Shown here piece after piece: positions 1-64,000 of a stretch of 64,000 nucleotides of DNA; within the stretch, counting starts at the first letter, position 1, and every line of letters begins with the position of its first letter. Position numbers and translations under genes: made by a program. The notes under the pieces were generated by a model. It was not told the origin of the DNA. It was given only the letters and a program-made list of their open reading frames with translations, and did no database searches. This stretch comes from Gemmatimonadota bacterium (GTDB lineage Bacteria; Gemmatimonadota; Gemmatimonadetes; Gemmatimonadales; GWC2-71-9), in NCBI GenBank assembly GCA_003222155.1, contig QHUU01000054.1, positions 65,612-129,611 of the forward strand, written 5' to 3'.

Positions 1-1
1 C

Positions 2-181
2 GAGCCGCTCGAGATCGGGTTCAACGCGACGTACCTGCTCGAGATCCTCAAGTACATGCCCACCGACGAAGTGCGGATCACCTTCAAGGCCCCCGAGCGC
101 GCGGCGACGGTGGAGCCAGTGGGATGGGACGATCCGGCGAGCTACATGGCGCTGGTGATGCCCCTAAGGCTGGTAGACTGA
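2..181 (+). CDS. dnaN: DNA polymerase III beta sliding clamp, C-terminal fragment (5' end outside window)
   Basis: Frame open from the window edge reads EIGFNATYLLEILKYM...SYMALVMPLRLVD*, the conserved DnaN C-terminus. TGA at 179-181. Confidence 0.85.
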   Translation, partial: EPLEIGFNATYLLEILKYMPTDEVRITFKAPERAATVEPVGWDDPASYMALVMPLRLVD

Positions 182-213
182 CAGTTGCACAGACGGACCG
201 GACAGGCAACGAC

Positions 214-310
214 CAGACGCACAGACGCACAGCGGTGAACAGGTAGGTAGTGATCAGGGCAAGCTGTCCCGGCCACTGTCCTCTGTTCTCCCCTGTGCGT
301 CTGTGCGTCT
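214..310. repeat. Inverted repeat built from tandem octamers (CAGACGCA x2 / TGCGTCTG x2) with a 60-nt loop, between convergent dnaN and mtgA
   Basis: 214-232 CAGACGCACAGACGCACAG. 293-310 CTGTGCGTCTGTGCGTCT is its reverse complement over 18 nt. The right arm lies inside the last codons of the mtgA ORF. Confidence 0.8.
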
Positions 311-1168
311 AGCTGTGAGACTGTCCTGCGTGCTGTCCACTGGGAGGGGGACGGCGACCTCCAGCGATTCGAGCGCGGGCGGGATCACGGGCGCTGGCAG
401 GGGCATCAGGAGCGAGTCTGTTTCCTCTTCCGGTGGGACATACACGTCCACTCCCCGGTACCTCGCCAGGATGAGGTTGCGGCGCTCGAGCGTGCGCTCC
501 GGGCGAAACGTCGGGTTGGACGTGCGGGGATGCGGCAGTGTCGCCGCCAGCTCGGCTGCCTGCTCCTCGTTGAGCCGCGCCGCCGGCACCCCGAAGTAGG
601 CGCGGCTCGCGGCGTCGACTCCCCAGATCCCCGGACCCCACTCTGCCACATTGAGGTACAGCTCGAGGATCCGATCCTTCGACAGCGCCAGCTCGAGCCG
701 CAGGGCCGTCACCGCTTCCTTCACCTTGCGGAGCGGGTTGCGCGACGAGGAGAGATACAGGTTCTTCGCGAGCTGCTGGGTGATCGTGCTCGCACCCCGC
801 ACCCTGTCGCGCTGCCGCCACGCAGCGACGAGCGCGCGCGGCAAGCCGCGACCGCCGCTCCGATCTGCGCCCAGCGCATCGGCGATCTCGCTGGGGTCGA
901 TGCCGTGATGCGTTCGGAAGCGCGAGTCTTCGCCGATGATCACCATGCGCTGGAGCACGGGAGCGATGTTCTTCAGGGCGGTCGGGCGGGCGGGCGGACA
1001 GACGGACAGCGACCGGCAGTCCGCCATTTCGCGCATCATCGCCGTCGCCCGGGGCGAGTGATCGCGCCACCACAGCGGCGGGGGCCACACGCCGAGCGCC
1101 CAGGCGAGGGCGAAGGCGGCGGTCCCTAGCGCCCAGCGACGTGCGTTCCTAGGTTTCGCGTCCGCCAT
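254..1168 (-). CDS. mtgA: Monofunctional peptidoglycan glycosyltransferase (GT51 transglycosylase)
   Basis: GT51 motifs IIGEDSRFRTHHGID, GASTITQQLAKNLYL, RKVKEA...LSKDRILELYLN. N-terminal TM segment WALGTAAFALAWALGVW. ATG chosen at 1168; the track ORF extends to 1405. Confidence 0.85.
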   Translation of the reverse strand: MADAKPRNARRWALGTAAFALAWALGVWPPPLWWRDHSPRATAMMREMADCRSLSVCPPARPTALKNIAPVLQRMVIIGEDSRFRTHHGIDPSEIADALGADRSGGRGLPRALVAAWRQRDRVRGASTITQQLAKNLYLSSSRNPLRKVKEAVTALRLELALSKDRILELYLNVAEWGPGIWGVDAASRAYFGVPAARLNEEQAAELAATLPHPRTSNPTFRPERTLERRNLILARYRGVDVYVPPEEETDSLLMPLPAPVIPPALESLEVAVPLPVDSTQDSLTARRTDAQGRTEDSGRDSLP

Positions 1169-2501
1169 GTCGCTCGATCTCGCCACGCTGCGTCGCCGCC
1201 TCCAAAAAGCGCTCGGCAAGGAATTTACCGTCGGGGATCTGCTCGGCGAAGGCGGCTTCGCCGCCGTGTTCCGCGTGCGCGACAAGGCGCAGGACCGGGA
1301 CGTCGCGGTGAAGGTGCTGGACCTGGGCTTGACGCCGTCGCCCGGGCTGGCGGAGCGGTTCGTGCGCGAGGCGCGCACCAGCGGGCAGCTCGAACACCCG
1401 CACATCGTGCCGATCTACAAGGTCGGCGGCTACAAGAACGAAGTCCTCTACATCGTCATGCGCTGCGTCGACGGCCCGTCGGTGCGGCAGCTGCTCGAGC
1501 GGGATCAGCGGCTCTCCGTGGTCGACGCCGCCCGCATCGCGCGCCAGGTCGCGGACGCCCTGGCCTACGCGCACGGGCGGGGTATCGTGCACCGCGACGT
1601 GAAGCCCGACAACATGCTGCTCGACGGCTCCGGTCACGTGCTCGTCACCGACTTCGGAATCGCCAAGGCAGCGCAAGAAGCCTCGGTCAGCCAGCTCACG
1701 ACCGAGGGCATGGTGGTCGGGACGCCGCACTACATGAGCCCCGAGCAGGCGACGGGCGAGCGGGTGGACGGGCGCTCGGACATCTACGCCCTCGGCGTGG
1801 TGCTGTACCAGATGCTCGCCGGCACGCCCCCGTTCGAGGGTGAATCGGCCCAATCGGTGCTCATGAAGCAGGCGACGGTGGACCCGGTGCCGATCCGCGA
1901 GCTGCGCGGCGACGTGCCGGCGGCCCTCGCCGGCGTGATCGAGCGGATGCTCGCCAAGGATCCGGCCGACCGCTACCAGACGGCGGAGGAGCTGAGCCGG
2001 GCGCTGATCGCCGCGCTGCCCGGCGCCGCGCACGACGGTCTGCACACGGGACGCGGCATCGCGGCCCGAATGGTGCGGGCGCTCGTAGGTCTGGCAGCGC
2101 TGGCCGGTCTCGGGCTCGTGGCGTTAGCCGTTCTCTCGGGGGCGCCCCGCCTCTCCGTCAGCAGTCCGGTGCCCGACAGCGTGACCCAGACGCTGCGGCG
2201 CCAGCGGGCCCTACCGCCCGGGGACGTGGCGCTGTACGTGTTCGCGCCGCGCGGCGCCGAGGACACGACCGTGCTGCTCGTGGCGCGCCGGGTCGTGAGC
2301 ATCGTGACGCCGCACCGTGTGCGGGTGTATGCCCGGGATAGCGTGCGCGCGCGCTACCGGCTGAGCCTGCGCGGCGGGCTCGCGTTCCGGATGATCCTCA
2401 GCGTGCAGGGGGTGCGGGAGGACACGGCGTTTCGCAGCCTCTCGATCCGCGCCGTGTACGAGATGACGCCACGCTTGCGGCAGCTCCGGGTCAGTCCCTG
2501 A
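1167..2501 (+). CDS. Hanks-type Ser/Thr protein kinase with a C-terminal TM/extracytoplasmic region
   Basis: HRDVKPDNMLL, DFGIAKA, GTPHYMSPEQ, followed by a hydrophobic segment LVGLAALAGLGLVALAVL. Confidence 0.9.
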   Translation: MSLDLATLRRRLQKALGKEFTVGDLLGEGGFAAVFRVRDKAQDRDVAVKVLDLGLTPSPGLAERFVREARTSGQLEHPHIVPIYKVGGYKNEVLYIVMRCVDGPSVRQLLERDQRLSVVDAARIARQVADALAYAHGRGIVHRDVKPDNMLLDGSGHVLVTDFGIAKAAQEASVSQLTTEGMVVGTPHYMSPEQATGERVDGRSDIYALGVVLYQMLAGTPPFEGESAQSVLMKQATVDPVPIRELRGDVPAALAGVIERMLAKDPADRYQTAEELSRALIAALPGAAHDGLHTGRGIAARMVRALVGLAALAGLGLVALAVLSGAPRLSVSSPVPDSVTQTLRRQRALPPGDVALYVFAPRGAEDTTVLLVARRVVSIVTPHRVRVYARDSVRARYRLSLRGGLAFRMILSVQGVREDTAFRSLSIRAVYEMTPRLRQLRVSP

Positions 2502-3354
2502 CGGCCCTGGTGCGGGTGAAGCGCCGGGTGGAGACGCCGTACAAGTCCAGCGCGTCGATCCGGTCGGCGTCACCGGGCGCCGTGGCCACGATGCCGCCGA
2601 GGTCCTGCGATCCAAGCGAGACCCCCAAGGCGAGTCCGGCGCGCCTGAGCGCGCGGTCGGTGTCGAGGCGGACGAGCAGTCCCACGGGGGCACGCGTCGT
2701 TGCCCCGAGGCCGGACCGCAGGCCGAATGCATAACCGAGCACGCCCCCCGACGTGAACCGGCCGTCGGCCGAGACCGCCGCGCGCGCATCGAACAGGCGC
2801 AGCGTCGCGCTCGGCACGTAGGTGACGGGGAGCGTGGTGCCCCGCACACTGGGGCGCCCGACGTTCTCGATCACTCCGCCCAGGGACAGCGACGGCCTCC
2901 AGTCGTACAGGATCCCCAGGTCCCAGCCGCTGCTCGACGTACCGCCGCGGTACAGCGCAGTGGCGAACCCGGCCGCGAGTCCCGCGCGTCCTACGGCGTA
3001 GCCGATGCGATACGTGTGGCCCCGCGCCCCGGCGTCGAACACATCGCGCTGATAGCCGAACGACAACCCGCGTGAGCTCAGTCCGAGCGTGAGCTGTCGC
3101 AGCCGGCCGGCCGCTCCGGGCTCCCCCACCGTGAGGTCGAGATGGAGCGAGGCCTCCTCGAAGCGCCCGGACCCGGCGGGGTTCACCCACAGCGCGCGCG
3201 CATCGGTCACGTCGCTCGGATACAGGTAGAGCGCGGCCCGATTCGGCACCACTTGCGCCCCGACGATGGCGGGAACCACGAGCTGCAGCAGCGACAGTCC
3301 GACCATCCGCCGGCGATCGCGGCGGAGCCCTGTGAGGTCCGCCGGGCCGCCCAC
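2491..3354 (-). CDS. Hypothetical outer-membrane beta-barrel-like protein
   Basis: Signal-like N-terminus MVGLSLLQLVVPAIVGAQ. Alternating Gly/aromatic beta-strand pattern and an NPAGSG motif. The GTG start overlaps the upstream TAG by 1 nt; an alternative ATG is at 3306. Confidence 0.55.
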   Translation of the reverse strand: MGGPADLTGLRRDRRRMVGLSLLQLVVPAIVGAQVVPNRAALYLYPSDVTDARALWVNPAGSGRFEEASLHLDLTVGEPGAAGRLRQLTLGLSSRGLSFGYQRDVFDAGARGHTYRIGYAVGRAGLAAGFATALYRGGTSSSGWDLGILYDWRPSLSLGGVIENVGRPSVRGTTLPVTYVPSATLRLFDARAAVSADGRFTSGGVLGYAFGLRSGLGATTRAPVGLLVRLDTDRALRRAGLALGVSLGSQDLGGIVATAPGDADRIDALDLYGVSTRRFTRTRAVRD

Positions 3355-4235
3355 TACGGCAGCACCGAGACCGCGGTCTGGGCGACCTGGATCACGGGCA
3401 CCGAGACTCCCTGCACCGGCAGGCGGATGGTGAGGGCCGTCGAATCACGCACCTCGCCGGCCAGGTAGCGGCCGTCGGCGGCGAGGAAGGCGCTCCCGGT
3501 GGCAGTCCCGTCGCCGGACAGCTCGTAGGGCTGGCCCGCGTTCTTTCCACTCCCCGTGACGTGGTAGGTCTGGCTGGTCTCCACGCGCAGACCGGACACG
3601 CCCGCGCGCTCCCACGGCGTCGCCGTCGCGTGTATGGTCGCGCGCCGGGAGCTCGTGGCGTCGCTGCCCTTTTGCGTGGTCTCCACCGTGTCCGTCCACG
3701 CCGCGCCAGGCTTGATCCCGTCCGCCGGGAGACGCGGCAGGAAATCCCGGAAGTTGCCGAGCAGTTGGGCTACGGATTGGGCGAGCGCACTGTCGGACGG
3801 CACGACGTTCACGAACTCACCGCGCCGCGCCACGCGACCCGCGAACACCAGCTTCCGCACCTTGACGATGTTGTCCGCGATGGGCGCGGGCGTGCCGGAG
3901 TCGGCCACGATCGAATCGATGCTGAAGGTCGTCGGGTACCCGACGCTGTCCGCGGGGCCGGTGATCGCCATGGTGACGAAGATCCGGGCGCCGAGGCTCT
4001 GCGCTTGCACCTGGTCGCCCAAGGTCTGCCGGATGTGCAGCTGCCGATGGAGCAGATACCGGAGCGCGCCCGGCCCGTAGCGCACGCTCGCGAGCGCAGC
4101 GCCGGGCGGCGGCGATGGGGGCGTCGTGGGGGGCTGGGCCGGCGCCGCAGGCGGTGTGGCCGCCACCGTTCCGGCCCGGCCCGAGGCGCAACCGCCGACG
4201 AGCGCGATGACCACGAGCAACAGCCGGGGCGTCAT
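3354..4235 (-). CDS. Hypothetical lipoprotein
   Basis: Lipobox MTPRLLLVVIALVGGC followed by a Pro-rich linker. GC3-rich frame. ATGA overlap with the upstream small ORF. Confidence 0.6.
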   Translation of the reverse strand: MTPRLLLVVIALVGGCASGRAGTVAATPPAAPAQPPTTPPSPPPGAALASVRYGPGALRYLLHRQLHIRQTLGDQVQAQSLGARIFVTMAITGPADSVGYPTTFSIDSIVADSGTPAPIADNIVKVRKLVFAGRVARRGEFVNVVPSDSALAQSVAQLLGNFRDFLPRLPADGIKPGAAWTDTVETTQKGSDATSSRRATIHATATPWERAGVSGLRVETSQTYHVTGSGKNAGQPYELSGDGTATGSAFLAADGRYLAGEVRDSTALTIRLPVQGVSVPVIQVAQTAVSVLP

Positions 4236-4441
4236 GGCGAGGCGCGCTCGCCCTTGGTGCGGCCGAACACCGCGACCATCTCGCTGCCTTCACTCGCGAC
4301 GCGTAGCAGCTTCCACCCGCGTTTGCGCATGTCGGCGCGCCATCCGATGAGCTTCTCCCACTCCTCCGCGGTCGTCCGGAACACGCGCAGGTCCGCCACC
4401 TGCTCCCACTGCGCCGGGTAGGGCCTCGAGGGCGAAGTCAT
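4232..4441 (-). CDS. Small hypothetical protein (69 aa), loosely DUF4177-like
   Basis: ATG at 4441. GC3-rich codons throughout. Stop overlaps the lipoprotein ATG (ATGA at 4232-4235). The C-terminal GWKLLRV...MVAVFGRTK resembles DUF4177, from memory only. Confidence 0.5.
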   Translation of the reverse strand: MTSPSRPYPAQWEQVADLRVFRTTAEEWEKLIGWRADMRKRGWKLLRVASEGSEMVAVFGRTKGERASP

Positions 4442-4448
4442 AGGGAGG

Positions 4449-4820
4449 AGGGCGGTAGGGCCATAAGCCGAGTTCTGTTTGCCCGCCGTAGCGGGGCAGA
4501 TGGTCATCTCTCTGGGGCGGCTGTCGCCAGCCACCTCACGCGGCCTACCCGCAGCTCAAGCGACCCGGGCCGGGTCTGGCTGCTTACTTGGCCTTGCTCC
4601 GACTGGGGGTTACCGTGCCACGCCTGTTGCCAGGCGCGCGGTGGGCTCTTACCCCACCGTTTCACCCTTACCCTTGGATAAAGGGCGGTCTGTTCTCTGT
4701 GGCCCTTTCCGTCGCCTCGCGGCGCCCAGGAGTTACCTGGCAGTCTGCCCTGTGGAGCTCGGACTTTCCTCGGCACGCCACTCCAGCCGGCATGCCGCGA
4801 CCATCACGCCCTACCGCCAC
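4449..4820 (-). ncRNA. rnpB: RNase P RNA, bacterial type A
   Basis: The minus strand contains GAGGAAAGTCCGAGCTCCACAGGGCAG, ACAGAGAACAGACCGCC, GGTAAGGGTGAAACGGTGGGGTAAGAGCCCACCGCGCG, GGAGCAAGGCCAAGTAAGC and ACAGAACTCGGCTTATGG. P1 pairs GGCGGTAGGGC (5') with GCCCTACCGCC (3'). Ends are approximate, +/-5 nt. Confidence 0.93.
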
Positions 4821-4860
4821 CCAGCACCTAAGCTACGGGCTCTGGAAGGGTCGGGGCAAG

Positions 4861-4933
4861 GCTAGCCCCGTTCCGACACCTGGTGCCGCTTTGCGCTCGA
4901 CGTGGGGGCGGGATACGTCGGAACGGGGCTAGC
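4861..4933 (-). terminator. 17-bp perfect hairpin (39-nt loop) at the stop codon of the upstream lipoprotein gene, ahead of rnpB
   Basis: 4861-4877 GCTAGCCCCGTTCCGAC and 4917-4933 GTCGGAACGGGGCTAGC are exact reverse complements. The TAG of the 671-aa ORF (4929-4931) lies in one arm. No clear U-tract. Confidence 0.45.
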
Positions 4934-6944
4934 GGGCCAGCCGCCGCAGCAGGCGGCCCAAGCTGTCGAGCGACACGCGCTTGCCGAGGCTGGGCGTCTC
5001 GTCGGCGTCGAGCCAGAAGCCGTCGTTCTCCTCGAACACCAGGCGCTTCAGGCTGGTCCAGTCGCGGGCAGCCAGGGAGGTGGGAGGCAGGGCCACTGCG
5101 TGGGCGAGGTTCAGGCCGCCGGCGCGGTACAGCGACAGCAGCTCACGCGTGCGCAGCTCGGGCGTGAACAGCAGGAGCGGCCGATCGGGCAGCCCGAACC
5201 CGCGCAACAGGCCCAGCGTGAACCAGTCGGCCGGCGGCTGCGGCAGCCGGAACGCGAAATAGACATCCCGCCGCTGCTTCAAGATGCGGTCGCGCAAGGC
5301 GGCTGCCCGCGCGGCGACCTCGTCCTCGAGAGCGCGGTAGTAGCGCGACAGCAGTCCGGCGTCCCGCAGCGCCGCGTAGCGGGCCCCGGGGCGAAGCGAA
5401 TCCAGCTTCGCCCCGGGGCCGAAGCCCGCGATCCCGCGCCGCCACGCCGCGTCGCAGAACTCCTGGCCCATCGAGTAGCCGCGCGGGCCGTCGATGTCCA
5501 GGCCGAGGGCGATGACCAGGGTGCGCTGCTCCGCGGCCAGCCGGCCGAGCGCACCGTACGCGCCGGGGAGCCCCTCCGCCCAGAGCGCCGAATCGAGTGC
5601 GCACGGCGCGGCGAGCCCCTCGCCCCGTGCCCCACGTGAGGAGTCGGCGGGAGTGCGGCGTGCGTGCCCGTAATCGAGCACGGGAATCCACGCGACGCTG
5701 GTCGGCTCCAGCCGGCCCACGGCGGCGGCCCAGGCGCGCCGCACGGCGTCGCGCTCCTCCCAGCGCGCGTGCAGCGAGTCCGCCCCCGCCGGGTCGGCGT
5801 CGCCGCCCAGGAGATTGAACCCGCCGACGTCGAGCAGCGTGACGAGCGAATCGAGCGAGGCCCCCGGCCGCACGACGTGGTGCCCGTCGCGCGCGGGAAG
5901 GAGCGGTGCCCAGAGGACGCGCATCCCCTGCTGGCGCAGCCACTCGGGAACGCTGGTTGCACGGTCGAGTCTGGGATCGGCGATGAGCGGAAGGGAGATC
6001 GTATCCACACCGACCGGCGGCACGAGTGGCGGGGGGACGAGCTCCACCGGGATGGGCGCCTGCTGCAGCGCGACCGGCACGCCGCGCGCCGCGGGGGGCA
6101 CGTGCGCCCACTCCGCAGGCCGGCGCGTCCAGCGTGCCAGCGCGCTGAGGAACCCCCGGGTTCGTTCGAGGGCGTCGGGCTGCTGGAGCGGGGCGGTTGT
6201 CGGCCGGAACTGCGGCCCGAGGGCACCGAGGGCGTGGCGGCTGATGACGAGTACCAGCCCGTCCCCGACGCGCGCTGCGGCCACGACGCCCGCGGCCCCG
6301 CGCGGCGATGGTGGGGCGCGGGAGGGGCGCGGCGCGCGCACGAAGGCATGGCGTGACGTCACGGCGAGGAGCGCCGCATGATCCCGCACCGCGACGACGT
6401 TATTCCGGTCGAGCGGGAAGGCCTCGTACACTTCGCCGAGCGGCGAGCCGAGCGGCTCGTCGCCGACGGTGCGCGCCTCCACCCAGGGTTGCGGCCGGCC
6501 GGTGGTCGTCAGGGCCCGGGCGGTCGTGTCTTCCAGCAGCCGGTCGCCGATCGAGATCCCCGTCCCCAAGAATTCGAGCCAGCGGTTGGCGGTCCAGCGG
6601 TCGAGGTACCCTTCGCCGTCGGCATCATAGCCCAGCACGGCCACGCCGCCACGCATCACCCACTCGGTGAGCAGCGCGAGGTCTCCGGCCGTGAGGGCGT
6701 CCGACGGCGCCTCGGGCTCGCGGCCGAGCAGGAACAGGAGCACCCGGTAGCGGTCGAGATCGGCGCGCGCCAGGTGCGGATAGAAACGGCGGTATTCGAC
6801 CTTGTACCCTTCGTCGCGCCACGGCCGCACCGTGCCGTTCAGCAGGGCGGGCTCCGACAGGGCGAGATCGAGCACCAGGAGCCGCCGCGCCTGGGGTTGG
6901 CAGGCGGACAGGAGGAGCACGATGGTGACACAGCCGGACCGCAT
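4929..6944 (-). CDS. Large hypothetical lipoprotein (671 aa)
   Basis: Lipobox VTIVLLLSAC. Long GC3-rich frame. No family recognised by eye. Confidence 0.7.
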   Translation of the reverse strand: MRSGCVTIVLLLSACQPQARRLLVLDLALSEPALLNGTVRPWRDEGYKVEYRRFYPHLARADLDRYRVLLFLLGREPEAPSDALTAGDLALLTEWVMRGGVAVLGYDADGEGYLDRWTANRWLEFLGTGISIGDRLLEDTTARALTTTGRPQPWVEARTVGDEPLGSPLGEVYEAFPLDRNNVVAVRDHAALLAVTSRHAFVRAPRPSRAPPSPRGAAGVVAAARVGDGLVLVISRHALGALGPQFRPTTAPLQQPDALERTRGFLSALARWTRRPAEWAHVPPAARGVPVALQQAPIPVELVPPPLVPPVGVDTISLPLIADPRLDRATSVPEWLRQQGMRVLWAPLLPARDGHHVVRPGASLDSLVTLLDVGGFNLLGGDADPAGADSLHARWEERDAVRRAWAAAVGRLEPTSVAWIPVLDYGHARRTPADSSRGARGEGLAAPCALDSALWAEGLPGAYGALGRLAAEQRTLVIALGLDIDGPRGYSMGQEFCDAAWRRGIAGFGPGAKLDSLRPGARYAALRDAGLLSRYYRALEDEVAARAAALRDRILKQRRDVYFAFRLPQPPADWFTLGLLRGFGLPDRPLLLFTPELRTRELLSLYRAGGLNLAHAVALPPTSLAARDWTSLKRLVFEENDGFWLDADETPSLGKRVSLDSLGRLLRRLAR

Positions 6945-6983
6945 CGCGTCAGTGTAGCGGGCGCGGCGCGCCCGGGCCAGCCG

Positions 6984-7832
6984 TCACCCGATGGCGACGA
7001 ATGGGGCCAGCGCGTCGCGCATGTCGCGGGCCCGTTGCCAGCGCTCGGCACGCGGCTTCACGAGTGCGCGCGCCAGGGCGGCGGCGAGCTCCTTGGGCAC
7101 GTCACGCCGGATGCTGCGCAGGTCGGGCGCGGGCCGGTGCTGATGCATGTCCAGCACGGCCGCGGCACTGGGGGAAGAGAATGGCGGCCGGCCCGCCAGG
7201 CACTCGAACAGCACCACGCCGAGCGAATACAGGTCGGTGCGTCCGTCCACGTCGGGGGCGCCCTCCGCCTGCTCCGGGCTCATGTATTCCTCCGTGCCGA
7301 CCACGAATCCGCTCCGGGTCACACGATCGTCGCCCGAGCGCGCGATCGCGCGCGCGATCCCCAGGTCGACGAGAACCGCGCCAGTGGGCGAGAGCACGAT
7401 GTTGTCGGGCTTGATGTCGCGGTGCGCGATGCCGTGCGCGTGCGCGTGCTCGAGCGCGCTCAGCACTTCCACGGCGACCCGCCCCACGTCCGGGACACGG
7501 AGCCGGGGCTCGCGGCGCAGCGCCTGACGCAGATTGTCGCCAGGCACGTACGGCATCACGTACCAGAGGAGATAGTCCGCCTCTCCGCTGTCGATCACGC
7601 GGGCGATGTGCGGGTGGTTGAGCTGCGACGCGTAGCGGATTTCACGCAGGAAGCGGTCCGCGGCGACCGAGATGGTCAGCTCGGGATGCAGCACTTTGAT
7701 GGCCACGTCGGCGCCGCTCGCATCCCGACCCGAGAAGATGCACGCGTTACCGCCCCGGCCCACTGCTGCGATCACGGTGTAGCGATCGCACAGGGCCTTG
7801 CGGACCCGCTCAATCAGGTCACGTCCCGGCAT
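6984..7832 (-). CDS. Ser/Thr protein kinase, catalytic domain only (282 aa)
   Basis: HRDIKPDNIVL, DLGIARA, GTEEYMSPEQ. Lies 39 nt upstream of the 671-aa lipoprotein gene. Confidence 0.9.
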   Translation of the reverse strand: MPGRDLIERVRKALCDRYTVIAAVGRGGNACIFSGRDASGADVAIKVLHPELTISVAADRFLREIRYASQLNHPHIARVIDSGEADYLLWYVMPYVPGDNLRQALRREPRLRVPDVGRVAVEVLSALEHAHAHGIAHRDIKPDNIVLSPTGAVLVDLGIARAIARSGDDRVTRSGFVVGTEEYMSPEQAEGAPDVDGRTDLYSLGVVLFECLAGRPPFSSPSAAAVLDMHQHRPAPDLRSIRRDVPKELAAALARALVKPRAERWQRARDMRDALAPFVAIG

Positions 7833-7929
7833 TGACGTACCGTCCCCGTTCCCCCCGACGCCGCGCGCACCGGCTGTGGGTACGAACTAACAATACCGGC
7901 CCTGGCGGTGCGCGCTAGATTGCCCCCGC

Positions 7930-8436
7930 ATGCCGAGGCTCGAGGCGTTCCAGGGGGACATCACGCAACAGGCGGTGGACGCGATCGTCAACGCCGCGAA
8001 CACCACCCTGCTGGGCGGTGGCGGCGTGGATGGTGCGATTCACCGCGCCGCGGGGCCCGAGCTCCTGGAGGAATGCCGCCAGATCGGTGGCTGCCCGACC
8101 GGGGAGGCGCGGATCACGCGGGGGTACCGGCTGCCCGCGCGCTACGTGATCCACACCGTTGGGCCCGTCTGGAGCGGCGGCGGGCGCGGTGAGCCGGAGC
8201 TGCTGCGCGGTTGTTATGAGAACGCCCTCCGGCTCGCCCGCGGGCACGGCGTTGCGTCGGTCGCCTTCCCGTCCATCAGCACGGGCGCCTATCGCTATCC
8301 CATCGAGCAGGCGGCGAGCGTAGCCGTGGAGGCAGTGCGTCGGGAGCTGCGCGAGCCGGGTCCGGTCGAGCTCGTGCGGTTCGTGTGCTTCAGCGCGGGG
8401 GACCTGCAAGTGTATCGGCGACTCCTAGGCGCTTGA
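7930..8436 (+). CDS. Macro-domain protein (O-acetyl-ADP-ribose deacetylase-like)
   Basis: [34 protein letters not shown] and [13 protein letters not shown]. Confidence 0.9.
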
Positions 8437-8815
8437 GCGCTGTGCGCGCGGCGGCGGCGTAGGGCGCCCACTCGGCCCCCGCCCCTTCCCCGACGGATGC
8501 GACGAACCGGTAGGTCGTGATGGCCGTGGCGCGGTCGCCTGCACGCTCGGCGTCGTCCGCCCGCTTGAGCAGCTTGTCGAGCGTGGTCGGATCACGGTAG
8601 ACGGCGCCCGGGTCGCGCCGCAGGTGCGACGCGAAGCGCACGAACCACCACCCGCTGCCGGCCACCAGGGCGAGGGTGACGCTGGCGAGCAGCAGGGCCA
8701 CGCGGCGCGCGCGGCGCGGACCCGCCCGTTGACCGAGGGTTGAGGGGGCGCCGTCTGCAGGGGGAGGCGTGGCCCCCTGCCCCGGCCCCGCTTGAGCCGA
8801 CGTTGACCGGTCCAT
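8390..8815 (-). CDS. Hypothetical membrane-anchored protein
   Basis: One TM segment, [23 protein letters not shown]3-rich frame. The 3' end overlaps the macro gene by 47 nt (convergent). Confidence 0.5.
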
Positions 8816-8832
8816 GTTAGCGTCGTACCCGC

Positions 8833-9696
8833 ATGGTGACCGTGTGTACCGTCCTTCCGCCTCCCGAGCGGCCCCGCCTCGACGCCGCCGCGGACGGCTG
8901 CTTCACGACGCTCCACGCCGCGTCGTTGCGCGATGCGCTGCGCGCCGCGCGGCGCAAACGGGTGGACGCGCTGGTCCTCTCGGTACATGCGTGCCGTGGT
9001 GAAGAGCTGCCGGCGGTCGCCCGTTTCGTGCGCGAGTTCCCGGCGATCCCCGCCGTGGCCCTCGTGTCGCGCCACGATCGCGATGCCTCGGAGACGCTGT
9101 TGCGCCTGGGCGCCACCGGCGTTCGCTCCGCGGTGGACTGCTCCGAGCCGGCGGGATGGCGGCGCCTGCGCGATCTCGTCGGCCACCCTGCGTCGCCGGT
9201 GGCGGCACGCATCCTCGCCCGCGTCGTCCCGGCGCTCGCCGACGCGACGGGCGACGTGCGCGCGTTCTTCGAGGCTATCGCGCGGCTCGCGCCGGTGCTC
9301 GCCACCGTGCGCCGGCTGGCGCGCCATCTCCGCATCTGCCCGAGCACACTCATGTCTCGGTTCTACCGGGGGAGCCTGCCATCCCCGAAAACCTACCTGG
9401 CCGGCATGCGGCTCGTGCACGCGGCGTATCTGTTCGGCAACCCCGGCTTGTCGGTGAGCGACGTGGCGTACCGGCTCGACTACTCGTCGCCGCAGAGCCT
9501 GGGGCGCCACTTGAAAGCCATGCTCGGGGTCACCGCCGGCGAGTTCCGCCGCCGCTTTCCGTTCGAGGTGGCCCTGGAGCGCTACGTGGACCTCTTGATC
9601 ATCCCGTACCGGGACACCCTGCGCGCGTTCTGCCCACTCAACGCGGGCCTGTGGGACCAAGGACCGAACGTGACTCGCGTGTCCCGGGCGGGATGA
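8833..9696 (+). CDS. AraC-family transcriptional regulator with a degenerate receiver-like N-terminus
   Basis: C-terminal AraC HTH LSVSDVAYRLDYSSPQSLGRHLKAMLGVTAGEFRRR. The N-terminus has a beta/alpha receiver-like pattern (VDALVLSV..., PAVALVS). Confidence 0.8.
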   Translation: MVTVCTVLPPPERPRLDAAADGCFTTLHAASLRDALRAARRKRVDALVLSVHACRGEELPAVARFVREFPAIPAVALVSRHDRDASETLLRLGATGVRSAVDCSEPAGWRRLRDLVGHPASPVAARILARVVPALADATGDVRAFFEAIARLAPVLATVRRLARHLRICPSTLMSRFYRGSLPSPKTYLAGMRLVHAAYLFGNPGLSVSDVAYRLDYSSPQSLGRHLKAMLGVTAGEFRRRFPFEVALERYVDLLIIPYRDTLRAFCPLNAGLWDQGPNVTRVSRAG

Positions 9697-11469
9697 TCAG
9701 TCCGCGGCGGCGCGCCGCACCGGGCGCTCCGGGGCCGGCTGCTCGCCGCTGAGCACCGAGAACCGCGCGATGCTGGCGCGCAGCCGCTCCGCGAGCTGCG
9801 CCAGCTGCTGAGACGTCGCCGTCAGGTCGCCCATCGACGTGATCTCGGCCTGCGTCGCGGCGGCCGCCCCGTCGGCGCTCTGCGACGATGCGCTGGAAAT
9901 GGCCGCGACCTGCTGCAGCGACTGCGCCAGCTGCGCCAGGCGCTGCGCCTGGCTGCGCGACACCTCCGCCGTCGCGTTGACCAGATCGCCCACCAGCTCG
10001 ATCCCCTGGTGCAGCTCCTGGAGGGCGCTGTCCGCCTCGGCCGCGACGGCCCCGATGTCGCGCACCTTCGCCTCCCCCGATTGCATGGCCCGCGCCGCGG
10101 CGTCGATGCCGGCGCGCAGCTCGGACACGAGCTCCGCCACCTCGCGCGCCGACTTCCCCGCCTCCGCCGCGAGGGCTCGCACCTCGTCCGCCACCACGGC
10201 GAATCCTTCTCCGTGCTCCTCGGCCCGCGCCGCCTCGATGGCGGCGTTGAGCGCGAGCAGATGCGTCTGGCGCGCGATCCGCGCGATGGTCTGGGCGAAC
10301 ACGCCGATCCGCTCGGACATCCCCGACAGGCCCGCCACCGTCGACGCCGTGGCGCGCACTTCCTCCCCCACCGTGCGCAGCGTCTGGCTGGCGCGCGCCA
10401 CGCGCTCCCGACCGCGCTCCGCCGCCGCCACCAGGCGCGCGGCATCGGCCTGCATCAGTTCCGCCCGCACGCGCAGCGCCTCGGCCTGGTCGGCGGCCTT
10501 GGCACTCTCGCCGCGCGCACCCTCCGCCATGTCGCGCTGCTTGCCCAAGTCCCCCGCGAGCCGTTGAGCCGTGTGGGTCACGGTCTCCGATGTCGCGTGC
10601 AGCTCCTCTGCCGATGCCGCGAGCTCTTCCGCGAACGCCGCCACCTCGTCCGCTTCACGTTGCACCGTCGAGATCGTGCCCCCGATCTCCTCGATCATCT
10701 TGTTGAAGCTCTTCTCCAAGAAACCCAGCTCGTCGGACTCCTCCGCCGCCGCACGCACGGCGAGGAGCCCGTGCTCGGCCTCTCCCATGATGCTGCGCGT
10801 GCGGCGAATGCGCTGGATCAACGTGGCCGGGATCTCCTTCAGCGTCATCGCCACGACCATCAACGTGACCGTTTCGAGCACCGGCGCCGTGGCAAGCGCG
10901 GCCTCGCCGCCGTACAGCGCGTAGTGCGCCTGAACGGCGCCAAGGTACGCCAGTGCGGCCGTGAGGACCAGGAAGTTGCCGACAGTGTGCCCTTGATCGA
11001 ACGCGTACGGCAACACCGCGATGAGGAAGGCGACCACGAAGCCGCCGTGGCCGAACCAGACGATCAGAACGGCGACCAGGCCGACGTCGAGCAGCGCGAG
11101 CGCGTAGATCAGCCACCAGCGGTACCAGCCGCGCTCGTTGATCATCCCGAGCAGGGCGTTGAGAATCAGGCCGGCGCCCGCCACCAGGACCATCGTCCCG
11201 GGTCGCGTCCGGACCGCTCCAACCGCCCACCCGATCAGGCCGAGGACGAGGCCGGTGCCCACGAGCCACCAGCGGCGGCGCAGGCTGCGCGCAATGGTCT
11301 CCAGATCCTTCAGGCGCTGCTCGAGACCGGTGGCGTCGTCCTTCCAGCCGCGAATCTTCGACGCCAGTGACGGCCGGTCCGCCGCGCCCGCCTGGACGGT
11401 CACTTGGTCAGCCCCTCCTGCCGTATGATCACGCACGTCGAGCATCATACACCCTGCCCCGTCCGACAC
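9697..11469 (-). CDS. Methyl-accepting chemotaxis protein with a multi-TM N-terminal sensor
   Basis: HAMP-like segment, then the MCP signalling core [33 protein letters not shown]. Several N-terminal TM helices. GTG at 11469; ATG alternatives at 11448 and 11445. Confidence 0.9.
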
Positions 11470-11636
11470 AAGCCGCAGGGCCGCCGTGTCTCGTGACGAG
11501 TCAGCGTGCGCTGTTATGAGCCAGGAGCCGGGCGGGCTGGATGCGATTCCACGCTCACCGGCGACGGGCGCGGCGGGGCATGAGTCATGCGCGACCGCGG
11601 GCCGAAGCGACTTGTCCCCGTTGCCCTGGAGGCACG

Positions 11637-12449
11637 ATGCGAAATCATCTGACCATACTGTGTGTGATCGCGAGCACCCTCGCGCTAGCCGCCTGCACCG
11701 AGGGGACCGCCTCCCGCGGCATCGCCCCGGTCAGCCTCGCGCTGTCGAGCGCCGGGAGCACAACGGCTCCGGCCGCGGCCCCAGCCGCCGCATCCGAGAC
11801 CTTCACCGACGGCACCAACACACTCGTGATCTCGAGCGTGGAGGTCGTGCTGCGCAAAGTGGAGCTCAAACGGGCCGAAGCGGCAGCCGGATGCGCGACG
11901 AGCACGTCCGGCATCACCGCGTCCGAAGATGGGGGGTGTGGCCCTGAGAACGACGAACTGGAGGCGGGGCCGGCCCTGGTAGACCTTCCGCTCGGCGGCA
12001 TCGAGCGCACATTCACGGCCGCCGTCCCGGCCGGAACCTTCGACGCACTCGAATTTCAGATTCACAAGCCAAGCAACGACGGTGACGCCGCCGACCAGGA
12101 CTTCCTCAAGGCGCATCCCGATTTCGCCGGGATCAGCATTCGCGTGAAGGGAACGTTCAACGGCGCCGACTTCACCTATACGGGCGATCTCGATGTACAG
12201 CAGGAGTTGACCTTCCAGCCGCCGGTGGTCGTTGAGGCCGGGAAACCGGCGTCGGTGACGATCCGGCTCGACCTGGATGGGTGGTTCCGGAGCGATGGCG
12301 GCACGGTGGTGGACCCCGCGACGGCGGCCAAGGGCGCCGAGAACGCGAACCTGGTGCGCGACAACATCGTCCGGTCGTTCCACGCCTTCCAGGATAACGA
12401 CGAGGACGGGATGGACGACGGGCACGAGGGTCACGACGGCGGGCACTGA
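11637..12449 (+). CDS. Lipoprotein, DUF4382-like
   Basis: GGAGG 5 nt upstream of the ATG. Lipobox [14 protein letters not shown]. Pattern [15 protein letters not shown]...LVDLPL...[13 protein letters not shown] resembles DUF4382. Acidic/His-rich tail. Confidence 0.65.
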
Positions 12450-12472
12450 CTCGCGCTCTGCGGACTCGGCGG

Positions 12473-12510
12473 AGGAAGGCGGCGCGCTGGATGCGCCGCC
12501 TTCTTCATTT
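12473..12510. terminator. Hairpin terminator between convergent genes
   Basis: GAAGGCGGCGC (12475-12485) pairs with GCGCCGCCTTC (12493-12503), followed by TTCATTT. Confidence 0.5.
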
Positions 12511-12518
12511 GGGGTTTC

Positions 12519-13511
12519 CTACTCGATGAGGGCGGCGATGTCCGCCGCGGCCGCCGCCGCGCCGAGTCCGCGGTACAGCGCGATCGCCCGCTCGCGGGCG
12601 GCGCGCGCTCCGGGCGCGTCGCCGTTCGCCTCCAGGGCGGCACCCAGATCGCGCTCGATCTCGGCCAGCGTGTGCGCGCTTCCCTGCCCCCGCGCGAGCT
12701 CGCCTGCCCGGCGGAGCCAGGCCGCCGCAGCGGAGCTGTCTCCTCGCGCGCGCGCCACGCCGGCCTCGAGCCGCCACACCTCCGCCAACCCGACCGGATG
12801 CTGGAGCCGCTCGTAGGCCGCCGCCGCCCGTGCCAGCTCGGCCGCGGCCAGCTCCACGTCTCCCTGGACCAGGTGCAGCTCCGCGCGTCCCGCAAGGGCG
12901 AGGGCGGAGAGTGCCTCGTCCCCGAGCTGCTCCGCCAGCCGCACCGCCTCTTCGGCCGCGGCGAGAGCGCCGCGGTAATCGCCCAGGGCACGCCGGCTGA
13001 TTCCGATGTTGTGCTGCGTCTCGGCCATGCCGCGCGGCAGCCCGGCCTGTTGATACGCGGCAAGGGCGAGCTGGTAGCTGGCGAGCGCCTCGCGCCACTC
13101 GCCGCGCAGGTTCGCGATGATGCCCAGGTTGTTGAAACAGCGTGCCTCTGCCGCGTGGTCGACCAAGGCACGAGCGAGATCGAGCGCCGCGGCGACGTGC
13201 GACTCGGCGCCGTCCACGTCCCCGCCCTCCAAGGCGATGGCGCCCTGGTAGTTGCGCGCCCGCAGCTCGGCGTGACGCTCGCCTCGCTCTCGGGCCACCG
13301 CCAGGGCCGCTGCCGCCCACCGTGCTGCTTCGTGATGGGCGCCCAGCCGCCCGTGCGCCTCCGCCGCCAGCAGGGCGAAGGGCGTCCGTGTGGCGATCGC
13401 CTCGGCCGGGAGCCGCTCGAGCCGGTCCAACACCTCCCGGTGGCGACCCCGCTCGACGAGGGTGCGCAGCTCGGCGAGCAGTGTCGCTTCGTCGGCTAGC
13501 GAGCTCAGCAC
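12519..13511 (-). CDS. TPR-repeat protein
   Basis: Repeated A/L/Y/G TPR-like helical pairs, e.g. ARCFNNLGIIANLRGEWREALASYQLALAAYQQAG. GTG start chosen at 13511, behind GGAGATGAGGGA; the track ORF extends to 13646 and overlaps the upstream gene. Confidence 0.7.
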   Translation of the reverse strand: MLSSLADEATLLAELRTLVERGRHREVLDRLERLPAEAIATRTPFALLAAEAHGRLGAHHEAARWAAAALAVARERGERHAELRARNYQGAIALEGGDVDGAESHVAAALDLARALVDHAAEARCFNNLGIIANLRGEWREALASYQLALAAYQQAGLPRGMAETQHNIGISRRALGDYRGALAAAEEAVRLAEQLGDEALSALALAGRAELHLVQGDVELAAAELARAAAAYERLQHPVGLAEVWRLEAGVARARGDSSAAAAWLRRAGELARGQGSAHTLAEIERDLGAALEANGDAPGARAARERAIALYRGLGAAAAAADIAALIE

Positions 13512-13528
13512 GACGGGTCCCTCATCTC

Positions 13529-14134
13529 CTACCAGGCAACGGCGTATTGGGAGAACTGCAAGACGTCGGCGTCGAACTCCGAGAGCTCCACGGACTTCAC
13601 CGCCGCCATCTTGAACCACAGCGAGTCCGGGGGCTCGCCGCGCCACAGGGACAGGAGCCCCTCGATCTCCGCGTCACTCGAATCGACACTGCCGTCCCCG
13701 TTGTAATCGGGGTCGGCGTAGTGGTACTCCACCCTCAGTCGGGCGGGATCGTTCGGATTGAACTGGAGACGCGACGGCTGAAAGTCGAACCGGAACTGTT
13801 TCGGGTCGATGACGGTGACCGTGATCTGGATGGAGTCCCCCGGGGCGAACGCCGTGCCGTCGGGCTTCCGATAGAGCCCGTCACCGGGCACCTCGAAGCG
13901 GAGGAACTCCGCGCCCGAGTCGGCCGGGGTGCTCCCCTGATAGACCAAGCGCACCCTGCGGGCCTCTCCGACTTTTGCGTAGAACGTGCCCCGCGCGGAG
14001 AGCAGCGGCTTGTAGGTGGAATCCTGACGCACGAAGTTGAGCGTCGCGCGCGGGGGCGGGGTGCCGGGGCCGCTCGAATTGCTGCACGCTCCTGCCAGCG
14101 CCAGCGTCACGAACGCGAATAGCAGCCGTCGCAT
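13529..14134 (-). CDS. Hypothetical lipoprotein
   Basis: ATG at 14134 preceded by GGAAGGA. Lipobox FAFVTLALAGAC. Confidence 0.65.
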   Translation of the reverse strand: MRRLLFAFVTLALAGACSNSSGPGTPPPRATLNFVRQDSTYKPLLSARGTFYAKVGEARRVRLVYQGSTPADSGAEFLRFEVPGDGLYRKPDGTAFAPGDSIQITVTVIDPKQFRFDFQPSRLQFNPNDPARLRVEYHYADPDYNGDGSVDSSDAEIEGLLSLWRGEPPDSLWFKMAAVKSVELSEFDADVLQFSQYAVAW

Positions 14135-14170
14135 GTGGATCCTTCCGGGCTCGAGGTTAGGGCCTGAGAG

Positions 14171-14186
14171 GGCAAGGGCCGGGCCA
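14171..14186 (-). promoter_or_regulatory. Candidate sigma-54 (-24/-12) promoter
   Basis: The minus strand reads TGGCCCGGCCCTTGCC, against the consensus TGGCACG-N4-TTGCW. GG and GC have correct spacing. It lies about 38 nt upstream of the lipoprotein ATG and directly downstream of the sigma-54 activator gene. Confidence 0.5.
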
Positions 14187-14249
14187 TGGTAAGTCACTAT
14201 TGCGCAACGTGATGCAGGCCACAACCTGGTTCGCGTCGAGGCACGTGGC

Positions 14250-15614
14250 TCAATTCGGGTCAGCTTCCGCATCCTCTGTATCCTTCCCCTCGAGCAGGCG
14301 CTGCAACCGCGAGCGAGAGATGCCGAGCCGGCGCGCGGCTTCGGAACGGTTGCCCGCCGTCGCGTCGAGCATGGCATGCGCGGCCGCCCGCTGGATCTCC
14401 GCGAGGCGTGCCGGGAAGGGCAGGGGCCCCGCGCCCGGCGGCGGGGACGGACTGCGTGCGAGCTCGGGGACGGCGAGGGTCCCGGGCGGGGAGAGCAGCA
14501 CGGCGCGCTCGATCGCGTTCCGCAGCTCCCGGACGTTCCCCGGCCAGGCGTGCGCGAGCAGCGCGCGCCGCACCTCGGGCGTGACGCTCGGCTGGGGCAG
14601 CTTGTATTGCTCCCCGAACTTCTTCAGGAAAAACTCCGCGAGCAGGATCACGTCGTCCCCGCGCTGCCTCAGGGGGGGAAGCTCGAGCGTGATGACGTTC
14701 AGCCGGTAGAACAGGTCCTCACGGAAGCGCCCCGCGTGGACGGCGGCAGGCAGGTCGGTGTTGGTTGCCGCCACGATCCGCACGTCCATCGTGCGGGTGA
14801 CCGTGGCACCGAGGCGCCGCACGCTCTTCTGGTCGAGCGCCCGCAGCAGCTTGCCCTGGAGCTCGGGGGCGAGATGGTCGACCTCGTCGAGGAACATGGT
14901 TCCGCCGTGCGCCACCTCGAACAGACCGGGTTTGGCGGTCTTGGCGTCGGTGAACGCACCGCGCTCGTGTCCGAACAGCTCGCTCTCGAGCAACGGCGCG
15001 GGCAGGGCCGCACAGTTGAGCTCGACGAACGGAGCGGCCGCACGCGGTCCCCCGTAATGGAGCGCGCGGGCGAGCAGTTCCTTGCCGGTGCCGGTCTCAC
15101 CTGTGATCAGAATGGTGGCATCGCCATGCGGCACGACGCGCGCCGCCCGCTCGAGCGCCGCCGCGAGGGCCGGGCTATCGCCCACGATGTCGCGGAAGGC
15201 GTGCGCCTGCGCTTCGAGTTGCGCCAGCGCGGCGCGGCCGAGCGAGGCGCGGCGGCGTTGCACGGCCGCAGCCAGGGTGTCGCGCAGCCCGTCGCGGTCG
15301 TCGGGGAGCGCGAAATAGTCCGCCGCCCCCGCGGCCACGATTTGCGCCGCCAGCCGGTGCGATGCCGCCGCGCCGATGACGATGACGGGTACGTCCCCGG
15401 GCGGCGCCAGTCGGGGGAGCAGCGCCGCGACGTCGGCTTCGTGCCCGCCCGCGGCGACGAGCACCGCGCCGGCCCCCGCGGGGGGAGGCCCGGGTTCGCC
15501 GGGCGTCCACTCCGCGAGCAGCACGCCGAGCTCGCGCGCCAGGGCGGGCCAGAAGTCGCTGAATGAGTCGCTCAACCGGACCACGAGCAGCGTGACGTCG
15601 CGGGACGTGGTCAT
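14250..15614 (-). CDS. Sigma-54-dependent transcriptional activator (NtrC-family bEBP) with a degenerate receiver domain
   Basis: Walker A GETGTGKELLARALH, sigma-54 contact loop ESELFGHERGAFTDA, C-terminal Fis-type HTH GNRSEAARRLGISRSRLQRLL. ATG at 15614 overlaps the pyrE stop (ATGA). Confidence 0.9.
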   Translation of the reverse strand: MTTSRDVTLLVVRLSDSFSDFWPALARELGVLLAEWTPGEPGPPPAGAGAVLVAAGGHEADVAALLPRLAPPGDVPVIVIGAAASHRLAAQIVAAGAADYFALPDDRDGLRDTLAAAVQRRRASLGRAALAQLEAQAHAFRDIVGDSPALAAALERAARVVPHGDATILITGETGTGKELLARALHYGGPRAAAPFVELNCAALPAPLLESELFGHERGAFTDAKTAKPGLFEVAHGGTMFLDEVDHLAPELQGKLLRALDQKSVRRLGATVTRTMDVRIVAATNTDLPAAVHAGRFREDLFYRLNVITLELPPLRQRGDDVILLAEFFLKKFGEQYKLPQPSVTPEVRRALLAHAWPGNVRELRNAIERAVLLSPPGTLAVPELARSPSPPPGAGPLPFPARLAEIQRAAAHAMLDATAGNRSEAARRLGISRSRLQRLLEGKDTEDAEADPN

Positions 15615-16171
15615 CGCACGCCCAGGTCCCGGGGGGTGACGAGGACTTCGACGGTATGGCCCGCCTGCTCCAGCGCCGCCCGCCCACCCTCCTCCCGGTC
15701 CACCACGGCGAGGACGCCCAGCACACGGCCCCCCGCAGCGGCGACGGCGGCGATCGCGTCCGCCGCCGAGTGGCCCGTGGTGATCACGTCTTCGACGACG
15801 ACGACGGCGGCTCCGGGCGTGAAACACCCTTCGATACGCTGTCCGGTCCCGTGAGCTTTCGCCTGCTTGCGGACCGTGAAGGCGTCGAGCGGTCGGCCCT
15901 GGGCGTGGGCGGCAGCGACGATGGCGTAGGCCACGGGATCGGCGCCGAGCGTGAGGCCCCCGACCAGGGCGGGCGCCCAGCCCCGGGCGTCGAGGCGCTC
16001 GAGCCCCAGAGCGCCGATGAGGGCGAAGCCTTCCCCCGACATGGTGGTGCGGCGCGCATCGATGTAGAAGCTGGACCTGCGCCCCGAGGCGAGCGTGAAG
16101 TCGCCGTGAGCGACCGATCGCTCCCGCAGGAGCTCGCGGAGGCGTCGCTGGAGGTCCCTTACTGCAGTCAT
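15611..16171 (-). CDS. pyrE: Orotate phosphoribosyltransferase
   Basis: HGDFTLASGRRSSFYID and PRPP-binding loop VVVVEDVITTGHS. Confidence 0.92.
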   Translation of the reverse strand: MTAVRDLQRRLRELLRERSVAHGDFTLASGRRSSFYIDARRTTMSGEGFALIGALGLERLDARGWAPALVGGLTLGADPVAYAIVAAAHAQGRPLDAFTVRKQAKAHGTGQRIEGCFTPGAAVVVVEDVITTGHSAADAIAAVAAAGGRVLGVLAVVDREEGGRAALEQAGHTVEVLVTPRDLGVR

Positions 16172-16180
16172 AGAGCCATC

Positions 16181-16202
16181 AGTAGTAGCATATGCTACTA
16201 CT
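16181..16202. repeat. Perfect 22-bp AT-rich palindrome AGTAGTAGCATATGCTACTACT
   Basis: Read directly from the sequence. It spans the kinase TAG (16201-16203) and ends 9 nt upstream of the pyrE ATG (16171). Confidence 0.85.
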
Positions 16203-17118
16203 ACCGCGTGTCACGCCGGACGACACGCTTGAGCGCGTCGAACCAACCGAGCTTGAGACCGGATCCGGTCGGGCCCGCCGTGACGCCCACCGTCACCTCG
16301 TCGGCGAACGCTGCCACGGTGGGCTGCCGCCTCGCGGGATCGCGCTCCAGGCCGCGCATCACGGCGGCCTCGAGGCCCGGCGGGAACCGCCGGTCCGGCG
16401 CCGCCTGGCTCAACGGCCGTGGCGGCTGCGTGAGCAGTTGCTGGAACAGCTCCCGCGGCGTGCGTCCCGTGTGGGGGTGCTGGCCGGTGAGCAGCCAGTA
16501 TGTGATCGTCGCGAGGCTGTAAATGTCGGCGCGCCCGTCCACCAGCTCGCCCGACAGCGCCTCCGGTGCGACGTATTTGAGCGTGCCGACGAAGAATCCG
16601 GTGCGCGTGAGCCGCTCCTCCGGCGGCAGCTCGGCGTCTCGGGCGATGCCGAAGTCGAGCAGCTTCACCGCCTGCTGCCCGGCGTCGTACACGATGTTCT
16701 CCGGCTTCAAGTCTCGATGGATGATCCCTGCCTGGTGTGCCGCCATGAGCGCGGCAGCCAGTTGCCGCACCACGTTGGCGACCAGGGGCGGAGCGAGCGG
16801 ACCGGCGCGGTGTACGTAGTCCGCCAGCGACTTGCCGTCGGCCCACTCGAGCGCGAGGTAATACAGGCCGTCCGCTTCCCCGTAATCGTAGGTGCGCACC
16901 ACGCCGGGGTGCTGCACGCGCGAGCCGTAGCCCGCTTCCCGCAGGAAGCGCTTGACCACCGTGGGGTCGCTCGCGAGCCGCGACCGCAATACCTTGAACG
17001 CACACGCACCGCGCTCGGGGTGCTCTGCGCGGTACACTTCGGCGGTGCCTCCCTCGCCGACGCGCTCGAGGAGGCGGTAGCCGGCGATGGTTCGACCGGC
17101 GAGGTTCTCGCTGGGCAT
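16201..17118 (-). CDS. Ser/Thr protein kinase (305 aa)
   Basis: HRDLKPENIVY, DFGIARDA, GTLKYVAPEA. Confidence 0.9.
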   Translation of the reverse strand: MPSENLAGRTIAGYRLLERVGEGGTAEVYRAEHPERGACAFKVLRSRLASDPTVVKRFLREAGYGSRVQHPGVVRTYDYGEADGLYYLALEWADGKSLADYVHRAGPLAPPLVANVVRQLAAALMAAHQAGIIHRDLKPENIVYDAGQQAVKLLDFGIARDAELPPEERLTRTGFFVGTLKYVAPEALSGELVDGRADIYSLATITYWLLTGQHPHTGRTPRELFQQLLTQPPRPLSQAAPDRRFPPGLEAAVMRGLERDPARRQPTVAAFADEVTVGVTAGPTGSGLKLGWFDALKRVVRRDTR

Positions 17119-17160
17119 TGGGAACGCGCGAAACTAACGCCCGGATTTGAGGTTGAGCAA

Positions 17161-18525
17161 GTGAGACCAACGGTCGTGGCAGTTCTCCTGTGCGGCGCCG
17201 CGGGTTGCAGTTCCGCGCCGCGGCCGGCGGGCGCGCGCCCCGATCCCGGTGCCGCCGTCTCCACCTTGTTCGACGCGGGCAGCGTGTACGGATCCATGGG
17301 ACTCCTGGTCGGCGGTCCCTCGCTCCCGTTCGTCGCCACCGTGCGCTACTTCGCCGATGCCGCGCCGGACTCCACCCTGGCCCTGTTCGCGCTCTCGCTC
17401 GCCAACCACGCGCTCACCTTCCAGCGCGACGGCTCTGGCTTCGCCGCTCAGTATCACGTTGAAGTGGCGTTCCGTGCCGACAGCGGCACCACACGACAGT
17501 TCGCCACCGACGAGACGGTGCGCGTCCGCACCCTGCAGGAGACGGTCCGAGCCGACGAGAGCGTGATCTACCAGCAATTCATCGCCGTGCGCCCCGGCGT
17601 TTATCACGTCGACGTGACGGTCCGCGACCGCAACGCACCGGCGGTGGCGCACGGCCAGCGCGCCGACACCGTGCCTCGGTTGGCAGGGCAGGGGATGAGC
17701 GAGCCACTCGCCGTGTATCAGGGCCCCGGGCGGACCCGGCTCGCCGACGTGCCCAAGTTCCTCGCGAACCCCCGCGCCGCGCTCTCCTACGGCGCCGACT
17801 CGATGCGCTTTTACGTGGAGGCGTACGGCGTGCCCCGCGGGGCCCGCCTCGCCGTGCGCGCTCTCGATCAGACTGGGCACGAGGTTTGGCATGACACGGT
17901 GGCGCTGACCGGGACGGACTCCCTCGCCAGCGCGCTCGCCGTGCTGCGCCCGGGCGATTTGCCCGTGGGCCAGGGCCGGTTCGAGGTGAGCACGCTCGAC
18001 GCGGGTGTGGCGTCCGCCGCAGCGGCGCGCTCCACGCCCTTCCTCGTCAGCTTCTCGGACCAATGGGCGATCACCAACTACGACCAGATGATCAGCCTGC
18101 TGCGCTACTTCGAGCGGCAGGACTGGGTGGACAAGCTGCGCCAGGCCCCGGCCGAGCAGCGTCCGGTGGTGTGGCGCGAGTTCTATACGGCGACCGACCC
18201 GGTCGAGGCGACGCCGGAGAACGAGGCGCTGGAAGCGTATTTCCGGCGGGTCCAGTTCGCCAACCAGCGGTTTCGCGAGTCGGGCGATCCCGGCTGGCTC
18301 ACCGACCGCGGCGAGGTGTACGTCACGCTGGGTGAGCCGGACGACGTATTCGATTTCAGCACGGATGCCTCGCGCGCCGGCGTGCGTGGCATCCGGTGGA
18401 CCTACAACTCGCTACGGTTGACGCTCTTCTTTCAGGATCCGAACGGCTTCGGCCGCTTCCGTCTGACACCCCTGTCGCGGGCCGAATTCCAGCGCGCCGC
18501 GGCGCAGGTGCGTCGCCGCCAGTGA
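17161..18525 (+). CDS. GWxTD-domain lipoprotein
   Basis: GTG start gives MRPTVVAVLLCGAAGC (lipobox). C-terminal GDPGWLTDRGEVYVTLGEPD matches the GWxTD domain. The upstream part of track ORF 16192-18525 is antisense to the kinase. Confidence 0.8.
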   Translation: MRPTVVAVLLCGAAGCSSAPRPAGARPDPGAAVSTLFDAGSVYGSMGLLVGGPSLPFVATVRYFADAAPDSTLALFALSLANHALTFQRDGSGFAAQYHVEVAFRADSGTTRQFATDETVRVRTLQETVRADESVIYQQFIAVRPGVYHVDVTVRDRNAPAVAHGQRADTVPRLAGQGMSEPLAVYQGPGRTRLADVPKFLANPRAALSYGADSMRFYVEAYGVPRGARLAVRALDQTGHEVWHDTVALTGTDSLASALAVLRPGDLPVGQGRFEVSTLDAGVASAAAARSTPFLVSFSDQWAITNYDQMISLLRYFERQDWVDKLRQAPAEQRPVVWREFYTATDPVEATPENEALEAYFRRVQFANQRFRESGDPGWLTDRGEVYVTLGEPDDVFDFSTDASRAGVRGIRWTYNSLRLTLFFQDPNGFGRFRLTPLSRAEFQRAAAQVRRRQ

Positions 18526-20756
18526 CGCGGGGGGCGGTCCTCGTCCTCAGCGCCGCGACCGTGCTCTGCGTGTCTCCGCCGGCGGCCGCGCAGACCACTC
18601 CCGACCTCGCCGCTCAGCGCGCCGAGTCGCTGCGGCTCTCCGGCCGGCCGTGGCACGCGGCGGAGACGTTGCTGGCTGCCGCCGCGCGGGAGCCGCGCCT
18701 CAACGCCACGTTCATCGTGGAAGGGGCCAAGGCCGAGCTGCACGCCCGCCGCTACGATCGCGCGCGCAGCCTGCTCGTGGGGCAGCCCTGGCTGGAGGAC
18801 TACGCCGGCGGCGAGGCCCTCGCCGTGCTCGCCGAGGCGGAGGCTCGGCTCGGGCTGACCACTGCCGCCCCGCACTACGCGGCGGCGCGCGGGCGCGCGG
18901 GCGGCGTGCGGGCGGCATTGCTCGCCGTGCGCGAGGGGCTGGCGTGGGAGGTGGCGGGGGAGCGCGACTCGGCGGCGGCCGCGTACGCCGCGGCCCGTGC
19001 GGCGGGGTTGTCGTCGATCGATCCGTGGCTGCGGGTGCGGCAAGCGCGGGTCACGCGCGACACGGCGGCCGCGTTCCGGCTGCTGGCGGATCTGCCGCCC
19101 GCCGTGGCACGGGAGGCCGGCGCGGCGCGGGCCCAGGCGCTGCTCGCGGCGGGTGACTCTGCCGCCGCGCTCGAGGCCCTGGCCCAGGCGGGTCGCTCGC
19201 TGGACGTGGCGCGACTGGCCCGGGCGTTGGGCGACTCGGGTCGCGCGCGGGACGCGCTGTACGCGCTGATGGCGCGGGCGCCCGAGTCGGACGACGCCGC
19301 AGCCGCAGTCGGCGTGGCGCTCGCGGGGCTCGGGCCGCGCACGCCTCCCGAGTATGTCGCGATCGCGCGCGCCATGAAGTCGCACGGCGGGGCCGCCGAC
19401 GCCCGGCTCGAAGTCGAGCGTGCGCTCCGCCAAGGTGATTCGAGCGCCGCCACGCTGGTGCTTGCGGGTGAGCTCCTGGCCGGCGCGGGTCGCTACCGCG
19501 ACGCGGAACGGGCGTATCGCGCCGCCGCCCGCGACTCCGCTCTCGGGGCGCTCGCGATCTACCGCCGCGCGCGCATCCTCGCGCGGCTCGGGGACGCTGG
19601 GGCATCCGAGGCCCTGTCCGGCTTCGCGCAGTCGTTTCCTGCCGACACCGCGGCGCCCACCGCCCTCTACGTGCTGGGCGACATGTTGGCCGACCGGGGC
19701 GACTGGGGAGGGGCCGCGCGCTGGTTCGACGAGCTGATCGCCCGCTATCCTGCGGACCTGCGCGCCTCGCTGGCCCGCTTCCGCCTCGCCGCGCAGGCGT
19801 TGCGCGACAGCCTGCGGGACAGCGCCAGCGCGTTGTTCCGGGCCGAGGTCGCGGCGGCGGCCCCGCAGCGCATGAGCGCGCGATTCTGGCTCGGCAAACT
19901 CGCCCTCCTGTTCGGCGATACCGCCGGCGCGCGTGCCACCTGGCTCACGCTCGCGCGCGAGGATTCGATCGGCTATTACGGACTGCGCGCCCGGCGCGAG
20001 GTCGACCTGCCGCCGCTCCGTTTCGCGCCGGCGCCGGCGCCCGCGCCCTCGGCCGCGATCGCTGCCGCGCTCGGCCGTGTCGACACGCTGCTGCTCGCCG
20101 GCCTCGACACGGCGGCGCAGGCCGAGGTCCGCACTGTCCTCGGGCGGGCGGCGCAGCAGGAGCTCGACGCGCTGCTGGCGTGGAGTGACGGGCTCGCACG
20201 CCGGGGCTTCGGGCCGGCGGCCGTGCGGCTCGGGTGGCAGGCCGCGCTCAAGGCGCCCAACGACCCACGCGTCCTGCGCGCCATCTTTCCGTGGCCGAAC
20301 CGCCGCGCCGTCGAGGCCGAGGCGGCGGAGTTCCGCGTCGACCCACTGTTGCTCGTCGCGATCGTGCGCCAGGAGAGCGTGTTCGATGCCGAGGCCCTCT
20401 CGCCCGCGGGCGCCCGGGGGCTCGCGCAGCTGCTTCCCGGCACCGCCGCGCTCACGGCGCGCGGGCTCGACGTGATCTTCTATCCGGAGTGGATCACCGT
20501 CCCCGACTTGAATCTCCACCTCGGCGCAGCGCACCTGCAGGAGCTGCTGGAGCGCTTCGCCGGTCGGGTCGACGCGGCCGTGGCTGCGTACAACGCGGGC
20601 ACGACGCCGGTGATGCGGTGGCTCGCGCGTCCGGGAGCCGAGGACCCCGACCAGTTCATCGAATCGATTCCGTACCAGGAGACGCGCGGCTACGTCCGCT
20701 CGGTGCTGCGCAACCGCGAGCTGTATCGCGCCCTGTACGTCGTCCCAACCAATTGA
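18522..20756 (+). CDS. Soluble lytic murein transglycosylase (superhelical N-terminal repeats plus SLT domain)
   Basis: SLT catalytic motif [25 protein letters not shown] and AYNAG. Signal peptide after the GTG at 18522, which overlaps the upstream TGA (GTGA). Confidence 0.85.
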
Positions 20757-20911
20757 CGGCCCGAGACTTAGCGCGATCGCCCGCGTGGCCGTCGGGCTTT
20801 CTTGACAACGTTTTCCGTAGCGCGTCATTTCATAGCGCGCCCGACATCGGTGCCGGGCCGGGTGCCACAGCGCCCCACCAGAAAAGCATGACTCCGCCGG
20901 AGGCAGAACGA

Positions 20912-21115
20912 ATGGCTACTAAGGGAAAGGTGAAGTGGTTCAATGATGCCAAGGGCTACGGCTTCATTGAACAGGAGGGCGGCGAGGACGTGTTCGTGCA
21001 CTTCTCGGCCATCCAGATGGACGGCTTCAAAACGCTCGCTGAAGGGCAGGTGGTGGAGTTCGAGGTGCAGGCTGGCGACAAAGGGTTGCACGCCGCGAAC
21101 GTGGTTCGCGTCTAG
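20912..21115 (+). CDS. Cold-shock protein (CspA family)
   Basis: [29 protein letters not shown] (RNP1/RNP2). GGAGG 8 nt upstream of the ATG. Preceded by a 155-nt non-coding stretch (candidate long leader) containing a TTGACA hexamer at 20802-20807. Confidence 0.93.
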
Positions 21116-21141
21116 TCGGCCTCCGCGCCATTCGGCGTCAC

Positions 21142-21177
21142 CCCCGCCCGCGCGCTCGTCGGGCGGGGTTTTTGTTT
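21142..21177 (+). terminator. Rho-independent terminator of csp
   Basis: CCCCGCCCG (21142-21150) pairs with CGGGCGGGG (21160-21168), followed by TTTTTGTTT. Confidence 0.8.
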
Positions 21178-21211
21178 CTCGCGAGCATCCCGCCGCGTTA
21201 TTCTTCGCCCC

Positions 21212-24031
21212 ATGCCGACGCTCTATCTCGTCGACGGGTACGCCCTCATCTACCGCGCGTTCTTCGCGATGATCGCGCGGCCGCTCACCACGCGCCGCGG
21301 CGAGAACACCTCGGCCGCGTGGGGCGTCACCAACTTTCTGTTGCGCCTGCTCGAGCGCCGGCGTCCCGACTATCTCGCCTGGGTGCACGACGTCGGCGAA
21401 TCGTTCCGGCACCGGACCTATCCGGCGTACAAGGCCACGCGCGAGAAGCTCACCGCCGAGCTGCAGCAGGACTTCGATCGCTCGGTGGAGCGGATCGAGC
21501 AGATTCTCGAGGCGTTCCGCGTCCCGGTGGTGGGAGTCGAAGGCTTCGAGGCGGACGACGTGATCGGCACGCTCGCGACCGCCGCGAGCGCCCGCGGCCT
21601 GCAGGTGGTGATCGTGTCCGGCGACAAGGACTTTTACCAACTCATCGCGCCCGGTATCGCGCTCCTCAATCCTGGGCGAGGCGGTCCGGCCGCCGTCGAA
21701 GAGCATTGGGTGGATCAGGCGAACGCCGGTGAGCGGCTGGGCGTCCCCCCCGAGCGCGTGGTGGACTACCTCGCGCTCGTGGGGGACACGTCGGACAACG
21801 TCCCCGGGGTGAAGGGTGTCGGCGAAAAGACCGCCCTGGAGCTGCTGAAGACGTTCGGCGATCTCGACGCGATTCTCGCCGGCGCCGAGCGGATCTCCGG
21901 CAAGCGGGCACGCGAGGCGGTGCAGCAGCACGCGGAGCTCGCCCGTCTGTCGCGCGACCTGGTGACCATTCGTCGCGACGTCCCGCTGCCGCTCGATTTC
22001 GAGGCGCTGCGCGTCCGCGCTCCCGATGTCGCGCGGCTCACGGAGCTCTTCACGGAGCTCGAGTTCCGGTCGCTGATCCCGAAGCTGGAGGGACTCCAGG
22101 AGGTTGGAGCGGGGACGCCGGACACGTCCGCTCCGGCGGCCCAGCGGGCACCCGCCGTCGCGGGACCCCCGGCGCCCGCGACGCTCACGGCAGCGCCCGC
22201 CGAGCCCACGATCGTGGACGAGCCGGCGCTGCTGGCGGCGGTGGTGGCGGAGTGCCGCCGCGCCCCGCTCGTCGCGCTCGACACCGAGACCACGTCGCTC
22301 GATGCGATGCGCGCCGGCCTGGTGGGGATGTCACTGGCGGTGGCGCCGGGACGCTCCTGGTACCTCCCGTTCGCGCATGTCGCGCCCGACGGTGAGCTCG
22401 CCGGCGGAGCGCCGCCGCGCAACCTACCACCGCTCACGAGCGCGGGCCTCGCCTCCCTCCGCGAGTTGCTGAGCGATCCTGGTGTGGCCAAGGCCGGACA
22501 CAACGTGAAGTACGACTGGCTGGTGTTGCGCCGGGCGGGAGTGGAGCTCGCGGGCGTGACCTACGATTCCATGCTCGCGAGCTTCGTCCTCGACCCCGGG
22601 CGGCGCTCGCACGCGATCGACGAACTGGCGCGCGACCGCCTGTCGCTCGTCATGCGGACCTACCCCGAGCTCGTGGGGCGCGGCAAGGCACAGCGACCGT
22701 TCGCGGCGGTGCCCTTGGCGGAGGCGGCGCGCTACTGCGCCGCCGACAGCGAGATGGTGCTGCGGCTGCGCGCGGCGTTCCAACCGGAGCTCGAGGATCA
22801 CCAGCTCGTCCGGCTGCTCGAGAGGATCGAGTTGCCGCTCCTCCCCGTGCTGGTGGACATGGAGTGGCATGGGGTGCGGATCGACGTCGAACGCCTGGGC
22901 GAGATCTCCCGCGGCTTCACCCGTGAGCTCGCGGAGCTCGAGCAATCGATCTACCGCGCCGCGGGGACCGAGTTCAACATCAACTCCACTCCCCAGCTGC
23001 GCCACGTCCTGTTCGAGAAGATCCAGCTCCCCGTACTGAAGAAGACCAAGACGGGTCCCTCGACCGACTACGAGGTCCTGGAGCAGCTCGCGGCCGCGGG
23101 GCACGACGTGCCCCGGCTGCTGATCGAGTACCGCGAACTCTCCAAGCTGAAATCCACCTACGTGGACGCGCTGCCCGGCTTCATCAATCCCAATACCGGG
23201 CGCATCCACACGAGCTTCAACCAGACCGGCGCCGCAACGGGACGGCTGTCGTCCTCGGACCCGAACCTCCAGAACATCCCCGTGCGCACCCCGCGCGGCG
23301 AGGCCATCCGGCGTGCGTTCGTCGCACCCCCGGGCTCGCTCCTCCTCACGGCCGACTACTCCCAGATCGAGCTGCGCCTGCTCGCTCACCTCTCGGGCGA
23401 CCCGGCCTTCGTCCAGGCGTTCGAACAGGGCGGTGACATCCACCGTCAGACCGCGGCGATCATCTTCGGCGTGCCGCAGGAGCAGGTGACACCCGAGATG
23501 CGCGCGCGCGCCAAGACGATCAACTTCGGCACCATCTACGGGCAGGGACCGTTCGCGCTCGCCCGCCAGCTGGGCATCACCCAGGAGGACGCGCGCGCGT
23601 TCATTCAGGAGTACTTCACCCGCTTCGCCGGCGTGCGCACCTGGCTCGACCGCACCGTTGCGGAGGCGCGCACCAGGGGGTATGTCGAGACACTGTTCGG
23701 AAGACGCCGCTACGTTCCCGAGCTCAAGGATCGCAACTACAACATCCGTGCGTTCGGCGAGCGCACGGCGACCAATTCTCCGCTCCAGGGATCGGCGGCG
23801 GACTTGATCAAGATCGCCATGGTCCGCATCGCGACCGCTCTCCAGGAGGGTGGTCTAGCGTCCCGCATGATCCTCCAAGTACATGATGAGCTTGTATTTG
23901 AGGTGCCAGCGGCGGAGGCGGTAATCGCCACTGAGCTGGTAAAACGCCATATGGAGCGCGCCGCCGATCTGCGCGTGCCTCTGGTCGTAACTATAGGCGT
24001 TGGAATGAATTGGGTCGATGCCAAGGGATAA
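21212..24031 (+). CDS. polA: DNA polymerase I
   Basis: 5'-nuclease N-terminus, 3'-5' exonuclease (VALDTETTSLD), polymerase motifs DYSQIELRLLAH and QVHDELVFE. 939 aa. Confidence 0.97.
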   Translation: MPTLYLVDGYALIYRAFFAMIARPLTTRRGENTSAAWGVTNFLLRLLERRRPDYLAWVHDVGESFRHRTYPAYKATREKLTAELQQDFDRSVERIEQILEAFRVPVVGVEGFEADDVIGTLATAASARGLQVVIVSGDKDFYQLIAPGIALLNPGRGGPAAVEEHWVDQANAGERLGVPPERVVDYLALVGDTSDNVPGVKGVGEKTALELLKTFGDLDAILAGAERISGKRAREAVQQHAELARLSRDLVTIRRDVPLPLDFEALRVRAPDVARLTELFTELEFRSLIPKLEGLQEVGAGTPDTSAPAAQRAPAVAGPPAPATLTAAPAEPTIVDEPALLAAVVAECRRAPLVALDTETTSLDAMRAGLVGMSLAVAPGRSWYLPFAHVAPDGELAGGAPPRNLPPLTSAGLASLRELLSDPGVAKAGHNVKYDWLVLRRAGVELAGVTYDSMLASFVLDPGRRSHAIDELARDRLSLVMRTYPELVGRGKAQRPFAAVPLAEAARYCAADSEMVLRLRAAFQPELEDHQLVRLLERIELPLLPVLVDMEWHGVRIDVERLGEISRGFTRELAELEQSIYRAAGTEFNINSTPQLRHVLFEKIQLPVLKKTKTGPSTDYEVLEQLAAAGHDVPRLLIEYRELSKLKSTYVDALPGFINPNTGRIHTSFNQTGAATGRLSSSDPNLQNIPVRTPRGEAIRRAFVAPPGSLLLTADYSQIELRLLAHLSGDPAFVQAFEQGGDIHRQTAAIIFGVPQEQVTPEMRARAKTINFGTIYGQGPFALARQLGITQEDARAFIQEYFTRFAGVRTWLDRTVAEARTRGYVETLFGRRRYVPELKDRNYNIRAFGERTATNSPLQGSAADLIKIAMVRIATALQEGGLASRMILQVHDELVFEVPAAEAVIATELVKRHMERAADLRVPLVVTIGVGMNWVDAKG

Positions 24032-24132
24032 GCATGGCTCTTGCAGGAACAGCCGTCCGGGCTCACTATTCTGGGGCACCGGGTGGTGGTGAACCGCTCG
24101 GCGCCCCTTCGCGCCCGGGGGGTACGCAGGTG

Positions 24133-24513
24133 ATGTCTCGACGCGGCTTTACACTGATCGAACTGCTCATCGTGGTGGTGATCATCGGGCTCTTGGCGGC
24201 AATCGCCATCCCGAAGTTCTCCAACACGAAAGAGAAGGCCTACGTCGGCGCCATGAAATCCGACCTGCGCAACCTGGCGACGGCGGAGGAGGCCTTTTTC
24301 TACGACAGCGCAAAGTACACGACGAGTTTTGCGCTGATGGCCAACTTTGCCTCTTCGGTGGGCATCACGCTGACAATAAACGAGGCCACGGCATCGGGGT
24401 GGTCCGCCACTACGACCAGCCTCTACGCGCCGGGACGGCAATGCGCCCTGTTTTCGGGAGCTGCGACACCGGTGCCACCGGCCACGGCGGAGGGGCGTAT
24501 CAGCTGCCAGTAG
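24133..24513 (+). CDS. Type IV pilin-like protein (prepilin N-terminal cleavage/methylation domain)
   Basis: MSRRGFTLIELLIVVVIIGLLAAIAIPKF. Two C-terminal Cys residues. Confidence 0.85.
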   Translation: MSRRGFTLIELLIVVVIIGLLAAIAIPKFSNTKEKAYVGAMKSDLRNLATAEEAFFYDSAKYTTSFALMANFASSVGITLTINEATASGWSATTTSLYAPGRQCALFSGAATPVPPATAEGRISCQ

Positions 24514-24554
24514 CGCCGCCGCCCTATCGAGAATTTGCACGCCGCCGCGAGGGG

Positions 24555-24785
24555 ATGTGCTTCGCCCTCGACGGCGGCGTGTGGCTTCACCGCCACACCA
24601 TGCGCGGCGAGCGCATGGTCCACCTCGTGAGCGCCGACAAGGAGCGATTGCTCGCGCTCGGCGAGGCGCTCGGGCTCCAACCCGCTTGGCTGCAGTACAA
24701 GCCGCTCAAGGATCCCAGGACAGGAGTCCGCGTGCCGGCGTGGCACTGGGATGTGTGGGGGGAACGACTGAGACGCCTGGTCTAG
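24555..24785 (+). CDS. Small protein, DUF4031-like (76 aa)
   Basis: MVHLVSADKERLLALGEALGLQPAWLQ...HWDV resembles the DUF4031 pattern (HLxSD...ELHxFAxxLGL...). From memory only. Confidence 0.45.
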   Translation: MCFALDGGVWLHRHTMRGERMVHLVSADKERLLALGEALGLQPAWLQYKPLKDPRTGVRVPAWHWDVWGERLRRLV

Positions 24786-27055
24786 CCGTCTGCTTGCCGC
24801 TCGAGTTTCGGTGCGCGCACGCCCGGCCACCAATTCCATCTTCCGGCGATGTGCATGATCGCCGGCACGAGCACCATGCGGATCAGAGTGGCGTCGAGCA
24901 GCACGGCGGCGGCCAGGCCGAAACCAATCAGCTGCACCGCGAGCACGCGCGTGAATGCGAACGTCCCGAACACGAGGATCATGATCAGGGCCGCGCTCGT
25001 GATGGTGGACGCCGTGGCGGACAGGCCTTCCATGGTGGCGTGGTCGTTGCGGCCGGTCTTATCGAACACCTCTTTCACGCGTGTGAGCAGAAACACTTCG
25101 TAGTCCATCGACAGGCCGAACACGATGGCGAACACCAGCACCGGCACGACGGCCCAGATCGCCTGCGTGGGCCCCTCCAGTCCGAAGAACCGTCCGCCGT
25201 AGCCGTGTTGAAACACCAGCACGGTGAGCCCGAACGCGCCACCGACGGAGAGCAAGTTCAAGAGGACCGCTTTCACGGGGACGAGCAGGGAGCGGAAGGC
25301 CCAGAACAGCATGAAGGCGGTGATGCCCAGCACCAGGCCCACGGTCTTCGGGAACTGGCGCATCAACTGGTGTTGGGTGTCGACGTTCGACGCGGCGAAG
25401 CCCGCGACCAGGATCTCGGCTCCGGCGAGACCCCGGATGCTGTGCCCCACGATGCCGCGCACGCGCCGCACGACGTCCATCAGCCCCGTGAGGGAGACTG
25501 TGTCAGCCGGGATCACGTCCAGCAGCGTGACGCGATTGTCGGCGCTCAAGTACGCGTCGAAGAACTTCGGGTTCTTGGCCCGTACCTGCTCGGGATCACT
25601 GTAGTAGATGGCGAGCTGCAACGACGACATGGCGGCCTTCACGCTCGCCACGCCACGGACTTCGCGTACCCGAGGGTCCTTGCGGATCGAGTCGGTGAGG
25701 GCCTTGAGCCCGGGGAGGCGGCGCGCGGAGAGGGCGGACTCGCCTTCGGGGAGCTGTACCACGACGCGCACCGGCTGAATCACGCCGCTCGCGCCCATTT
25801 CGCGAAGGGCTTCGAGTCCCCGGGCCGACTCCGACTCGGGGGGAAACCAGTTGGTGGCGGGGAGGCCGAGGCGGATCTGCGTGACGGGAAAGGTGAGCAG
25901 CGCGATCGCCGCGCCGCCTACGGCGACGGCGCGCCACGGGCGATGCCCCAGCCAGCGTGCCCAGCGCTCCCACCCGGTGGGCGCGTGAAACCGTGCGAGC
26001 GGCCGCGCCAGCCACCGCGGCCGGTCGATCCCGCGTCCGAGCATGGCGAGCGCCGCGGGGAGGAACGTGGTGGCGAGCAGGACTGCCATGGCGACGACCA
26101 GTAAGCCTCCGACGCCCACCGATCGAGTGTCGGAGAGCGGCGTGGCCACGAGCGCCGCGAACCCCACGACCACCGTCAGACCCGACGTCACGACCGCCGA
26201 GCCGGCGGTCTCGACCGTGCGGATCGCGGCGTCGACCGACGATAGCCCGCGATTCAGCTCCTCGCGAAATCGCGTGACGATGAGCAGGGAGTAATCGATT
26301 CCGACGCCGAGCCCCACCATGGTGGTGATGTTCAGCACGAACACCGACATCGCCGTGTACCGCGCGGCGATGGTGACGAGTCCCAGCGCGATGGTGATCG
26401 CCAACACGCCCACAATCACCGGCAGTGCGGCGGCGACGAGCGCCCCGAACGCGACGATCAGCACCAGGAGCGTGAGGGGCAGGGCCCGCTGCTCCCCGCG
26501 CTCCGTGTCTTCGGTGCTGACCGTGCGCACGTCGTGATCCAGGGCGGGGAACCCCGTGACCATCACGTCGAAGTCCTCGGCGCCCGGGACGCGCGCCAGC
26601 GCGTCGCTGATCGTGGTGCGCAGGTCGGGGACGTAGCTGCTGCTCAGGTCGCGGCTCGATTGCGGGGTGAGCGCCGCGATCAGGAACGTGGTACGGCGGT
26701 CCTGGCTCACGAAGCTCGACTCGCCGATGGAGCGGACGGAGATCACCTGACCCACGTAGCTGCGACGCTCGACCGCGGCCGTGAGCGTGTCGAGCACCGT
26801 CTCGAACCGCGGGCTCGTCCAGCGGACGGGACCGTGCACGACGATCCCGACATAATCGGCGAACGGGGTCCGGAACGCCCCCTTGAGGAGCTCCGTGGCG
26901 CGACTTGCCTCGGTCGCCTCGCTCGTGCCCCCCCGAAGTGCGAGGACCTGTTGTACACGGCACGCCCGCGGCGCGAACAGCGCAAACAGAGCCGCCCACG
27001 CCGCGAGCACCCACCCACGCCAGCGGATGATGCGGGCCGCGGGTAACGCGATCAC
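24782..27055 (-). CDS. MMPL-family (RND superfamily) membrane transporter
   Basis: 757 aa with two blocks of about 5-6 TM helices, each following a large loop. Typical MMPL segments such as LPLTLLVLIVAFGALVAAALPVIVGVLAI. GTG start. Confidence 0.88.
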   Translation of the reverse strand: MIALPAARIIRWRGWVLAAWAALFALFAPRACRVQQVLALRGGTSEATEASRATELLKGAFRTPFADYVGIVVHGPVRWTSPRFETVLDTLTAAVERRSYVGQVISVRSIGESSFVSQDRRTTFLIAALTPQSSRDLSSSYVPDLRTTISDALARVPGAEDFDVMVTGFPALDHDVRTVSTEDTERGEQRALPLTLLVLIVAFGALVAAALPVIVGVLAITIALGLVTIAARYTAMSVFVLNITTMVGLGVGIDYSLLIVTRFREELNRGLSSVDAAIRTVETAGSAVVTSGLTVVVGFAALVATPLSDTRSVGVGGLLVVAMAVLLATTFLPAALAMLGRGIDRPRWLARPLARFHAPTGWERWARWLGHRPWRAVAVGGAAIALLTFPVTQIRLGLPATNWFPPESESARGLEALREMGASGVIQPVRVVVQLPEGESALSARRLPGLKALTDSIRKDPRVREVRGVASVKAAMSSLQLAIYYSDPEQVRAKNPKFFDAYLSADNRVTLLDVIPADTVSLTGLMDVVRRVRGIVGHSIRGLAGAEILVAGFAASNVDTQHQLMRQFPKTVGLVLGITAFMLFWAFRSLLVPVKAVLLNLLSVGGAFGLTVLVFQHGYGGRFFGLEGPTQAIWAVVPVLVFAIVFGLSMDYEVFLLTRVKEVFDKTGRNDHATMEGLSATASTITSAALIMILVFGTFAFTRVLAVQLIGFGLAAAVLLDATLIRMVLVPAIMHIAGRWNWWPGVRAPKLERQADG

Positions 27056-27145
27056 TTACCGGCCAAGCATAAGCAGGTCACAATCATAGAGACGCCGGCG
27101 AGGCAAAGCTAGCGGCGCGACGCCGGCCGCTCGCATATTGCGCGC

Positions 27146-28012
27146 ATGGTCGTCGAGCGTCGCTTGTCCATCATCGTCTCCGCAGCCGTGGCGTTCGCGT
27201 TGCTGACCGTGCTGTGGAATGCCTTCATGCGGCCGGCGCATCGCGTGCGTGCCGGTCCCGCGCCCGACGCGCCCCTGGTGCTCGTTCCCACGGACAGCGC
27301 CACCGCCGCGCGCGACAGTGCGGCCCGCGCGACGTCGTCCCCCCCTGGCGCCGCCCCCGTCGCGCCCACGTCCCTGTCGCCCGCCCCCCCGCCCCCGGCC
27401 GACCCCGGTGGCCCGAGCTACATGGTGCTGCTCGCACGCTCCGAGATCCGCCGTCGCATCCGGGCGAGCGCGGGGCTCACCTACTTGAACGACATCGTGG
27501 CCGCCAGCGCGGACTCGGCGTTGCATCGCTGGGACAACCGCACGACGCCTCCGGTGCGCGTCTTCCTGACCGCGGCCACGGTCGCGAACTTCCAGCCCGC
27601 GTTCCTCGATGCCGTCCGTGGCGCCTTCGAGCGCTGGGGGGAGGCGGGGGTGCCCGTGCGCTTCGCGCTCGACGCCGATTCGGCTTCCGCGGAAGTGCGG
27701 TTCCAGTGGCGCATCCAGTTCGAAGGCGAGCGGACGGGGCAGACCGACCTCGAGTGGGACGAGGACGGGCGGCTGACGGGCGGCGTGGTGACGCTCGCGA
27801 CCTTCGATCCCAAGGGGCAGCCGCTCGGCCCGGACGACGTGCGCGTGATGGCGATGCACGAGATCGGACACCTCATCGGCCTCGATCATTCCCACGATCC
27901 CGGCGACCTCATGTATGCGGCGCCGAAGGTGCGGGAGCTGTCGCCGCGAGACATCGCCACGGCCTTGCTCCTGTACCAGCTCGCGCCCGGCCCGCTCCGC
28001 GTGGGCGGCTGA
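27146..28012 (+). CDS. Membrane-anchored matrixin-like zinc metalloprotease (M10)
   Basis: N-terminal TM, Pro-rich linker, zinc site HEIGHLIGLDHS followed by a Met-turn (DLMY). Confidence 0.8.
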   Translation: MVVERRLSIIVSAAVAFALLTVLWNAFMRPAHRVRAGPAPDAPLVLVPTDSATAARDSAARATSSPPGAAPVAPTSLSPAPPPPADPGGPSYMVLLARSEIRRRIRASAGLTYLNDIVAASADSALHRWDNRTTPPVRVFLTAATVANFQPAFLDAVRGAFERWGEAGVPVRFALDADSASAEVRFQWRIQFEGERTGQTDLEWDEDGRLTGGVVTLATFDPKGQPLGPDDVRVMAMHEIGHLIGLDHSHDPGDLMYAAPKVRELSPRDIATALLLYQLAPGPLRVGG

Positions 28013-28062
28013 GTCCGCGCCGATCGGGCTATATTGATGAAAGGGAGGCAGGCGGCAGGTCT

Positions 28063-29166
28063 ATGACGCACCGCGGCATCGTCTCGTTGCTCACACATGC
28101 AGCACCCGACGGGGGGGCCGCGACGCTGTCCCAGGCCCTCGACGCCAGGGTGCGCGAGGGCGAGCTGGTCGAGCGGCTGCCGGACGGCGCAGTTCGCTGC
28201 TTCGCTTGCGGGCATCGCTGTCTCGTCAAACCGGGTCGGCGCGGCATCTGCAAGGTGCGCTTCAATAAGGACGGAACCCTGTACGCCCCCGCCGGATACG
28301 TTGCCGCGTTGCAGTGCGATCCCACCGAGAAGAAGCCGTTCTTCCATGCCCTCCCCGGGTCGGACACGCTCACGTTCGGCATGCTGGGGTGCGACTTCCA
28401 TTGCGGCTATTGCCAGAACTGGCTCACCAGCCAGGCGTTGCGCGACGCCGCCGCGGGAGTGCGCCCGACGGACGTGACGCCCGACGGCCTGGTGCGGCTG
28501 GCGCTGCGCCACGGGGCCCGGCTCGTCGGCTCGTCGTACAACGAGCCGCTCATCACGGCGGAATGGGCGGTGGACGTGTTCAAGGTGGCGAAAGCAAGCG
28601 GCTTGAAGACGGCGTTCATCTCCAACGGCAACGCCACGTCCGAGGTGCTCGACTACATCCGTCCCTGGACCGACTGTTACAAGATCGACCTCAAGGCGAT
28701 GGACGACCGGCGATACCGCGAGCTCGGCGGCGTGCTCCAGCACGTGCTCGACGCAATCCGACTGGTGTACGAGCGCGGCTTCTGGCTCGAGGTCGTGACG
28801 CTCGTCGTGCCCGGCTTCAACGACGACACCGACCAGCTCGAGCGCGCCGCCGACTATATCGTCTCGGTGAGCCCCGAGATCCCATGGCACGTCACCGCGT
28901 TCCACAAGGACTACCGCATGACCGACCCGGACAACACCACCCCGGAGCTGCTCGTCCGGGCCTGTGAGATCGGGTCGGCGGCGGGCCTCAACTTCGTCTA
29001 CGCCGGGAACGCCCCGGGCCGGGTGGGCCGCTGGGAGAACACCTGGTGTCCCGATTGTGGCGATCTGCTGATCGAGCGGACGGGGTACGTGATCACGCGG
29101 CAGCGGGTCGGCGCGGACGGCCGCTGCCCCGCCTGCGGGCGGCGCATCCCGGGCGTGTGGTGCTAG
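28063..29166 (+). CDS. AmmeMemoRadiSam-system-type radical SAM enzyme
   Basis: N-terminal Cys cluster CFACGHRC...GICKVR, DPTEKKPFFH, radical SAM CDFHCGYCQNW, C-terminal CPDCG...CPACG. Confidence 0.85.
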   Translation: MTHRGIVSLLTHAAPDGGAATLSQALDARVREGELVERLPDGAVRCFACGHRCLVKPGRRGICKVRFNKDGTLYAPAGYVAALQCDPTEKKPFFHALPGSDTLTFGMLGCDFHCGYCQNWLTSQALRDAAAGVRPTDVTPDGLVRLALRHGARLVGSSYNEPLITAEWAVDVFKVAKASGLKTAFISNGNATSEVLDYIRPWTDCYKIDLKAMDDRRYRELGGVLQHVLDAIRLVYERGFWLEVVTLVVPGFNDDTDQLERAADYIVSVSPEIPWHVTAFHKDYRMTDPDNTTPELLVRACEIGSAAGLNFVYAGNAPGRVGRWENTWCPDCGDLLIERTGYVITRQRVGADGRCPACGRRIPGVWC

Positions 29167-30308
29167 GACTGGTTTTCCTCCTACAAGCGGCGTCGGCGGC
29201 ACCCGCGCGGCCCTCGTTCGGCGCCGCGAGCTTCGACCCGCCGGTGTTGGATGGCATCCGCCAGGGGGCCTACCCCGGCGCCGCGCTGGTCGTGGGGCGG
29301 CGCGACACGGTGCTGTTCGCCAAGGGCTACGGGCACCTCACCTGGTCGGCTACGAGTCGTGCCGTCGATCCCGAGAGCACGATGTACGACCTGGCGTCGC
29401 TCACCAAGGTGATCGCGACCACCCCCGCCCTGATGCTCCTCGTCGAGCGCGGGCGCGTGCGCCTCGACGCGCCGGTCGCGACCTATCTGCCGGAGCTCCA
29501 GGCAACGCCGACGGCCCGCGTCACCGTGCGCCAGCTGCTCGCCCACACCTCCGGTCTGCGGGCGGACATCCCGGACCCCGAGCTCAAGGCGCTCCGCGAC
29601 AGCGCGGCCGTGATGCGACGCGTCTTGTCCGAAGCGCCTCGGGTGGCGCCCGGCACGCGGGTGATCTACAGCGACTTGAACGCGATCCTGCTGGGCGCCG
29701 TGGTGCATCGCGTCGTCGGGGAGCCGTTGGACGCCTTCGCCACGCGCGAGGTCTTCGCCCCGCTGGGACTCGGGTCTACGATGTTCCGCCCCCCCGTACG
29801 CCTCAGGCCCCGGATCGCCCCGACCGGCGTATGGCGAGGGCATCCGGTGGCGGGCGTCGTGAACGACGGCAGTGCGTTCAAACTGCGGGGTGTGTCCGGC
29901 AATGCGGGCCTGTTCGCCACGGCGACGGACGTGGCGCGCTTCGCGCAGTTCATGCTGCGCGAGGGCGTGCTGCCGGACGGGCGGCGGCTGCTCGAGCAGG
30001 CGACCATCCGGCTGTTTACGACGAAAACCGCCGACTTCGGACGCGGGAGCGAGGCGCGTGCCCTCGGCTGGCAGGCGCTGCCGACCGGGGAGAATGTGTC
30101 GAGCGCGGGAACGCGCTTCGGGCCACGCAGCTACGGCCACACCGGGTGGACCGGCACGTCGTTGTGGATCGATCCGGACCGCGATCTGTTCGTCGTCCTG
30201 CTCACCAACCGCGCGTACGCGCCGCGCGCCCGCCGCCCGTTCACGATCCTGAAGGGCGTGCGCGGGCGCATCGCGGACGCGGCGGCTCGAGCCTCCGATG
30301 CGCCCTGA
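29157..30308 (+). CDS. Serine hydrolase of the beta-lactamase fold (class C / esterase-like)
   Basis: SxxK motif SLTKV, plus YSD and HTGWTGT. GTG start chosen at 29157 with a signal-like N-terminus; the track ORF starts at 29046 inside the radical SAM gene. Confidence 0.82.
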   Translation: MVLGLVFLLQAASAAPARPSFGAASFDPPVLDGIRQGAYPGAALVVGRRDTVLFAKGYGHLTWSATSRAVDPESTMYDLASLTKVIATTPALMLLVERGRVRLDAPVATYLPELQATPTARVTVRQLLAHTSGLRADIPDPELKALRDSAAVMRRVLSEAPRVAPGTRVIYSDLNAILLGAVVHRVVGEPLDAFATREVFAPLGLGSTMFRPPVRLRPRIAPTGVWRGHPVAGVVNDGSAFKLRGVSGNAGLFATATDVARFAQFMLREGVLPDGRRLLEQATIRLFTTKTADFGRGSEARALGWQALPTGENVSSAGTRFGPRSYGHTGWTGTSLWIDPDRDLFVVLLTNRAYAPRARRPFTILKGVRGRIADAAARASDAP

Positions 30309-30669
30309 CCAGGCCACCCTGATTTACGACGGCGAGTGCGGCTTCTGCCGGGAGGCGGCGGATCTGGTGCGGCGCTGGGACCGGGAACAGCGGATTGCCC
30401 TGGTCCCGTTCCAGGATCAGACGCGGGTGGCGACGTTCGGCATTCCGCTTCCCGCCCTCGCGGCGGCGATGCACCTGGTGCTTCCGCCGCCGGACGGCCG
30501 GGTGTTCGCGGGCGCGGACGCGGCGCCGGAGATCCTCCGCTTGCTGCCACGGCGCCGCTGGCTGGCGTGGCCGTTCCGGCTGCCGGGGGTGCTGCCGCTC
30601 GCGCGCCGTCTGTACGGCTGGATCGCGCGGCGCCGCCGTTGCCTGGTGCGCGGCTACGCGGCCCGCTAG
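30298..30669 (+). CDS. DCC-family thiol-disulfide oxidoreductase (DUF393)
   Basis: LIYDGECGFCREAADLVRRWD. Confidence 0.85.
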   Translation: MRPDQATLIYDGECGFCREAADLVRRWDREQRIALVPFQDQTRVATFGIPLPALAAAMHLVLPPPDGRVFAGADAAPEILRLLPRRRWLAWPFRLPGVLPLARRLYGWIARRRRCLVRGYAAR

Positions 30670-30701
30670 GTTCGGAACGAGGAGACGGAAGGAGCTGGTT
30701 G

Positions 30702-31013
30702 ATGACCGTGCCGGCGGAACTCACGCAAGAGTCGGTGCGTCAGGCGCTGCGCCAGGTGAAAGATCCCGAGCTCGATATGAACATCATCGACCTCGGCCTG
30801 GTGTACGACGTCGAGATCGCGGGGGGCGACGTGCGCGTGAATATGACCCTTACCTCGCCGGGCTGCCCCGCGGGTCCGATGATCACCAACGACGCCTACC
30901 GGGTGCTCCGTGGGCTCGAGGGGGTGAAGGACGTAGACATCGAGATCGTGTGGGAGCCGTATTGGAGTCCCGAGCGGATGGACCCCAAAGTGCGGGCGCT
31001 GATGGGCCTCTAG
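30702..31013 (+). CDS. DUF59 / SufT-like Fe-S assembly protein
   Basis: VKDPELDMNIIDLGLVYDV...LTSPGCP. GGAGCT/GGAAGGAG upstream. Confidence 0.85.
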   Translation: MTVPAELTQESVRQALRQVKDPELDMNIIDLGLVYDVEIAGGDVRVNMTLTSPGCPAGPMITNDAYRVLRGLEGVKDVDIEIVWEPYWSPERMDPKVRALMGL

Positions 31014-31019
31014 CGCGCC

Positions 31020-32150
31020 CTAGCCGAGCGCCGCCAACAGCGCGTCTCCCAGCGCTGCTATCTGCCACCGCCGGAGCTCCCCGATTCGGGCGAGCCCGGC
31101 GCGGTCGTTTGGGAGGGGTGCGGCGCGCGCGACGGCCTCGAGCGTCGAGCGGCCGCACAGCACGCCGGGGTCGAGGCCGAGCTCCTGGGCGACGCGGTTG
31201 CGGGCGGCCTTGAGACGCTCGACGCGCGCCTCGACGCTCGGGTCACGTGGCGTCCGCGGGGTGCGCTCCACGTGCGGCAGGTCCGCCTCGTCGAGGTCGA
31301 GTGTGCGGCGCACGGCATCCAGCAGGGCGGCGCCGTGGCGCGCGCCCAGCGCGGGGGGTACCTGGTCCACCTGCTCCAGCTCCGCGTGCGACCGTGGCAG
31401 GGCGCGGGCCACCGCGAGCAGCGCGTCGTTTCCGATGATGCGGAACGTCGCCCGGTCCTGCTCCGCCGCCACCGTCTCGCGCCAGCGATACAGCTCCCGC
31501 AGCGCCGCCAGCTGGCGCGGTGGCAGCACCTTCGCACCCTTGACGCGGAGAAACGCGTCCGGGCTGGCGCCGTCCGAGGTCCCGGTCCAGCGCAAGTCCT
31601 CGAGACGGGTGAACTCCTCTTCGGCCCACGTGAGCCGCTGCAGAGCCGCGAGGCGGGAGCGCAGCGCCTCGCGCAGCGCCGGCAGGTGCTGCGTGTCGGC
31701 GGCGGCGTACGCGAGCATCGCGGGGGGCAGCGGCCGGCGCGACCAGTCGGCCTTCTGGTGCTCCTTGGCGAGCCTCACGCCCACGTACTTTTCGAGCAGC
31801 GCGGCGAGCCCGACCGCTGGCTCGCCCGCGAGCTGGGCGGCGATACGGGTGTCGAACAGCCGGCGCGCCCGGAAGCCGTAGTCGCGGTCCAGGATCCGCA
31901 GGTCGTAGTCGGCATCGTGGAAGATCTTCTCGACCTGCGGGTCATCGAGCAGCCCGCCCACGGGCGAGAGGTCGGCGATCGCGAGCGGGTCGATGATCGC
32001 CGTCAGCGTCGGGCTCGATAGCTGGACCAGATAGATTCGGTCGCGGTAGCGATGAAAGCTCGCCGCCTCGGTGTCGGCGGCGACGAGCGGCTCGCGCCGC
32101 AGCGTCGCGACGGCGTCGGCGAGCTCCGCGGGCGTACGGATGTAGGTCAC
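31020..32150 (-). CDS. rnd: Ribonuclease D (DEDDy exonuclease plus HRDC)
   Basis: VAADTEA, KIFHDADYDLRIL, YAAADTQHL, C-terminal HRDC-like region. GTG at 32150. The upstream remainder of track ORF 31020-33290 is antisense to the PLP enzyme gene. Confidence 0.88.
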   Translation of the reverse strand: MTYIRTPAELADAVATLRREPLVAADTEAASFHRYRDRIYLVQLSSPTLTAIIDPLAIADLSPVGGLLDDPQVEKIFHDADYDLRILDRDYGFRARRLFDTRIAAQLAGEPAVGLAALLEKYVGVRLAKEHQKADWSRRPLPPAMLAYAAADTQHLPALREALRSRLAALQRLTWAEEEFTRLEDLRWTGTSDGASPDAFLRVKGAKVLPPRQLAALRELYRWRETVAAEQDRATFRIIGNDALLAVARALPRSHAELEQVDQVPPALGARHGAALLDAVRRTLDLDEADLPHVERTPRTPRDPSVEARVERLKAARNRVAQELGLDPGVLCGRSTLEAVARAAPLPNDRAGLARIGELRRWQIAALGDALLAALG

Positions 32151-32329
32151 TCTTGCTTGCTGAGCGCGTCCAGGCCCGCGGCGATCTCCTCCAGCGCCTT
32201 GGCGAGGGTCTTGTAGAATTCGGCGTCTGGCGGCTGGGAGGGAGGCGGGCCCCCGAGCGGGTCGCCCGCGTACTTGCGGGCGGCGCGCGCGGCGTGGCGG
32301 ATGTAGTCGGTGGCAACCTGCATCGGCAT
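32147..32329 (-). CDS. Small hypothetical protein (60 aa), possibly coupled to rnd
   Basis: The stop overlaps the rnd GTG (GTGA at 32147-32150). No recognisable family. Confidence 0.35.
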   Translation of the reverse strand: MPMQVATDYIRHAARAARKYAGDPLGGPPPSQPPDAEFYKTLAKALEEIAAGLDALSKQE

Positions 32330-33308
32330 CCTCGGGATCGGGGTCCAGGTGTCTGATCCGGCGCTGCTCAGTCAAAAGATACGCGCGGCGCTCGCGCCCT
32401 GTCGCCTTGGCGCGTGGCCCACGCCGCTCGAGCCGGCGCCCGCGCTGGCACGCGCGCTCGGCGTGGCGGGGCTCTGCCTCAAGCGCGAAGACCGGGCCGC
32501 GGCGCAGGGCGGCGGCAATAAAGTGCGCGGGCTCGAGTTCCTGCTGGCCGGCGTCTCCCCGGGAACGGTGTTCGTCACAGCGGGCGGCACGGGCTCGACG
32601 CACTGCCTCGGCACCGCGGTGCACGCGGCCGCTCTGGGACACCGCACCGTGCTGGCGCAGTTCCGCCAGCCCGACACCGTCGAGAGCCGCGCCGTCGCCG
32701 CGGCCTGCGCCCGGCGGGCCGCGCTGATCGTACACGCGCGCGGACCCGCGACCCTTCCACTCGCCGTGCTGGCCGCTTGGCGGCGCGCCGGCACGCTCGG
32801 CGTGCGGCGTTGGATTCCCGGCGGCGGGGCCCATCCGCGAGCGGTGGTGGGACAGTTTCTCGCGGGATTGGAGCTCCCCACCCAAATGGCCGAGCCCCCG
32901 GACGCCATCGTCCTCCCCCTGGGCACAGGCGGGACTGCCGCAGGGGTGACCCTGGCGGTCACCGCACTCGGCTGGCCGACCCGGGTCGTCGGCGTCCGGG
33001 TGGCGCCAAGGATCGTGGCCAATCGCTGGCGGACGATGTCGCTGGCGCTGCGGGCCGCACGCCTGCTCGCACGGCATCGCATCCGCATCGCGTTTCCCGG
33101 TTCCCGTTTCCCCCTGGTGGTAGTGGATGGGCTGGGGCGGGGCTACGGCCACCCCACGCCGGAAGGGGAGGCGGCGGGTCGGCTCGCCTCCGAACACGGG
33201 CTGACCCTGGATGCCACATACGGCGCCAAGGCCTTCGCCCACCTCATGCGACTGGCCAGTGGCGACGTGCAACGCGTCGTTTTTTGGCATACGTTTGCTC
33301 TCCCATGA
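32310..33308 (+). CDS. PLP-dependent enzyme of the ACC deaminase / D-cysteine desulfhydrase family
   Basis: LKREDRAAAQGGGNKVRGLEFLL (PLP-lysine motif). Start uncertain; an alternative GTG is at 32349. Confidence 0.82.
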   Translation: MATCIGILGIGVQVSDPALLSQKIRAALAPCRLGAWPTPLEPAPALARALGVAGLCLKREDRAAAQGGGNKVRGLEFLLAGVSPGTVFVTAGGTGSTHCLGTAVHAAALGHRTVLAQFRQPDTVESRAVAAACARRAALIVHARGPATLPLAVLAAWRRAGTLGVRRWIPGGGAHPRAVVGQFLAGLELPTQMAEPPDAIVLPLGTGGTAAGVTLAVTALGWPTRVVGVRVAPRIVANRWRTMSLALRAARLLARHRIRIAFPGSRFPLVVVDGLGRGYGHPTPEGEAAGRLASEHGLTLDATYGAKAFAHLMRLASGDVQRVVFWHTFALP

Positions 33309-34516
33309 CTCCGTTCCCGACCGTCGAGCTGACCGTCTATCCGTACGAATGCGACGCGTTCGGCCATTTGAACCAGGCCGCCCTGCTGACGCTGCTCGAG
33401 CGGGCCCGTTGGGATGCGCTGGCTCGTGGACCGGGGATGGATCTGTTCGAGCGCAACGGCGTTTGGCCGGCCGTGCGCAAGGCGGTCGTCGAGTACAAGG
33501 CAGCGGCCTTGTCCCGGGACGTGCTGCGCATCGAGACGACGGTCACCCACCGGGGCACGACCAGCCTCACGCTGCGCCACGCCGTCCGGCGTCTCGCCGA
33601 CGACGTGCTCGTGGCCGAAGCGGAGATGGTCTTCGTCTGCATCGACCGCATCGGGCGCGCGACCCCGATTCCGGAGGAGATCGTCCGGTTTCTCGGGCCC
33701 CGGTCCTCGGGCGGCCACGCTCCCGTCCGGGTGCCCGCAGGCGACGTGGAGCTCGGCGTCGACGTGCGAGGCGAGGGTGAGCCCGTGCTGTTGGTGCACG
33801 GCTTCCCGTTCGACCACACGGTATGGCGTCACCAGCTCGCTACGCTGTCGCGCGTCAAACGTATCGCGCCCGATCTGCGCGGCGTGGGTGCCTCGGGCGC
33901 GCCCGCGAGCGACGGCTATACCCTGGCCCGCTACGCGGACGACCTCGTGGCCGTGCTCGACGCACTCGGCATCGGGGCGGCGGTGGTGTGCGGCTTGTCG
34001 ATGGGCGGGTACGTCGTCTTCGAGCTGCTGCGGCGTCATCCCGAGCGGGTCCGGGCAATCGTCCTGGCGGACACGAAGGCGGAGGCGGACTCCGAGGAAG
34101 GGAAGCGCGCCCGGGACGAGCTCGCGGCGGTCGCCGAGCAGCAGGGGCAGGACGCCGTGACCGATCGACTGCTGCCGCGCCTGCTCGCCCCCGCCACGCT
34201 CGCCACGCAGCCGGAAGTGGCGACACAGGTGCGCGAGATGGCGCGCCGCTGGACCGTGCCCGGGTTGGTCGGCGCGCTGCGCGTGCTGCGCGACCGGCCC
34301 GATTCGACCGCCACGCTCCGTGCCGTGCGCGTCCCGACGCTCATCGTGGTGGGCCAGGACGACCAGGTGTCGCCCCCCGACGCTGCCCACGCCATGGCGG
34401 CGCTCATCCCCGGCGCCCGATGTCACCTGATCCCTGCGGCGGGCCACCTCGCGCCGCTCGAGCAGCCACTCGCCACCGGTCGGCTGCTGGCCGATTTTCT
34501 GAGCGGTCTGCCCTGA
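33305..34516 (+). CDS. Fusion protein: hotdog-fold acyl-CoA thioesterase (YbgC-like) plus alpha/beta hydrolase
   Basis: N-terminal YPYECDAFGHLNQAALL. C-terminal LLVHGFPFD, nucleophile elbow GLSMGG, AGHLAPLEQP. The ATG overlaps the upstream TGA (ATGA). Confidence 0.85.
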   Translation: MTPFPTVELTVYPYECDAFGHLNQAALLTLLERARWDALARGPGMDLFERNGVWPAVRKAVVEYKAAALSRDVLRIETTVTHRGTTSLTLRHAVRRLADDVLVAEAEMVFVCIDRIGRATPIPEEIVRFLGPRSSGGHAPVRVPAGDVELGVDVRGEGEPVLLVHGFPFDHTVWRHQLATLSRVKRIAPDLRGVGASGAPASDGYTLARYADDLVAVLDALGIGAAVVCGLSMGGYVVFELLRRHPERVRAIVLADTKAEADSEEGKRARDELAAVAEQQGQDAVTDRLLPRLLAPATLATQPEVATQVREMARRWTVPGLVGALRVLRDRPDSTATLRAVRVPTLIVVGQDDQVSPPDAAHAMAALIPGARCHLIPAAGHLAPLEQPLATGRLLADFLSGLP

Positions 34517-34556
34517 AAAACGAGAACCCCGGGCTGTCGGGCCCGGGGTCGGTTCT
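34516..34556 (-). terminator. Hairpin terminator downstream of the ferredoxin gene (shared with the convergent hydrolase gene)
   Basis: CCCCGGGC (34527-34534) pairs with GCCCGGGG (34541-34548). The minus strand then reads TTCTCGTTTTT. Confidence 0.5.
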
Positions 34557-34827
34557 ACGATCCCTTGCGCTGCGGCTTACCAGGCGGGCTCGCACCCTGG
34601 AACACGTCCCGGTTCTTCGCGATGTAAGACTTCCACTGCGGCGGCGTGTCCTCTTCGGGAAATATTGCCGTGACGGGGCATTCCGGCTCGCAGGCGCCGC
34701 AGTCGATGCACTCGTCCGGGTGGATGTACAGCTGGTCTTCCCCCTCGTAGATGCAGTCCACGGGGCACACATCCACACACGATCGGTCTTTTAGGTTGAT
34801 GCACGGCTCTGCAATGATGTACGTCAT
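34555..34827 (-). CDS. Ferredoxin with two Cys clusters (7Fe FdxA-like)
   Basis: CVDVCPVDC and [12 protein letters not shown]. Confidence 0.92.
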
Positions 34828-34915
34828 CCCGGCGCTCCAATGGATTCACGGCCGAACGGCAAACATAGTCGATTAGGGCCCAGTGCAGTCAAGTCCCGCG
34901 CGCGCATTCGGTTGT

Positions 34916-35950
34916 CTACCGGGCGCCGGTCGGAACGGCGCTCCAGCTCAGGAGCGACAGAACGACCACGAGCACGCCGTACTGCACGAGGATGGTCGGA
35001 TCGGGTTGATCCGCCGCTTCGGCGAAGCCGGCGCTCGCCACCGCGGCGATGCCGAGCAGGGCCAGCAGCCCCTCGCCGGTGAGAAGCCACATCGAGCCGA
35101 TCACTGCTGCGGCGATCCAACGCTGGCCCCGGGTGAGTGCCCGGAATCCCCGCCCTCCGTCGAGTTGCCACACCGGAAGCAGGTTGAAGAGGTTCACCCA
35201 GGCGCCGAAGTGCGCGATGGCGCCCCAGATCGCGCTCCCCGTCGCGCGGTACACACCATAGGCCACCGCTGCGGCGCCCAGGCCCCAGATCGGGCCCGCG
35301 AGTCCGACGCGCGCGTCCTCGCGTCGGTCGGCGGGATACTGCTTCAGCCGGACCACCGCGCCCACACCCGGGATGAACATCGGGGCCGTGGCCTTGATGC
35401 CGTAGCGCTGCAGCGCCTGGACGTGGCCCATCTCGTGTACGTAGATGGACAGCACGACGCCCAGCGCGAACTTCCATCCCCAGATGGTCCAATAGACGCC
35501 GGCCGAGAGCAGCATCGTGAAGAACGTGCTCGCCTTGGTGAGTCCGAGCAGGAGCAGCTTGGCCTTCGTGAGGAGGAAGACGAGGGCGAACTTGAACTTG
35601 AGCAGCAGGGCGCCCAGCGCGCCCAGTCCCGCGGCGCTCGTGCCCACGCGCGAGGTGGGCTTCGCGACGCGCGGCTCCCGATCGATGGCGCGACTCAGCT
35701 CGAGGATGCGGGCGGAGATCACCTGATGCTGGGTCGAGTCTCCGGGCAGCAGGTCGAGCGTCTCGCGCCAGGCGGCCAGCGCCGAGCTCCGGTCGCCAGC
35801 CTGCGTGGCGCGCTCTGCGGCAGCGGCCAGGCGTTTGAGTTCGTCCGCATGGACGAGGCGGTGGCAGGAAGGACACGCGAGCAGTGCGGCCGCCACGTCC
35901 GTGCCGCACTGGGGGCACCTCGACGGGGCCCCCCGAGGAGCGTCGCTCAC
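34916..35950 (-). CDS. M50 (site-2 protease family) metalloprotease with an N-terminal zinc ribbon
   Basis: CPQCG...CPSCH at the N-terminus, HEMGHV in a TM helix, and a downstream NLLPVWQLDGG motif. Confidence 0.85.
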   Translation of the reverse strand: MSDAPRGAPSRCPQCGTDVAAALLACPSCHRLVHADELKRLAAAAERATQAGDRSSALAAWRETLDLLPGDSTQHQVISARILELSRAIDREPRVAKPTSRVGTSAAGLGALGALLLKFKFALVFLLTKAKLLLLGLTKASTFFTMLLSAGVYWTIWGWKFALGVVLSIYVHEMGHVQALQRYGIKATAPMFIPGVGAVVRLKQYPADRREDARVGLAGPIWGLGAAAVAYGVYRATGSAIWGAIAHFGAWVNLFNLLPVWQLDGGRGFRALTRGQRWIAAAVIGSMWLLTGEGLLALLGIAAVASAGFAEAADQPDPTILVQYGVLVVVLSLLSWSAVPTGAR

Positions 35951-35960
35951 GGCGAGCGGA

Positions 35961-36734
35961 TCAGGCGGACGCGGCCCGAGAGGCCTGATACGGTCCCGTC
36001 ACCCTGAGCGCCACGCCCCGGTTCAGCTTCCAGGCCTCGTACAACGCGAAACCGGCGATGAGCAGATGAAGCGGGCTGCTGATGCCGATCATGACCGGGG
36101 CGGCAAACGCGAGCGCGAGCAGGACAACAACTCCCAGGAGCAGCGCGAGCGGTCCCGGCCGGGCGTGGCCGGTCTTCGCTGCCGTGGTGAGGGCCCCCGC
36201 TGTCGCGGCCGGGGAGCCGGCCCGAGGGCCGCTCGAGTCGAGTGTCGCGCTGCCCGAGTCCGCGCGTGCCTGGATTTCCTTCCGCAGCTCGCGCGCGATC
36301 AGCGTCGAGTCCGTCGCCACGACCGCGCTGTAGGTGAGGAACATCGCCAGCAGCTGGTAGCGCCAGCCACCTCGGCCGCTCGACCCCTTCCGGACCGCCG
36401 TTCCCACGAGCAGGCCGACCACGACTGCGACGAGGCCAAATTCGTAGCCCGTCAGTGCTTCGATGCCGAAGTAGACGCCGGCACCGAGCGCCGCCGCGGC
36501 GGCGCCCAATCCCAACGCTTTAGCGAAACGCCGGGCGGGGGAGCCGCGATTCCACGCCGCCAGGATGCGGGTGCGACAGCCGAGGCACGTGACCTTGGCG
36601 TTGATCTCGTAGTACGATCCGGCAATCGGCTGGCGGCAGATCGAGCACGTCAGGCCGGGAGTCTGGTCGGCGCGCTCGACGCGATCGAACTGCAGGCTGC
36701 GGTCGGCGGGATTTCCGGCGGCTGGGTCGGTCAC
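35961..36734 (-). CDS. Hypothetical membrane protein with an N-terminal zinc ribbon
   Basis: GGAGG-N7-GTG start at 36734. CSICRQP...CLGCRTR followed by about 4 TM segments. Lies 10 nt upstream of the M50 gene. Confidence 0.6.
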   Translation of the reverse strand: MTDPAAGNPADRSLQFDRVERADQTPGLTCSICRQPIAGSYYEINAKVTCLGCRTRILAAWNRGSPARRFAKALGLGAAAAALGAGVYFGIEALTGYEFGLVAVVVGLLVGTAVRKGSSGRGGWRYQLLAMFLTYSAVVATDSTLIARELRKEIQARADSGSATLDSSGPRAGSPAATAGALTTAAKTGHARPGPLALLLGVVVLLALAFAAPVMIGISSPLHLLIAGFALYEAWKLNRGVALRVTGPYQASRAASA

Positions 36735-36829
36735 GGGCTTGCCTCCTCGGGACAGGGTGGTGGCCGCGGGCCCAATCTTCGGGAGTCGAATCGCATGACG
36801 CAATCAGAAACGGGTTCTGAGGCTGGAAT

Positions 36830-36847
36830 AGATACTCACGGGTATCT
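36830..36847. promoter_or_regulatory. Candidate TetR operator (inverted repeat AGATAC-N6-GTATCT)
   Basis: AGATACTCACGGGTATCT sits in the divergent intergenic region. Further GGTATC half-sites begin at about 36892 and 36910. Confidence 0.35.
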
Positions 36848-36907
36848 TAGCGGGCGATTCAGGAGGTCGTTTGCCCAGATTGATTCTTATCGGTATCATT
36901 GATTCCC

Positions 36908-37318
36908 ATGGGTATCGTACGACAGCGGCGCAAGGCCGAAACGCGCGCGCTGCTGCTGCAGGCCGGTCTGAGTGTGTTCGCGGAGCGCGGCATCGAGCTC
37001 GCCACCCTGGACGAGGTCGCCCAGGCGGCGGGGTTCACCAAGGGGGCCATCTACCGGCAGTTTCCCTCGAAAGGCGGCTTTCTGCTCGCCTTGTTCGAGC
37101 AATACGCCGCGGTCGCACGCGCCGGCGCCGGGGCGCGTCAGGCGTCCTGGTTCATCCCCCTCACCATCCAGTTTGCGGCGCAGGCGATGCGGGACCCGCT
37201 GCTGCGTCGCCGGTTCGCGGTCGTGCTGACCGAGGCGCCTGACGGCGGGTCACCCGACGGGCAGCTCCTGAAAGCGCTCGGCCGCGTGTTGCCGGCGGCG
37301 CACGCTTCCGTCCGATGA
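36908..37318 (+). CDS. TetR-family transcriptional regulator (short)
   Basis: HTH LDEVAQAAGFTKGAIYRQFPSK. ATG chosen at 36908; a TTG is at 36899. Confidence 0.8.
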   Translation: MGIVRQRRKAETRALLLQAGLSVFAERGIELATLDEVAQAAGFTKGAIYRQFPSKGGFLLALFEQYAAVARAGAGARQASWFIPLTIQFAAQAMRDPLLRRRFAVVLTEAPDGGSPDGQLLKALGRVLPAAHASVR

Positions 37319-38151
37319 CGGTCATCCTGGCCGCAGCGGCGATTTTGGGATTCGGCTACCTCCTTGTCTCCGCCGTGCTGCGTCGCATCCCCGCGGCGCC
37401 GCTGTGCCTGCCGAGCGACCCGATCCCCGCCGCGTGGCCCGGCATCGTCGACGCCAACGTTCCGCTCGCGCGGAGCCTGAGCGCGGACGAGCGGCAGCGG
37501 CTGCTGCGCCTGGTGCAGCTGTTTCTCTCCGACAAGCATTTCGAAGGGTGCGGCGGTCTCACCGTGAGCGACGAGATGAAAGTCACGATCGCCGCGGAGG
37601 CGTGCCTGTTGCTGCTGCATCTGGAGGGCCCGTGCTACCCGGCACTCCGCACCGTGCTGGTGTACCCGCGGGGATTCGTGCCCAAGATCGCCCGGTCGCC
37701 CCAGACCGGGGAGATCCCCGAGACCCCGGCTCCTCTCATCGGGGAATCGTGGCAGGACGGCGTGGTCGTGGTCTCGTGGGACGACGTGGTGCGCGGGGCG
37801 GGCAACCCGCTCGACGGGGAGAATGTCGTCCTCCACGAGTTCGCGCACCAACTGGACGAAGAGGACGGCGCCGGCGATGGGGCCCCGGTGTTGCCGGGGA
37901 GTGCCCTCCGCACGTGGGGGCGCGTGCTGTCGGACGAGCACGATCGGTTGCGCCGGGATGTCGATCATGACCGGCAATCCGTCCTGGATGAGTACGGCGC
38001 CACCAATAAGGCCGAGTTCTTCGCGGTCGCGACCGAAACGTTCTTCGAGAAGCCTGTGCAGCTGGAGCGGGAGCATCCGGAGTTGTACGAGCAGCTGAAG
38101 CGCTTCTACCGGCAGGACCCCGCGCGGTGGACGCCGCCGCCCCCTTCGTGA
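37315..38151 (+). CDS. M90 (MtfA-like) zinc peptidase
   Basis: GESWQDGVVVVSWD, zinc motif LHEFAHQLD, NKAEFFAVATETFF. ATGA overlap with the TetR gene. Confidence 0.85.
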   Translation: MTVILAAAAILGFGYLLVSAVLRRIPAAPLCLPSDPIPAAWPGIVDANVPLARSLSADERQRLLRLVQLFLSDKHFEGCGGLTVSDEMKVTIAAEACLLLLHLEGPCYPALRTVLVYPRGFVPKIARSPQTGEIPETPAPLIGESWQDGVVVVSWDDVVRGAGNPLDGENVVLHEFAHQLDEEDGAGDGAPVLPGSALRTWGRVLSDEHDRLRRDVDHDRQSVLDEYGATNKAEFFAVATETFFEKPVQLEREHPELYEQLKRFYRQDPARWTPPPPS

Positions 38152-38822
38152 CGCGCTCACGGGGTCGGCTGATCGACCTGAGCCATACGGTCGAGCACGG
38201 CATGGTGACCTACCCCGGGCTGCCGGCGCCGGTGATCGGCGACTGGCTGTCACGCGCGGCGTCCGGTACGCGCTATGCACCGGGCACGACCTTTCAGATC
38301 GGCAAGATCGAACTCGTCGCCAACACCGGGACCTACATCGACGCGCCGTCCCATCGCTACGAGCGGGGGAAGGACGTCGCCGATTTTCCACTCGCAGCGG
38401 TCGCCGATCTGGAGGGCGTCGTGGTCCGGGCCACGGAGCGCGACGGTCAGGCGCTCGACTCGGGCGTCTTCCGCGGGCGAGAACTGCGGGGCAAGGCCGT
38501 GCTGGTACACACGGGCTGGGACGTGCACTGGCGCACCGAGCGGTACGGCACCGGCCATCCCTTCCTGACGCGCGCGGCGGCCGAGCATCTCGTCGCCGGC
38601 GGCGCGGCCTTGGTCGGCATCGACTCGCTCAACATCGACGACGCGAGCGACGGCGCGCGGCCCGCTCACACGCTGCTGCTCGGCGCCGGCATCCCGATCG
38701 TGGAGCACCTGTGCGGGTTGGGGGAGCTGCCCGACGGTGGATTTCGGTTTTTTGCCGTGCCGGTGAAGGTGCGGGGGATGGGGAGCTTCCCGGTGCGGGC
38801 GTTCGCGATGGTGGACCGCTAG
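38148..38822 (+). CDS. Cyclase-family protein (kynurenine formamidase-like)
   Basis: LIDLSHTV...GTYIDAPSHR...GIDSLNID. GTG overlaps the upstream TGA (GTGA). Confidence 0.8.
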   Translation: MTRSRGRLIDLSHTVEHGMVTYPGLPAPVIGDWLSRAASGTRYAPGTTFQIGKIELVANTGTYIDAPSHRYERGKDVADFPLAAVADLEGVVVRATERDGQALDSGVFRGRELRGKAVLVHTGWDVHWRTERYGTGHPFLTRAAAEHLVAGGAALVGIDSLNIDDASDGARPAHTLLLGAGIPIVEHLCGLGELPDGGFRFFAVPVKVRGMGSFPVRAFAMVDR

Positions 38823-38903
38823 CACGGCACCGGTTTGCGGCACGATGGCGAGCTCCATGATGGAACGATAAGTTCCCGAATTCGATTCTCCGTCGGAGCC
38901 CCT

Positions 38904-40778
38904 ATGCCCGTCCGCTTTCTCGCGCTCGTCCTCTTTCTCTCGCCGGTCGCGCTCGCGGGCCAGCGCACTCAGAAGCCTCCGCTGCACGGTCGCCACTGGG
39001 TGGCGATCACCGGCAAGCCGCTCGCGGCCACCGCCGGCGCCATGATCTTCCAGAAGGGCGGCAACCCCGTCGACGCGGCGTGCGCCATGCTCGCCGCCGT
39101 CACCACCATGTGGGACGTGCTCTCCTGGGGCGGCGAAACGCAGGCGCTGATTTACAACCCGCAGACCAAGAAGGTCATCGCGATCAACGCCCTCGGCGTC
39201 GCGCCCACCGGCGCCACGCCGGCCTTCTACCGCTCGAAGGGAATGCACTTCCCGCCCGAGTACGGCCCGCTCGCCGCCATTACGCCCGGCACGCCGGGCG
39301 GCCTCATGACGATGCTCGCCGAGTACGGGAAACTGAGCCTGCGCGAGGTGCTCGAGCCGGCGATCCGGATGGCCGACGGCTACCCCATCGAGGAAGAGAC
39401 GGCCAACTCGATCGAGCGCAATAAGACCTGGCTCAAGCAATGGCGCTACTCGCGCGCGGTGATGCTGCCGCACGCAGCTGAGGCACGGGAGGCGCCCGAG
39501 GCGGGAGAGATCTTCCGGCAGCCGGACCTCGCGGCCACCCTGCGAAAGCTCGTCGACACCGAGCAGCAGGCGCTGCGACAGGGCAAGAGCCGGCGCGACG
39601 CGATCATGGCCGCCTACGCCCGGTTCTACACGGGCGACATCGCGCAGGAATTTGTCCGCGGACTACGTGAGGAAGGCGGACTGATCACGCTGCCCGACCT
39701 GGCGGGCTGGAAGGTGAAGATCGAAGAGCCCGTCATGACCACCTATCGCGGCATCGACGTCTACAAGCTGCAGCCGTGGTCGCAAGGTCCCGCGATGCTC
39801 GAGGCGCTGAACATCCTCGAGACTTTCGATCTCAAGGCGATGGGCTACAACAGCGCGCGCTACATCCACACGCTGTACCAGGCGATGAGCCTCGCGTTCG
39901 CGGACCGCGACTTCTACTACGGCGACCCCGCGTTCCCCCCGGAGGAGCCGATCCGGGGCTTGCTCTCAAAGGACTACGCGCGGCAGCGGGCGCGGCTGAT
40001 CAACCCCGACCGCAACGACCCCGGCATCAAGCCGGGGGACCCCTATCCCTTCCAGGGAGGGACGAATCCGTATCTGGACCTGCTGCGCAGCTGGCCCCCG
40101 TCGGCGCGCCCTCCAACGACATCGGGTGGCGGGAGCCAGATGGGGCAGCGACAGCTGGAGGGGGCGGCGCTGGCGGCGTTCGACTCAGCGTTCACTCGCG
40201 GAACGACGTCCATCGAGGCCGCGGACACCTCGGGATGGGTCGTGTCGATCACGCCGTCGGGGGGATGGATCCCCGCCGTAATCGCGGGTCGCACCGGGAT
40301 CGGCGTGAGCCAGCGGGCGCAGCAGTTCGTGGTCGATTCGCTCGACAATCCGTTCAACGTGATCGCGCCGGGGAAGCGCCCGCGCGTCACACTCACGCCG
40401 GGCCTCGCGCTCAAGGACGGGAAGCCGTTCCTCGCGTCCGCGGTGCAGGGGGGCGACACCCAGGACCAGAACCTGCTGCAGTGCTTTCTCGACATGGTCG
40501 AGTTCGGGATGACCGTGCAGGAGGCCGTCGAGGCGGCGAACATCACCAGCTACCAGATGCGGAACTCGTTCGGCGAGCACGAGTCCCAGCCCGGCCGGCT
40601 CACCCTGCGGTCCGACACGCCGCCCTGGGTGCGGCGTGACCTGCGCGATATGGGCTACAGGCTCGAGTTCCAGGAGCGCACCTCGGGCCCCATCAACGCC
40701 ATCTTCTTCGACTGGAAGCACGGATCGTTCTGGGGCGGGTCGTCGAACCATGGGGAGGATTACGGGATTGCGTGGTGA
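38904..40778 (+). CDS. Gamma-glutamyltransferase family protein
   Basis: Signal peptide MPVRFLALVLFLSPVALA. Autoprocessing/nucleophile region RGTTSIEAAD. GGxxQ-type C-terminal motifs. Confidence 0.88.
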   Translation: MPVRFLALVLFLSPVALAGQRTQKPPLHGRHWVAITGKPLAATAGAMIFQKGGNPVDAACAMLAAVTTMWDVLSWGGETQALIYNPQTKKVIAINALGVAPTGATPAFYRSKGMHFPPEYGPLAAITPGTPGGLMTMLAEYGKLSLREVLEPAIRMADGYPIEEETANSIERNKTWLKQWRYSRAVMLPHAAEAREAPEAGEIFRQPDLAATLRKLVDTEQQALRQGKSRRDAIMAAYARFYTGDIAQEFVRGLREEGGLITLPDLAGWKVKIEEPVMTTYRGIDVYKLQPWSQGPAMLEALNILETFDLKAMGYNSARYIHTLYQAMSLAFADRDFYYGDPAFPPEEPIRGLLSKDYARQRARLINPDRNDPGIKPGDPYPFQGGTNPYLDLLRSWPPSARPPTTSGGGSQMGQRQLEGAALAAFDSAFTRGTTSIEAADTSGWVVSITPSGGWIPAVIAGRTGIGVSQRAQQFVVDSLDNPFNVIAPGKRPRVTLTPGLALKDGKPFLASAVQGGDTQDQNLLQCFLDMVEFGMTVQEAVEAANITSYQMRNSFGEHESQPGRLTLRSDTPPWVRRDLRDMGYRLEFQERTSGPINAIFFDWKHGSFWGGSSNHGEDYGIAW

Positions 40779-40799
40779 CACGATCCCGACAGCAAGCCA

Positions 40800-42244
<1,445 letters not shown>

Positions 42245-42293
42245 GGGAATTTAGACGGCCCAACACGGCTACGCCACGGATCGAGCCCCGAGT

Positions 42294-42324
42294 CCCGAAC
42301 CCCGAACCCCGAACCCCGAACCCC
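42294..42324. repeat. Tandem heptamer repeat (CCCCGAA)n, which is (GGGGTTC)n on the def/thiC strand
   Basis: CCCGAA CCCCGAA CCCCGAA CCCCGAA CCCC read directly. Another CCCC run lies at 42286-42289. Confidence 0.9.
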
Positions 42325-42326
42325 GC

Positions 42327-42872
42327 TCACACCTCCCGCGGCGAGGGTGTGCTGTATCGGTCGCCGGGCTCGTGCAGCTTCTCCCACTCCGAGCGCAAGG
42401 CGAACGGGTCCACGCCGCTGGGGCGATCGAGCGCCAGGATCCCGTCCAGGTGGTCGATCTCGTGCTGCAGCAGCTCCGCCATCGGACCCTCCACCGGCAG
42501 GGTGCGTTGCTTGCCCTTCAAGTCGGTGTAGCTCACGCTGATCTGGTAGGCGCGACTCACCCGCACGTAGAGATTGGGGAATGAAAAGCAGTCGTCCCAC
42601 ACCAGGAAGTCGTCCGGCCCCACATCCGTGATCTCCGGATTGACCATGGTCCAGCGCTGCTTGTCGATTGCCACGAACACGATCCGCACCGGCGCGCCGA
42701 TCTGAGGGGCGGCCAGGGCCCGGCCCATCTTGTACTTTTCCTTCGCCACACGCAGCGTGTCCCGCAGGTCATCCGCGACCAACCGGGTCGCGGCGGACTT
42801 GGCGTTCTGGACCCGCTCGCAGCGGACCCGCAGGATAGGATCGCCCAACAGGCGAATGCGCCGGACGGCCAT
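42327..42872 (-). CDS. def: Peptide deformylase
   Basis: GRALAAPQIG and HEIDHLDG. The middle motif is atypical (DDCFSFP instead of EGCLS). ATG at 42872. Confidence 0.9.
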   Translation of the reverse strand: MAVRRIRLLGDPILRVRCERVQNAKSAATRLVADDLRDTLRVAKEKYKMGRALAAPQIGAPVRIVFVAIDKQRWTMVNPEITDVGPDDFLVWDDCFSFPNLYVRVSRAYQISVSYTDLKGKQRTLPVEGPMAELLQHEIDHLDGILALDRPSGVDPFALRSEWEKLHEPGDRYSTPSPREV

Positions 42873-42927
42873 GGGAGCGCCAATTTGGCGATTTCGCGCC
42901 CACGTGCAACTCGCCCCTTGTCTTTGG

Positions 42928-42956
42928 TTGACAATCCCGAGTAATTCCTGTAGGAT
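42928..42956 (+). promoter_or_regulatory. Candidate sigma-70 promoter of the suf operon
   Basis: TTGACA (42928-42933), 17-nt spacer, TAGGAT (42951-42956). AATCC...GGATT inverted half-sites flank the spacer. Confidence 0.45.
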
Positions 42957-43015
42957 TCCGTTCGTCCCGGTACCTCTCTGCAACTTGCGACGCGCAAAGG
43001 ACTTCGGGAGTGTCT

Positions 43016-44452
43016 ATGAGTAGCGGCATCGAAGCCCAGGTCCTCCAGCCCTACAAGTACGGCTTCGTCACCGACATCGAGTCGGAGACCGTCCCCCCCG
43101 GCTTGAGCGAGGACGTTATCCGGCTCATCTCGCAGAAGAAGGGCGAGCCGGCCTGGATGCTCGAGTGGCGGCTCAAGGCGTATCGCAACTGGCAGAAGAT
43201 GCCGGAGCCGCACTGGGCCAACGTGCAGTACGGCCCGGTCGACTATCAGGCCATCAGCTATTACGCCGCCCCCAAGCAGCGGCCCAAGCTGGATAGCCTC
43301 GATCAGGTCGATCCCAAGCTGCTCGAGACGTTCGAGAAGCTCGGCATTCCGCTCGAGGAGCGGAAGCGACTGGCCGGCGTCGCGGTGGACGCGGTGTTCG
43401 ATTCGGTATCCGTGGCGACCACGTTCCGCGAGGAGCTCAAAAAGCACGGCGTGATCTTCTGCGCGATCTCGGAAGCGATCCGGGAGTATCCCGACCTGGT
43501 GCAGCAGTATCTGGGATCCGTCGTCCCATACAACGACAACTTCTTCGCCGCGCTCAATTCGGCGGTGTTCACGGACGGCTCGTTCGTGTATGTGCCGAAG
43601 GGTGTGCGCTGCCCGATGGAACTGTCCACCTACTTCCGTATCAACGCGGAGTCGACCGGTCAGTTCGAGCGTACGCTGATCGTCGCGGACGAGGGGAGCC
43701 ACGTGAGCTATCTGGAGGGCTGCTCGGCTCCGGTGCGCGACGAGAACCAGTTGCACGCGGCCGTCGTGGAGCTGGTGGCGCTCGACAACGCGACGATCAA
43801 GTACTCCACGATTCAGAACTGGTACCCCGGCGACGAAGAGGGGCGGGGCGGGATCTACAACTTCGTGACCAAGCGCGGCGCCTGCCGCGGCCGGGCCTCC
43901 AAGATCTCGTGGACCCAGGTGGAGACCGGCTCCGCGATCACCTGGAAGTATCCCGGCTGCATCCTGCAGGGCGACGATTCGATCGGCGAGTTCTACTCCG
44001 TGGCCGTGACCAACCAGCGGCAGCAGGCGGACACGGGCACCAAGATGATCCACATGGGCAAGAACACGCGCTCGACTATCGTGTCGAAGGGGATCTCGGC
44101 GGGCCGCGGCCAGAACACCTACCGCGGGCTCGTGAAGATCCTCAAGGGCGCGGAGCAGGCCCGCAACTACTCGCAGTGCGACTCGATGCTGATCGGGGAC
44201 CGGTGCGGTGCGCACACGTTTCCCTACATCGACGTGCGCAACAGCACCGCCATTATGGAGCACGAGGCCTCGACGTCCAAGATCGGCGAGGACCAGATCT
44301 TCTACGCCAAGCAGCGCGGTCTCTCCGCCGAAGACGCCGTGTCGATGATCGTGAACGGCTTCTGCAAGGAAGTCTTCAAGGAGCTCCCGATGGAGTTCGC
44401 GGTCGAAGCGCAGCGGCTGCTCGGGATCAGCCTCGAAGGGAGTGTGGGATGA
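43016..44452 (+). CDS. sufB: Fe-S cluster assembly scaffold protein SufB
   Basis: Full-length SufB-like sequence ([10 protein letters not shown]..., [11 protein letters not shown]..., [12 protein letters not shown]). GGGAG upstream. An alternative GTG is at 43010. Confidence 0.95.
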
Positions 44453-45240
44453 CGGGAAAGGGGAAACGGGAAACGGGAAAGGTGTTGCTCGAGGTCCGCG
44501 ACCTCCACGCATCGGTCGAGGGTCGCGAGATCCTCAAGGGCGTCGACTTGACGGTCCGGACCGGCGAGGTGCACGCGATCATGGGGCCGAACGGCTCGGG
44601 GAAGAGCACCCTGGCCCAGGTGCTCGCCGGCCATCCGGCGTACTCGGTCACCGCCGGACAGGTGCTGTACGAGGGGAAGGACCTGCTCGCCATGGCCCCG
44701 GAGGAGCGGGCCCGCGAGGGCGTGTTCCTGGCGTTCCAGTATCCGGTCGCGATCCGCGGCATCACCAACGCGTATTTCCTGCGGGCGGCGGTGAACGCGA
44801 TCCGCAAGCACAAAGGCGTCGAGGAGCTCGGGCCCGTGGAATTCATGGACGCGCTCGAAGCGAAGCTCACGGCGATCGGTTGGGACTCGAGCTACTTGAC
44901 CCGACCCGTGAACGACGGCTTTTCGGGTGGCGAGAAGAAGCGCAACGAGATCCTGCAGCTCGCGGTCCTCGATCCCAAGCTCGCGATCCTCGACGAGACC
45001 GATTCGGGTCTCGACATCGACGCCTTGAAGACCGTGGCGCAGACGGTCGACAAGCTGCGCCGACCCGACAACGCCACGGTTCTCGTGACGCATTACTACC
45101 GGATCCTCACGCATATCCAGCCCGACCTGGTGCATGTGCTGGCGGCGGGCCGGATCGTGAAGTCGGGCGGGAAGGATCTGGCGCTCGAGCTGGAAGAGAA
45201 GGGGTACGACTGGCTCCGTACGGAACCGGCGGTGGCGTGA
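44449..45240 (+). CDS. sufC: Fe-S cluster assembly ATPase SufC
   Basis: [34 protein letters not shown]. The ATG overlaps the sufB TGA. An in-frame GTG at 44482 is an alternative start. Confidence 0.93.
44454..44482 (+). repeat. Tandem heptamer-like repeat GGGAAAG GGGAAAC GGGAAAC GGGAAAGG at the sufB/sufC junction
   Basis: Read directly from the sequence. It encodes [10 protein letters not shown] if ATG 44449 is the start. Confidence 0.85.
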
Positions 45241-46550
45241 ACGTCACCGACCGCTACGTCGCCGACTTCAAAGCGTTCGTGGGGAACGGCGCGGCCGGCG
45301 CCCCCCCGTGGCTCAAACAGATCCGCGAGGGCGCGATCGCCCGCTTCGCGGAGCTGGGCTTCCCCACCACGAAGCAGGAGGAGTGGCGCTTCACCAGCGT
45401 CGCGCCGATCGTGGACACGCGGTTTTCGCATCCCGCCTCCCGCATCCCGCACCCCGGGCTCACCGAGATCGGGTCGTTGCTCATCGGGCCCGGGCCCCGC
45501 GTCGTCCTGGTCGACGGGCGCTACGCGCCGGAGTTGTCGTCGGCCGCCGACCAGCGGAGCGGTGTCCGGGTAGGCAGCCTCGCGTCCGCGGTCGCGGACG
45601 GCCCCAGTAGCGAGCTCGCTCGCGAGCATCTGGCGCGCCACGCGCGCTGGCACGACAGCGCCTTTGCGGCGCTCAACACGGCGTTCCTCGCGGACGGCGC
45701 GTTCGTGCACGTGCCCGCCGGCGTCACGCTCGAGCAGCCGCTCGAGCTGCTGTTCCTCTCGAGCGGCCGGCCCGGCGCCGACGGCCCGACCGTGTCACAT
45801 CCCCGCAGCCTCGTCGTGATCGAGCGGGGCGCGGAAGCCGCGGTGCTCGAGACGTACGCCGGGCTCGGGGACGGTGTGTACTGGAGCAACGCGGTCACCG
45901 AGATCGTGGTGGGCGAAGGCGCGCGGGTCGAGCTGTACCGGGTGCAGCGGGAGGGCCCACGCGGCCTCCAGGTCGCAACGACACATTCGCGACAGGAACG
46001 CGACAGCCTTCTGGGAGTGCACGTCCTGACGCTCGGCGCCGCGCTGGCGCGCCACGACATCACCGCGGTCCTGGGCGGCGCCGGCGCAGAGCTCATTCTC
46101 AACGGGTTGTACCTGTTGCGCGCCGGCCAGCACGCCGACCACCACACGGTGATCGACCATGCCCAGCCGCACTGCGCCAGTCACGAGTATTTCAACGGCG
46201 TGCTGGCCGAGCGGGCGCACGGGGTGTTCAACGGGCGGATCATCGTGCGGCCGGGGGCGCAGCGGACCGATTCGAAGCAGACCAACAACAACCTGCTGCT
46301 CTCGACCGAAGCCCGCGCCGACAGTCAGCCGCAGCTCGAGATCTACGCGGACGACGTGAAGTGTACCCACGGCTCCACGGTGGGGCCGATCGACCAGAAC
46401 CAGTTGTACTATCTCCGCAGCCGCGGGTTGTCCGCCCAGGCGGCCCGCAGCATCCTCACGTACGGATTCGGCGCCGAGATCCTGGACCGCATGCGGCGCC
46501 CGGCGGTGCGGGAGCGGCTCGACCGGCTGGTGCGGGAGCGCCTCGCGTGA
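45237..46550 (+). CDS. sufD: Fe-S cluster assembly protein SufD
   Basis: SufD-like beta-helix region (SRQERDS..., GVFNGRIIVRPGAQRTDSKQTNNNLLLS, DDVKCTHGSTVG). GTGA overlap with sufC. Confidence 0.9.
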   Translation: MNVTDRYVADFKAFVGNGAAGAPPWLKQIREGAIARFAELGFPTTKQEEWRFTSVAPIVDTRFSHPASRIPHPGLTEIGSLLIGPGPRVVLVDGRYAPELSSAADQRSGVRVGSLASAVADGPSSELAREHLARHARWHDSAFAALNTAFLADGAFVHVPAGVTLEQPLELLFLSSGRPGADGPTVSHPRSLVVIERGAEAAVLETYAGLGDGVYWSNAVTEIVVGEGARVELYRVQREGPRGLQVATTHSRQERDSLLGVHVLTLGAALARHDITAVLGGAGAELILNGLYLLRAGQHADHHTVIDHAQPHCASHEYFNGVLAERAHGVFNGRIIVRPGAQRTDSKQTNNNLLLSTEARADSQPQLEIYADDVKCTHGSTVGPIDQNQLYYLRSRGLSAQAARSILTYGFGAEILDRMRRPAVRERLDRLVRERLA

Positions 46551-47779
46551 TGCTCGACGCCGCCCGGCTGCGCGCCGATTTTCCGCTGTTGCGCCAACGG
46601 GAGCACGGCCACCCGCTGGTGTACCTGGACAACGCCGCGACCACCCAGAAGCCCGAGGCGGTGCTCACGGCCATCGCGGACTACTACCGGACCACCAACG
46701 CCAACGTGCACCGCGGGGCGTACGGCCTGGCGATCCGCGCCACCGAGGCGTACGAGGCGGCGCGCGCGAAGCTGGCGGGGTTCGTCAACGCCTGGGCGAC
46801 CGAGGGTGTGGTGTTCACGCGCGGCACCACCGAGGCGATCAACCTGGTGGCGGGCGCCTACGGCCGTGCCCATGTCCGCGCGGGCGACACCGTGGTCGTC
46901 ACCGCCATGGACCACCATTCGAACCTCGTCCCATGGCAGATCCTGTGTCAGGAAAAGGGCGCCACGCTGCGCATGGTGGAGATCAGCGAGGACGGGCGGG
47001 TCGACCTGTCCGACTATGGGCGCGCGCTCGAGCGGCGACCGAAGATCGTCGCGTTCCCGTACGTCTCGAACGCGCTCGGCACGGTGAACCCCGCCGCACA
47101 GCTCGCGCGGCTGGCGCACGCGGTGGGTGCGGTCGTCGTCGTCGACGGGGCACAGTCGACGCCGCACCTGCGGGTCGACGTGCAGGCGCTGGACTGCGAC
47201 TTCTACGCCCTCTCGGGTCACAAGATGCTCGGGCCCATGGGCTCGGGAGCGCTGGTGGCGAAGCCCGAGCTGCTCGACGCCATGCCGCCGTACCACGGCG
47301 GGGGAGAAATGATCTCGCGCGTGTGGGACGACCACTCGACCTACAACAAGATTCCCCACAAGTTCGAGGCCGGGACTCCGAACGTGGAGGGGGCGGTGGG
47401 GCTGGCGGCGGCGGTCGCGTACCTGGAGGGAGTGGGCCCCGAGCGGATCGCGGAGCACGAGCAGGCGCTCGCGGCCGCGGCGATCGACAGGCTCACGCAG
47501 ATCGAGGGCGTGACGGTGTACGGCCCGCGGGATCACCGTGCGGGCGTCGTCTCGTTCACGTACGGCGACATCCACCCCCACGACATCGCGACCATCCTCG
47601 ACCAGGACGGCATCTGCATCCGCGCCGGGCACCACTGCGCCCAGCCGCTGATGCGACGACTCAACGTCCCCGCCACGGCGCGCGCCTCGTTCTATCTCTA
47701 CAACGGATTGGACGAGGTCGACGCCCTCGCCGGCGCGCTCGTCAAGGCGGGAGCCCTGTTTGGATACGTCCCCGCCTGA
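46550..47779 (+). CDS. sufS: Cysteine desulfurase SufS
   Basis: LDNAATTQKP, PLP-lysine SGHKMLGPMG, catalytic RAGHHCAQP. Confidence 0.95.
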   Translation: MLDAARLRADFPLLRQREHGHPLVYLDNAATTQKPEAVLTAIADYYRTTNANVHRGAYGLAIRATEAYEAARAKLAGFVNAWATEGVVFTRGTTEAINLVAGAYGRAHVRAGDTVVVTAMDHHSNLVPWQILCQEKGATLRMVEISEDGRVDLSDYGRALERRPKIVAFPYVSNALGTVNPAAQLARLAHAVGAVVVVDGAQSTPHLRVDVQALDCDFYALSGHKMLGPMGSGALVAKPELLDAMPPYHGGGEMISRVWDDHSTYNKIPHKFEAGTPNVEGAVGLAAAVAYLEGVGPERIAEHEQALAAAAIDRLTQIEGVTVYGPRDHRAGVVSFTYGDIHPHDIATILDQDGICIRAGHHCAQPLMRRLNVPATARASFYLYNGLDEVDALAGALVKAGALFGYVPA

Positions 47780-48203
47780 TCCGCAGCTCAGCGCCCTCTA
47801 CCAAGAGCTGATCCTCGATCACTACCGGCGCCCGCGCAACAAGGGCACGCTGGACCACGCCACGCACTCGGTGTCGCTCAACAACCCGCTGTGCGGCGAC
47901 GAGATCGATCTGCAGCTGCGCGTGGACGGCGACGTCATCCGGGAGGCGCGTTTCATCGGCGGGGGCTGCTCGATCAGCCAGGCGGCCGCGTCGATGATGA
48001 CGCAGCTCCTCAAGGACAGGTCGATCCCTCAAGCCCTGGCGCTGGCCGACCGGATGAGCGCCATGATGCACGGCGACGAGGCCGCCGCGCGCGACAAGGC
48101 GCTGGGCGAGCTGCGCGCGCTCGCCGGCGTCGCCAAGTTTCCGGTCCGCATCAAGTGCGCCCTCCTCCCCTGGAATGCATTGACGGACGCGCTGAAGGCG
48201 TGA
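47760..48203 (+). CDS. sufU: SufU/IscU-like sulfur acceptor
   Basis: ILDHYRRPRN, NPLCGDEI, GGGCSISQA. The TTG start overlaps sufS by 20 nt and is uncertain. Confidence 0.82.
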   Translation: MDTSPPDPQLSALYQELILDHYRRPRNKGTLDHATHSVSLNNPLCGDEIDLQLRVDGDVIREARFIGGGCSISQAAASMMTQLLKDRSIPQALALADRMSAMMHGDEAAARDKALGELRALAGVAKFPVRIKCALLPWNALTDALKA

Positions 48204-48227
48204 CGAGGCTACATTAGCCTCGCACCC

Positions 48228-49202
48228 ATGATGTCCCCTGCCCCCGCCCCTTCCCCGACCCCGATCCTGGTGCTCGACCGCGTCCGCAAAACGTTCGCGG
48301 GCCACATCGCGGTCGACGATCTGTCGCTCGCCGTGCCCCCGGGGGTGATCTACGGGCTGCTCGGTCCCAACGGGGCCGGCAAGACGACCACCATCCGCAT
48401 GATCATGGACATCCTCCAGCCCGATGCGGGTTCGGTGCGCCTGTTCGGCGCGCCGGCCGGAGACCGGATGTACGCCGAGCGGATCGGCTACCTCCCCGAG
48501 GAGCGCGGCCTGTACCGCAAGATGCGCGTGCTCGACGTGCTGGTGTTCCTCGGCGAGATGAGGGGGATGGAGCGGCGGCGCGCGCGCCAACGCGCCGGCG
48601 AATGGCTCGAGCGGCTCGGCCTGGCGCAGTGGCGCCTGCGTCGCATCGACGAGCTGTCGAAGGGGATGCAGCAGAAGGTGCAGTTCATCTCCACCATCCT
48701 GCACGAGCCCGCGCTCGTGGTACTGGACGAGGCGTTCGCCGGCCTCGATCCGGTCAACGCCCAGGTGATGAAGGACACGGTCCTCGAACTGCGCGCTCGC
48801 GGCGCCACCATCCTGTTCTCGACCCACATCATGGAACAGGCCGAAAAGCTGTGCGAGCACGTGTGTATCATCGCGCGCGGGCGGAAGCTGGTGGACGGCC
48901 CGCTGGGCGACATCAAGCGGACCCGCGGCGGACACCATCTCGTCGTCGGGTTCGATGGCAGCGTCGGGGCGGCGGCACAGGTCTTTGCCGACGCAGCGCT
49001 CGTGAAAAAGGTGGATGACTACGGTCAGTACGCCGAGGTCGAGCTCGCCCCCGGGGCCGACCCGCAGCGCGTGCTGCGCGACCTGGTCGGATCGGGGGCG
49101 AGGCTGGCGCGCTTCGAGCTGCGCGAGCCTTCGCTCCTGAAGATTTTCATCGACCTCGTAGGCCCGGAGGCGGCGCAGGCCGGCGTGCGACCCGATGCAT
49201 AA
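48228..49202 (+). CDS. ABC transporter ATP-binding protein (ABC-2 type)
   Basis: GPNGAGKTTT, LSKGMQQK, VVLDEAFAGLD. Confidence 0.92.
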   Translation: MMSPAPAPSPTPILVLDRVRKTFAGHIAVDDLSLAVPPGVIYGLLGPNGAGKTTTIRMIMDILQPDAGSVRLFGAPAGDRMYAERIGYLPEERGLYRKMRVLDVLVFLGEMRGMERRRARQRAGEWLERLGLAQWRLRRIDELSKGMQQKVQFISTILHEPALVVLDEAFAGLDPVNAQVMKDTVLELRARGATILFSTHIMEQAEKLCEHVCIIARGRKLVDGPLGDIKRTRGGHHLVVGFDGSVGAAAQVFADAALVKKVDDYGQYAEVELAPGADPQRVLRDLVGSGARLARFELREPSLLKIFIDLVGPEAAQAGVRPDA

Positions 49203-50448
49203 GATCTGGGCGATCGTTCGGCGCGAATTCGTGGAGCGGGTGCGGACCCGGTGGTTCTGGATCGGAGCGCTGCTCGGCCCCGTGCTGTTCGGTGCCGTCT
49301 TCTTCCTCTCCGGACAGCTGGGGCGCGGCGGCGGACTGAAGCGGATCGCGATCGTCGACGGCACGACGACACAGCTGGGTGCCCGCATCGCCGAGCAGCT
49401 CGGCCGGAGCGGGGACTGGGCGATCCGCGTGCCCGCGGCCATCGGCGTCGTGGACTCACTGACTGCCCAGGTTCGGGCCAAGCAGCTCGACGGCTTCTTG
49501 ATCGTCACCGACGCCGCGCTCGACTCCGGCAAAGTCGAGTACCGCGGGTCCAACGTCTTTGCAGGTAAAGGGGCCCTGCAGCGCCCCGTCGGCGAGGCCC
49601 TGACGGTGGTCCGCCTGCAGCGGGCCGGCGTGGATCCCCGGCTTGTGGCCCGCGCGAGCATCCCGCTGCGTCTCGAGACGTGCAAGATCTCGCGTGGCAC
49701 GACGTGCGGCGAGAGCGCGGCGCAGTCGTTCTCCCTCGCCTACTTCATGGGGATCATCCTCTACACGGCGATCCTCTTGTACGGCATCAACGTCATGAGC
49801 TCCGTGCTCGAGGAGAAGACGACCCGCATCGTGGAGGTGCTGGTATCGTCGCTGCGCCCCTTCCAGCTGCTGCTCGGCAAGGTGCTCGGGGTCGGGGCGG
49901 TGTCCATTTTCCAGTTCCTCATCTGGGGAGTGGCGGGCCGCCTGCTGCTGGCGCGCCGGGCGCCCCTCGCGGGGGGGGGCGATGCGGGAGGGGCGGGGGC
50001 GGACGAGCTGTTCCAGGTGCCACACGTGACGGGCGCGACGTTCGCGGTCTTCATGGCGTATTTCCTGGGTGGTTTCTTTCTGTACTCCGCCATGTTCGCG
50101 GCGGTCGGCGCCATGTCGTCCACCGAGCAGGAGGCGCGCCAGGCGCAGCAGCCGGTGGCGTGGATGCTCGTGCTGTCGTTCATCAGCATGTTCGCCATGC
50201 TGAACGACCCGGGCTCGACCGTGGCCGTGACGCTCTCGCTCATCCCGTTCAGCTCACCCGTCGCGATGCCGGTCCGGTGGGCCGCCGGCAGCCTGCCGGC
50301 GTCCGAGCTGGCGCTCTCGTTGGCGATCCTGGTGGCGACGATCGGGGGGGTGACATGGATCGCGGCGCGGATCTATCGGGTGGGGATTCTGATGACGGGG
50401 AAGCGGCCGAACCTGAAAGAACTGGTGCGCTGGATCCGAACGGCATGA
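49195..50448 (+). CDS. ABC-2 type transporter permease
   Basis: N-terminal TM, a large loop, then about 5 TM segments. Overlaps the ATPase gene by 8 nt. Confidence 0.82.
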   Translation: MHKIWAIVRREFVERVRTRWFWIGALLGPVLFGAVFFLSGQLGRGGGLKRIAIVDGTTTQLGARIAEQLGRSGDWAIRVPAAIGVVDSLTAQVRAKQLDGFLIVTDAALDSGKVEYRGSNVFAGKGALQRPVGEALTVVRLQRAGVDPRLVARASIPLRLETCKISRGTTCGESAAQSFSLAYFMGIILYTAILLYGINVMSSVLEEKTTRIVEVLVSSLRPFQLLLGKVLGVGAVSIFQFLIWGVAGRLLLARRAPLAGGGDAGGAGADELFQVPHVTGATFAVFMAYFLGGFFLYSAMFAAVGAMSSTEQEARQAQQPVAWMLVLSFISMFAMLNDPGSTVAVTLSLIPFSSPVAMPVRWAAGSLPASELALSLAILVATIGGVTWIAARIYRVGILMTGKRPNLKELVRWIRTA

Positions 50449-50458
50449 ACGACCAAGC

Positions 50459-50487
50459 AGACGCCGAGACGCCTAGACGCCCAGCGG
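50459..50487. repeat. Left arm of the 29-nt inverted repeat (AGACGCC-N tandem octamers plus CAGCGG)
   Basis: AGACGCCGAGACGCCTAGACGCCCAGCGG, starting 10 nt after the permease stop. Confidence 0.9.
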
Positions 50488-50576
50488 CGGTGAGCGTACA
50501 GCGAGAGGCATAGGAAAGCTTCGACCTGCGTGGTTTCGGTGCGGTACCTCCGCCTCAGGTTTCGTAGGTTGGCTCC

Positions 50577-50960
50577 GTGGCTCCCTACCGAACCCTCAAG
50601 GCCTGGCAACACGCCCAACGGCTCGCCGTCGAGTGCGCGAAAGCCGCGCTTCGATTCCCGGACTACGAGCAGAACAGTCTTGCGGATCAGCTCCGCAGAG
50701 CGGCGTACGGCGTCGTCCTGAACATCGCCGAGGGCAGCGCGCGGCGCGGAACGAGGGAGTACCGTCGTTTCCTTGACACGGCAAATGCGTCGCTCGCCGA
50801 GGTGGAAACCGCGCTCGGGCTCGCTCGAGAGCTCGGGTACCTCGAGCCGGCCGAGTTCGGACGGTTGGAAGCCGTCGCGACGGAGACGGGCAAGACGCTG
50901 TTCGGGCTGTTGCGGAAGATCAGCGCGAGCGCAGCGAAATCCCTCCCACCTGGTCGCTAG
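50577..50960 (+). CDS. Four-helix-bundle protein (23S rRNA intervening-sequence protein family; Avd-like fold)
   Basis: YRTLKAWQHAQRLAVE...QLRRAAYGVVLNIAEGSARRGTREYRRFLDTANASLAEVETAL matches the PF05635/TIGR02436 pattern. GTG start. Confidence 0.88.
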   Translation: MAPYRTLKAWQHAQRLAVECAKAALRFPDYEQNSLADQLRRAAYGVVLNIAEGSARRGTREYRRFLDTANASLAEVETALGLARELGYLEPAEFGRLEAVATETGKTLFGLLRKISASAAKSLPPGR

Positions 50961-50963
50961 AAC

Positions 50964-50992
50964 CCGCTGGGCGTCTGGGCGTCTAGGCGTCT
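50964..50992. repeat. Right arm of the 29-nt inverted repeat
   Basis: CCGCTGGGCGTCTGGGCGTCTAGGCGTCT. Its reverse complement matches the left arm at 27/29 positions. It starts 3 nt after the ORF stop and ends 11 nt before the mnmG ATG. Confidence 0.9.
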
Positions 50993-51003
50993 ATTATTGT
51001 CGC

Positions 51004-52872
51004 ATGTCCTTCGACTACGACGTGATCGTGGTGGGCGCCGGCCACGCCGGCTGCGAGGCTGCCGTCTTGTCCGCCCGCCTCGGCGCCAAGACGCTCCTCC
51101 TCACCTCCAACCTCGACACGATCGGCCAGATGTCCTGCAATCCCGCCATCGGCGGAATCGCCAAGGGCACCGTGGCGCGGGAGACCGACGCGCTTGGTGG
51201 CATCATGGGGCGGGCCACCGATCGTGCGACCATTCAGTTCCGGATGCTCAATCGCTCCAAGGGACCGGCCGTGTGGGCGCCGCGCGCCCAGTGCGATCGC
51301 ACGCTGTACCGCCGCGCCGTGCGCGCATTGCTCGAAGGCGTTCCGACGCTCGAGCTCGTGCAGGGGATGGTCAGCGGACTGCTGTTGGACGGCGCGCGGG
51401 CGTCCGGAGTGCGCACCGCCGACGGGCGCAGCATTCGCGCCCGCGCCGTGGTGCTGACGGCCGGGACCTTCCTGCGCGGACGCATTCACCTCGGCACCGA
51501 CACGCAGATCCCCGCTGGTCGAGCAGGCGATCAGCCCGCCGTTGCTATCGCGGAACACATTGAATCACTTGGACTTACAGCGTTGCGCTTCAAGACCGGG
51601 ACGCCGCCGCGCGTCGACGGCCGGAGCGTCGACTGGTCCAAGGTCGAGCGCCAAGACGGCGACGGGGACGAATACCGCTTCTCCTCTTACGAGCGCGCGG
51701 TGTTGCCGCGCCAGGTGCCGTGCTGGATCACGTGGGCGGGCGAGGAAGTGAAGGCGATCATCCGCGCTCACCTGGCGGAGTCGGCCTTGTACGGGGGCGC
51801 CATCAGCGGCCGCGGGCCGCGGTACTGCCCGTCGGTCGAGGACAAGATCGTCAAGTTCCCCGACGCCAAGCGGCACCAGGTGTTCCTGGAGCCCGAAGGT
51901 CTCGACACCCATGAGTTGTATGTGAACGGGTTGTCCACTTCCCTGCCCGTGCCGGTGCAGCTCGAGTTTCTCCGGGCCGTCCCGGGGCTCGAGCGGGCGC
52001 ACATGACCCGCCCGGGCTACGCCATCGAGTACGACTATTATCCGCCCACTCAGCTCACCCCCTGGCTCGAGACGAAGGCGGTGGAGCAGCTGTTTTTCGC
52101 CGGGCAGATCAATGGTACGACTGGGTACGAGGAGGCCGCCGGCCAGGGTGTGGTGGCGGGAATCAATGCTGTGCGTCGGCTGCGCGGGCAGGAGCCGGTG
52201 CTGTTCGCGCGTGACACCGCGTACATCGGCGTACTGGTCGACGATCTGGTGACTCGAGGCGTCGACGAGCCGTACCGGCTGTTCACCTCCCGCTCCGAGT
52301 TCCGGCTGCTGCTGCGGCAGGACAACGCGCTGCGCCGGCTCGCACCCCTGGCGGAGCGGCTCGGTCTCTTGACCGCGGCGGAGCTGCGCACCGCGGAACG
52401 GCGGCGGGCGGAAGAAGACGGCGTGGTCGCCGCCGCCCGCGCCACGACGATCGCGCCGGCGGCGGCTGCTCCCGTGCTCCTCCCCACGGGGACGACGCTG
52501 GCGGAGCCCGAGCGAGTGGCGAGCGTCGCGCGCCGGCCGGGTGCGTCGCTGCGCGCGCTGCTCGCAGCGGCGGGCGTGACGGTGACGGCGGACGCGGACG
52601 CCGTCGCCAGCGCCGAGATCGAGCTCAAGTACGACGGCTATCTCGCGCGTGAGAGGGAAGCAGCGGCGCGGCTGGCCGAGCTCGCCGCATTCGCGCTGCC
52701 TCTGGAGCTTCCTTATCTCGAGCTCAAGAGTCTGGCGACCGAGGCGCGACAGAAGCTCGATCGGATCCGCCCGACGTCGCTGGCGCAGGCAGCGCGCATC
52801 CCCGGCGTCTCGCCCAGCGACCTGCACAATCTCGTGGTCGAGACGGCGCGCTGGCGCCGGCGCGTGGCCTAG
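51004..52872 (+). CDS. mnmG: tRNA uridine-5-carboxymethylaminomethyl synthesis enzyme MnmG (GidA)
   Basis: YDVIVVGAGHAGCEAA, GQMSCNPAIGGIAKG, full-length similarity. Confidence 0.97.
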   Translation: MSFDYDVIVVGAGHAGCEAAVLSARLGAKTLLLTSNLDTIGQMSCNPAIGGIAKGTVARETDALGGIMGRATDRATIQFRMLNRSKGPAVWAPRAQCDRTLYRRAVRALLEGVPTLELVQGMVSGLLLDGARASGVRTADGRSIRARAVVLTAGTFLRGRIHLGTDTQIPAGRAGDQPAVAIAEHIESLGLTALRFKTGTPPRVDGRSVDWSKVERQDGDGDEYRFSSYERAVLPRQVPCWITWAGEEVKAIIRAHLAESALYGGAISGRGPRYCPSVEDKIVKFPDAKRHQVFLEPEGLDTHELYVNGLSTSLPVPVQLEFLRAVPGLERAHMTRPGYAIEYDYYPPTQLTPWLETKAVEQLFFAGQINGTTGYEEAAGQGVVAGINAVRRLRGQEPVLFARDTAYIGVLVDDLVTRGVDEPYRLFTSRSEFRLLLRQDNALRRLAPLAERLGLLTAAELRTAERRRAEEDGVVAAARATTIAPAAAAPVLLPTGTTLAEPERVASVARRPGASLRALLAAAGVTVTADADAVASAEIELKYDGYLAREREAAARLAELAAFALPLELPYLELKSLATEARQKLDRIRPTSLAQAARIPGVSPSDLHNLVVETARWRRRVA

Positions 52873-52890
52873 TCCAAGCGCCGTCGCGCT

Positions 52891-52906
52891 TGTTTCACGT
52901 GAAACG
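52891..52906. promoter_or_regulatory. parS centromere-like site 1
   Basis: TGTTTCACGTGAAACG against the consensus TGTTNCACGTGAAACA (15/16). Confidence 0.85.
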
Positions 52907-52913
52907 TGGCATC

Positions 52914-52929
52914 GGTTTCACGTGAAACT
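52914..52929. promoter_or_regulatory. parS centromere-like site 2
   Basis: GGTTTCACGTGAAACT (14/16 to the parS consensus), 7 nt after site 1. Confidence 0.8.
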
Positions 52930-53019
52930 CGGCCTTTACGCCACTCCGTCAGCCCCCTATATTGGGGCCATTCCAGCGATCTAGCAATGTAAAACATTTA
53001 TTTTCAACATGTTATAGAG

Positions 53020-53868
53020 ATGTCACGCGTCATCGCGATCGCCAATCAAAAGGGCGGCGTTGGAAAAACAACCACCGCCGTAAATCTCGCCGCCTCGCTT
53101 GCGACCGCGGAGCGGAAGACCCTCCTGGTCGACGCCGATCCGCAGGCCAACTCGACCAGCGGTGTTGGCATCGAGCGGGACCGTATCAGACACTCGTTGT
53201 ACGACGCGCTGCTCGACGGCCGGGCGCTCGCCGACGCGCGCTTCACGCACGTCCATTTCCCGTACCTCGACGTCGTGGCGGCGACCCAGGACCTGGTCGG
53301 TGCCGAGATCGAGCTGGTCAACAAGCAGGGCCGGGAGACCGTGATGCGCCGCGCCCTGCGCGACCTGCGCGAGCAGTACCAGTTTGTGATCATCGACTGT
53401 CCGCCGTCGCTCGGGCTCCTGACGCTCAACATGCTCACGGCGGCCGACAGCGTGCTCATCCCGATCCAGTGCGAATACTATGCGCTCGAGGGTCTGTCGC
53501 AGCTCCTCAATACCATCAAGCTGGTGCAACGAAACTTCAACGCCGCCCTGGCGATCGACGGGGCGCTCTTGACCATGTACGACGCCCGGCTCAACCTCTC
53601 CAAGCAGGTCGCGGACGAAGCGAAGGAGTACTTCGGGTCCCAGATGTTCGGGATCACCATTCCCCGCAACGTGCGTCTGGCCGAGGCCCCGAGCTTCGGA
53701 AAACCCATCCTCTTGTATGACGTGCAGTCGGTGGGCGCCAAGAGCTACCTGGCGGTGGCGCAGGAGCTCATCCGGCGCGTCGAACGCGGCGGGTTGGCGG
53801 CCGCGTCCGCCTCCTCCGCCTCTCCTGCCCCGCCCGCTGCCGAACCGCAGCCGGAGGTGACCGCATGA
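53020..53868 (+). CDS. parA: Chromosome partitioning ATPase ParA/Soj
   Basis: Deviant Walker A KGGVGKTTTAVNLA. IIDCPPSLG. Confidence 0.95.
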   Translation: MSRVIAIANQKGGVGKTTTAVNLAASLATAERKTLLVDADPQANSTSGVGIERDRIRHSLYDALLDGRALADARFTHVHFPYLDVVAATQDLVGAEIELVNKQGRETVMRRALRDLREQYQFVIIDCPPSLGLLTLNMLTAADSVLIPIQCEYYALEGLSQLLNTIKLVQRNFNAALAIDGALLTMYDARLNLSKQVADEAKEYFGSQMFGITIPRNVRLAEAPSFGKPILLYDVQSVGAKSYLAVAQELIRRVERGGLAAASASSASPAPPAAEPQPEVTA

Positions 53869-54758
53869 CGGAAACCATCACGAGTCGCCGTCGTCTCGGC
53901 CGAGGCCTCGAAGCCCTGCTGGGACCCACGCGCGAGGAGGCGGAGCGCGAGGGCAGTCTCGTCGAGCTGGCCATCGCCGACATCCGCCCCAACCCCTACC
54001 AACCGCGCCGTGACGTCGACCCCGCGGCGCTCGAAGAGCTCCAGGCCTCCATCCGGAAGGCCGGTCTGCTGCAGCCCGTCGTGGTGCGCCCCGTCCCCGG
54101 CGTCGACGGCGGGTTCGAGCTGATCGCCGGTGAGCGGCGGTTGCGCGCCTGCCAGGCGCTCGGGTGGGAGAAGATTCCCGCCGTGAAGCGCGAGGTGGAC
54201 GACCGCACCGTGCTGACGCTCGCGTTGGTGGAGAACCTCCAGCGCGACGACCTCTCTCCCGTGGACGAAGCGCGCGGTTACGAACGACTCATCGCCGAGT
54301 TCAGCCTGACGCAGCAGGACGTGGCGGACGCGGTGGGACGCGACCGCTCGACCGTCGCCAATGCCCTCCGCCTCCTCAAGCTCCCGGCGGCGGTGCTCGC
54401 CCTGCTGCACGACGGCGGCTTATCGGTCGGTCACGCCCGCGCGCTGCTCGCGCTCGACGACGCGCGCCTCGCGACGTCCCTCGCGAAGGAAGCGGTGGAC
54501 GCCGGGCTGTCGGTGCGGGACGTCGAGGACCGGGTGCGCGGCGGGCGGGCGCCGGTCAGACGCCCTCGATTGAAAAAAGGGCAGGGCCAGGCGCCCGAGG
54601 TGCGTCGCATCGAAGACGCGCTGCGGCGCCGGCTCGGCACCGACGTCCGGGTGACGCTCCGCGCCAAGGGCAAAGGCCAGCTGCACGTCCACTTCTACTC
54701 CAACGACGATCTCGCGCGCCTGCTCGAGCTGATTCTGGGTGCGCCGTTCGACGGATGA
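53865..54758 (+). CDS. parB: Chromosome partitioning protein ParB/Spo0J
   Basis: LGRGLEALL, GERRLRA, ENLQRDDLSPVDEA, HTH. ATGA overlap with parA. Confidence 0.95.
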   Translation: MTETITSRRRLGRGLEALLGPTREEAEREGSLVELAIADIRPNPYQPRRDVDPAALEELQASIRKAGLLQPVVVRPVPGVDGGFELIAGERRLRACQALGWEKIPAVKREVDDRTVLTLALVENLQRDDLSPVDEARGYERLIAEFSLTQQDVADAVGRDRSTVANALRLLKLPAAVLALLHDGGLSVGHARALLALDDARLATSLAKEAVDAGLSVRDVEDRVRGGRAPVRRPRLKKGQGQAPEVRRIEDALRRRLGTDVRVTLRAKGKGQLHVHFYSNDDLARLLELILGAPFDG

Positions 54759-55555
54759 GGCACAAGGATCGCCGCGTCACCGTTGTCGTCCATACCGACG
54801 GGGAGCTCGCCTCCCGTCAGTACCGCCTGCCCCTCTGGGCCTTCGAGGCGGGAAAGTGGAGCGCGCTGGTGATCGGATTGCTGATCGTGTTGTTCTTCGC
54901 GTTCGCGGGGCCGATCGGTCGCGCGGCGGCCCGCGTGCCCGGGCTGGAGCGGGAAATCGCGCGCCTCGAAGCAGAGAACAGCCGCGTGCAACAGCTCGCC
55001 GCGGCCCTGAACCGCGCCGAGTCGAATTACCAGGAGCTGCGCTCCATGCTCGGCGTGAAGGCGCCCCCCGACAAGGGCGTCGTCGTCCTCCGCCTCGACC
55101 TGATGCGCAGCACCGCGGTGCGGGCGCGACCGCCCTCGGCGCCGCTGCGCTACGAGAGCGGGACGTCGGAGCCGACGCACTGGCCGCTCGACATCCCGGG
55201 CTTCCTCACTCGGGGCCAGGTGCGGCCGGGCGATCCCGCCGAGTCTCACCCCGGCATCGACATCGCCGTGCCCCCCGGCACCCCGGTGCGCGCGGCGGGC
55301 GGCGGCGTCGTCGAGGCGGCGGGCACCGACCCCGCCTACGGGCAGTTCGTCCTCTTGCGGCACGCGGCGGGCTATGAAACGATGTACGGTCACGCCTCAC
55401 GCATCCTGGTGCGCGAGGGCGATTCGGCGCAGGCGGGACAGGTCATCGCGCTGTCCGGCAACTCGGGACGATCCACGGCGCCGCACCTCCACTTCGAAAT
55501 TCGCCGCGAGGGGAAATCACTCGACCCCCTCACGGTCGTCAAACAGGAGAATTGA
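54755..55555 (+). CDS. Membrane-anchored M23 (LytM-type) metallopeptidase
   Basis: TM segment, coiled-coil, HPGIDIA, GNSGRSTAPHLHFEI. ATGA overlap with parB. Confidence 0.88.
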   Translation: MRHKDRRVTVVVHTDGELASRQYRLPLWAFEAGKWSALVIGLLIVLFFAFAGPIGRAAARVPGLEREIARLEAENSRVQQLAAALNRAESNYQELRSMLGVKAPPDKGVVVLRLDLMRSTAVRARPPSAPLRYESGTSEPTHWPLDIPGFLTRGQVRPGDPAESHPGIDIAVPPGTPVRAAGGGVVEAAGTDPAYGQFVLLRHAAGYETMYGHASRILVREGDSAQAGQVIALSGNSGRSTAPHLHFEIRREGKSLDPLTVVKQEN

Positions 55556-55556
55556 C

Positions 55557-55967
55557 ATGGCGATGTTCACCGAGAAAGGGCCGGGCGCGCCCGAGTCCGA
55601 AGCCGGACTCTCGATCATCGGCACCGGGATGCGCGTCGTCGGAGACATCACCGCCGACGGCGTCGTCAAGATCGAGGGCACCGTCGTGGGTACGGTGCGC
55701 GCCGCCCGGCAGGTGCTGGTAGGGCAGGGGGGTGAGGTCGAGGGGGACGTGATCTCGCGCGAGGCGATCATCGGCGGGGAAGTACGCGGCAGCATCCGCG
55801 CCGAAGAGCGCATCGAAATCCAGTCCACCAGCGTCGTGCATGGCGACGTGGCGGCCAAGCGGCTGCTGGTACAGGAAGGTGGTGAGATCAACGGCGTCGT
55901 GCGGATGGGCGAAGCGGCGCTCGAAGAAGAAGCCGGCGAGAAAGTCAGCGCGGCGCGGTCGTACTAG
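55557..55967 (+). CDS. Bactofilin (polymer-forming cytoskeletal protein)
   Basis: Repetitive beta-helix pattern IIGTGMRVVGDITADGVVKIEGTVVGTV...GEVEGDV...GEVRGSI. Starts 1 nt after the M23 stop. Confidence 0.9.
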   Translation: MAMFTEKGPGAPESEAGLSIIGTGMRVVGDITADGVVKIEGTVVGTVRAARQVLVGQGGEVEGDVISREAIIGGEVRGSIRAEERIEIQSTSVVHGDVAAKRLLVQEGGEINGVVRMGEAALEEEAGEKVSAARSY

Positions 55968-56051
55968 ACCGCCCCACAGGGATATCCACACTCCGCACCC
56001 CTCCCATGTGGATTTTGTATGTCGTTGTCAATAACTATCTTACCTGTTGTG

Positions 56052-56074
56052 GTGACGTGAGAATCTCACGTCAC
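56052..56074. repeat. Perfect 23-nt palindrome GTGACGTGAGA-A-TCTCACGTCAC upstream of the NIF3 gene
   Basis: Read directly from the sequence. It sits in an unusually AT-rich 136-nt intergenic region. GATAAT hexamers at 56079 and 56092. Confidence 0.85.
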
Positions 56075-56103
56075 TGTCGATAATCTGGTGAGATAATGTC
56101 TCC

Positions 56104-56880
56104 ATGCCGGCGCGCCTGATGCGCCCGACCGATCTGGCCGTGCTCGTGTCGTATCTCGACCGCTACCTCCGGATCAGCGAGGTGGCGGACGCTCCCAACG
56201 CGCTCAACGGGCTCCAGGTAGCGAACGGGGGAACGATCAGCCGCATTGCGGCCGCCGTGGACCTGTGCGCGGCCACGGTGCAGATGGCGGCGCAGCAGCG
56301 GGCGGACCTGCTGCTCGTGCATCACGGTCTCTTCTGGGGCGGGCTCGAGCCCCTCACGGGTCGCGCGTATCGGCGAGTTGCGGGACTCATCGAGCACAAG
56401 ATTGCGCTGTACAGCGCGCACCTTCCTCTCGACGTGCATCCCGAGGTCGGCAACAACGCCGTGCTGGCGCGCCAACTCGGCGTCGCCCGGCGGGGGGAGT
56501 TCGGGGAGGAGTACGGCATGCGGATCGGCGTGTGGGGAGAGGTCGACGTCCCGCGCGCGGCCCTGGCGCAGCGTCTCGCAGATGTCGTGGGCGGGCGCCC
56601 TCGTCTCATGGCGTTTGGGCCGGAGCGCGTGCAGCGCGTGGGTATCGTGACGGGAGCGGCGGGCTCGATGATCGGGCAGGCCGCCGCCCTGGGCCTCGAC
56701 ACCTACATCACGGGTGAAGGGGCGCACCACACGTTTTTCGACGCCGAGGAGCTGGGGCTGAACGTCTTCTACGCGGGGCACTATGCGACGGAAACGTTCG
56801 GCGTCAAGGCCCTGGCCGAGCGGCTCTGCGCGGAGTTCGACCTCCCCTGGGCGTTTCTGGACCACCCGACGGATCTCTGA
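56104..56880 (+). CDS. NIF3-family dinuclear metal centre protein (YbgI-like)
   Basis: NALNGLQV, LLLVHHGLFW, ITGEGAHH, AGHYATE. Confidence 0.9.
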   Translation: MPARLMRPTDLAVLVSYLDRYLRISEVADAPNALNGLQVANGGTISRIAAAVDLCAATVQMAAQQRADLLLVHHGLFWGGLEPLTGRAYRRVAGLIEHKIALYSAHLPLDVHPEVGNNAVLARQLGVARRGEFGEEYGMRIGVWGEVDVPRAALAQRLADVVGGRPRLMAFGPERVQRVGIVTGAAGSMIGQAAALGLDTYITGEGAHHTFFDAEELGLNVFYAGHYATETFGVKALAERLCAEFDLPWAFLDHPTDL

Positions 56881-56884
56881 GCCG

Positions 56885-58045
56885 TCACGGCACCGCCACG
56901 ATCCCGACTTCGTCGCCGAAGTCGTCGGCCGCACGAGTCAGGCCCGCCGGAACGATCCACGCGCCCCCGTCGATCCGCACGTTGAGCCGGTGCGTGCCGC
57001 TGGGAATGGGCAGCACGGTCTCCCACATTCCGTCCGCGGTGCGGCGCAGCGGCCGCGGTTGCCAGTCCGTAAAGTCGCCCGCGAGCTCCACGTCCGCCGC
57101 CGGGTTGGCGGTGTAGAGCACGACCCGGACGGCGCCGTTGGGCCGCGGCAGCACCTCGAGGCGCACGCTTGCGACGGGATCGCCGTCGTCCGGCATCCGC
57201 CGTGGCGATGCGGTCGGCGCGGAATTGCGCGACACGAGCGGCGCCGGGTTGGCAAGGCGCAGCCGCACGCCGCCGCTCACGTAGCGACCCGCGACGCTGC
57301 CGCTGACCGGATCCGTGGGGTAGCGGCCCCCGCTCAAAAACAGCGCCGTTCGCTCGCCGAGCGCGAGCGTCGCGCTCGCCTCGCCGAACACGCCGCGCCC
57401 GCCTCCCCGGCTCGCGAACCTGGCTCCCACGGACGCGTCGAATGCGAGCGCCCCGCGCAATGTGTGAGCGGTTGACACCAAATCGCTGTAGGCGGTGTCG
57501 CCCACGAACGAGCGGGTCGCCGACGCGGCCAGCATCACGTGGGAGCGCCGCGCCCAGGCTCCGATGGCCGCGACCGCCACCGGGCGCGCCGCGCTGCCGA
57601 ACGAGGTGCGTCCCCCCGTGCCTCCGATCCACACGCCGCGATCCGCTCCCAGGACATGCAGCCGCGCGTCGGCGGTCGCGTGCCAGAAGCTCGCGAAGTC
57701 GAGATAGCGGCTCGCGCCCAACGAGGCGCCGAGCTCTCCGCGCCAACCGCGCACGGGGGGTCGTACGAGCAACGAGCCGGCGAGCAGGCCCTGCAGACTC
57801 CGGTGGCCGCTCTCGAACCGCAGGTACGTGCCGCGCGCGGTGAGGGTGCCCGTCGGTTGCTCCCAGCGCACGGCGGGGGAGACGGACGCTGCGGCCGACG
57901 GGAGGAAGCCGTCGTAACGCACGGACGACAGGCCGACGTCGACGGTACCGGTCGCCTGGGCCGCCGGCGCACGGACGCCCAGGAGCGACCACGCCGCGGT
58001 GACGAACGCGGCCCACGGATGTCTCGCGGCCATGGGCGGCCGCAC
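56885..58045 (-). CDS. Hypothetical secreted beta-barrel-like protein with a C-terminal CBM48/AMPK-glycogen-binding-like domain
   Basis: Signal peptide. Beta-strand-rich body. C-terminal VELAGDFTDWQPRPLRRTADGMWETVLPIPSGTHRLNVRIDG. Confidence 0.6.
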   Translation of the reverse strand: MRPPMAARHPWAAFVTAAWSLLGVRAPAAQATGTVDVGLSSVRYDGFLPSAAASVSPAVRWEQPTGTLTARGTYLRFESGHRSLQGLLAGSLLVRPPVRGWRGELGASLGASRYLDFASFWHATADARLHVLGADRGVWIGGTGGRTSFGSAARPVAVAAIGAWARRSHVMLAASATRSFVGDTAYSDLVSTAHTLRGALAFDASVGARFASRGGGRGVFGEASATLALGERTALFLSGGRYPTDPVSGSVAGRYVSGGVRLRLANPAPLVSRNSAPTASPRRMPDDGDPVASVRLEVLPRPNGAVRVVLYTANPAADVELAGDFTDWQPRPLRRTADGMWETVLPIPSGTHRLNVRIDGGAWIVPAGLTRAADDFGDEVGIVAVP

Positions 58046-58048
58046 GTA

Positions 58049-58687
58049 TCAGGGACGACCGGGGCGCTGCTGGCGGGCCCCCGCGTTCACCTGGACGGCT
58101 GCGGCGGTGACCGCGGCGGCGGCGGCGGTCGCGGACGCGGGTGGCGCACCAAGCGCGATGTCGCGCTCCACGGCGCGGCGGAACTCGACCAGATCCGTGT
58201 CTCGCGATTTCGCGGCGAGGGAGAGCACCGCGGCCGCGGCGCTGTCGACCGGAACGCCGCTCGCGACCAGGTCCGTGAGCACGGCCAGCGGCACGGTGAG
58301 GGACTCGCGCCGGAGGCGCCGCAGCTCGGTCAAGATCGCGGGGGGCGCCCCGGCGCGCAGCGCCGCGGCCGCGGCCGCGAGCTCGGGTGGCGAGGTGGTG
58401 GGGCCGAGCGCGTCGCGCGCGTGACCCAGGTCGAGGGCCAGCCGGCGCACGGCGGCGACGATCCGGTCGGCGGCGGCCCGCTTGGTCGCCCCTTCGAGGG
58501 CGCGCTGCACGAGCGGCTCGGTGGGAAGGGCGGTCGCGCGCGCCGAATCGACCAGCGCCGCCACGATCGGCCGGGTGACCGAGTCGAGCCGCTCGAGCCG
58601 CGGATCGACCTGCTGGGCGGCGGCGGAGCCCGCGGCGAGAGTCACCACGACCAGGCCGGAGCCGAGCCCGCGCCAGTGCAGCGTCAC
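58049..58687 (-). CDS. Hypothetical secreted alpha-helical protein
   Basis: The GTG at 58687 overlaps the upstream TGA (GTGA). Signal-like LVVVTLAAGSAAAQ. Confidence 0.5.
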   Translation of the reverse strand: MTLHWRGLGSGLVVVTLAAGSAAAQQVDPRLERLDSVTRPIVAALVDSARATALPTEPLVQRALEGATKRAAADRIVAAVRRLALDLGHARDALGPTTSPPELAAAAAALRAGAPPAILTELRRLRRESLTVPLAVLTDLVASGVPVDSAAAAVLSLAAKSRDTDLVEFRRAVERDIALGAPPASATAAAAAVTAAAVQVNAGARQQRPGRP

Positions 58688-59229
58688 GAGCCCCCCACCG
58701 TCACGACCGAGCTGGGTGTGCCGAACTCGTCGTCGCGCGCGACGGGCGCCGCGGGATCCGCCACCCAGCTGACGCCGTCCACCAGGAACGCGTACCGATA
58801 GCGGCCCGGCGTCAACGGAATGACGGCCGTCCACACGGACGCGTCCCTGCGGGCACGCTGCATCGGCGTGCGCGCGGCATCCCAGTCGTTGAAGTCCCCT
58901 ACCAGCGACACGGTCGCGGCGCGCGGCGCGACGACGACGAAGCCGAACTCGCGCGCGCTCGCGGGCGCGGCGCGGTAGAATCGATCGGGACGCGACAGCG
59001 CCACGACCACGAACGCCGCGGCGATCGCGAGGGCGCCCAACGGCGAGAGCCGGACGGTCCGCGCCCGGGTGAGCCAGCGCCAGGCGGCGCGAGCCGTCCC
59101 TCCCCCCCGGTGCGCCGGGAGGTGCGCGATCTGCTCCATCACCCGCTCGTCGAGGGCCGAATCGACCGTGACGGGGCGACGCAAGTGCCGCACCACGCGC
59201 CCGACGAGCTCCTCATCCGCCTCAAACAC
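58684..59229 (-). CDS. Putative anti-sigma factor (single TM) with an extracytoplasmic CBM48-like domain
   Basis: The GTG start overlaps the ECF sigma stop by 8 nt. TM segment LGALAIAAAFVVVAL. VSLVGDFNDWDAARTPM...WTAVIPLTPGRYRYAFLVDG. Confidence 0.65.
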   Translation of the reverse strand: MFEADEELVGRVVRHLRRPVTVDSALDERVMEQIAHLPAHRGGGTARAAWRWLTRARTVRLSPLGALAIAAAFVVVALSRPDRFYRAAPASAREFGFVVVAPRAATVSLVGDFNDWDAARTPMQRARRDASVWTAVIPLTPGRYRYAFLVDGVSWVADPAAPVARDDEFGTPSSVVTVGGS

Positions 59230-59779
59230 GCTCCGCCTCCCTGAGAATCACCTGCAGTTGCTCGCGGGCGCGCTTCACGCGCATCTTGAGCGCCGACACG
59301 CCCGCACCCGTCAGCCGCGCCATCTCTTCGTATTCGAGATCCTCGACGTGCTTGAGGAGGAACGCCTCCCGGTATTCCGGGGTCAGCCTCGCCAGCGCCC
59401 AGCGCACCACATCCTCCCCCTCGGTCTGTTCCGCCGCGCTGGCGTGGGCGACGCCGTTGAGCGCGGCGTCGTCGCGCACGAAGACACGCCCGCGCTTCGC
59501 CGCCCGGGCGCCCGTCGTACGGCACCGATTCACCAGAATGCCATACAGCCAGGCCCCGAAACGCGCCGCGTCGTCACACCGCTCGAGCGAGCGATACGCC
59601 CGGACGAAGGCGTCCTGCAGCGCCTCCTCGGCGTCTTCGCGATTGCCGAGCATGTGCACGGCGTAGCGGGCCAGGCGGTCACGGTACCGCGCGACGAGTG
59701 CGGCGTAGGCCCCGGTGTCGCCGGCCAGTACACGGCGCACCACCTCCGCGTCGCTCGTCCCCACGCTGTCTATACCCAC
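59222..59779 (-). CDS. ECF-type RNA polymerase sigma factor
   Basis: Region 2 EEALQDAFVRAYRSL...FGAWLYGILVN. Region 4 EYEEMARLTGAGVSALKMRVKRAREQL. GTG at 59779 or 59764. Confidence 0.88.
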   Translation of the reverse strand: MGIDSVGTSDAEVVRRVLAGDTGAYAALVARYRDRLARYAVHMLGNREDAEEALQDAFVRAYRSLERCDDAARFGAWLYGILVNRCRTTGARAAKRGRVFVRDDAALNGVAHASAAEQTEGEDVVRWALARLTPEYREAFLLKHVEDLEYEEMARLTGAGVSALKMRVKRAREQLQVILREAERV

Positions 59780-59896
59780 GCGCGCCCCCGGGGCGTCACA
59801 TTGTCCTCCGACCACGGCGCTTGTGACGCCGCGGTCCAGAGCAGAGGTATCTCTCACGAAGGCGACCTGCAAGTCTGCTGCCACAGGAGCTGGTCC

Positions 59897-61849
59897 ATGT
59901 CGACGCGTGCCACACTCGCTGGGATCTTGGCGGTCGCGCTCTCCGCAGGGGGCTGCTACCAGGACGACGCCACGGCCAACGCCCCACAGGGCCTGAAGCC
60001 GCGCATCACGGTCCGGCTCACCGACGCTCCCTTCCCCTACGACTCGCTCCATAGCGTCACGATCTACGTGGTCCGGATCGAAGCCAACACGGCGCAGGAC
60101 ACGAGCGTCGACGGCCAGTGGGAGCTCATTACGGAGCCCCACAAGAGCTTCGACCTGCTCGCCTTGCAGCAGGGGACCACGGCGCTCCTGGGTGAGGGCG
60201 AGATGCCCGCAGGCCAGTACCACTCTGTCCGCATGACCCTCGACACGAGCCTGTCTTCGATCACCTGGAACGATGCGGCGCAGACGCCGGCGCAGGTGAA
60301 TTGGCATGGGTGGTCCACGATCTCGGCGTTCGTCGAGTATCCGGTCAACGTGCCGACGCAGGGCGCCGACATCGTGCTCGACTTCGACGTGGGCCGCAGC
60401 TTCCAGTTCAATTTTTACAACAGCAACAACGAGTTCGACTTCACACCTCAGCTGCGCGCGATCAACTCGGCGGCGGCGGGCGCGATCGCCGGGGTCGTGA
60501 CACAGGGCGCCAACGGTACCACCCAGCCGGTCTCGAACGCGCAGGTCTCGGTGTACGGCACTTATCCCGGCAGAGCGGACCTCACCTACTTGGAGGCCAC
60601 GGGTCGGAGCGACGGCGACGGCCGTTATAAGGTGGCGTTTCTGCCACCGGCCACCTATGTCGTGCGCATCGAAGAGCCGTTCCTGCCAAACCTCGATTCG
60701 GTGACCACGTCGGGCGTGGAGGTGACAGCTGGCAACACGACGCCCTTGTCGGTCCTGCTTCCCAACGCGGGTTCAGGCGGGGGGGCGTACGTGCGCATCT
60801 CGGGTCCGACCTCCGTCGGTGTGGGCGGGACGATCACTCTGTTCGCTGCCGTGGGAGACGCGAGCGGCAATCCAGTGCAGAATCCGTCGGTCACATGGAC
60901 GAGCAGCCCAGCCGACACGGCCAGCGTGACGGGGTTCGGCGATTCGGCGCGCGTCACAGGTCGGATGCAGGGCTTCGCCACGATCACGGCGACGAGCAAC
61001 GGTCTCAGCGACATGCATCGCGTGCAGATAACCGCTTCGTCGGCGCCCGTGGCGACCGTCACGGTTGTACCGGCGGACACTAACCTCACCGTGGGGGACA
61101 GCCTGGCCTTCCGTGCAGACCTCAAGGACGCCGCTGGGAATCTCCTGTCGAATCGATCGGTGTCCTGGTACACCGCCGACAGCACGGTCATTCAAGTCTA
61201 TGCCTACGGAACCGCGGCCCTTGTCCTCGCTCGGGCGGCGGGAACGGCCGTGCTCCACGCGACGAGTGAGGGGAAGACCGGGCAGGCGACGATGAGGGTG
61301 GCAGTGCCGGCGCCGGTCGCCACGGTTACGGTCGTGCCCGGTAGCGCCAGCCTCACTGTGGGAGACAACGCCACCTTCGCAGCGGACGTCAGGGACGCCG
61401 CCGGGAACGCGCTCAGCAACCGGGCCGTGTCATGGTCGAGCACCGACCCGTCGGTGTTGTCGATTGCGAGTACGGCCGGTGCCTCCGCGACCGTTCGTGC
61501 ACTGAGCGCCGGAACCGCGCGGGTGCGCGCGATCAGCGAAGGAAAGACCGGCGAGGCGAGCATCAGCGTCGCCGCCCCGGCCCCCGTGGCCACGGTCACG
61601 GTAGTGCCCGGGAGCGTTACCGCGGCCATCGGAGACAGTCTGAACTTCTACGCCGAGCTGCGCGATTCGGCGGGTAATCTCCTGTCCGGCCGCTCGGTAT
61701 CGTGGTTCACGGCTGACAGCACGACTATCGAGCTCCATACGTTCGGCGGGGACACGTTCGCGTTGGTATGGGCCCGCTCCGCCGGGATGGCGGTGCTCCG
61801 CGCCTCCGCCGAGGGCAAGACGGGCCAGGCGACGATCACCGTGCACTGA
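59897..61849 (+). CDS. Large lipoprotein: DUF4382-like, carboxypeptidase-regulatory-like, and four Big_2 Ig-like domains
   Basis: Lipobox LAVALSAGGC. ITVRLTDAPFPYD...FDLLALQQG...AGQYHSVRMTLD. SNAQVSVYG...GDGRYKV. Four units of the type VTVVP...LTVGD...A...D..GN.L....V.W.S.D. The upstream part of the track ORF is antisense to the sigma gene. Confidence 0.85.
   Translation: MSTRATLAGILAVALSAGGCYQDDATANAPQGLKPRITVRLTDAPFPYDSLHSVTIYVVRIEANTAQDTSVDGQWELITEPHKSFDLLALQQGTTALLGEGEMPAGQYHSVRMTLDTSLSSITWNDAAQTPAQVNWHGWSTISAFVEYPVNVPTQGADIVLDFDVGRSFQFNFYNSNNEFDFTPQLRAINSAAAGAIAGVVTQGANGTTQPVSNAQVSVYGTYPGRADLTYLEATGRSDGDGRYKVAFLPPATYVVRIEEPFLPNLDSVTTSGVEVTAGNTTPLSVLLPNAGSGGGAYVRISGPTSVGVGGTITLFAAVGDASGNPVQNPSVTWTSSPADTASVTGFGDSARVTGRMQGFATITATSNGLSDMHRVQITASSAPVATVTVVPADTNLTVGDSLAFRADLKDAAGNLLSNRSVSWYTADSTVIQVYAYGTAALVLARAAGTAVLHATSEGKTGQATMRVAVPAPVATVTVVPGSASLTVGDNATFAADVRDAAGNALSNRAVSWSSTDPSVLSIASTAGASATVRALSAGTARVRAISEGKTGEASISVAAPAPVATVTVVPGSVTAAIGDSLNFYAELRDSAGNLLSGRSVSWFTADSTTIELHTFGGDTFALVWARSAGMAVLRASAEGKTGQATITVH
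61049..61846 (+). repeat. Three tandem diverged ~267-270-bp coding repeats (Big_2 domains 2-4)
   Basis: Units start at 61049, 61316 and 61586, each beginning V-A-T-V-T-V-V-P. Similarity is visible at both DNA and protein level. Confidence 0.75.
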
Positions 61850-61921
61850 CCCGGGGGGCTCGCCGCGCGCCTCCCCGGCCCGTAGTTTGCGGGTTCCCCC
61901 GTTCCCTTGTCGGGAGGACTC

Positions 61922-63406
61922 GTGCGCTGCACTCCGCTGCTCGCCCTCGTCGTCTCGGCCGCCTGCGCCCGGCCGCCCCAGGCCATCACGCCGCCCCAGC
62001 CCGGCCTGTTCGGCCCGTCCAGTCAGCCGGTGCTCTTGCCGCCGCGATTCGGTGAGCCCGGCCTCCCGCGCTCCGACGCCGATTGGCGCGCCGTCGGCCG
62101 GGAGGCGGCGGCGCTCCTGTCGCAGTACGTCGCGATCAACACAACGAACCCTCCGGGCAACGAGCTCAAGACGGCCGAGTGGCTCAAGGCGGTGCTCGCG
62201 CGCGAGGGGATCAAGGCGCAGATCTTCGAGCCCAAGCCCGGCAAGGCGAACCTGTACGCGCGCCTCGGCGGCGACGGCAGCGCGCGGCCGCTCATCCTGC
62301 TGAACCACATGGACGTGGTGCTCGCGAGCCCGGAATACTGGAAGGTCGACCCCTTCGCCGGGACGGTGCAGGACGGCTATCTGTGGGGGCGTGGCGCACT
62401 CGACATGAAGGGCGAGGCGATTACGCAGCTCATGACACTGCTCACGCTCAAACGCGCCGGCGTGGCGCTCAAGCGGGACGTCATCTTCCTCGCGACGGCG
62501 GACGAGGAAGTGGGCGCCGGCGTGGGGGCGGGTTGGATGGTCGAGCATCATCCGGAGCTGGTGCAGGACGCCGAGTTCCTGCTCAACGAAGGGGGCACGA
62601 TCCGCGCGGGCCCCACCGGGCGGATCGAGTACTACGGCGTGGGGACCACCGAGAAATCACCCTTCTGGCTCGAGGTCACCGCCCATGGCACGGCGGGACA
62701 CGGCTCGCGCCCCACCCCCGACAACCCCGTGCACCGGCTGGTGCGGGCGCTGTATCGGATCGCTGCTTATCAGACGCCGCTCGTGGTCACGCCGGCGGTG
62801 GAGCGGTACCTGCGGGATCTCTCGGCCATCGAACCCGACCCGGTGCGGCGCACCTGGCTCGCGGACGTGCGCGCGGCGCTCAAGGATTCAGCGGCCGTCC
62901 GCGCCCTCACCGGAGACCTCACCTATAACGCGCTGCTCCGCAACACGATTTCGATCACCGGGCTCACGGGCAGCGACAAGACCAACGTGATCCCGCCGGT
63001 GGCCAGGGCCGGGCTCGACGTGCGGCTTCTGCCGGGACAGGACCCGGACGCGTTCCTGGCCGAGCTCGTGCGCGTGGTCGGGGACACGGCCGTCGCCATC
63101 ACGCCGCTCGGCCCCACCTGGCCGGCCACCGACAGTCCGACCGACACGGAGCTGTTTCGCTCCATCATGGCCGCGGCGCGCGAGCGAACGCCGAATGCTC
63201 TGGTTACCACGCCGCCGCTCACCGGGTTCACCGACAGCCATTACTTCCGGCAGCTCGGGATCGCGAGCTATGGGGTGTCGCCGTTTCCGCTCAACCAGAC
63301 CGAGTCCCGCGGCGTTCACGGGAACGACGAGCGGGTTAGTCTCGACGACATCGCGTTCGGCGTGCACTTCGTGTACGACATCGTCTCGCGCGTCGTCGCG
63401 AAGTGA
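61922..63406 (+). CDS. M20-family metallopeptidase, lipoprotein
   Basis: GGGAGG 4 nt upstream of the GTG. Lipobox LLALVVSAAC. LLNHMDVV, GRGALDMKG, ATADEEVG. Confidence 0.86.
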   Translation: MRCTPLLALVVSAACARPPQAITPPQPGLFGPSSQPVLLPPRFGEPGLPRSDADWRAVGREAAALLSQYVAINTTNPPGNELKTAEWLKAVLAREGIKAQIFEPKPGKANLYARLGGDGSARPLILLNHMDVVLASPEYWKVDPFAGTVQDGYLWGRGALDMKGEAITQLMTLLTLKRAGVALKRDVIFLATADEEVGAGVGAGWMVEHHPELVQDAEFLLNEGGTIRAGPTGRIEYYGVGTTEKSPFWLEVTAHGTAGHGSRPTPDNPVHRLVRALYRIAAYQTPLVVTPAVERYLRDLSAIEPDPVRRTWLADVRAALKDSAAVRALTGDLTYNALLRNTISITGLTGSDKTNVIPPVARAGLDVRLLPGQDPDAFLAELVRVVGDTAVAITPLGPTWPATDSPTDTELFRSIMAAARERTPNALVTTPPLTGFTDSHYFRQLGIASYGVSPFPLNQTESRGVHGNDERVSLDDIAFGVHFVYDIVSRVVAK

Positions 63407-64000
63407 TCGGGCTCTTCCTGCATCCGCGCCGCCACCCGCCGGCGCGGGAGCGGCGTCCGCCGGTGTTCGAGCGGCTCACCAAGGCCCGCGTGGGCTGGGT
63501 GGTGGAGCGCCTCGCCGCCCCGTTTTCGCGGTGGGAGAGTGCGCGGCTCGAGAGTCCCGAGATCGCCCTCCCGGTGCGCGACCTGGACCCGCGGCTCGTG
63601 GGCTACCGCATCGCGCTCGTGACGGATCTGCATCACGGGCCCGCCGTCCCCGAGCGCTGGTTCGCGAGCGTGGCGGATCGCGTAGCCGACCTCGCGCCCG
63701 ATCTCGTCGCCCTGGGCGGGGACTTCGTGAGCCACGCCCGCAGCGATCTCGATGGCCTGGATGCGATCATCGCGCGGTTCCGCGCCCGCGACGGCAGCGT
63801 GGCCGTGCTCGGCAATCACGACCACTGGGTCGATCCCGACCTGGTGAGCCGGATCGTCGAGCGCGCCGGCGCGCGCCTGCTCACCAACCGGCACGAGCTG
63901 ATCCGCCGCGGGGCGGCGGCGCTCGCCGTCGCCGGAGTCGACGACTTCAGCCATGGTGCAGTGCGGCCGGACGACGCCCTCGCCGGCGTTCCACCCCACG
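63403..64000 (+). CDS. Metallophosphoesterase (calcineurin-like), 3' end outside window
   Basis: Not in the ORF track because no stop lies in the window. Hand translation from GTG 63403 (GTGA overlap with the M20 gene) gives ...IALVTDLHHG...LGGDFV...VLGNHDHW... Confidence 0.78.
   Translation, partial: MIGLFLHPRRHPPARERRPPVFERLTKARVGWVVERLAAPFSRWESARLESPEIALPVRDLDPRLVGYRIALVTDLHHGPAVPERWFASVADRVADLAPDLVALGGDFVSHARSDLDGLDAIIARFRARDGSVAVLGNHDHWVDPDLVSRIVERAGARLLTNRHELIRRGAAALAVAGVDDFSHGAVRPDDALAGVPPH

Follow-up and report, generated by a model that had tools for sequence, protein, structure and literature searches.

We identified, between the genes for an ABC-2 family permease and MnmG in a Gemmatimonadota bacterium, what is probably one copy of a widespread compact cassette, made up of a PF05635 gene, a structured leader of approximately 90 nt, and terminal inverted arrays of 7-8-nt units. 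The DNA studied was a stretch of 64,000 nt (hereafter the window; assembly GCA_003222155.1, contig QHUU01000054.1, positions 65,612-129,611, forward strand), in which the locus is composed as follows.

49195-50448, + strand: upstream flank, ABC-2 family permease gene, the last 4-5 codons of which move along in exchanged cassettes
50459-50487: left (permease-proximal) arm, AGACGCC-G-AGACGCC-T-AGACGCC-CAGCGG, i.e. three AGACGCC+N octamers followed by AGCGG
50488-50576, + strand: leader within the loop, with a conserved GCATAGG (50508-50514) followed by a small hairpin (approximately 50515-50551)
50577-50960, + strand: four-helix-bundle protein gene (PF05635/TIGR02436; S23p/Avd-like), GTG start, 127 aa
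50964-50992: right (mnmG-proximal) arm, CCGCTG-GGCGTCT-G-GGCGTCT-A-GGCGTCT, i.e. CCGCT followed by three N+GGCGTCT octamers
51004-52872, + strand: downstream flank, mnmG (gidA), followed by parA and parB

The two arms, each of 29 nt and separated by 476 nt, are complementary at 27/29 positions (93%), the two mismatches being one G·A and one U·G. Upstream, 10 nt separate the end of the permease stop (50448) from the left arm; the right arm begins after a gap of 3 nt from the end of the ORF, and the mnmG ATG (51004) lies 11 nt past it, the arm-enclosed unit taking up the whole of the 555-nt spacer. The sequence AGACGCCNAGACGCC has four exact matches in the window, every one of them within the two arms, and at up to two mismatches it has 7 matches against 1.64 expected, a number that 0/100 shuffles reached. 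Smith-Waterman alignment of the upstream flank with the reverse-complemented downstream flank gave z = 12.9 against shuffles. The shuffles, and the conservation of the arms across over 100 loci, ruled out a chance or low-complexity origin. We found no recognisable Shine-Dalgarno sequence between the right arm and the mnmG start codon, and a scan for sigma-70 promoters and intrinsic terminators returned no promoter-like site and one weak, uninformative terminator-like match within the right arm. No rRNA match was found anywhere in the window at Rfam gathering thresholds, and the cassette flanks are protein-coding. At the syntenic locus L001, the genes within approximately 4 kb encode a cysteine desulfurase, NifU, an ABC ATPase, the ABC-2 permease, MnmG, ParA, ParB and an M23 peptidase, with no recombinase, transposase or reverse transcriptase (RT) among them. 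A previous sequence-only reading had given the coordinates, the 29-nt arms with their 27/29 match and single G:U-type mismatch, and the filling of the spacer, all of which we confirmed on the sequence. It had also reported that no RT, integrase or transposase lies nearby, as is the case within approximately 4 kb, and that the region has the architecture of an intervening sequence outside any rRNA gene, which stands: there are terminal inverted repeats, an S23p ORF in the loop, and no rRNA in the window.

The encoded protein scores 97.1 bits with PF05635 (cut-off 33.8; E 8.4e-28; residues 6-109, on a 106-position model) and 91 bits with TIGR02436 (cut-off 24), above the cut-off in both cases, as its earlier assignment to this family had implied. 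PF05635 was the sole Pfam family matched, and no other PF05635 gene was detected by tblastn in the 64-kb window. By sequence similarity, its nearest solved relative is 2GSC, the Xanthomonas protein XCC0516 (E 1.6e-16, residues 2-91), and this solved homologue is a four-helix bundle that forms a homopentameric ring (PMC4990558). Two more specific identities were rejected. The profile NF033474 for Avd, the accessory protein of diversity-generating retroelements (DGRs), scored 21.7 bits (E 1.9e-4) against an equivalog cut-off of 80, with no RT nearby, and no known anti-phage defence protein was matched (0 PADLOC families at E up to 0.01). The family is large, with 12,395 clusters at 50% identity in a representative search, and its domain was termed functionally uncharacterised as late as 2024 (PMC11270868). 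The ORF was intact in 83/89 orthologous loci, and dN/dS was 0.04-0.18 at pS of 0.6-0.8, indicating strong purifying selection on the gene.

We investigated the distribution of the bracketing arrays in a diverse sample of 80 loci, which represent a subfamily and not all of PF05635, because they were chosen as the best matches to one peptide pattern. Inverted tandem arrays of 7-8-nt units bracketed 63/72 of these PF05635 genes, from many phyla, compared with 10/290 control genes of the same loci. These calls were made at a score of at least 28; a stricter score of at least 35 retained 46 PF05635 genes and 2 controls, and bracket scores differed between PF05635 and other genes with a Mann-Whitney p of 7e-34. 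In the part of the family sampled, the bracket is thus a hallmark across phyla rather than something peculiar to this locus, which settles in the affirmative a point raised by the sequence-only reading, namely whether other family genes are bracketed, with a unit that differs by lineage. The repeat unit was lineage-specific and covaried between the two arms of a gene, unit similarity followed protein identity, and a constant core was combined with variable spacer positions (AGACG+NNN here, CAGT+NNN in Acidobacteriota). Among gene-adjacent arrays 71 were heptameric and 7 octameric, with a median of 4.4 copies and a maximum of 20.7, the octamer period of the window being a minority form in the sampled family, in which heptamers prevail. 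Other arrays within 3 kb shared the arm unit in 13/41 cases, against 1.3 expected, and differed in the remaining 28/41. None of 77 diverse loci lay in rRNA. A tRNA array is also among the places where cassettes occur.

Within the Gemmatimonadales, the permease/mnmG junction was occupied in all of the approximately 110 loci that we examined, with synteny and arms kept in L001 to L008. The presence or absence of the insert at this junction had been put forward as a comparison of interest; we found no empty site among these loci, including 20/20 that were chosen via mnmG (and carried only two mnmG alleles). A recent insertion is ruled out, as the cassette is at the junction in every relative examined. 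The cassettes fell into at least three types with the units AGACGCC, AGACGG and AGACGCA, the arms matching within each type; the left-right combinations of arm types were C-C in 20 loci, G-G in 11, A-A in 29, and off-diagonal in 4. In a comparison between genomes, 78 of 89 loci had the orientation seen in the window and 11 were inverted. The identities of the cassette protein and of mnmG were nearly uncorrelated (Spearman 0.13), and near-identical cassettes were found with mnmG backgrounds of 70-80% identity.

Exchanged cassettes were seen between close relatives. In L103 and L161, the nucleotide flanks are 99.6% and 97.9% identical, and the cassettes are of different type, inverted relative to each other and 68% identical, the breakpoints falling approximately 15-20 nt beyond the arms. 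A single cassette type (92.6% aa identity) faces opposite ways in L153 and L160, whose mnmG genes are 97% identical. In two near-isogenic pairs the breaks fell no more than approximately 20 nt from the arms, despite more than 1 kb of flank of 95-99.6% identity. Nested or orphan arms were found in L087, L088 and L161; in the last of these, the right array and an ATTATTG(A/T)CGC-ATG junction persist as an orphan next to a different, inverted cassette. The exchanged block spans the last 4-5 permease codons and the first approximately 5 codons of mnmG, and one locus, L187, is a mosaic with a crossover within the gene. The comparison loci are mostly metagenome contigs, in which a chimeric assembly could account for a single pair, yet the pattern recurs in many samples. 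Between genomes that are otherwise nearly identical, the cassette is swapped and inverted as a block whose endpoints lie at the arms or just beyond them. Since the package is flipped and swapped between such genomes, it behaves as a discrete genetic module. As to the earlier proposal of a self-contained insertion cassette, self-containment is supported by exchange and inversion as a unit with endpoints at the arms, and a recent insertion is not supported, given an occupied junction in approximately 110 loci.

An explanation without any cassette-specific mechanism, to which we assign a minor probability, would make this an ordinary, vertically inherited host gene, its inverted repeat serving as a host terminator, RNA-processing site, mRNA stabiliser or insulator, and its diversity, mosaics and inversions arising as by-products of homologous recombination between strains and between arms. 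A position fixed across the order, with no empty site, and strong purifying selection both accord with it. Because exchanged tracts extend a few codons into both flank genes, and the crossover of the L187 recombinant lies inside the gene, ordinary homologous recombination could explain part of the exchange. However, the bracket, with a varying unit, surrounds the family in many phyla and in unrelated contexts and hardly ever surrounds neighbouring genes; the breakpoints in the two near-isogenic pairs lie approximately 20 nt from the arms although long identical flank was available; and nearly identical cassettes stand beside mnmG genes that are only 70-80% identical. Family members in rRNA genes, moreover, are sporadic, horizontally acquired insertions (PMC4990558, PMC11270868).

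We additionally identified a gene-less hairpin near the start of the window, which is absent from the sequence-only reading.

200-316, no strand assigned: solo (gene-less) hairpin, from the dnaN stop (179-181) to the 3' end of a convergent mtgA-like gene

Its arms (215-242 and 283-310) carry two AGACGCAC octamers each, and from the ends of the AGACGCA-type cassette, which occurs intact in sister strains, it has the non-repeat segments too, both inner and outer. Over 44 nt, positions 200-243 are 91% identical to the upstream arm of L134, and over 32 nt, positions 283-313 are 97% identical to the downstream arm of L160/L162. From these alignments, the solo hairpin appears to be a gene-less derivative that retains both ends of an AGACGCA-type (type-A) cassette. 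Its predicted fold has a z score of -5.4. The position is kept in L166 to L173, loop included, and the hairpin was found in 7/7 loci selected via mtgA; no full cassette was found at the dnaN/mtgA junction in these seven relatives, which hold only the gene-less hairpin. As it is old and fixed in position, any mobility must be slow. The hairpin also speaks for the host-gene explanation, in that dnaN and mtgA converge on it, as they would on a bidirectional terminator, and its loop is conserved with it. It was the one extra hairpin with a related repeat unit elsewhere in the 64-kb window. Single direct arrays are present in 5' regions at 42282-42325 and 44452-44480.

The hairpin bears equally on an explanation that we regard as improbable, in which the locus is an autonomous transposon-like element, its protein a mobility factor, its arms reiterated binding sites for that protein, and gene-less hairpins MITE-like derivatives. 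A mobile-element origin was reportedly proposed for rRNA intervening sequences by Ralph and McClelland in 1993. Terminal inverted repeats specific to the PF05635 family, a solo hairpin that keeps both ends of a type intact in sister strains, the recurrence of the arm unit in nearby arrays, and cassettes in both rRNA and a tRNA array would fit such an element, as would the approximately 186 GGGAATC arrays of Xanthomonas, 70 of them convergent pairs and one adjoining XCC0516 (PMC4692102). Against it, no target-site duplication was seen, reading the sequence by eye for direct repeats around the cassette and the solo hairpin, there is no second gene copy in 64 kb, and neither the cassette nor the solo hairpin has changed position across a clade with saturated synonymous sites. 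To our knowledge, no nuclease or recombinase fold is known for a 127-aa helical bundle.

We assessed the arms as RNA by minimum-free-energy folding of positions 50440-51010, a check suggested by the sequence-only reading, and, as it had anticipated, a long arm-arm stem is predicted to close the entire unit (z = -3.85). In the leader, 10/13 pairs of the hairpin have compensatory double changes (RNAalifold, 17 orthologues), with an outer helix that is imperfect in the window's own copy. No known RNA family was matched by the arms or leader (0 Rfam matches at E up to 1, positions 50300-51200). Of the arm mismatches in the diverse-family sample, 55 were G·U-compatible, 76 were of A·C type and 156 were transversions, showing no G·U bias, and repeat copy number was often unequal between the two arms of one gene. 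Because the mismatches lack this bias, selection on RNA pairing alone is unsupported, and with 55 G·U vs 76 A·C mismatches we did not retain it as the leading explanation; the absence of a G·U excess and the unequal copy numbers together weaken the RNA-stem component. The arms of the window and of L004 differ at 1/58 positions, the left arm being identical in L004, and the left arm is conserved in type-C orthologues. The arm core (AGACG) is conserved as sequence, beyond pairing, despite saturated synonymous sites.

The same observations could be read as those of a trans-acting protein that binds tandem arrays in DNA or RNA and regulates the genes bearing them, its own arms being autoregulatory operators, which we consider very improbable. 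The conserved core with variable spacers (AGACG+NNN; CAGT+NNN in Acidobacteriota) and mismatches without G·U bias are consistent with such binding. Single direct arrays in 5' regions of the window (42282-42325, 44452-44480) recall those of TAACTGA (PMC4679880), and the typical 4-5 copies recall the homopentameric solved homologue (PMC4990558). Regulation would nevertheless leave unexplained both the constant inversion of two arrays around a whole gene and the exchange and inversion of the cassette as a block, and 28/41 nearby arrays have non-matching units. We know of no sequence-specific nucleic acid binding by Avd.

The closest known counterparts of the cassette are the 23S rRNA intervening sequences of Leptospira, Coxiella and Brucella (helix 45), which carry S23p/PF05635 in the loop of an inverted-repeat stem of approximately 28 bp, are similarly compact (approximately 430-760 nt), and are sporadic in distribution and horizontally acquired (PMC4990558). 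Those that contain an ORF are excised by RNase III at a 28-bp terminal stem (PMC4990558); cleavage has been demonstrated for intervening sequences, and by likeness may be supposed for the cassette. Unlike them, the cassette lies between protein-coding operons and not in a 23S rRNA helix (9, 25 or 45), is swapped and inverted at a fixed site, and has arms that are tandem short-unit arrays, a feature not described for intervening sequences (PMC4990558). Its ORF is under strong purifying selection, whereas the ORF of the Coxiella intervening sequence is reported to be decaying and untranslated.

Other repeat systems share parts of this architecture. As in REP/REPIN elements with their RAYT genes, a gene lies between inverted copies of a short repeat, possibly one that is dispersed through the genome, a gene-less hairpin occurs elsewhere, and there is long vertical residence rather than active hopping. 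However, the cassette encodes a 127-aa four-helix bundle instead of a Y1 HUH transposase, has tandem 7-8-mers instead of single palindromes, and is dispersed within the 64-kb window only as one extra hairpin. The cyanobacterial STRR, Xanthomonas GGGAATC and Beggiatoaceae TAACTGA repeats resemble the family arrays in being intergenic, variable in copy number and often convergent, with a 7-nt period, but the cassette has an octamer unit and arrays that bracket a gene. Repeat #15 of Xanthomonas campestris adjoins XCC0516, the crystallised family member (PMC4692102), and the terms that would link heptamer repeats to PF05635 genes are absent from PMC4692102 and PMC4679880. With DGR Avd the protein shares a fold family, PF05635 being the Pfam family that resembles Avd (PMC10053308), but its Avd score of 21.7 bits is far under the cut-off of 80 and no RT lies within approximately 4 kb. 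Invertons and shufflons are likewise segments bounded by inverted repeats and found in both orientations among close relatives; the cassette differs in having no site-specific invertase nearby and in comprising a whole gene and leader rather than a promoter. Terminal inverted repeats are shared with MITEs and TIR transposons, but the cassette has no transposase among its neighbours, no visible target-site duplication and no presence/absence polymorphism, all gene-selected and 20 mnmG-selected loci being occupied and the solo hairpin being present in 7/7.

Under the cassette reading that we prefer, the same type of element, when situated within 23S rRNA, would be an ORF-containing intervening sequence. 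The arms would be the functional DNA boundaries of the module and the recombination substrates for flipping or swapping its interior; since each arm is the other's array in inverted form, an incoming cassette could become fixed in either direction. The unit core may be a sequence-specific recognition site, for which the most plausible binder is the protein that the cassette encodes, whose solved homologue is pentameric. In a read-through transcript, a 29-bp stem could form between the arms, resembling those that RNase III cuts in rRNA intervening sequences, and such cleavage would release the cassette RNA from host transcripts. Beyond this, we tentatively raise the possibility that PF05635 cassettes form a distinct, unrecognised class of elements, in which a pentameric protein recognises the 7-8-nt arrays and inverted arrays act as ends for exchange, inversion and occasional insertion. 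It is conceivable, to the same tentative degree, that within such a class the intervening sequence is an rRNA insertion and that dispersed heptamer arrays (STRR, GGGAATC) are its products, relics or targets.

We found no publication linking PF05635 to tandem-repeat arms in the open full-text literature, in keeping with the earlier impression that the arrangement had not been characterised. A very large family, PF05635/TIGR02436, thereby gains a checkable genomic signature, the inverted arrays of a lineage-specific tandem 7-8-mer. The finding joins three puzzles: the ORF-bearing intervening sequences of rRNA, the orphan relatives of Avd, and the tandem heptamer repeats that abound in cyanobacteria, xanthomonads, Acidobacteriota and further phyla. 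The permease/mnmG junction provides a natural experiment: members of one species-level population have several cassette types at this one chromosomal site, facing either way, and recombination endpoints can be mapped there. The mobility of intervening sequences and the role of their ORF become directly testable, for example in the culturable Xanthomonas campestris (XCC0516).

The sequence-only reading had described a four-helix-bundle gene of the PF05635 family, enclosed by an inverted repeat of tandem units, in the spacer between an ABC-2 permease gene and mnmG. Re-reading of the window sequence found all of these features in place, as follows.

50459-50487: left arm, AGACGCC-G-AGACGCC-T-AGACGCC-CAGCGG
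50577-50960: PF05635 ORF, GTG start, 127 aa, matching the PF05635 and TIGR02436 profiles
50964-50992: right arm, CCGCTG-GGCGTCT-G-GGCGTCT-A-GGCGTCT

The arms are complementary at 27/29 positions, as had been claimed, with one G·A and one U·G mismatch, and the repeat is far above chance expectation in the window. The left arm starts 10 nt after the stop codon of the permease (PF12698), and the right arm lies 3 nt downstream of the enclosed ORF's stop and 11 nt upstream of the mnmG (PF01134) start codon, ATG. The predicted RNA structure closes the whole 555-nt spacer by an arm-arm stem, in line with the proposed stem-loop unit. In profile searches, the ORF scored 97.1 bits against PF05635 (cut-off 33.8) and 91 bits against TIGR02436 (cut-off 24), and its closest solved structure is Xanthomonas XCC0516 (PDB 2GSC, E 1.6e-16). 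It reached 21.7 bits against the DGR Avd model, far below the cut-off of 80, and both identity with Avd and membership of a DGR were rejected for the window locus. Neither further PF05635 genes nor rRNA genes were found in the 64-kb window.

Among known entities, ORF-containing 23S rRNA intervening sequences come closest, having the protein family and the terminal stem around it in common with this locus. The intervening-sequence architecture proposed in the sequence-only reading holds outside rRNA. Location in rRNA is defining for such sequences, and the window locus lacks it. RNase III cleavage is demonstrated for intervening sequences whose 28-bp terminal stem encloses an ORF of this family (PMC4990558); by analogy, read-through transcripts of the window cassette would form an RNase III substrate. 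REP/RAYT systems are alike in logic, not in protein.

We investigated whether enclosing arms are a feature of the family. Among 1.84 billion representative proteins searched, 12,395 clusters proved related to the enclosed ORF, and an alignment of diverse members, used to scan one genome per species, returned 80 loci, which are the best matches to one peptide pattern and sample a subfamily rather than all of PF05635. These comprised three Gemmatimonadota orthologues and 77 loci from Acidobacteriota, Planctomycetota, Chloroflexota, Verrucomicrobiota, Proteobacteria, Firmicutes, Bacteroidota, Nitrospirota, CPR and others. For each gene, 260 nt upstream were aligned to the reverse complement of 160 nt downstream, with other genes from the same loci (n=290) as the control. 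Nearly all scanned PF05635 genes had a significant inverted repeat, with arms formed by tandem arrays of short units: scores of at least 28 were obtained for 63/72 PF05635 genes against 10/290 other genes, a favourable outcome for the bracketing test proposed in the sequence-only reading, and scores of at least 35 for 46/72 against 2/290 (Mann-Whitney p = 7e-34). The arm unit differs between lineages.

Examples of arm units among the scanned loci
L020: AGCCACGA
L021: AGAGGTC
L025: CAGTTCT
L030: TAGGGAC
L049: ATCGTGA
L055: AGGCTGT, 13 copies
L071: GGATCGT, 11-17 copies
L077: GTGACTG

Gene-adjacent arrays had a period of 7 nt in 71 cases and 8 nt in seven (median 4.4 copies, maximum 20.7). In the diverse sample, the median arm length was 32 nt (range 16-108), with medians of 44 nt from the end of the 5' arm to the start codon and 10 nt from the stop to the 3' arm. 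The sense-strand 5' arm was richer in G than in C in 45/63 diverse cassettes (loci L009-L085; mean GC skew +0.26, p = 2.6e-4), a polarity opposite to that of the window's AGACGCC unit. Mean protein identity was 64.6% between cassettes with identical units, versus about 48%. Tandem arrays elsewhere within 3 kb used the arm unit in 13/41 cases against 1.3 expected, indicating that the host genome's repeat repertoire includes the unit.

None of the 77 diverse loci was located in rRNA. One cassette, in Candidatus Laterigemmans baculatus, lies within a tRNA gene array (L085:988-3947), where 11 tRNA genes are interspersed with two PF05635 genes on the opposite strand (2070-2411 and 3001-3366), followed by 15 copies of TGAAGGG at 3966-4072. 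In another locus (L031), two Acido-Lenti-1 RNA motifs (RF01687; 476-521 and 1688-1733) lie within 3 kb of the cassette, which is surrounded by several GAGTACT heptamer arrays.

Soil Gemmatimonadales are rich in close homologues of the enclosed protein (74-99% identity). We assembled three sets of loci: eight from protein look-ups and a genome scan, eighty from metagenomes, and twenty chosen via mnmG, independently of the cassette gene, which cover only two mnmG alleles. The sequence-only reading had proposed comparing relatives for presence or absence of the insert at the permease/mnmG junction; every locus of all three sets, including the 20 chosen via mnmG, carried a PF05635 gene upstream of mnmG, and no empty site was seen among them. 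The gene on the other side is usually the permease, and sometimes nifU.

We identified at least three cassette types at this junction, with units AGACGCC (C), AGACGG(C/G) (G) and AGACGCA (A). The innermost unit type agreed between sides in 60 of the 64 loci with a type found on both (C-C 20, G-G 11, A-A 29). The gene was inverted relative to the permease-to-mnmG direction in 11/89 loci, and L153 and L160 have the same cassette type (92.6% amino acid identity) in opposite orientations, beside mnmG fragments that are 97% identical. Protein identity was almost uncorrelated with mnmG identity (Spearman 0.13), falling to 69% in pairs with mnmG at least 95% identical and reaching 99% in pairs with mnmG 70-80% identical. 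Thus, the Gemmatimonadales cassette is fixed in its site, yet not simply inherited.

One such exchange distinguishes L103 from L161, whose flanks are 99.6% identical over 1356 nt on the left and 97.9% over 679 nt on the right, while the interior of about 650 nt is of another type, inverted and 68% identical. At single-base resolution, the break in identity lies 15-20 nt outside the arms; the final four codons of the permease differ with residues unchanged, and about the first five codons of mnmG are switched as well. The L139-L111 pair has its break at most about 17 nt from the left arm, and the right arm is common to both. Compound arms occur in L087 and L088, where outer AGACGG arrays enclose inner AGACGCC arrays, and in L161 a complete cassette of the AGACGCA type, inverted, is accompanied by an orphan AGACGCC array that adjoins mnmG and retains the window's ATTATTG-CGC-ATG junction. 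Contigs L174, L177 and L178, identical in mnmG, differ in how many array blocks they have. Most comparison sequences are metagenome contigs, any one of which may be a chimeric assembly; the patterns were seen repeatedly, in many samples. By our estimate, typical short reads exceed the arms (about 30-60 nt) in length.

The main alternative, ordinary homologous recombination through conserved flanks, contributes at least in part: L187 (about 1500-2200) is a mosaic that crosses over, within the gene, from a left half identical to the window to a right half matching L184, and a few codons of the flanking genes are swapped. In the mechanism that we favour, the arms would themselves be the recombination boundaries. 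Given that the arms repeat one array in opposite directions, exchange could fix either orientation and leave hybrid or orphan arrays, and both outcomes are observed. All mechanistic steps beyond sequence comparison are ones that we infer.

The persistence in L161 of the mnmG-side junction and adjoining array, with the cassette behind them replaced, suggests that the right-arm array may also be part of the mnmG 5' region. In the window, only the AT-rich 11-mer ATTATTGTCGC, with no Shine-Dalgarno-like sequence, separates this array from the mnmG start (50993-51006).

The ORF is intact in 83/89 loci. In L186 (about 1784-2134), a contig from the mnmG-based set, a one-base insertion, whether a pseudogene mutation or a sequencing error, splits the frame. 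Compared with the copy in the window, dN/dS is 0.04-0.18, and synonymous sites are close to saturated (pS 0.6-0.8). Over such distances, the arms have changed very little, those of the window and L004 differing at 1/58 positions. An AGACG core is common to all three types, with unit positions 6-8 variable, and acidobacterial units have a like pattern of CAGT and three variable positions. Arm-arm mismatches (55 G·U-compatible on the sense strand, 76 A·C-type, 156 transversions) gave no sign of selection merely for sense-RNA pairing. In the favoured mechanism, the conserved core would be recognised by a protein, for which the cassette's own product would be the obvious candidate.

The loop contains, upstream of the start codon, a GCATAGG motif and then a small hairpin (50508-50551), both conserved across orthologues. 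Compensatory changes in 10/13 predicted pairs indicate that at least this part of the leader probably acts as RNA. In many orthologues, the hairpin is a GC-rich stem followed by TTTC, terminator-like in appearance.

The arm-unit pattern also matched a hairpin near the window start, directly 3' of the dnaN stop.

215-242 and 283-310: arms of a solo hairpin (28 nt each), 40-nt loop, no gene inside

Each arm has two AGACGCAC octamers and AGCGG-type inner segments, and the right arm overlaps the 3' end of a convergent mtgA-like ORF. At 254-316, this ORF (PF00912; 254..1405, minus strand) reads through the right arm, its last 20 or so codons being repeat-derived; the overlap is kept in relatives, with called proteins of 256 to 308 aa. 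Window positions 200-243 are 91% identical over 44 nt to the upstream arm of an AGACGCA-type cassette (L134), and 283-313 are 97% identical over 32 nt to the downstream arm in L160 and L162, both matches covering non-repeat inner and outer segments. Judged by these matches, the solo hairpin is an AGACGCA-type cassette minus its gene. It occurs, loop included, at the same junction in 7/7 relatives displayed (fetched via mtgA; 78-87% protein identity to the window's), with a different copy number in L168, indicating that it is old and positionally stable, and no fresh insertion. A transposon-like element, as another reading of the cassette, is weakened by the lack of target duplication, catalytic domain and empty sites, and by the age of both hairpins.

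Analogous gene-less inverted pairs of heptamer or octamer arrays, with loops of about 17-290 nt, lie near cassettes of other phyla.

L012:979-1218
L044:1818-2165
L046:3717-3805
L071:1525-1638

The window, which covers only 64 kb of this genome, also holds three single, unpaired heptamer arrays with units different from those of the arms, and an ordinary RNase P RNA unrelated to the cassette.

4448-4817, minus strand: bacterial RNase P RNA, class A (299 bits)
42282-42325: CGAACCC, about 6 copies, between an ORF stop (42327) and a TPP riboswitch (42139-42247, minus strand)
44452-44480: ACGGGAA, about 4 copies, occupying the short space that follows a 480-aa ORF (43010-44452, stop at 44452), which looks sufB-like by gene order
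45427-45456: CGCATCC, about 4 copies, apparently inside the next coding region

In Xanthomonas campestris, Rehm et al. (2015) described 186 GGGAATC heptamer arrays, 70 in convergent pairs (PMC4692102); in their supplementary table, repeat #15 lies in the interval from bccP (XCC0517) to XCC0516 and overlaps the XCC0516 start. XCC0516, which adjoins this repeat, is the crystallised family member. The PF05635 family is mentioned neither in that study nor in the TAACTGA study (PMC4679880), and as late as 2024 the domain was described as functionally uncharacterised (PMC11270868). Our literature search, outside which most subscription journals lay, found no paper linking PF05635 genes to tandem-repeat inverted arms, heptamer repeat families, or block exchange and inversion, in agreement with the earlier impression that the arrangement is uncharacterised.

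We conclude that arms, leader and gene together make up a discrete module, that this packaging is common to most sampled relatives of the gene across phyla, and that inversion and replacement at this point of the chromosome affect the module as a whole. The value of the finding lies in this family-wide pattern.
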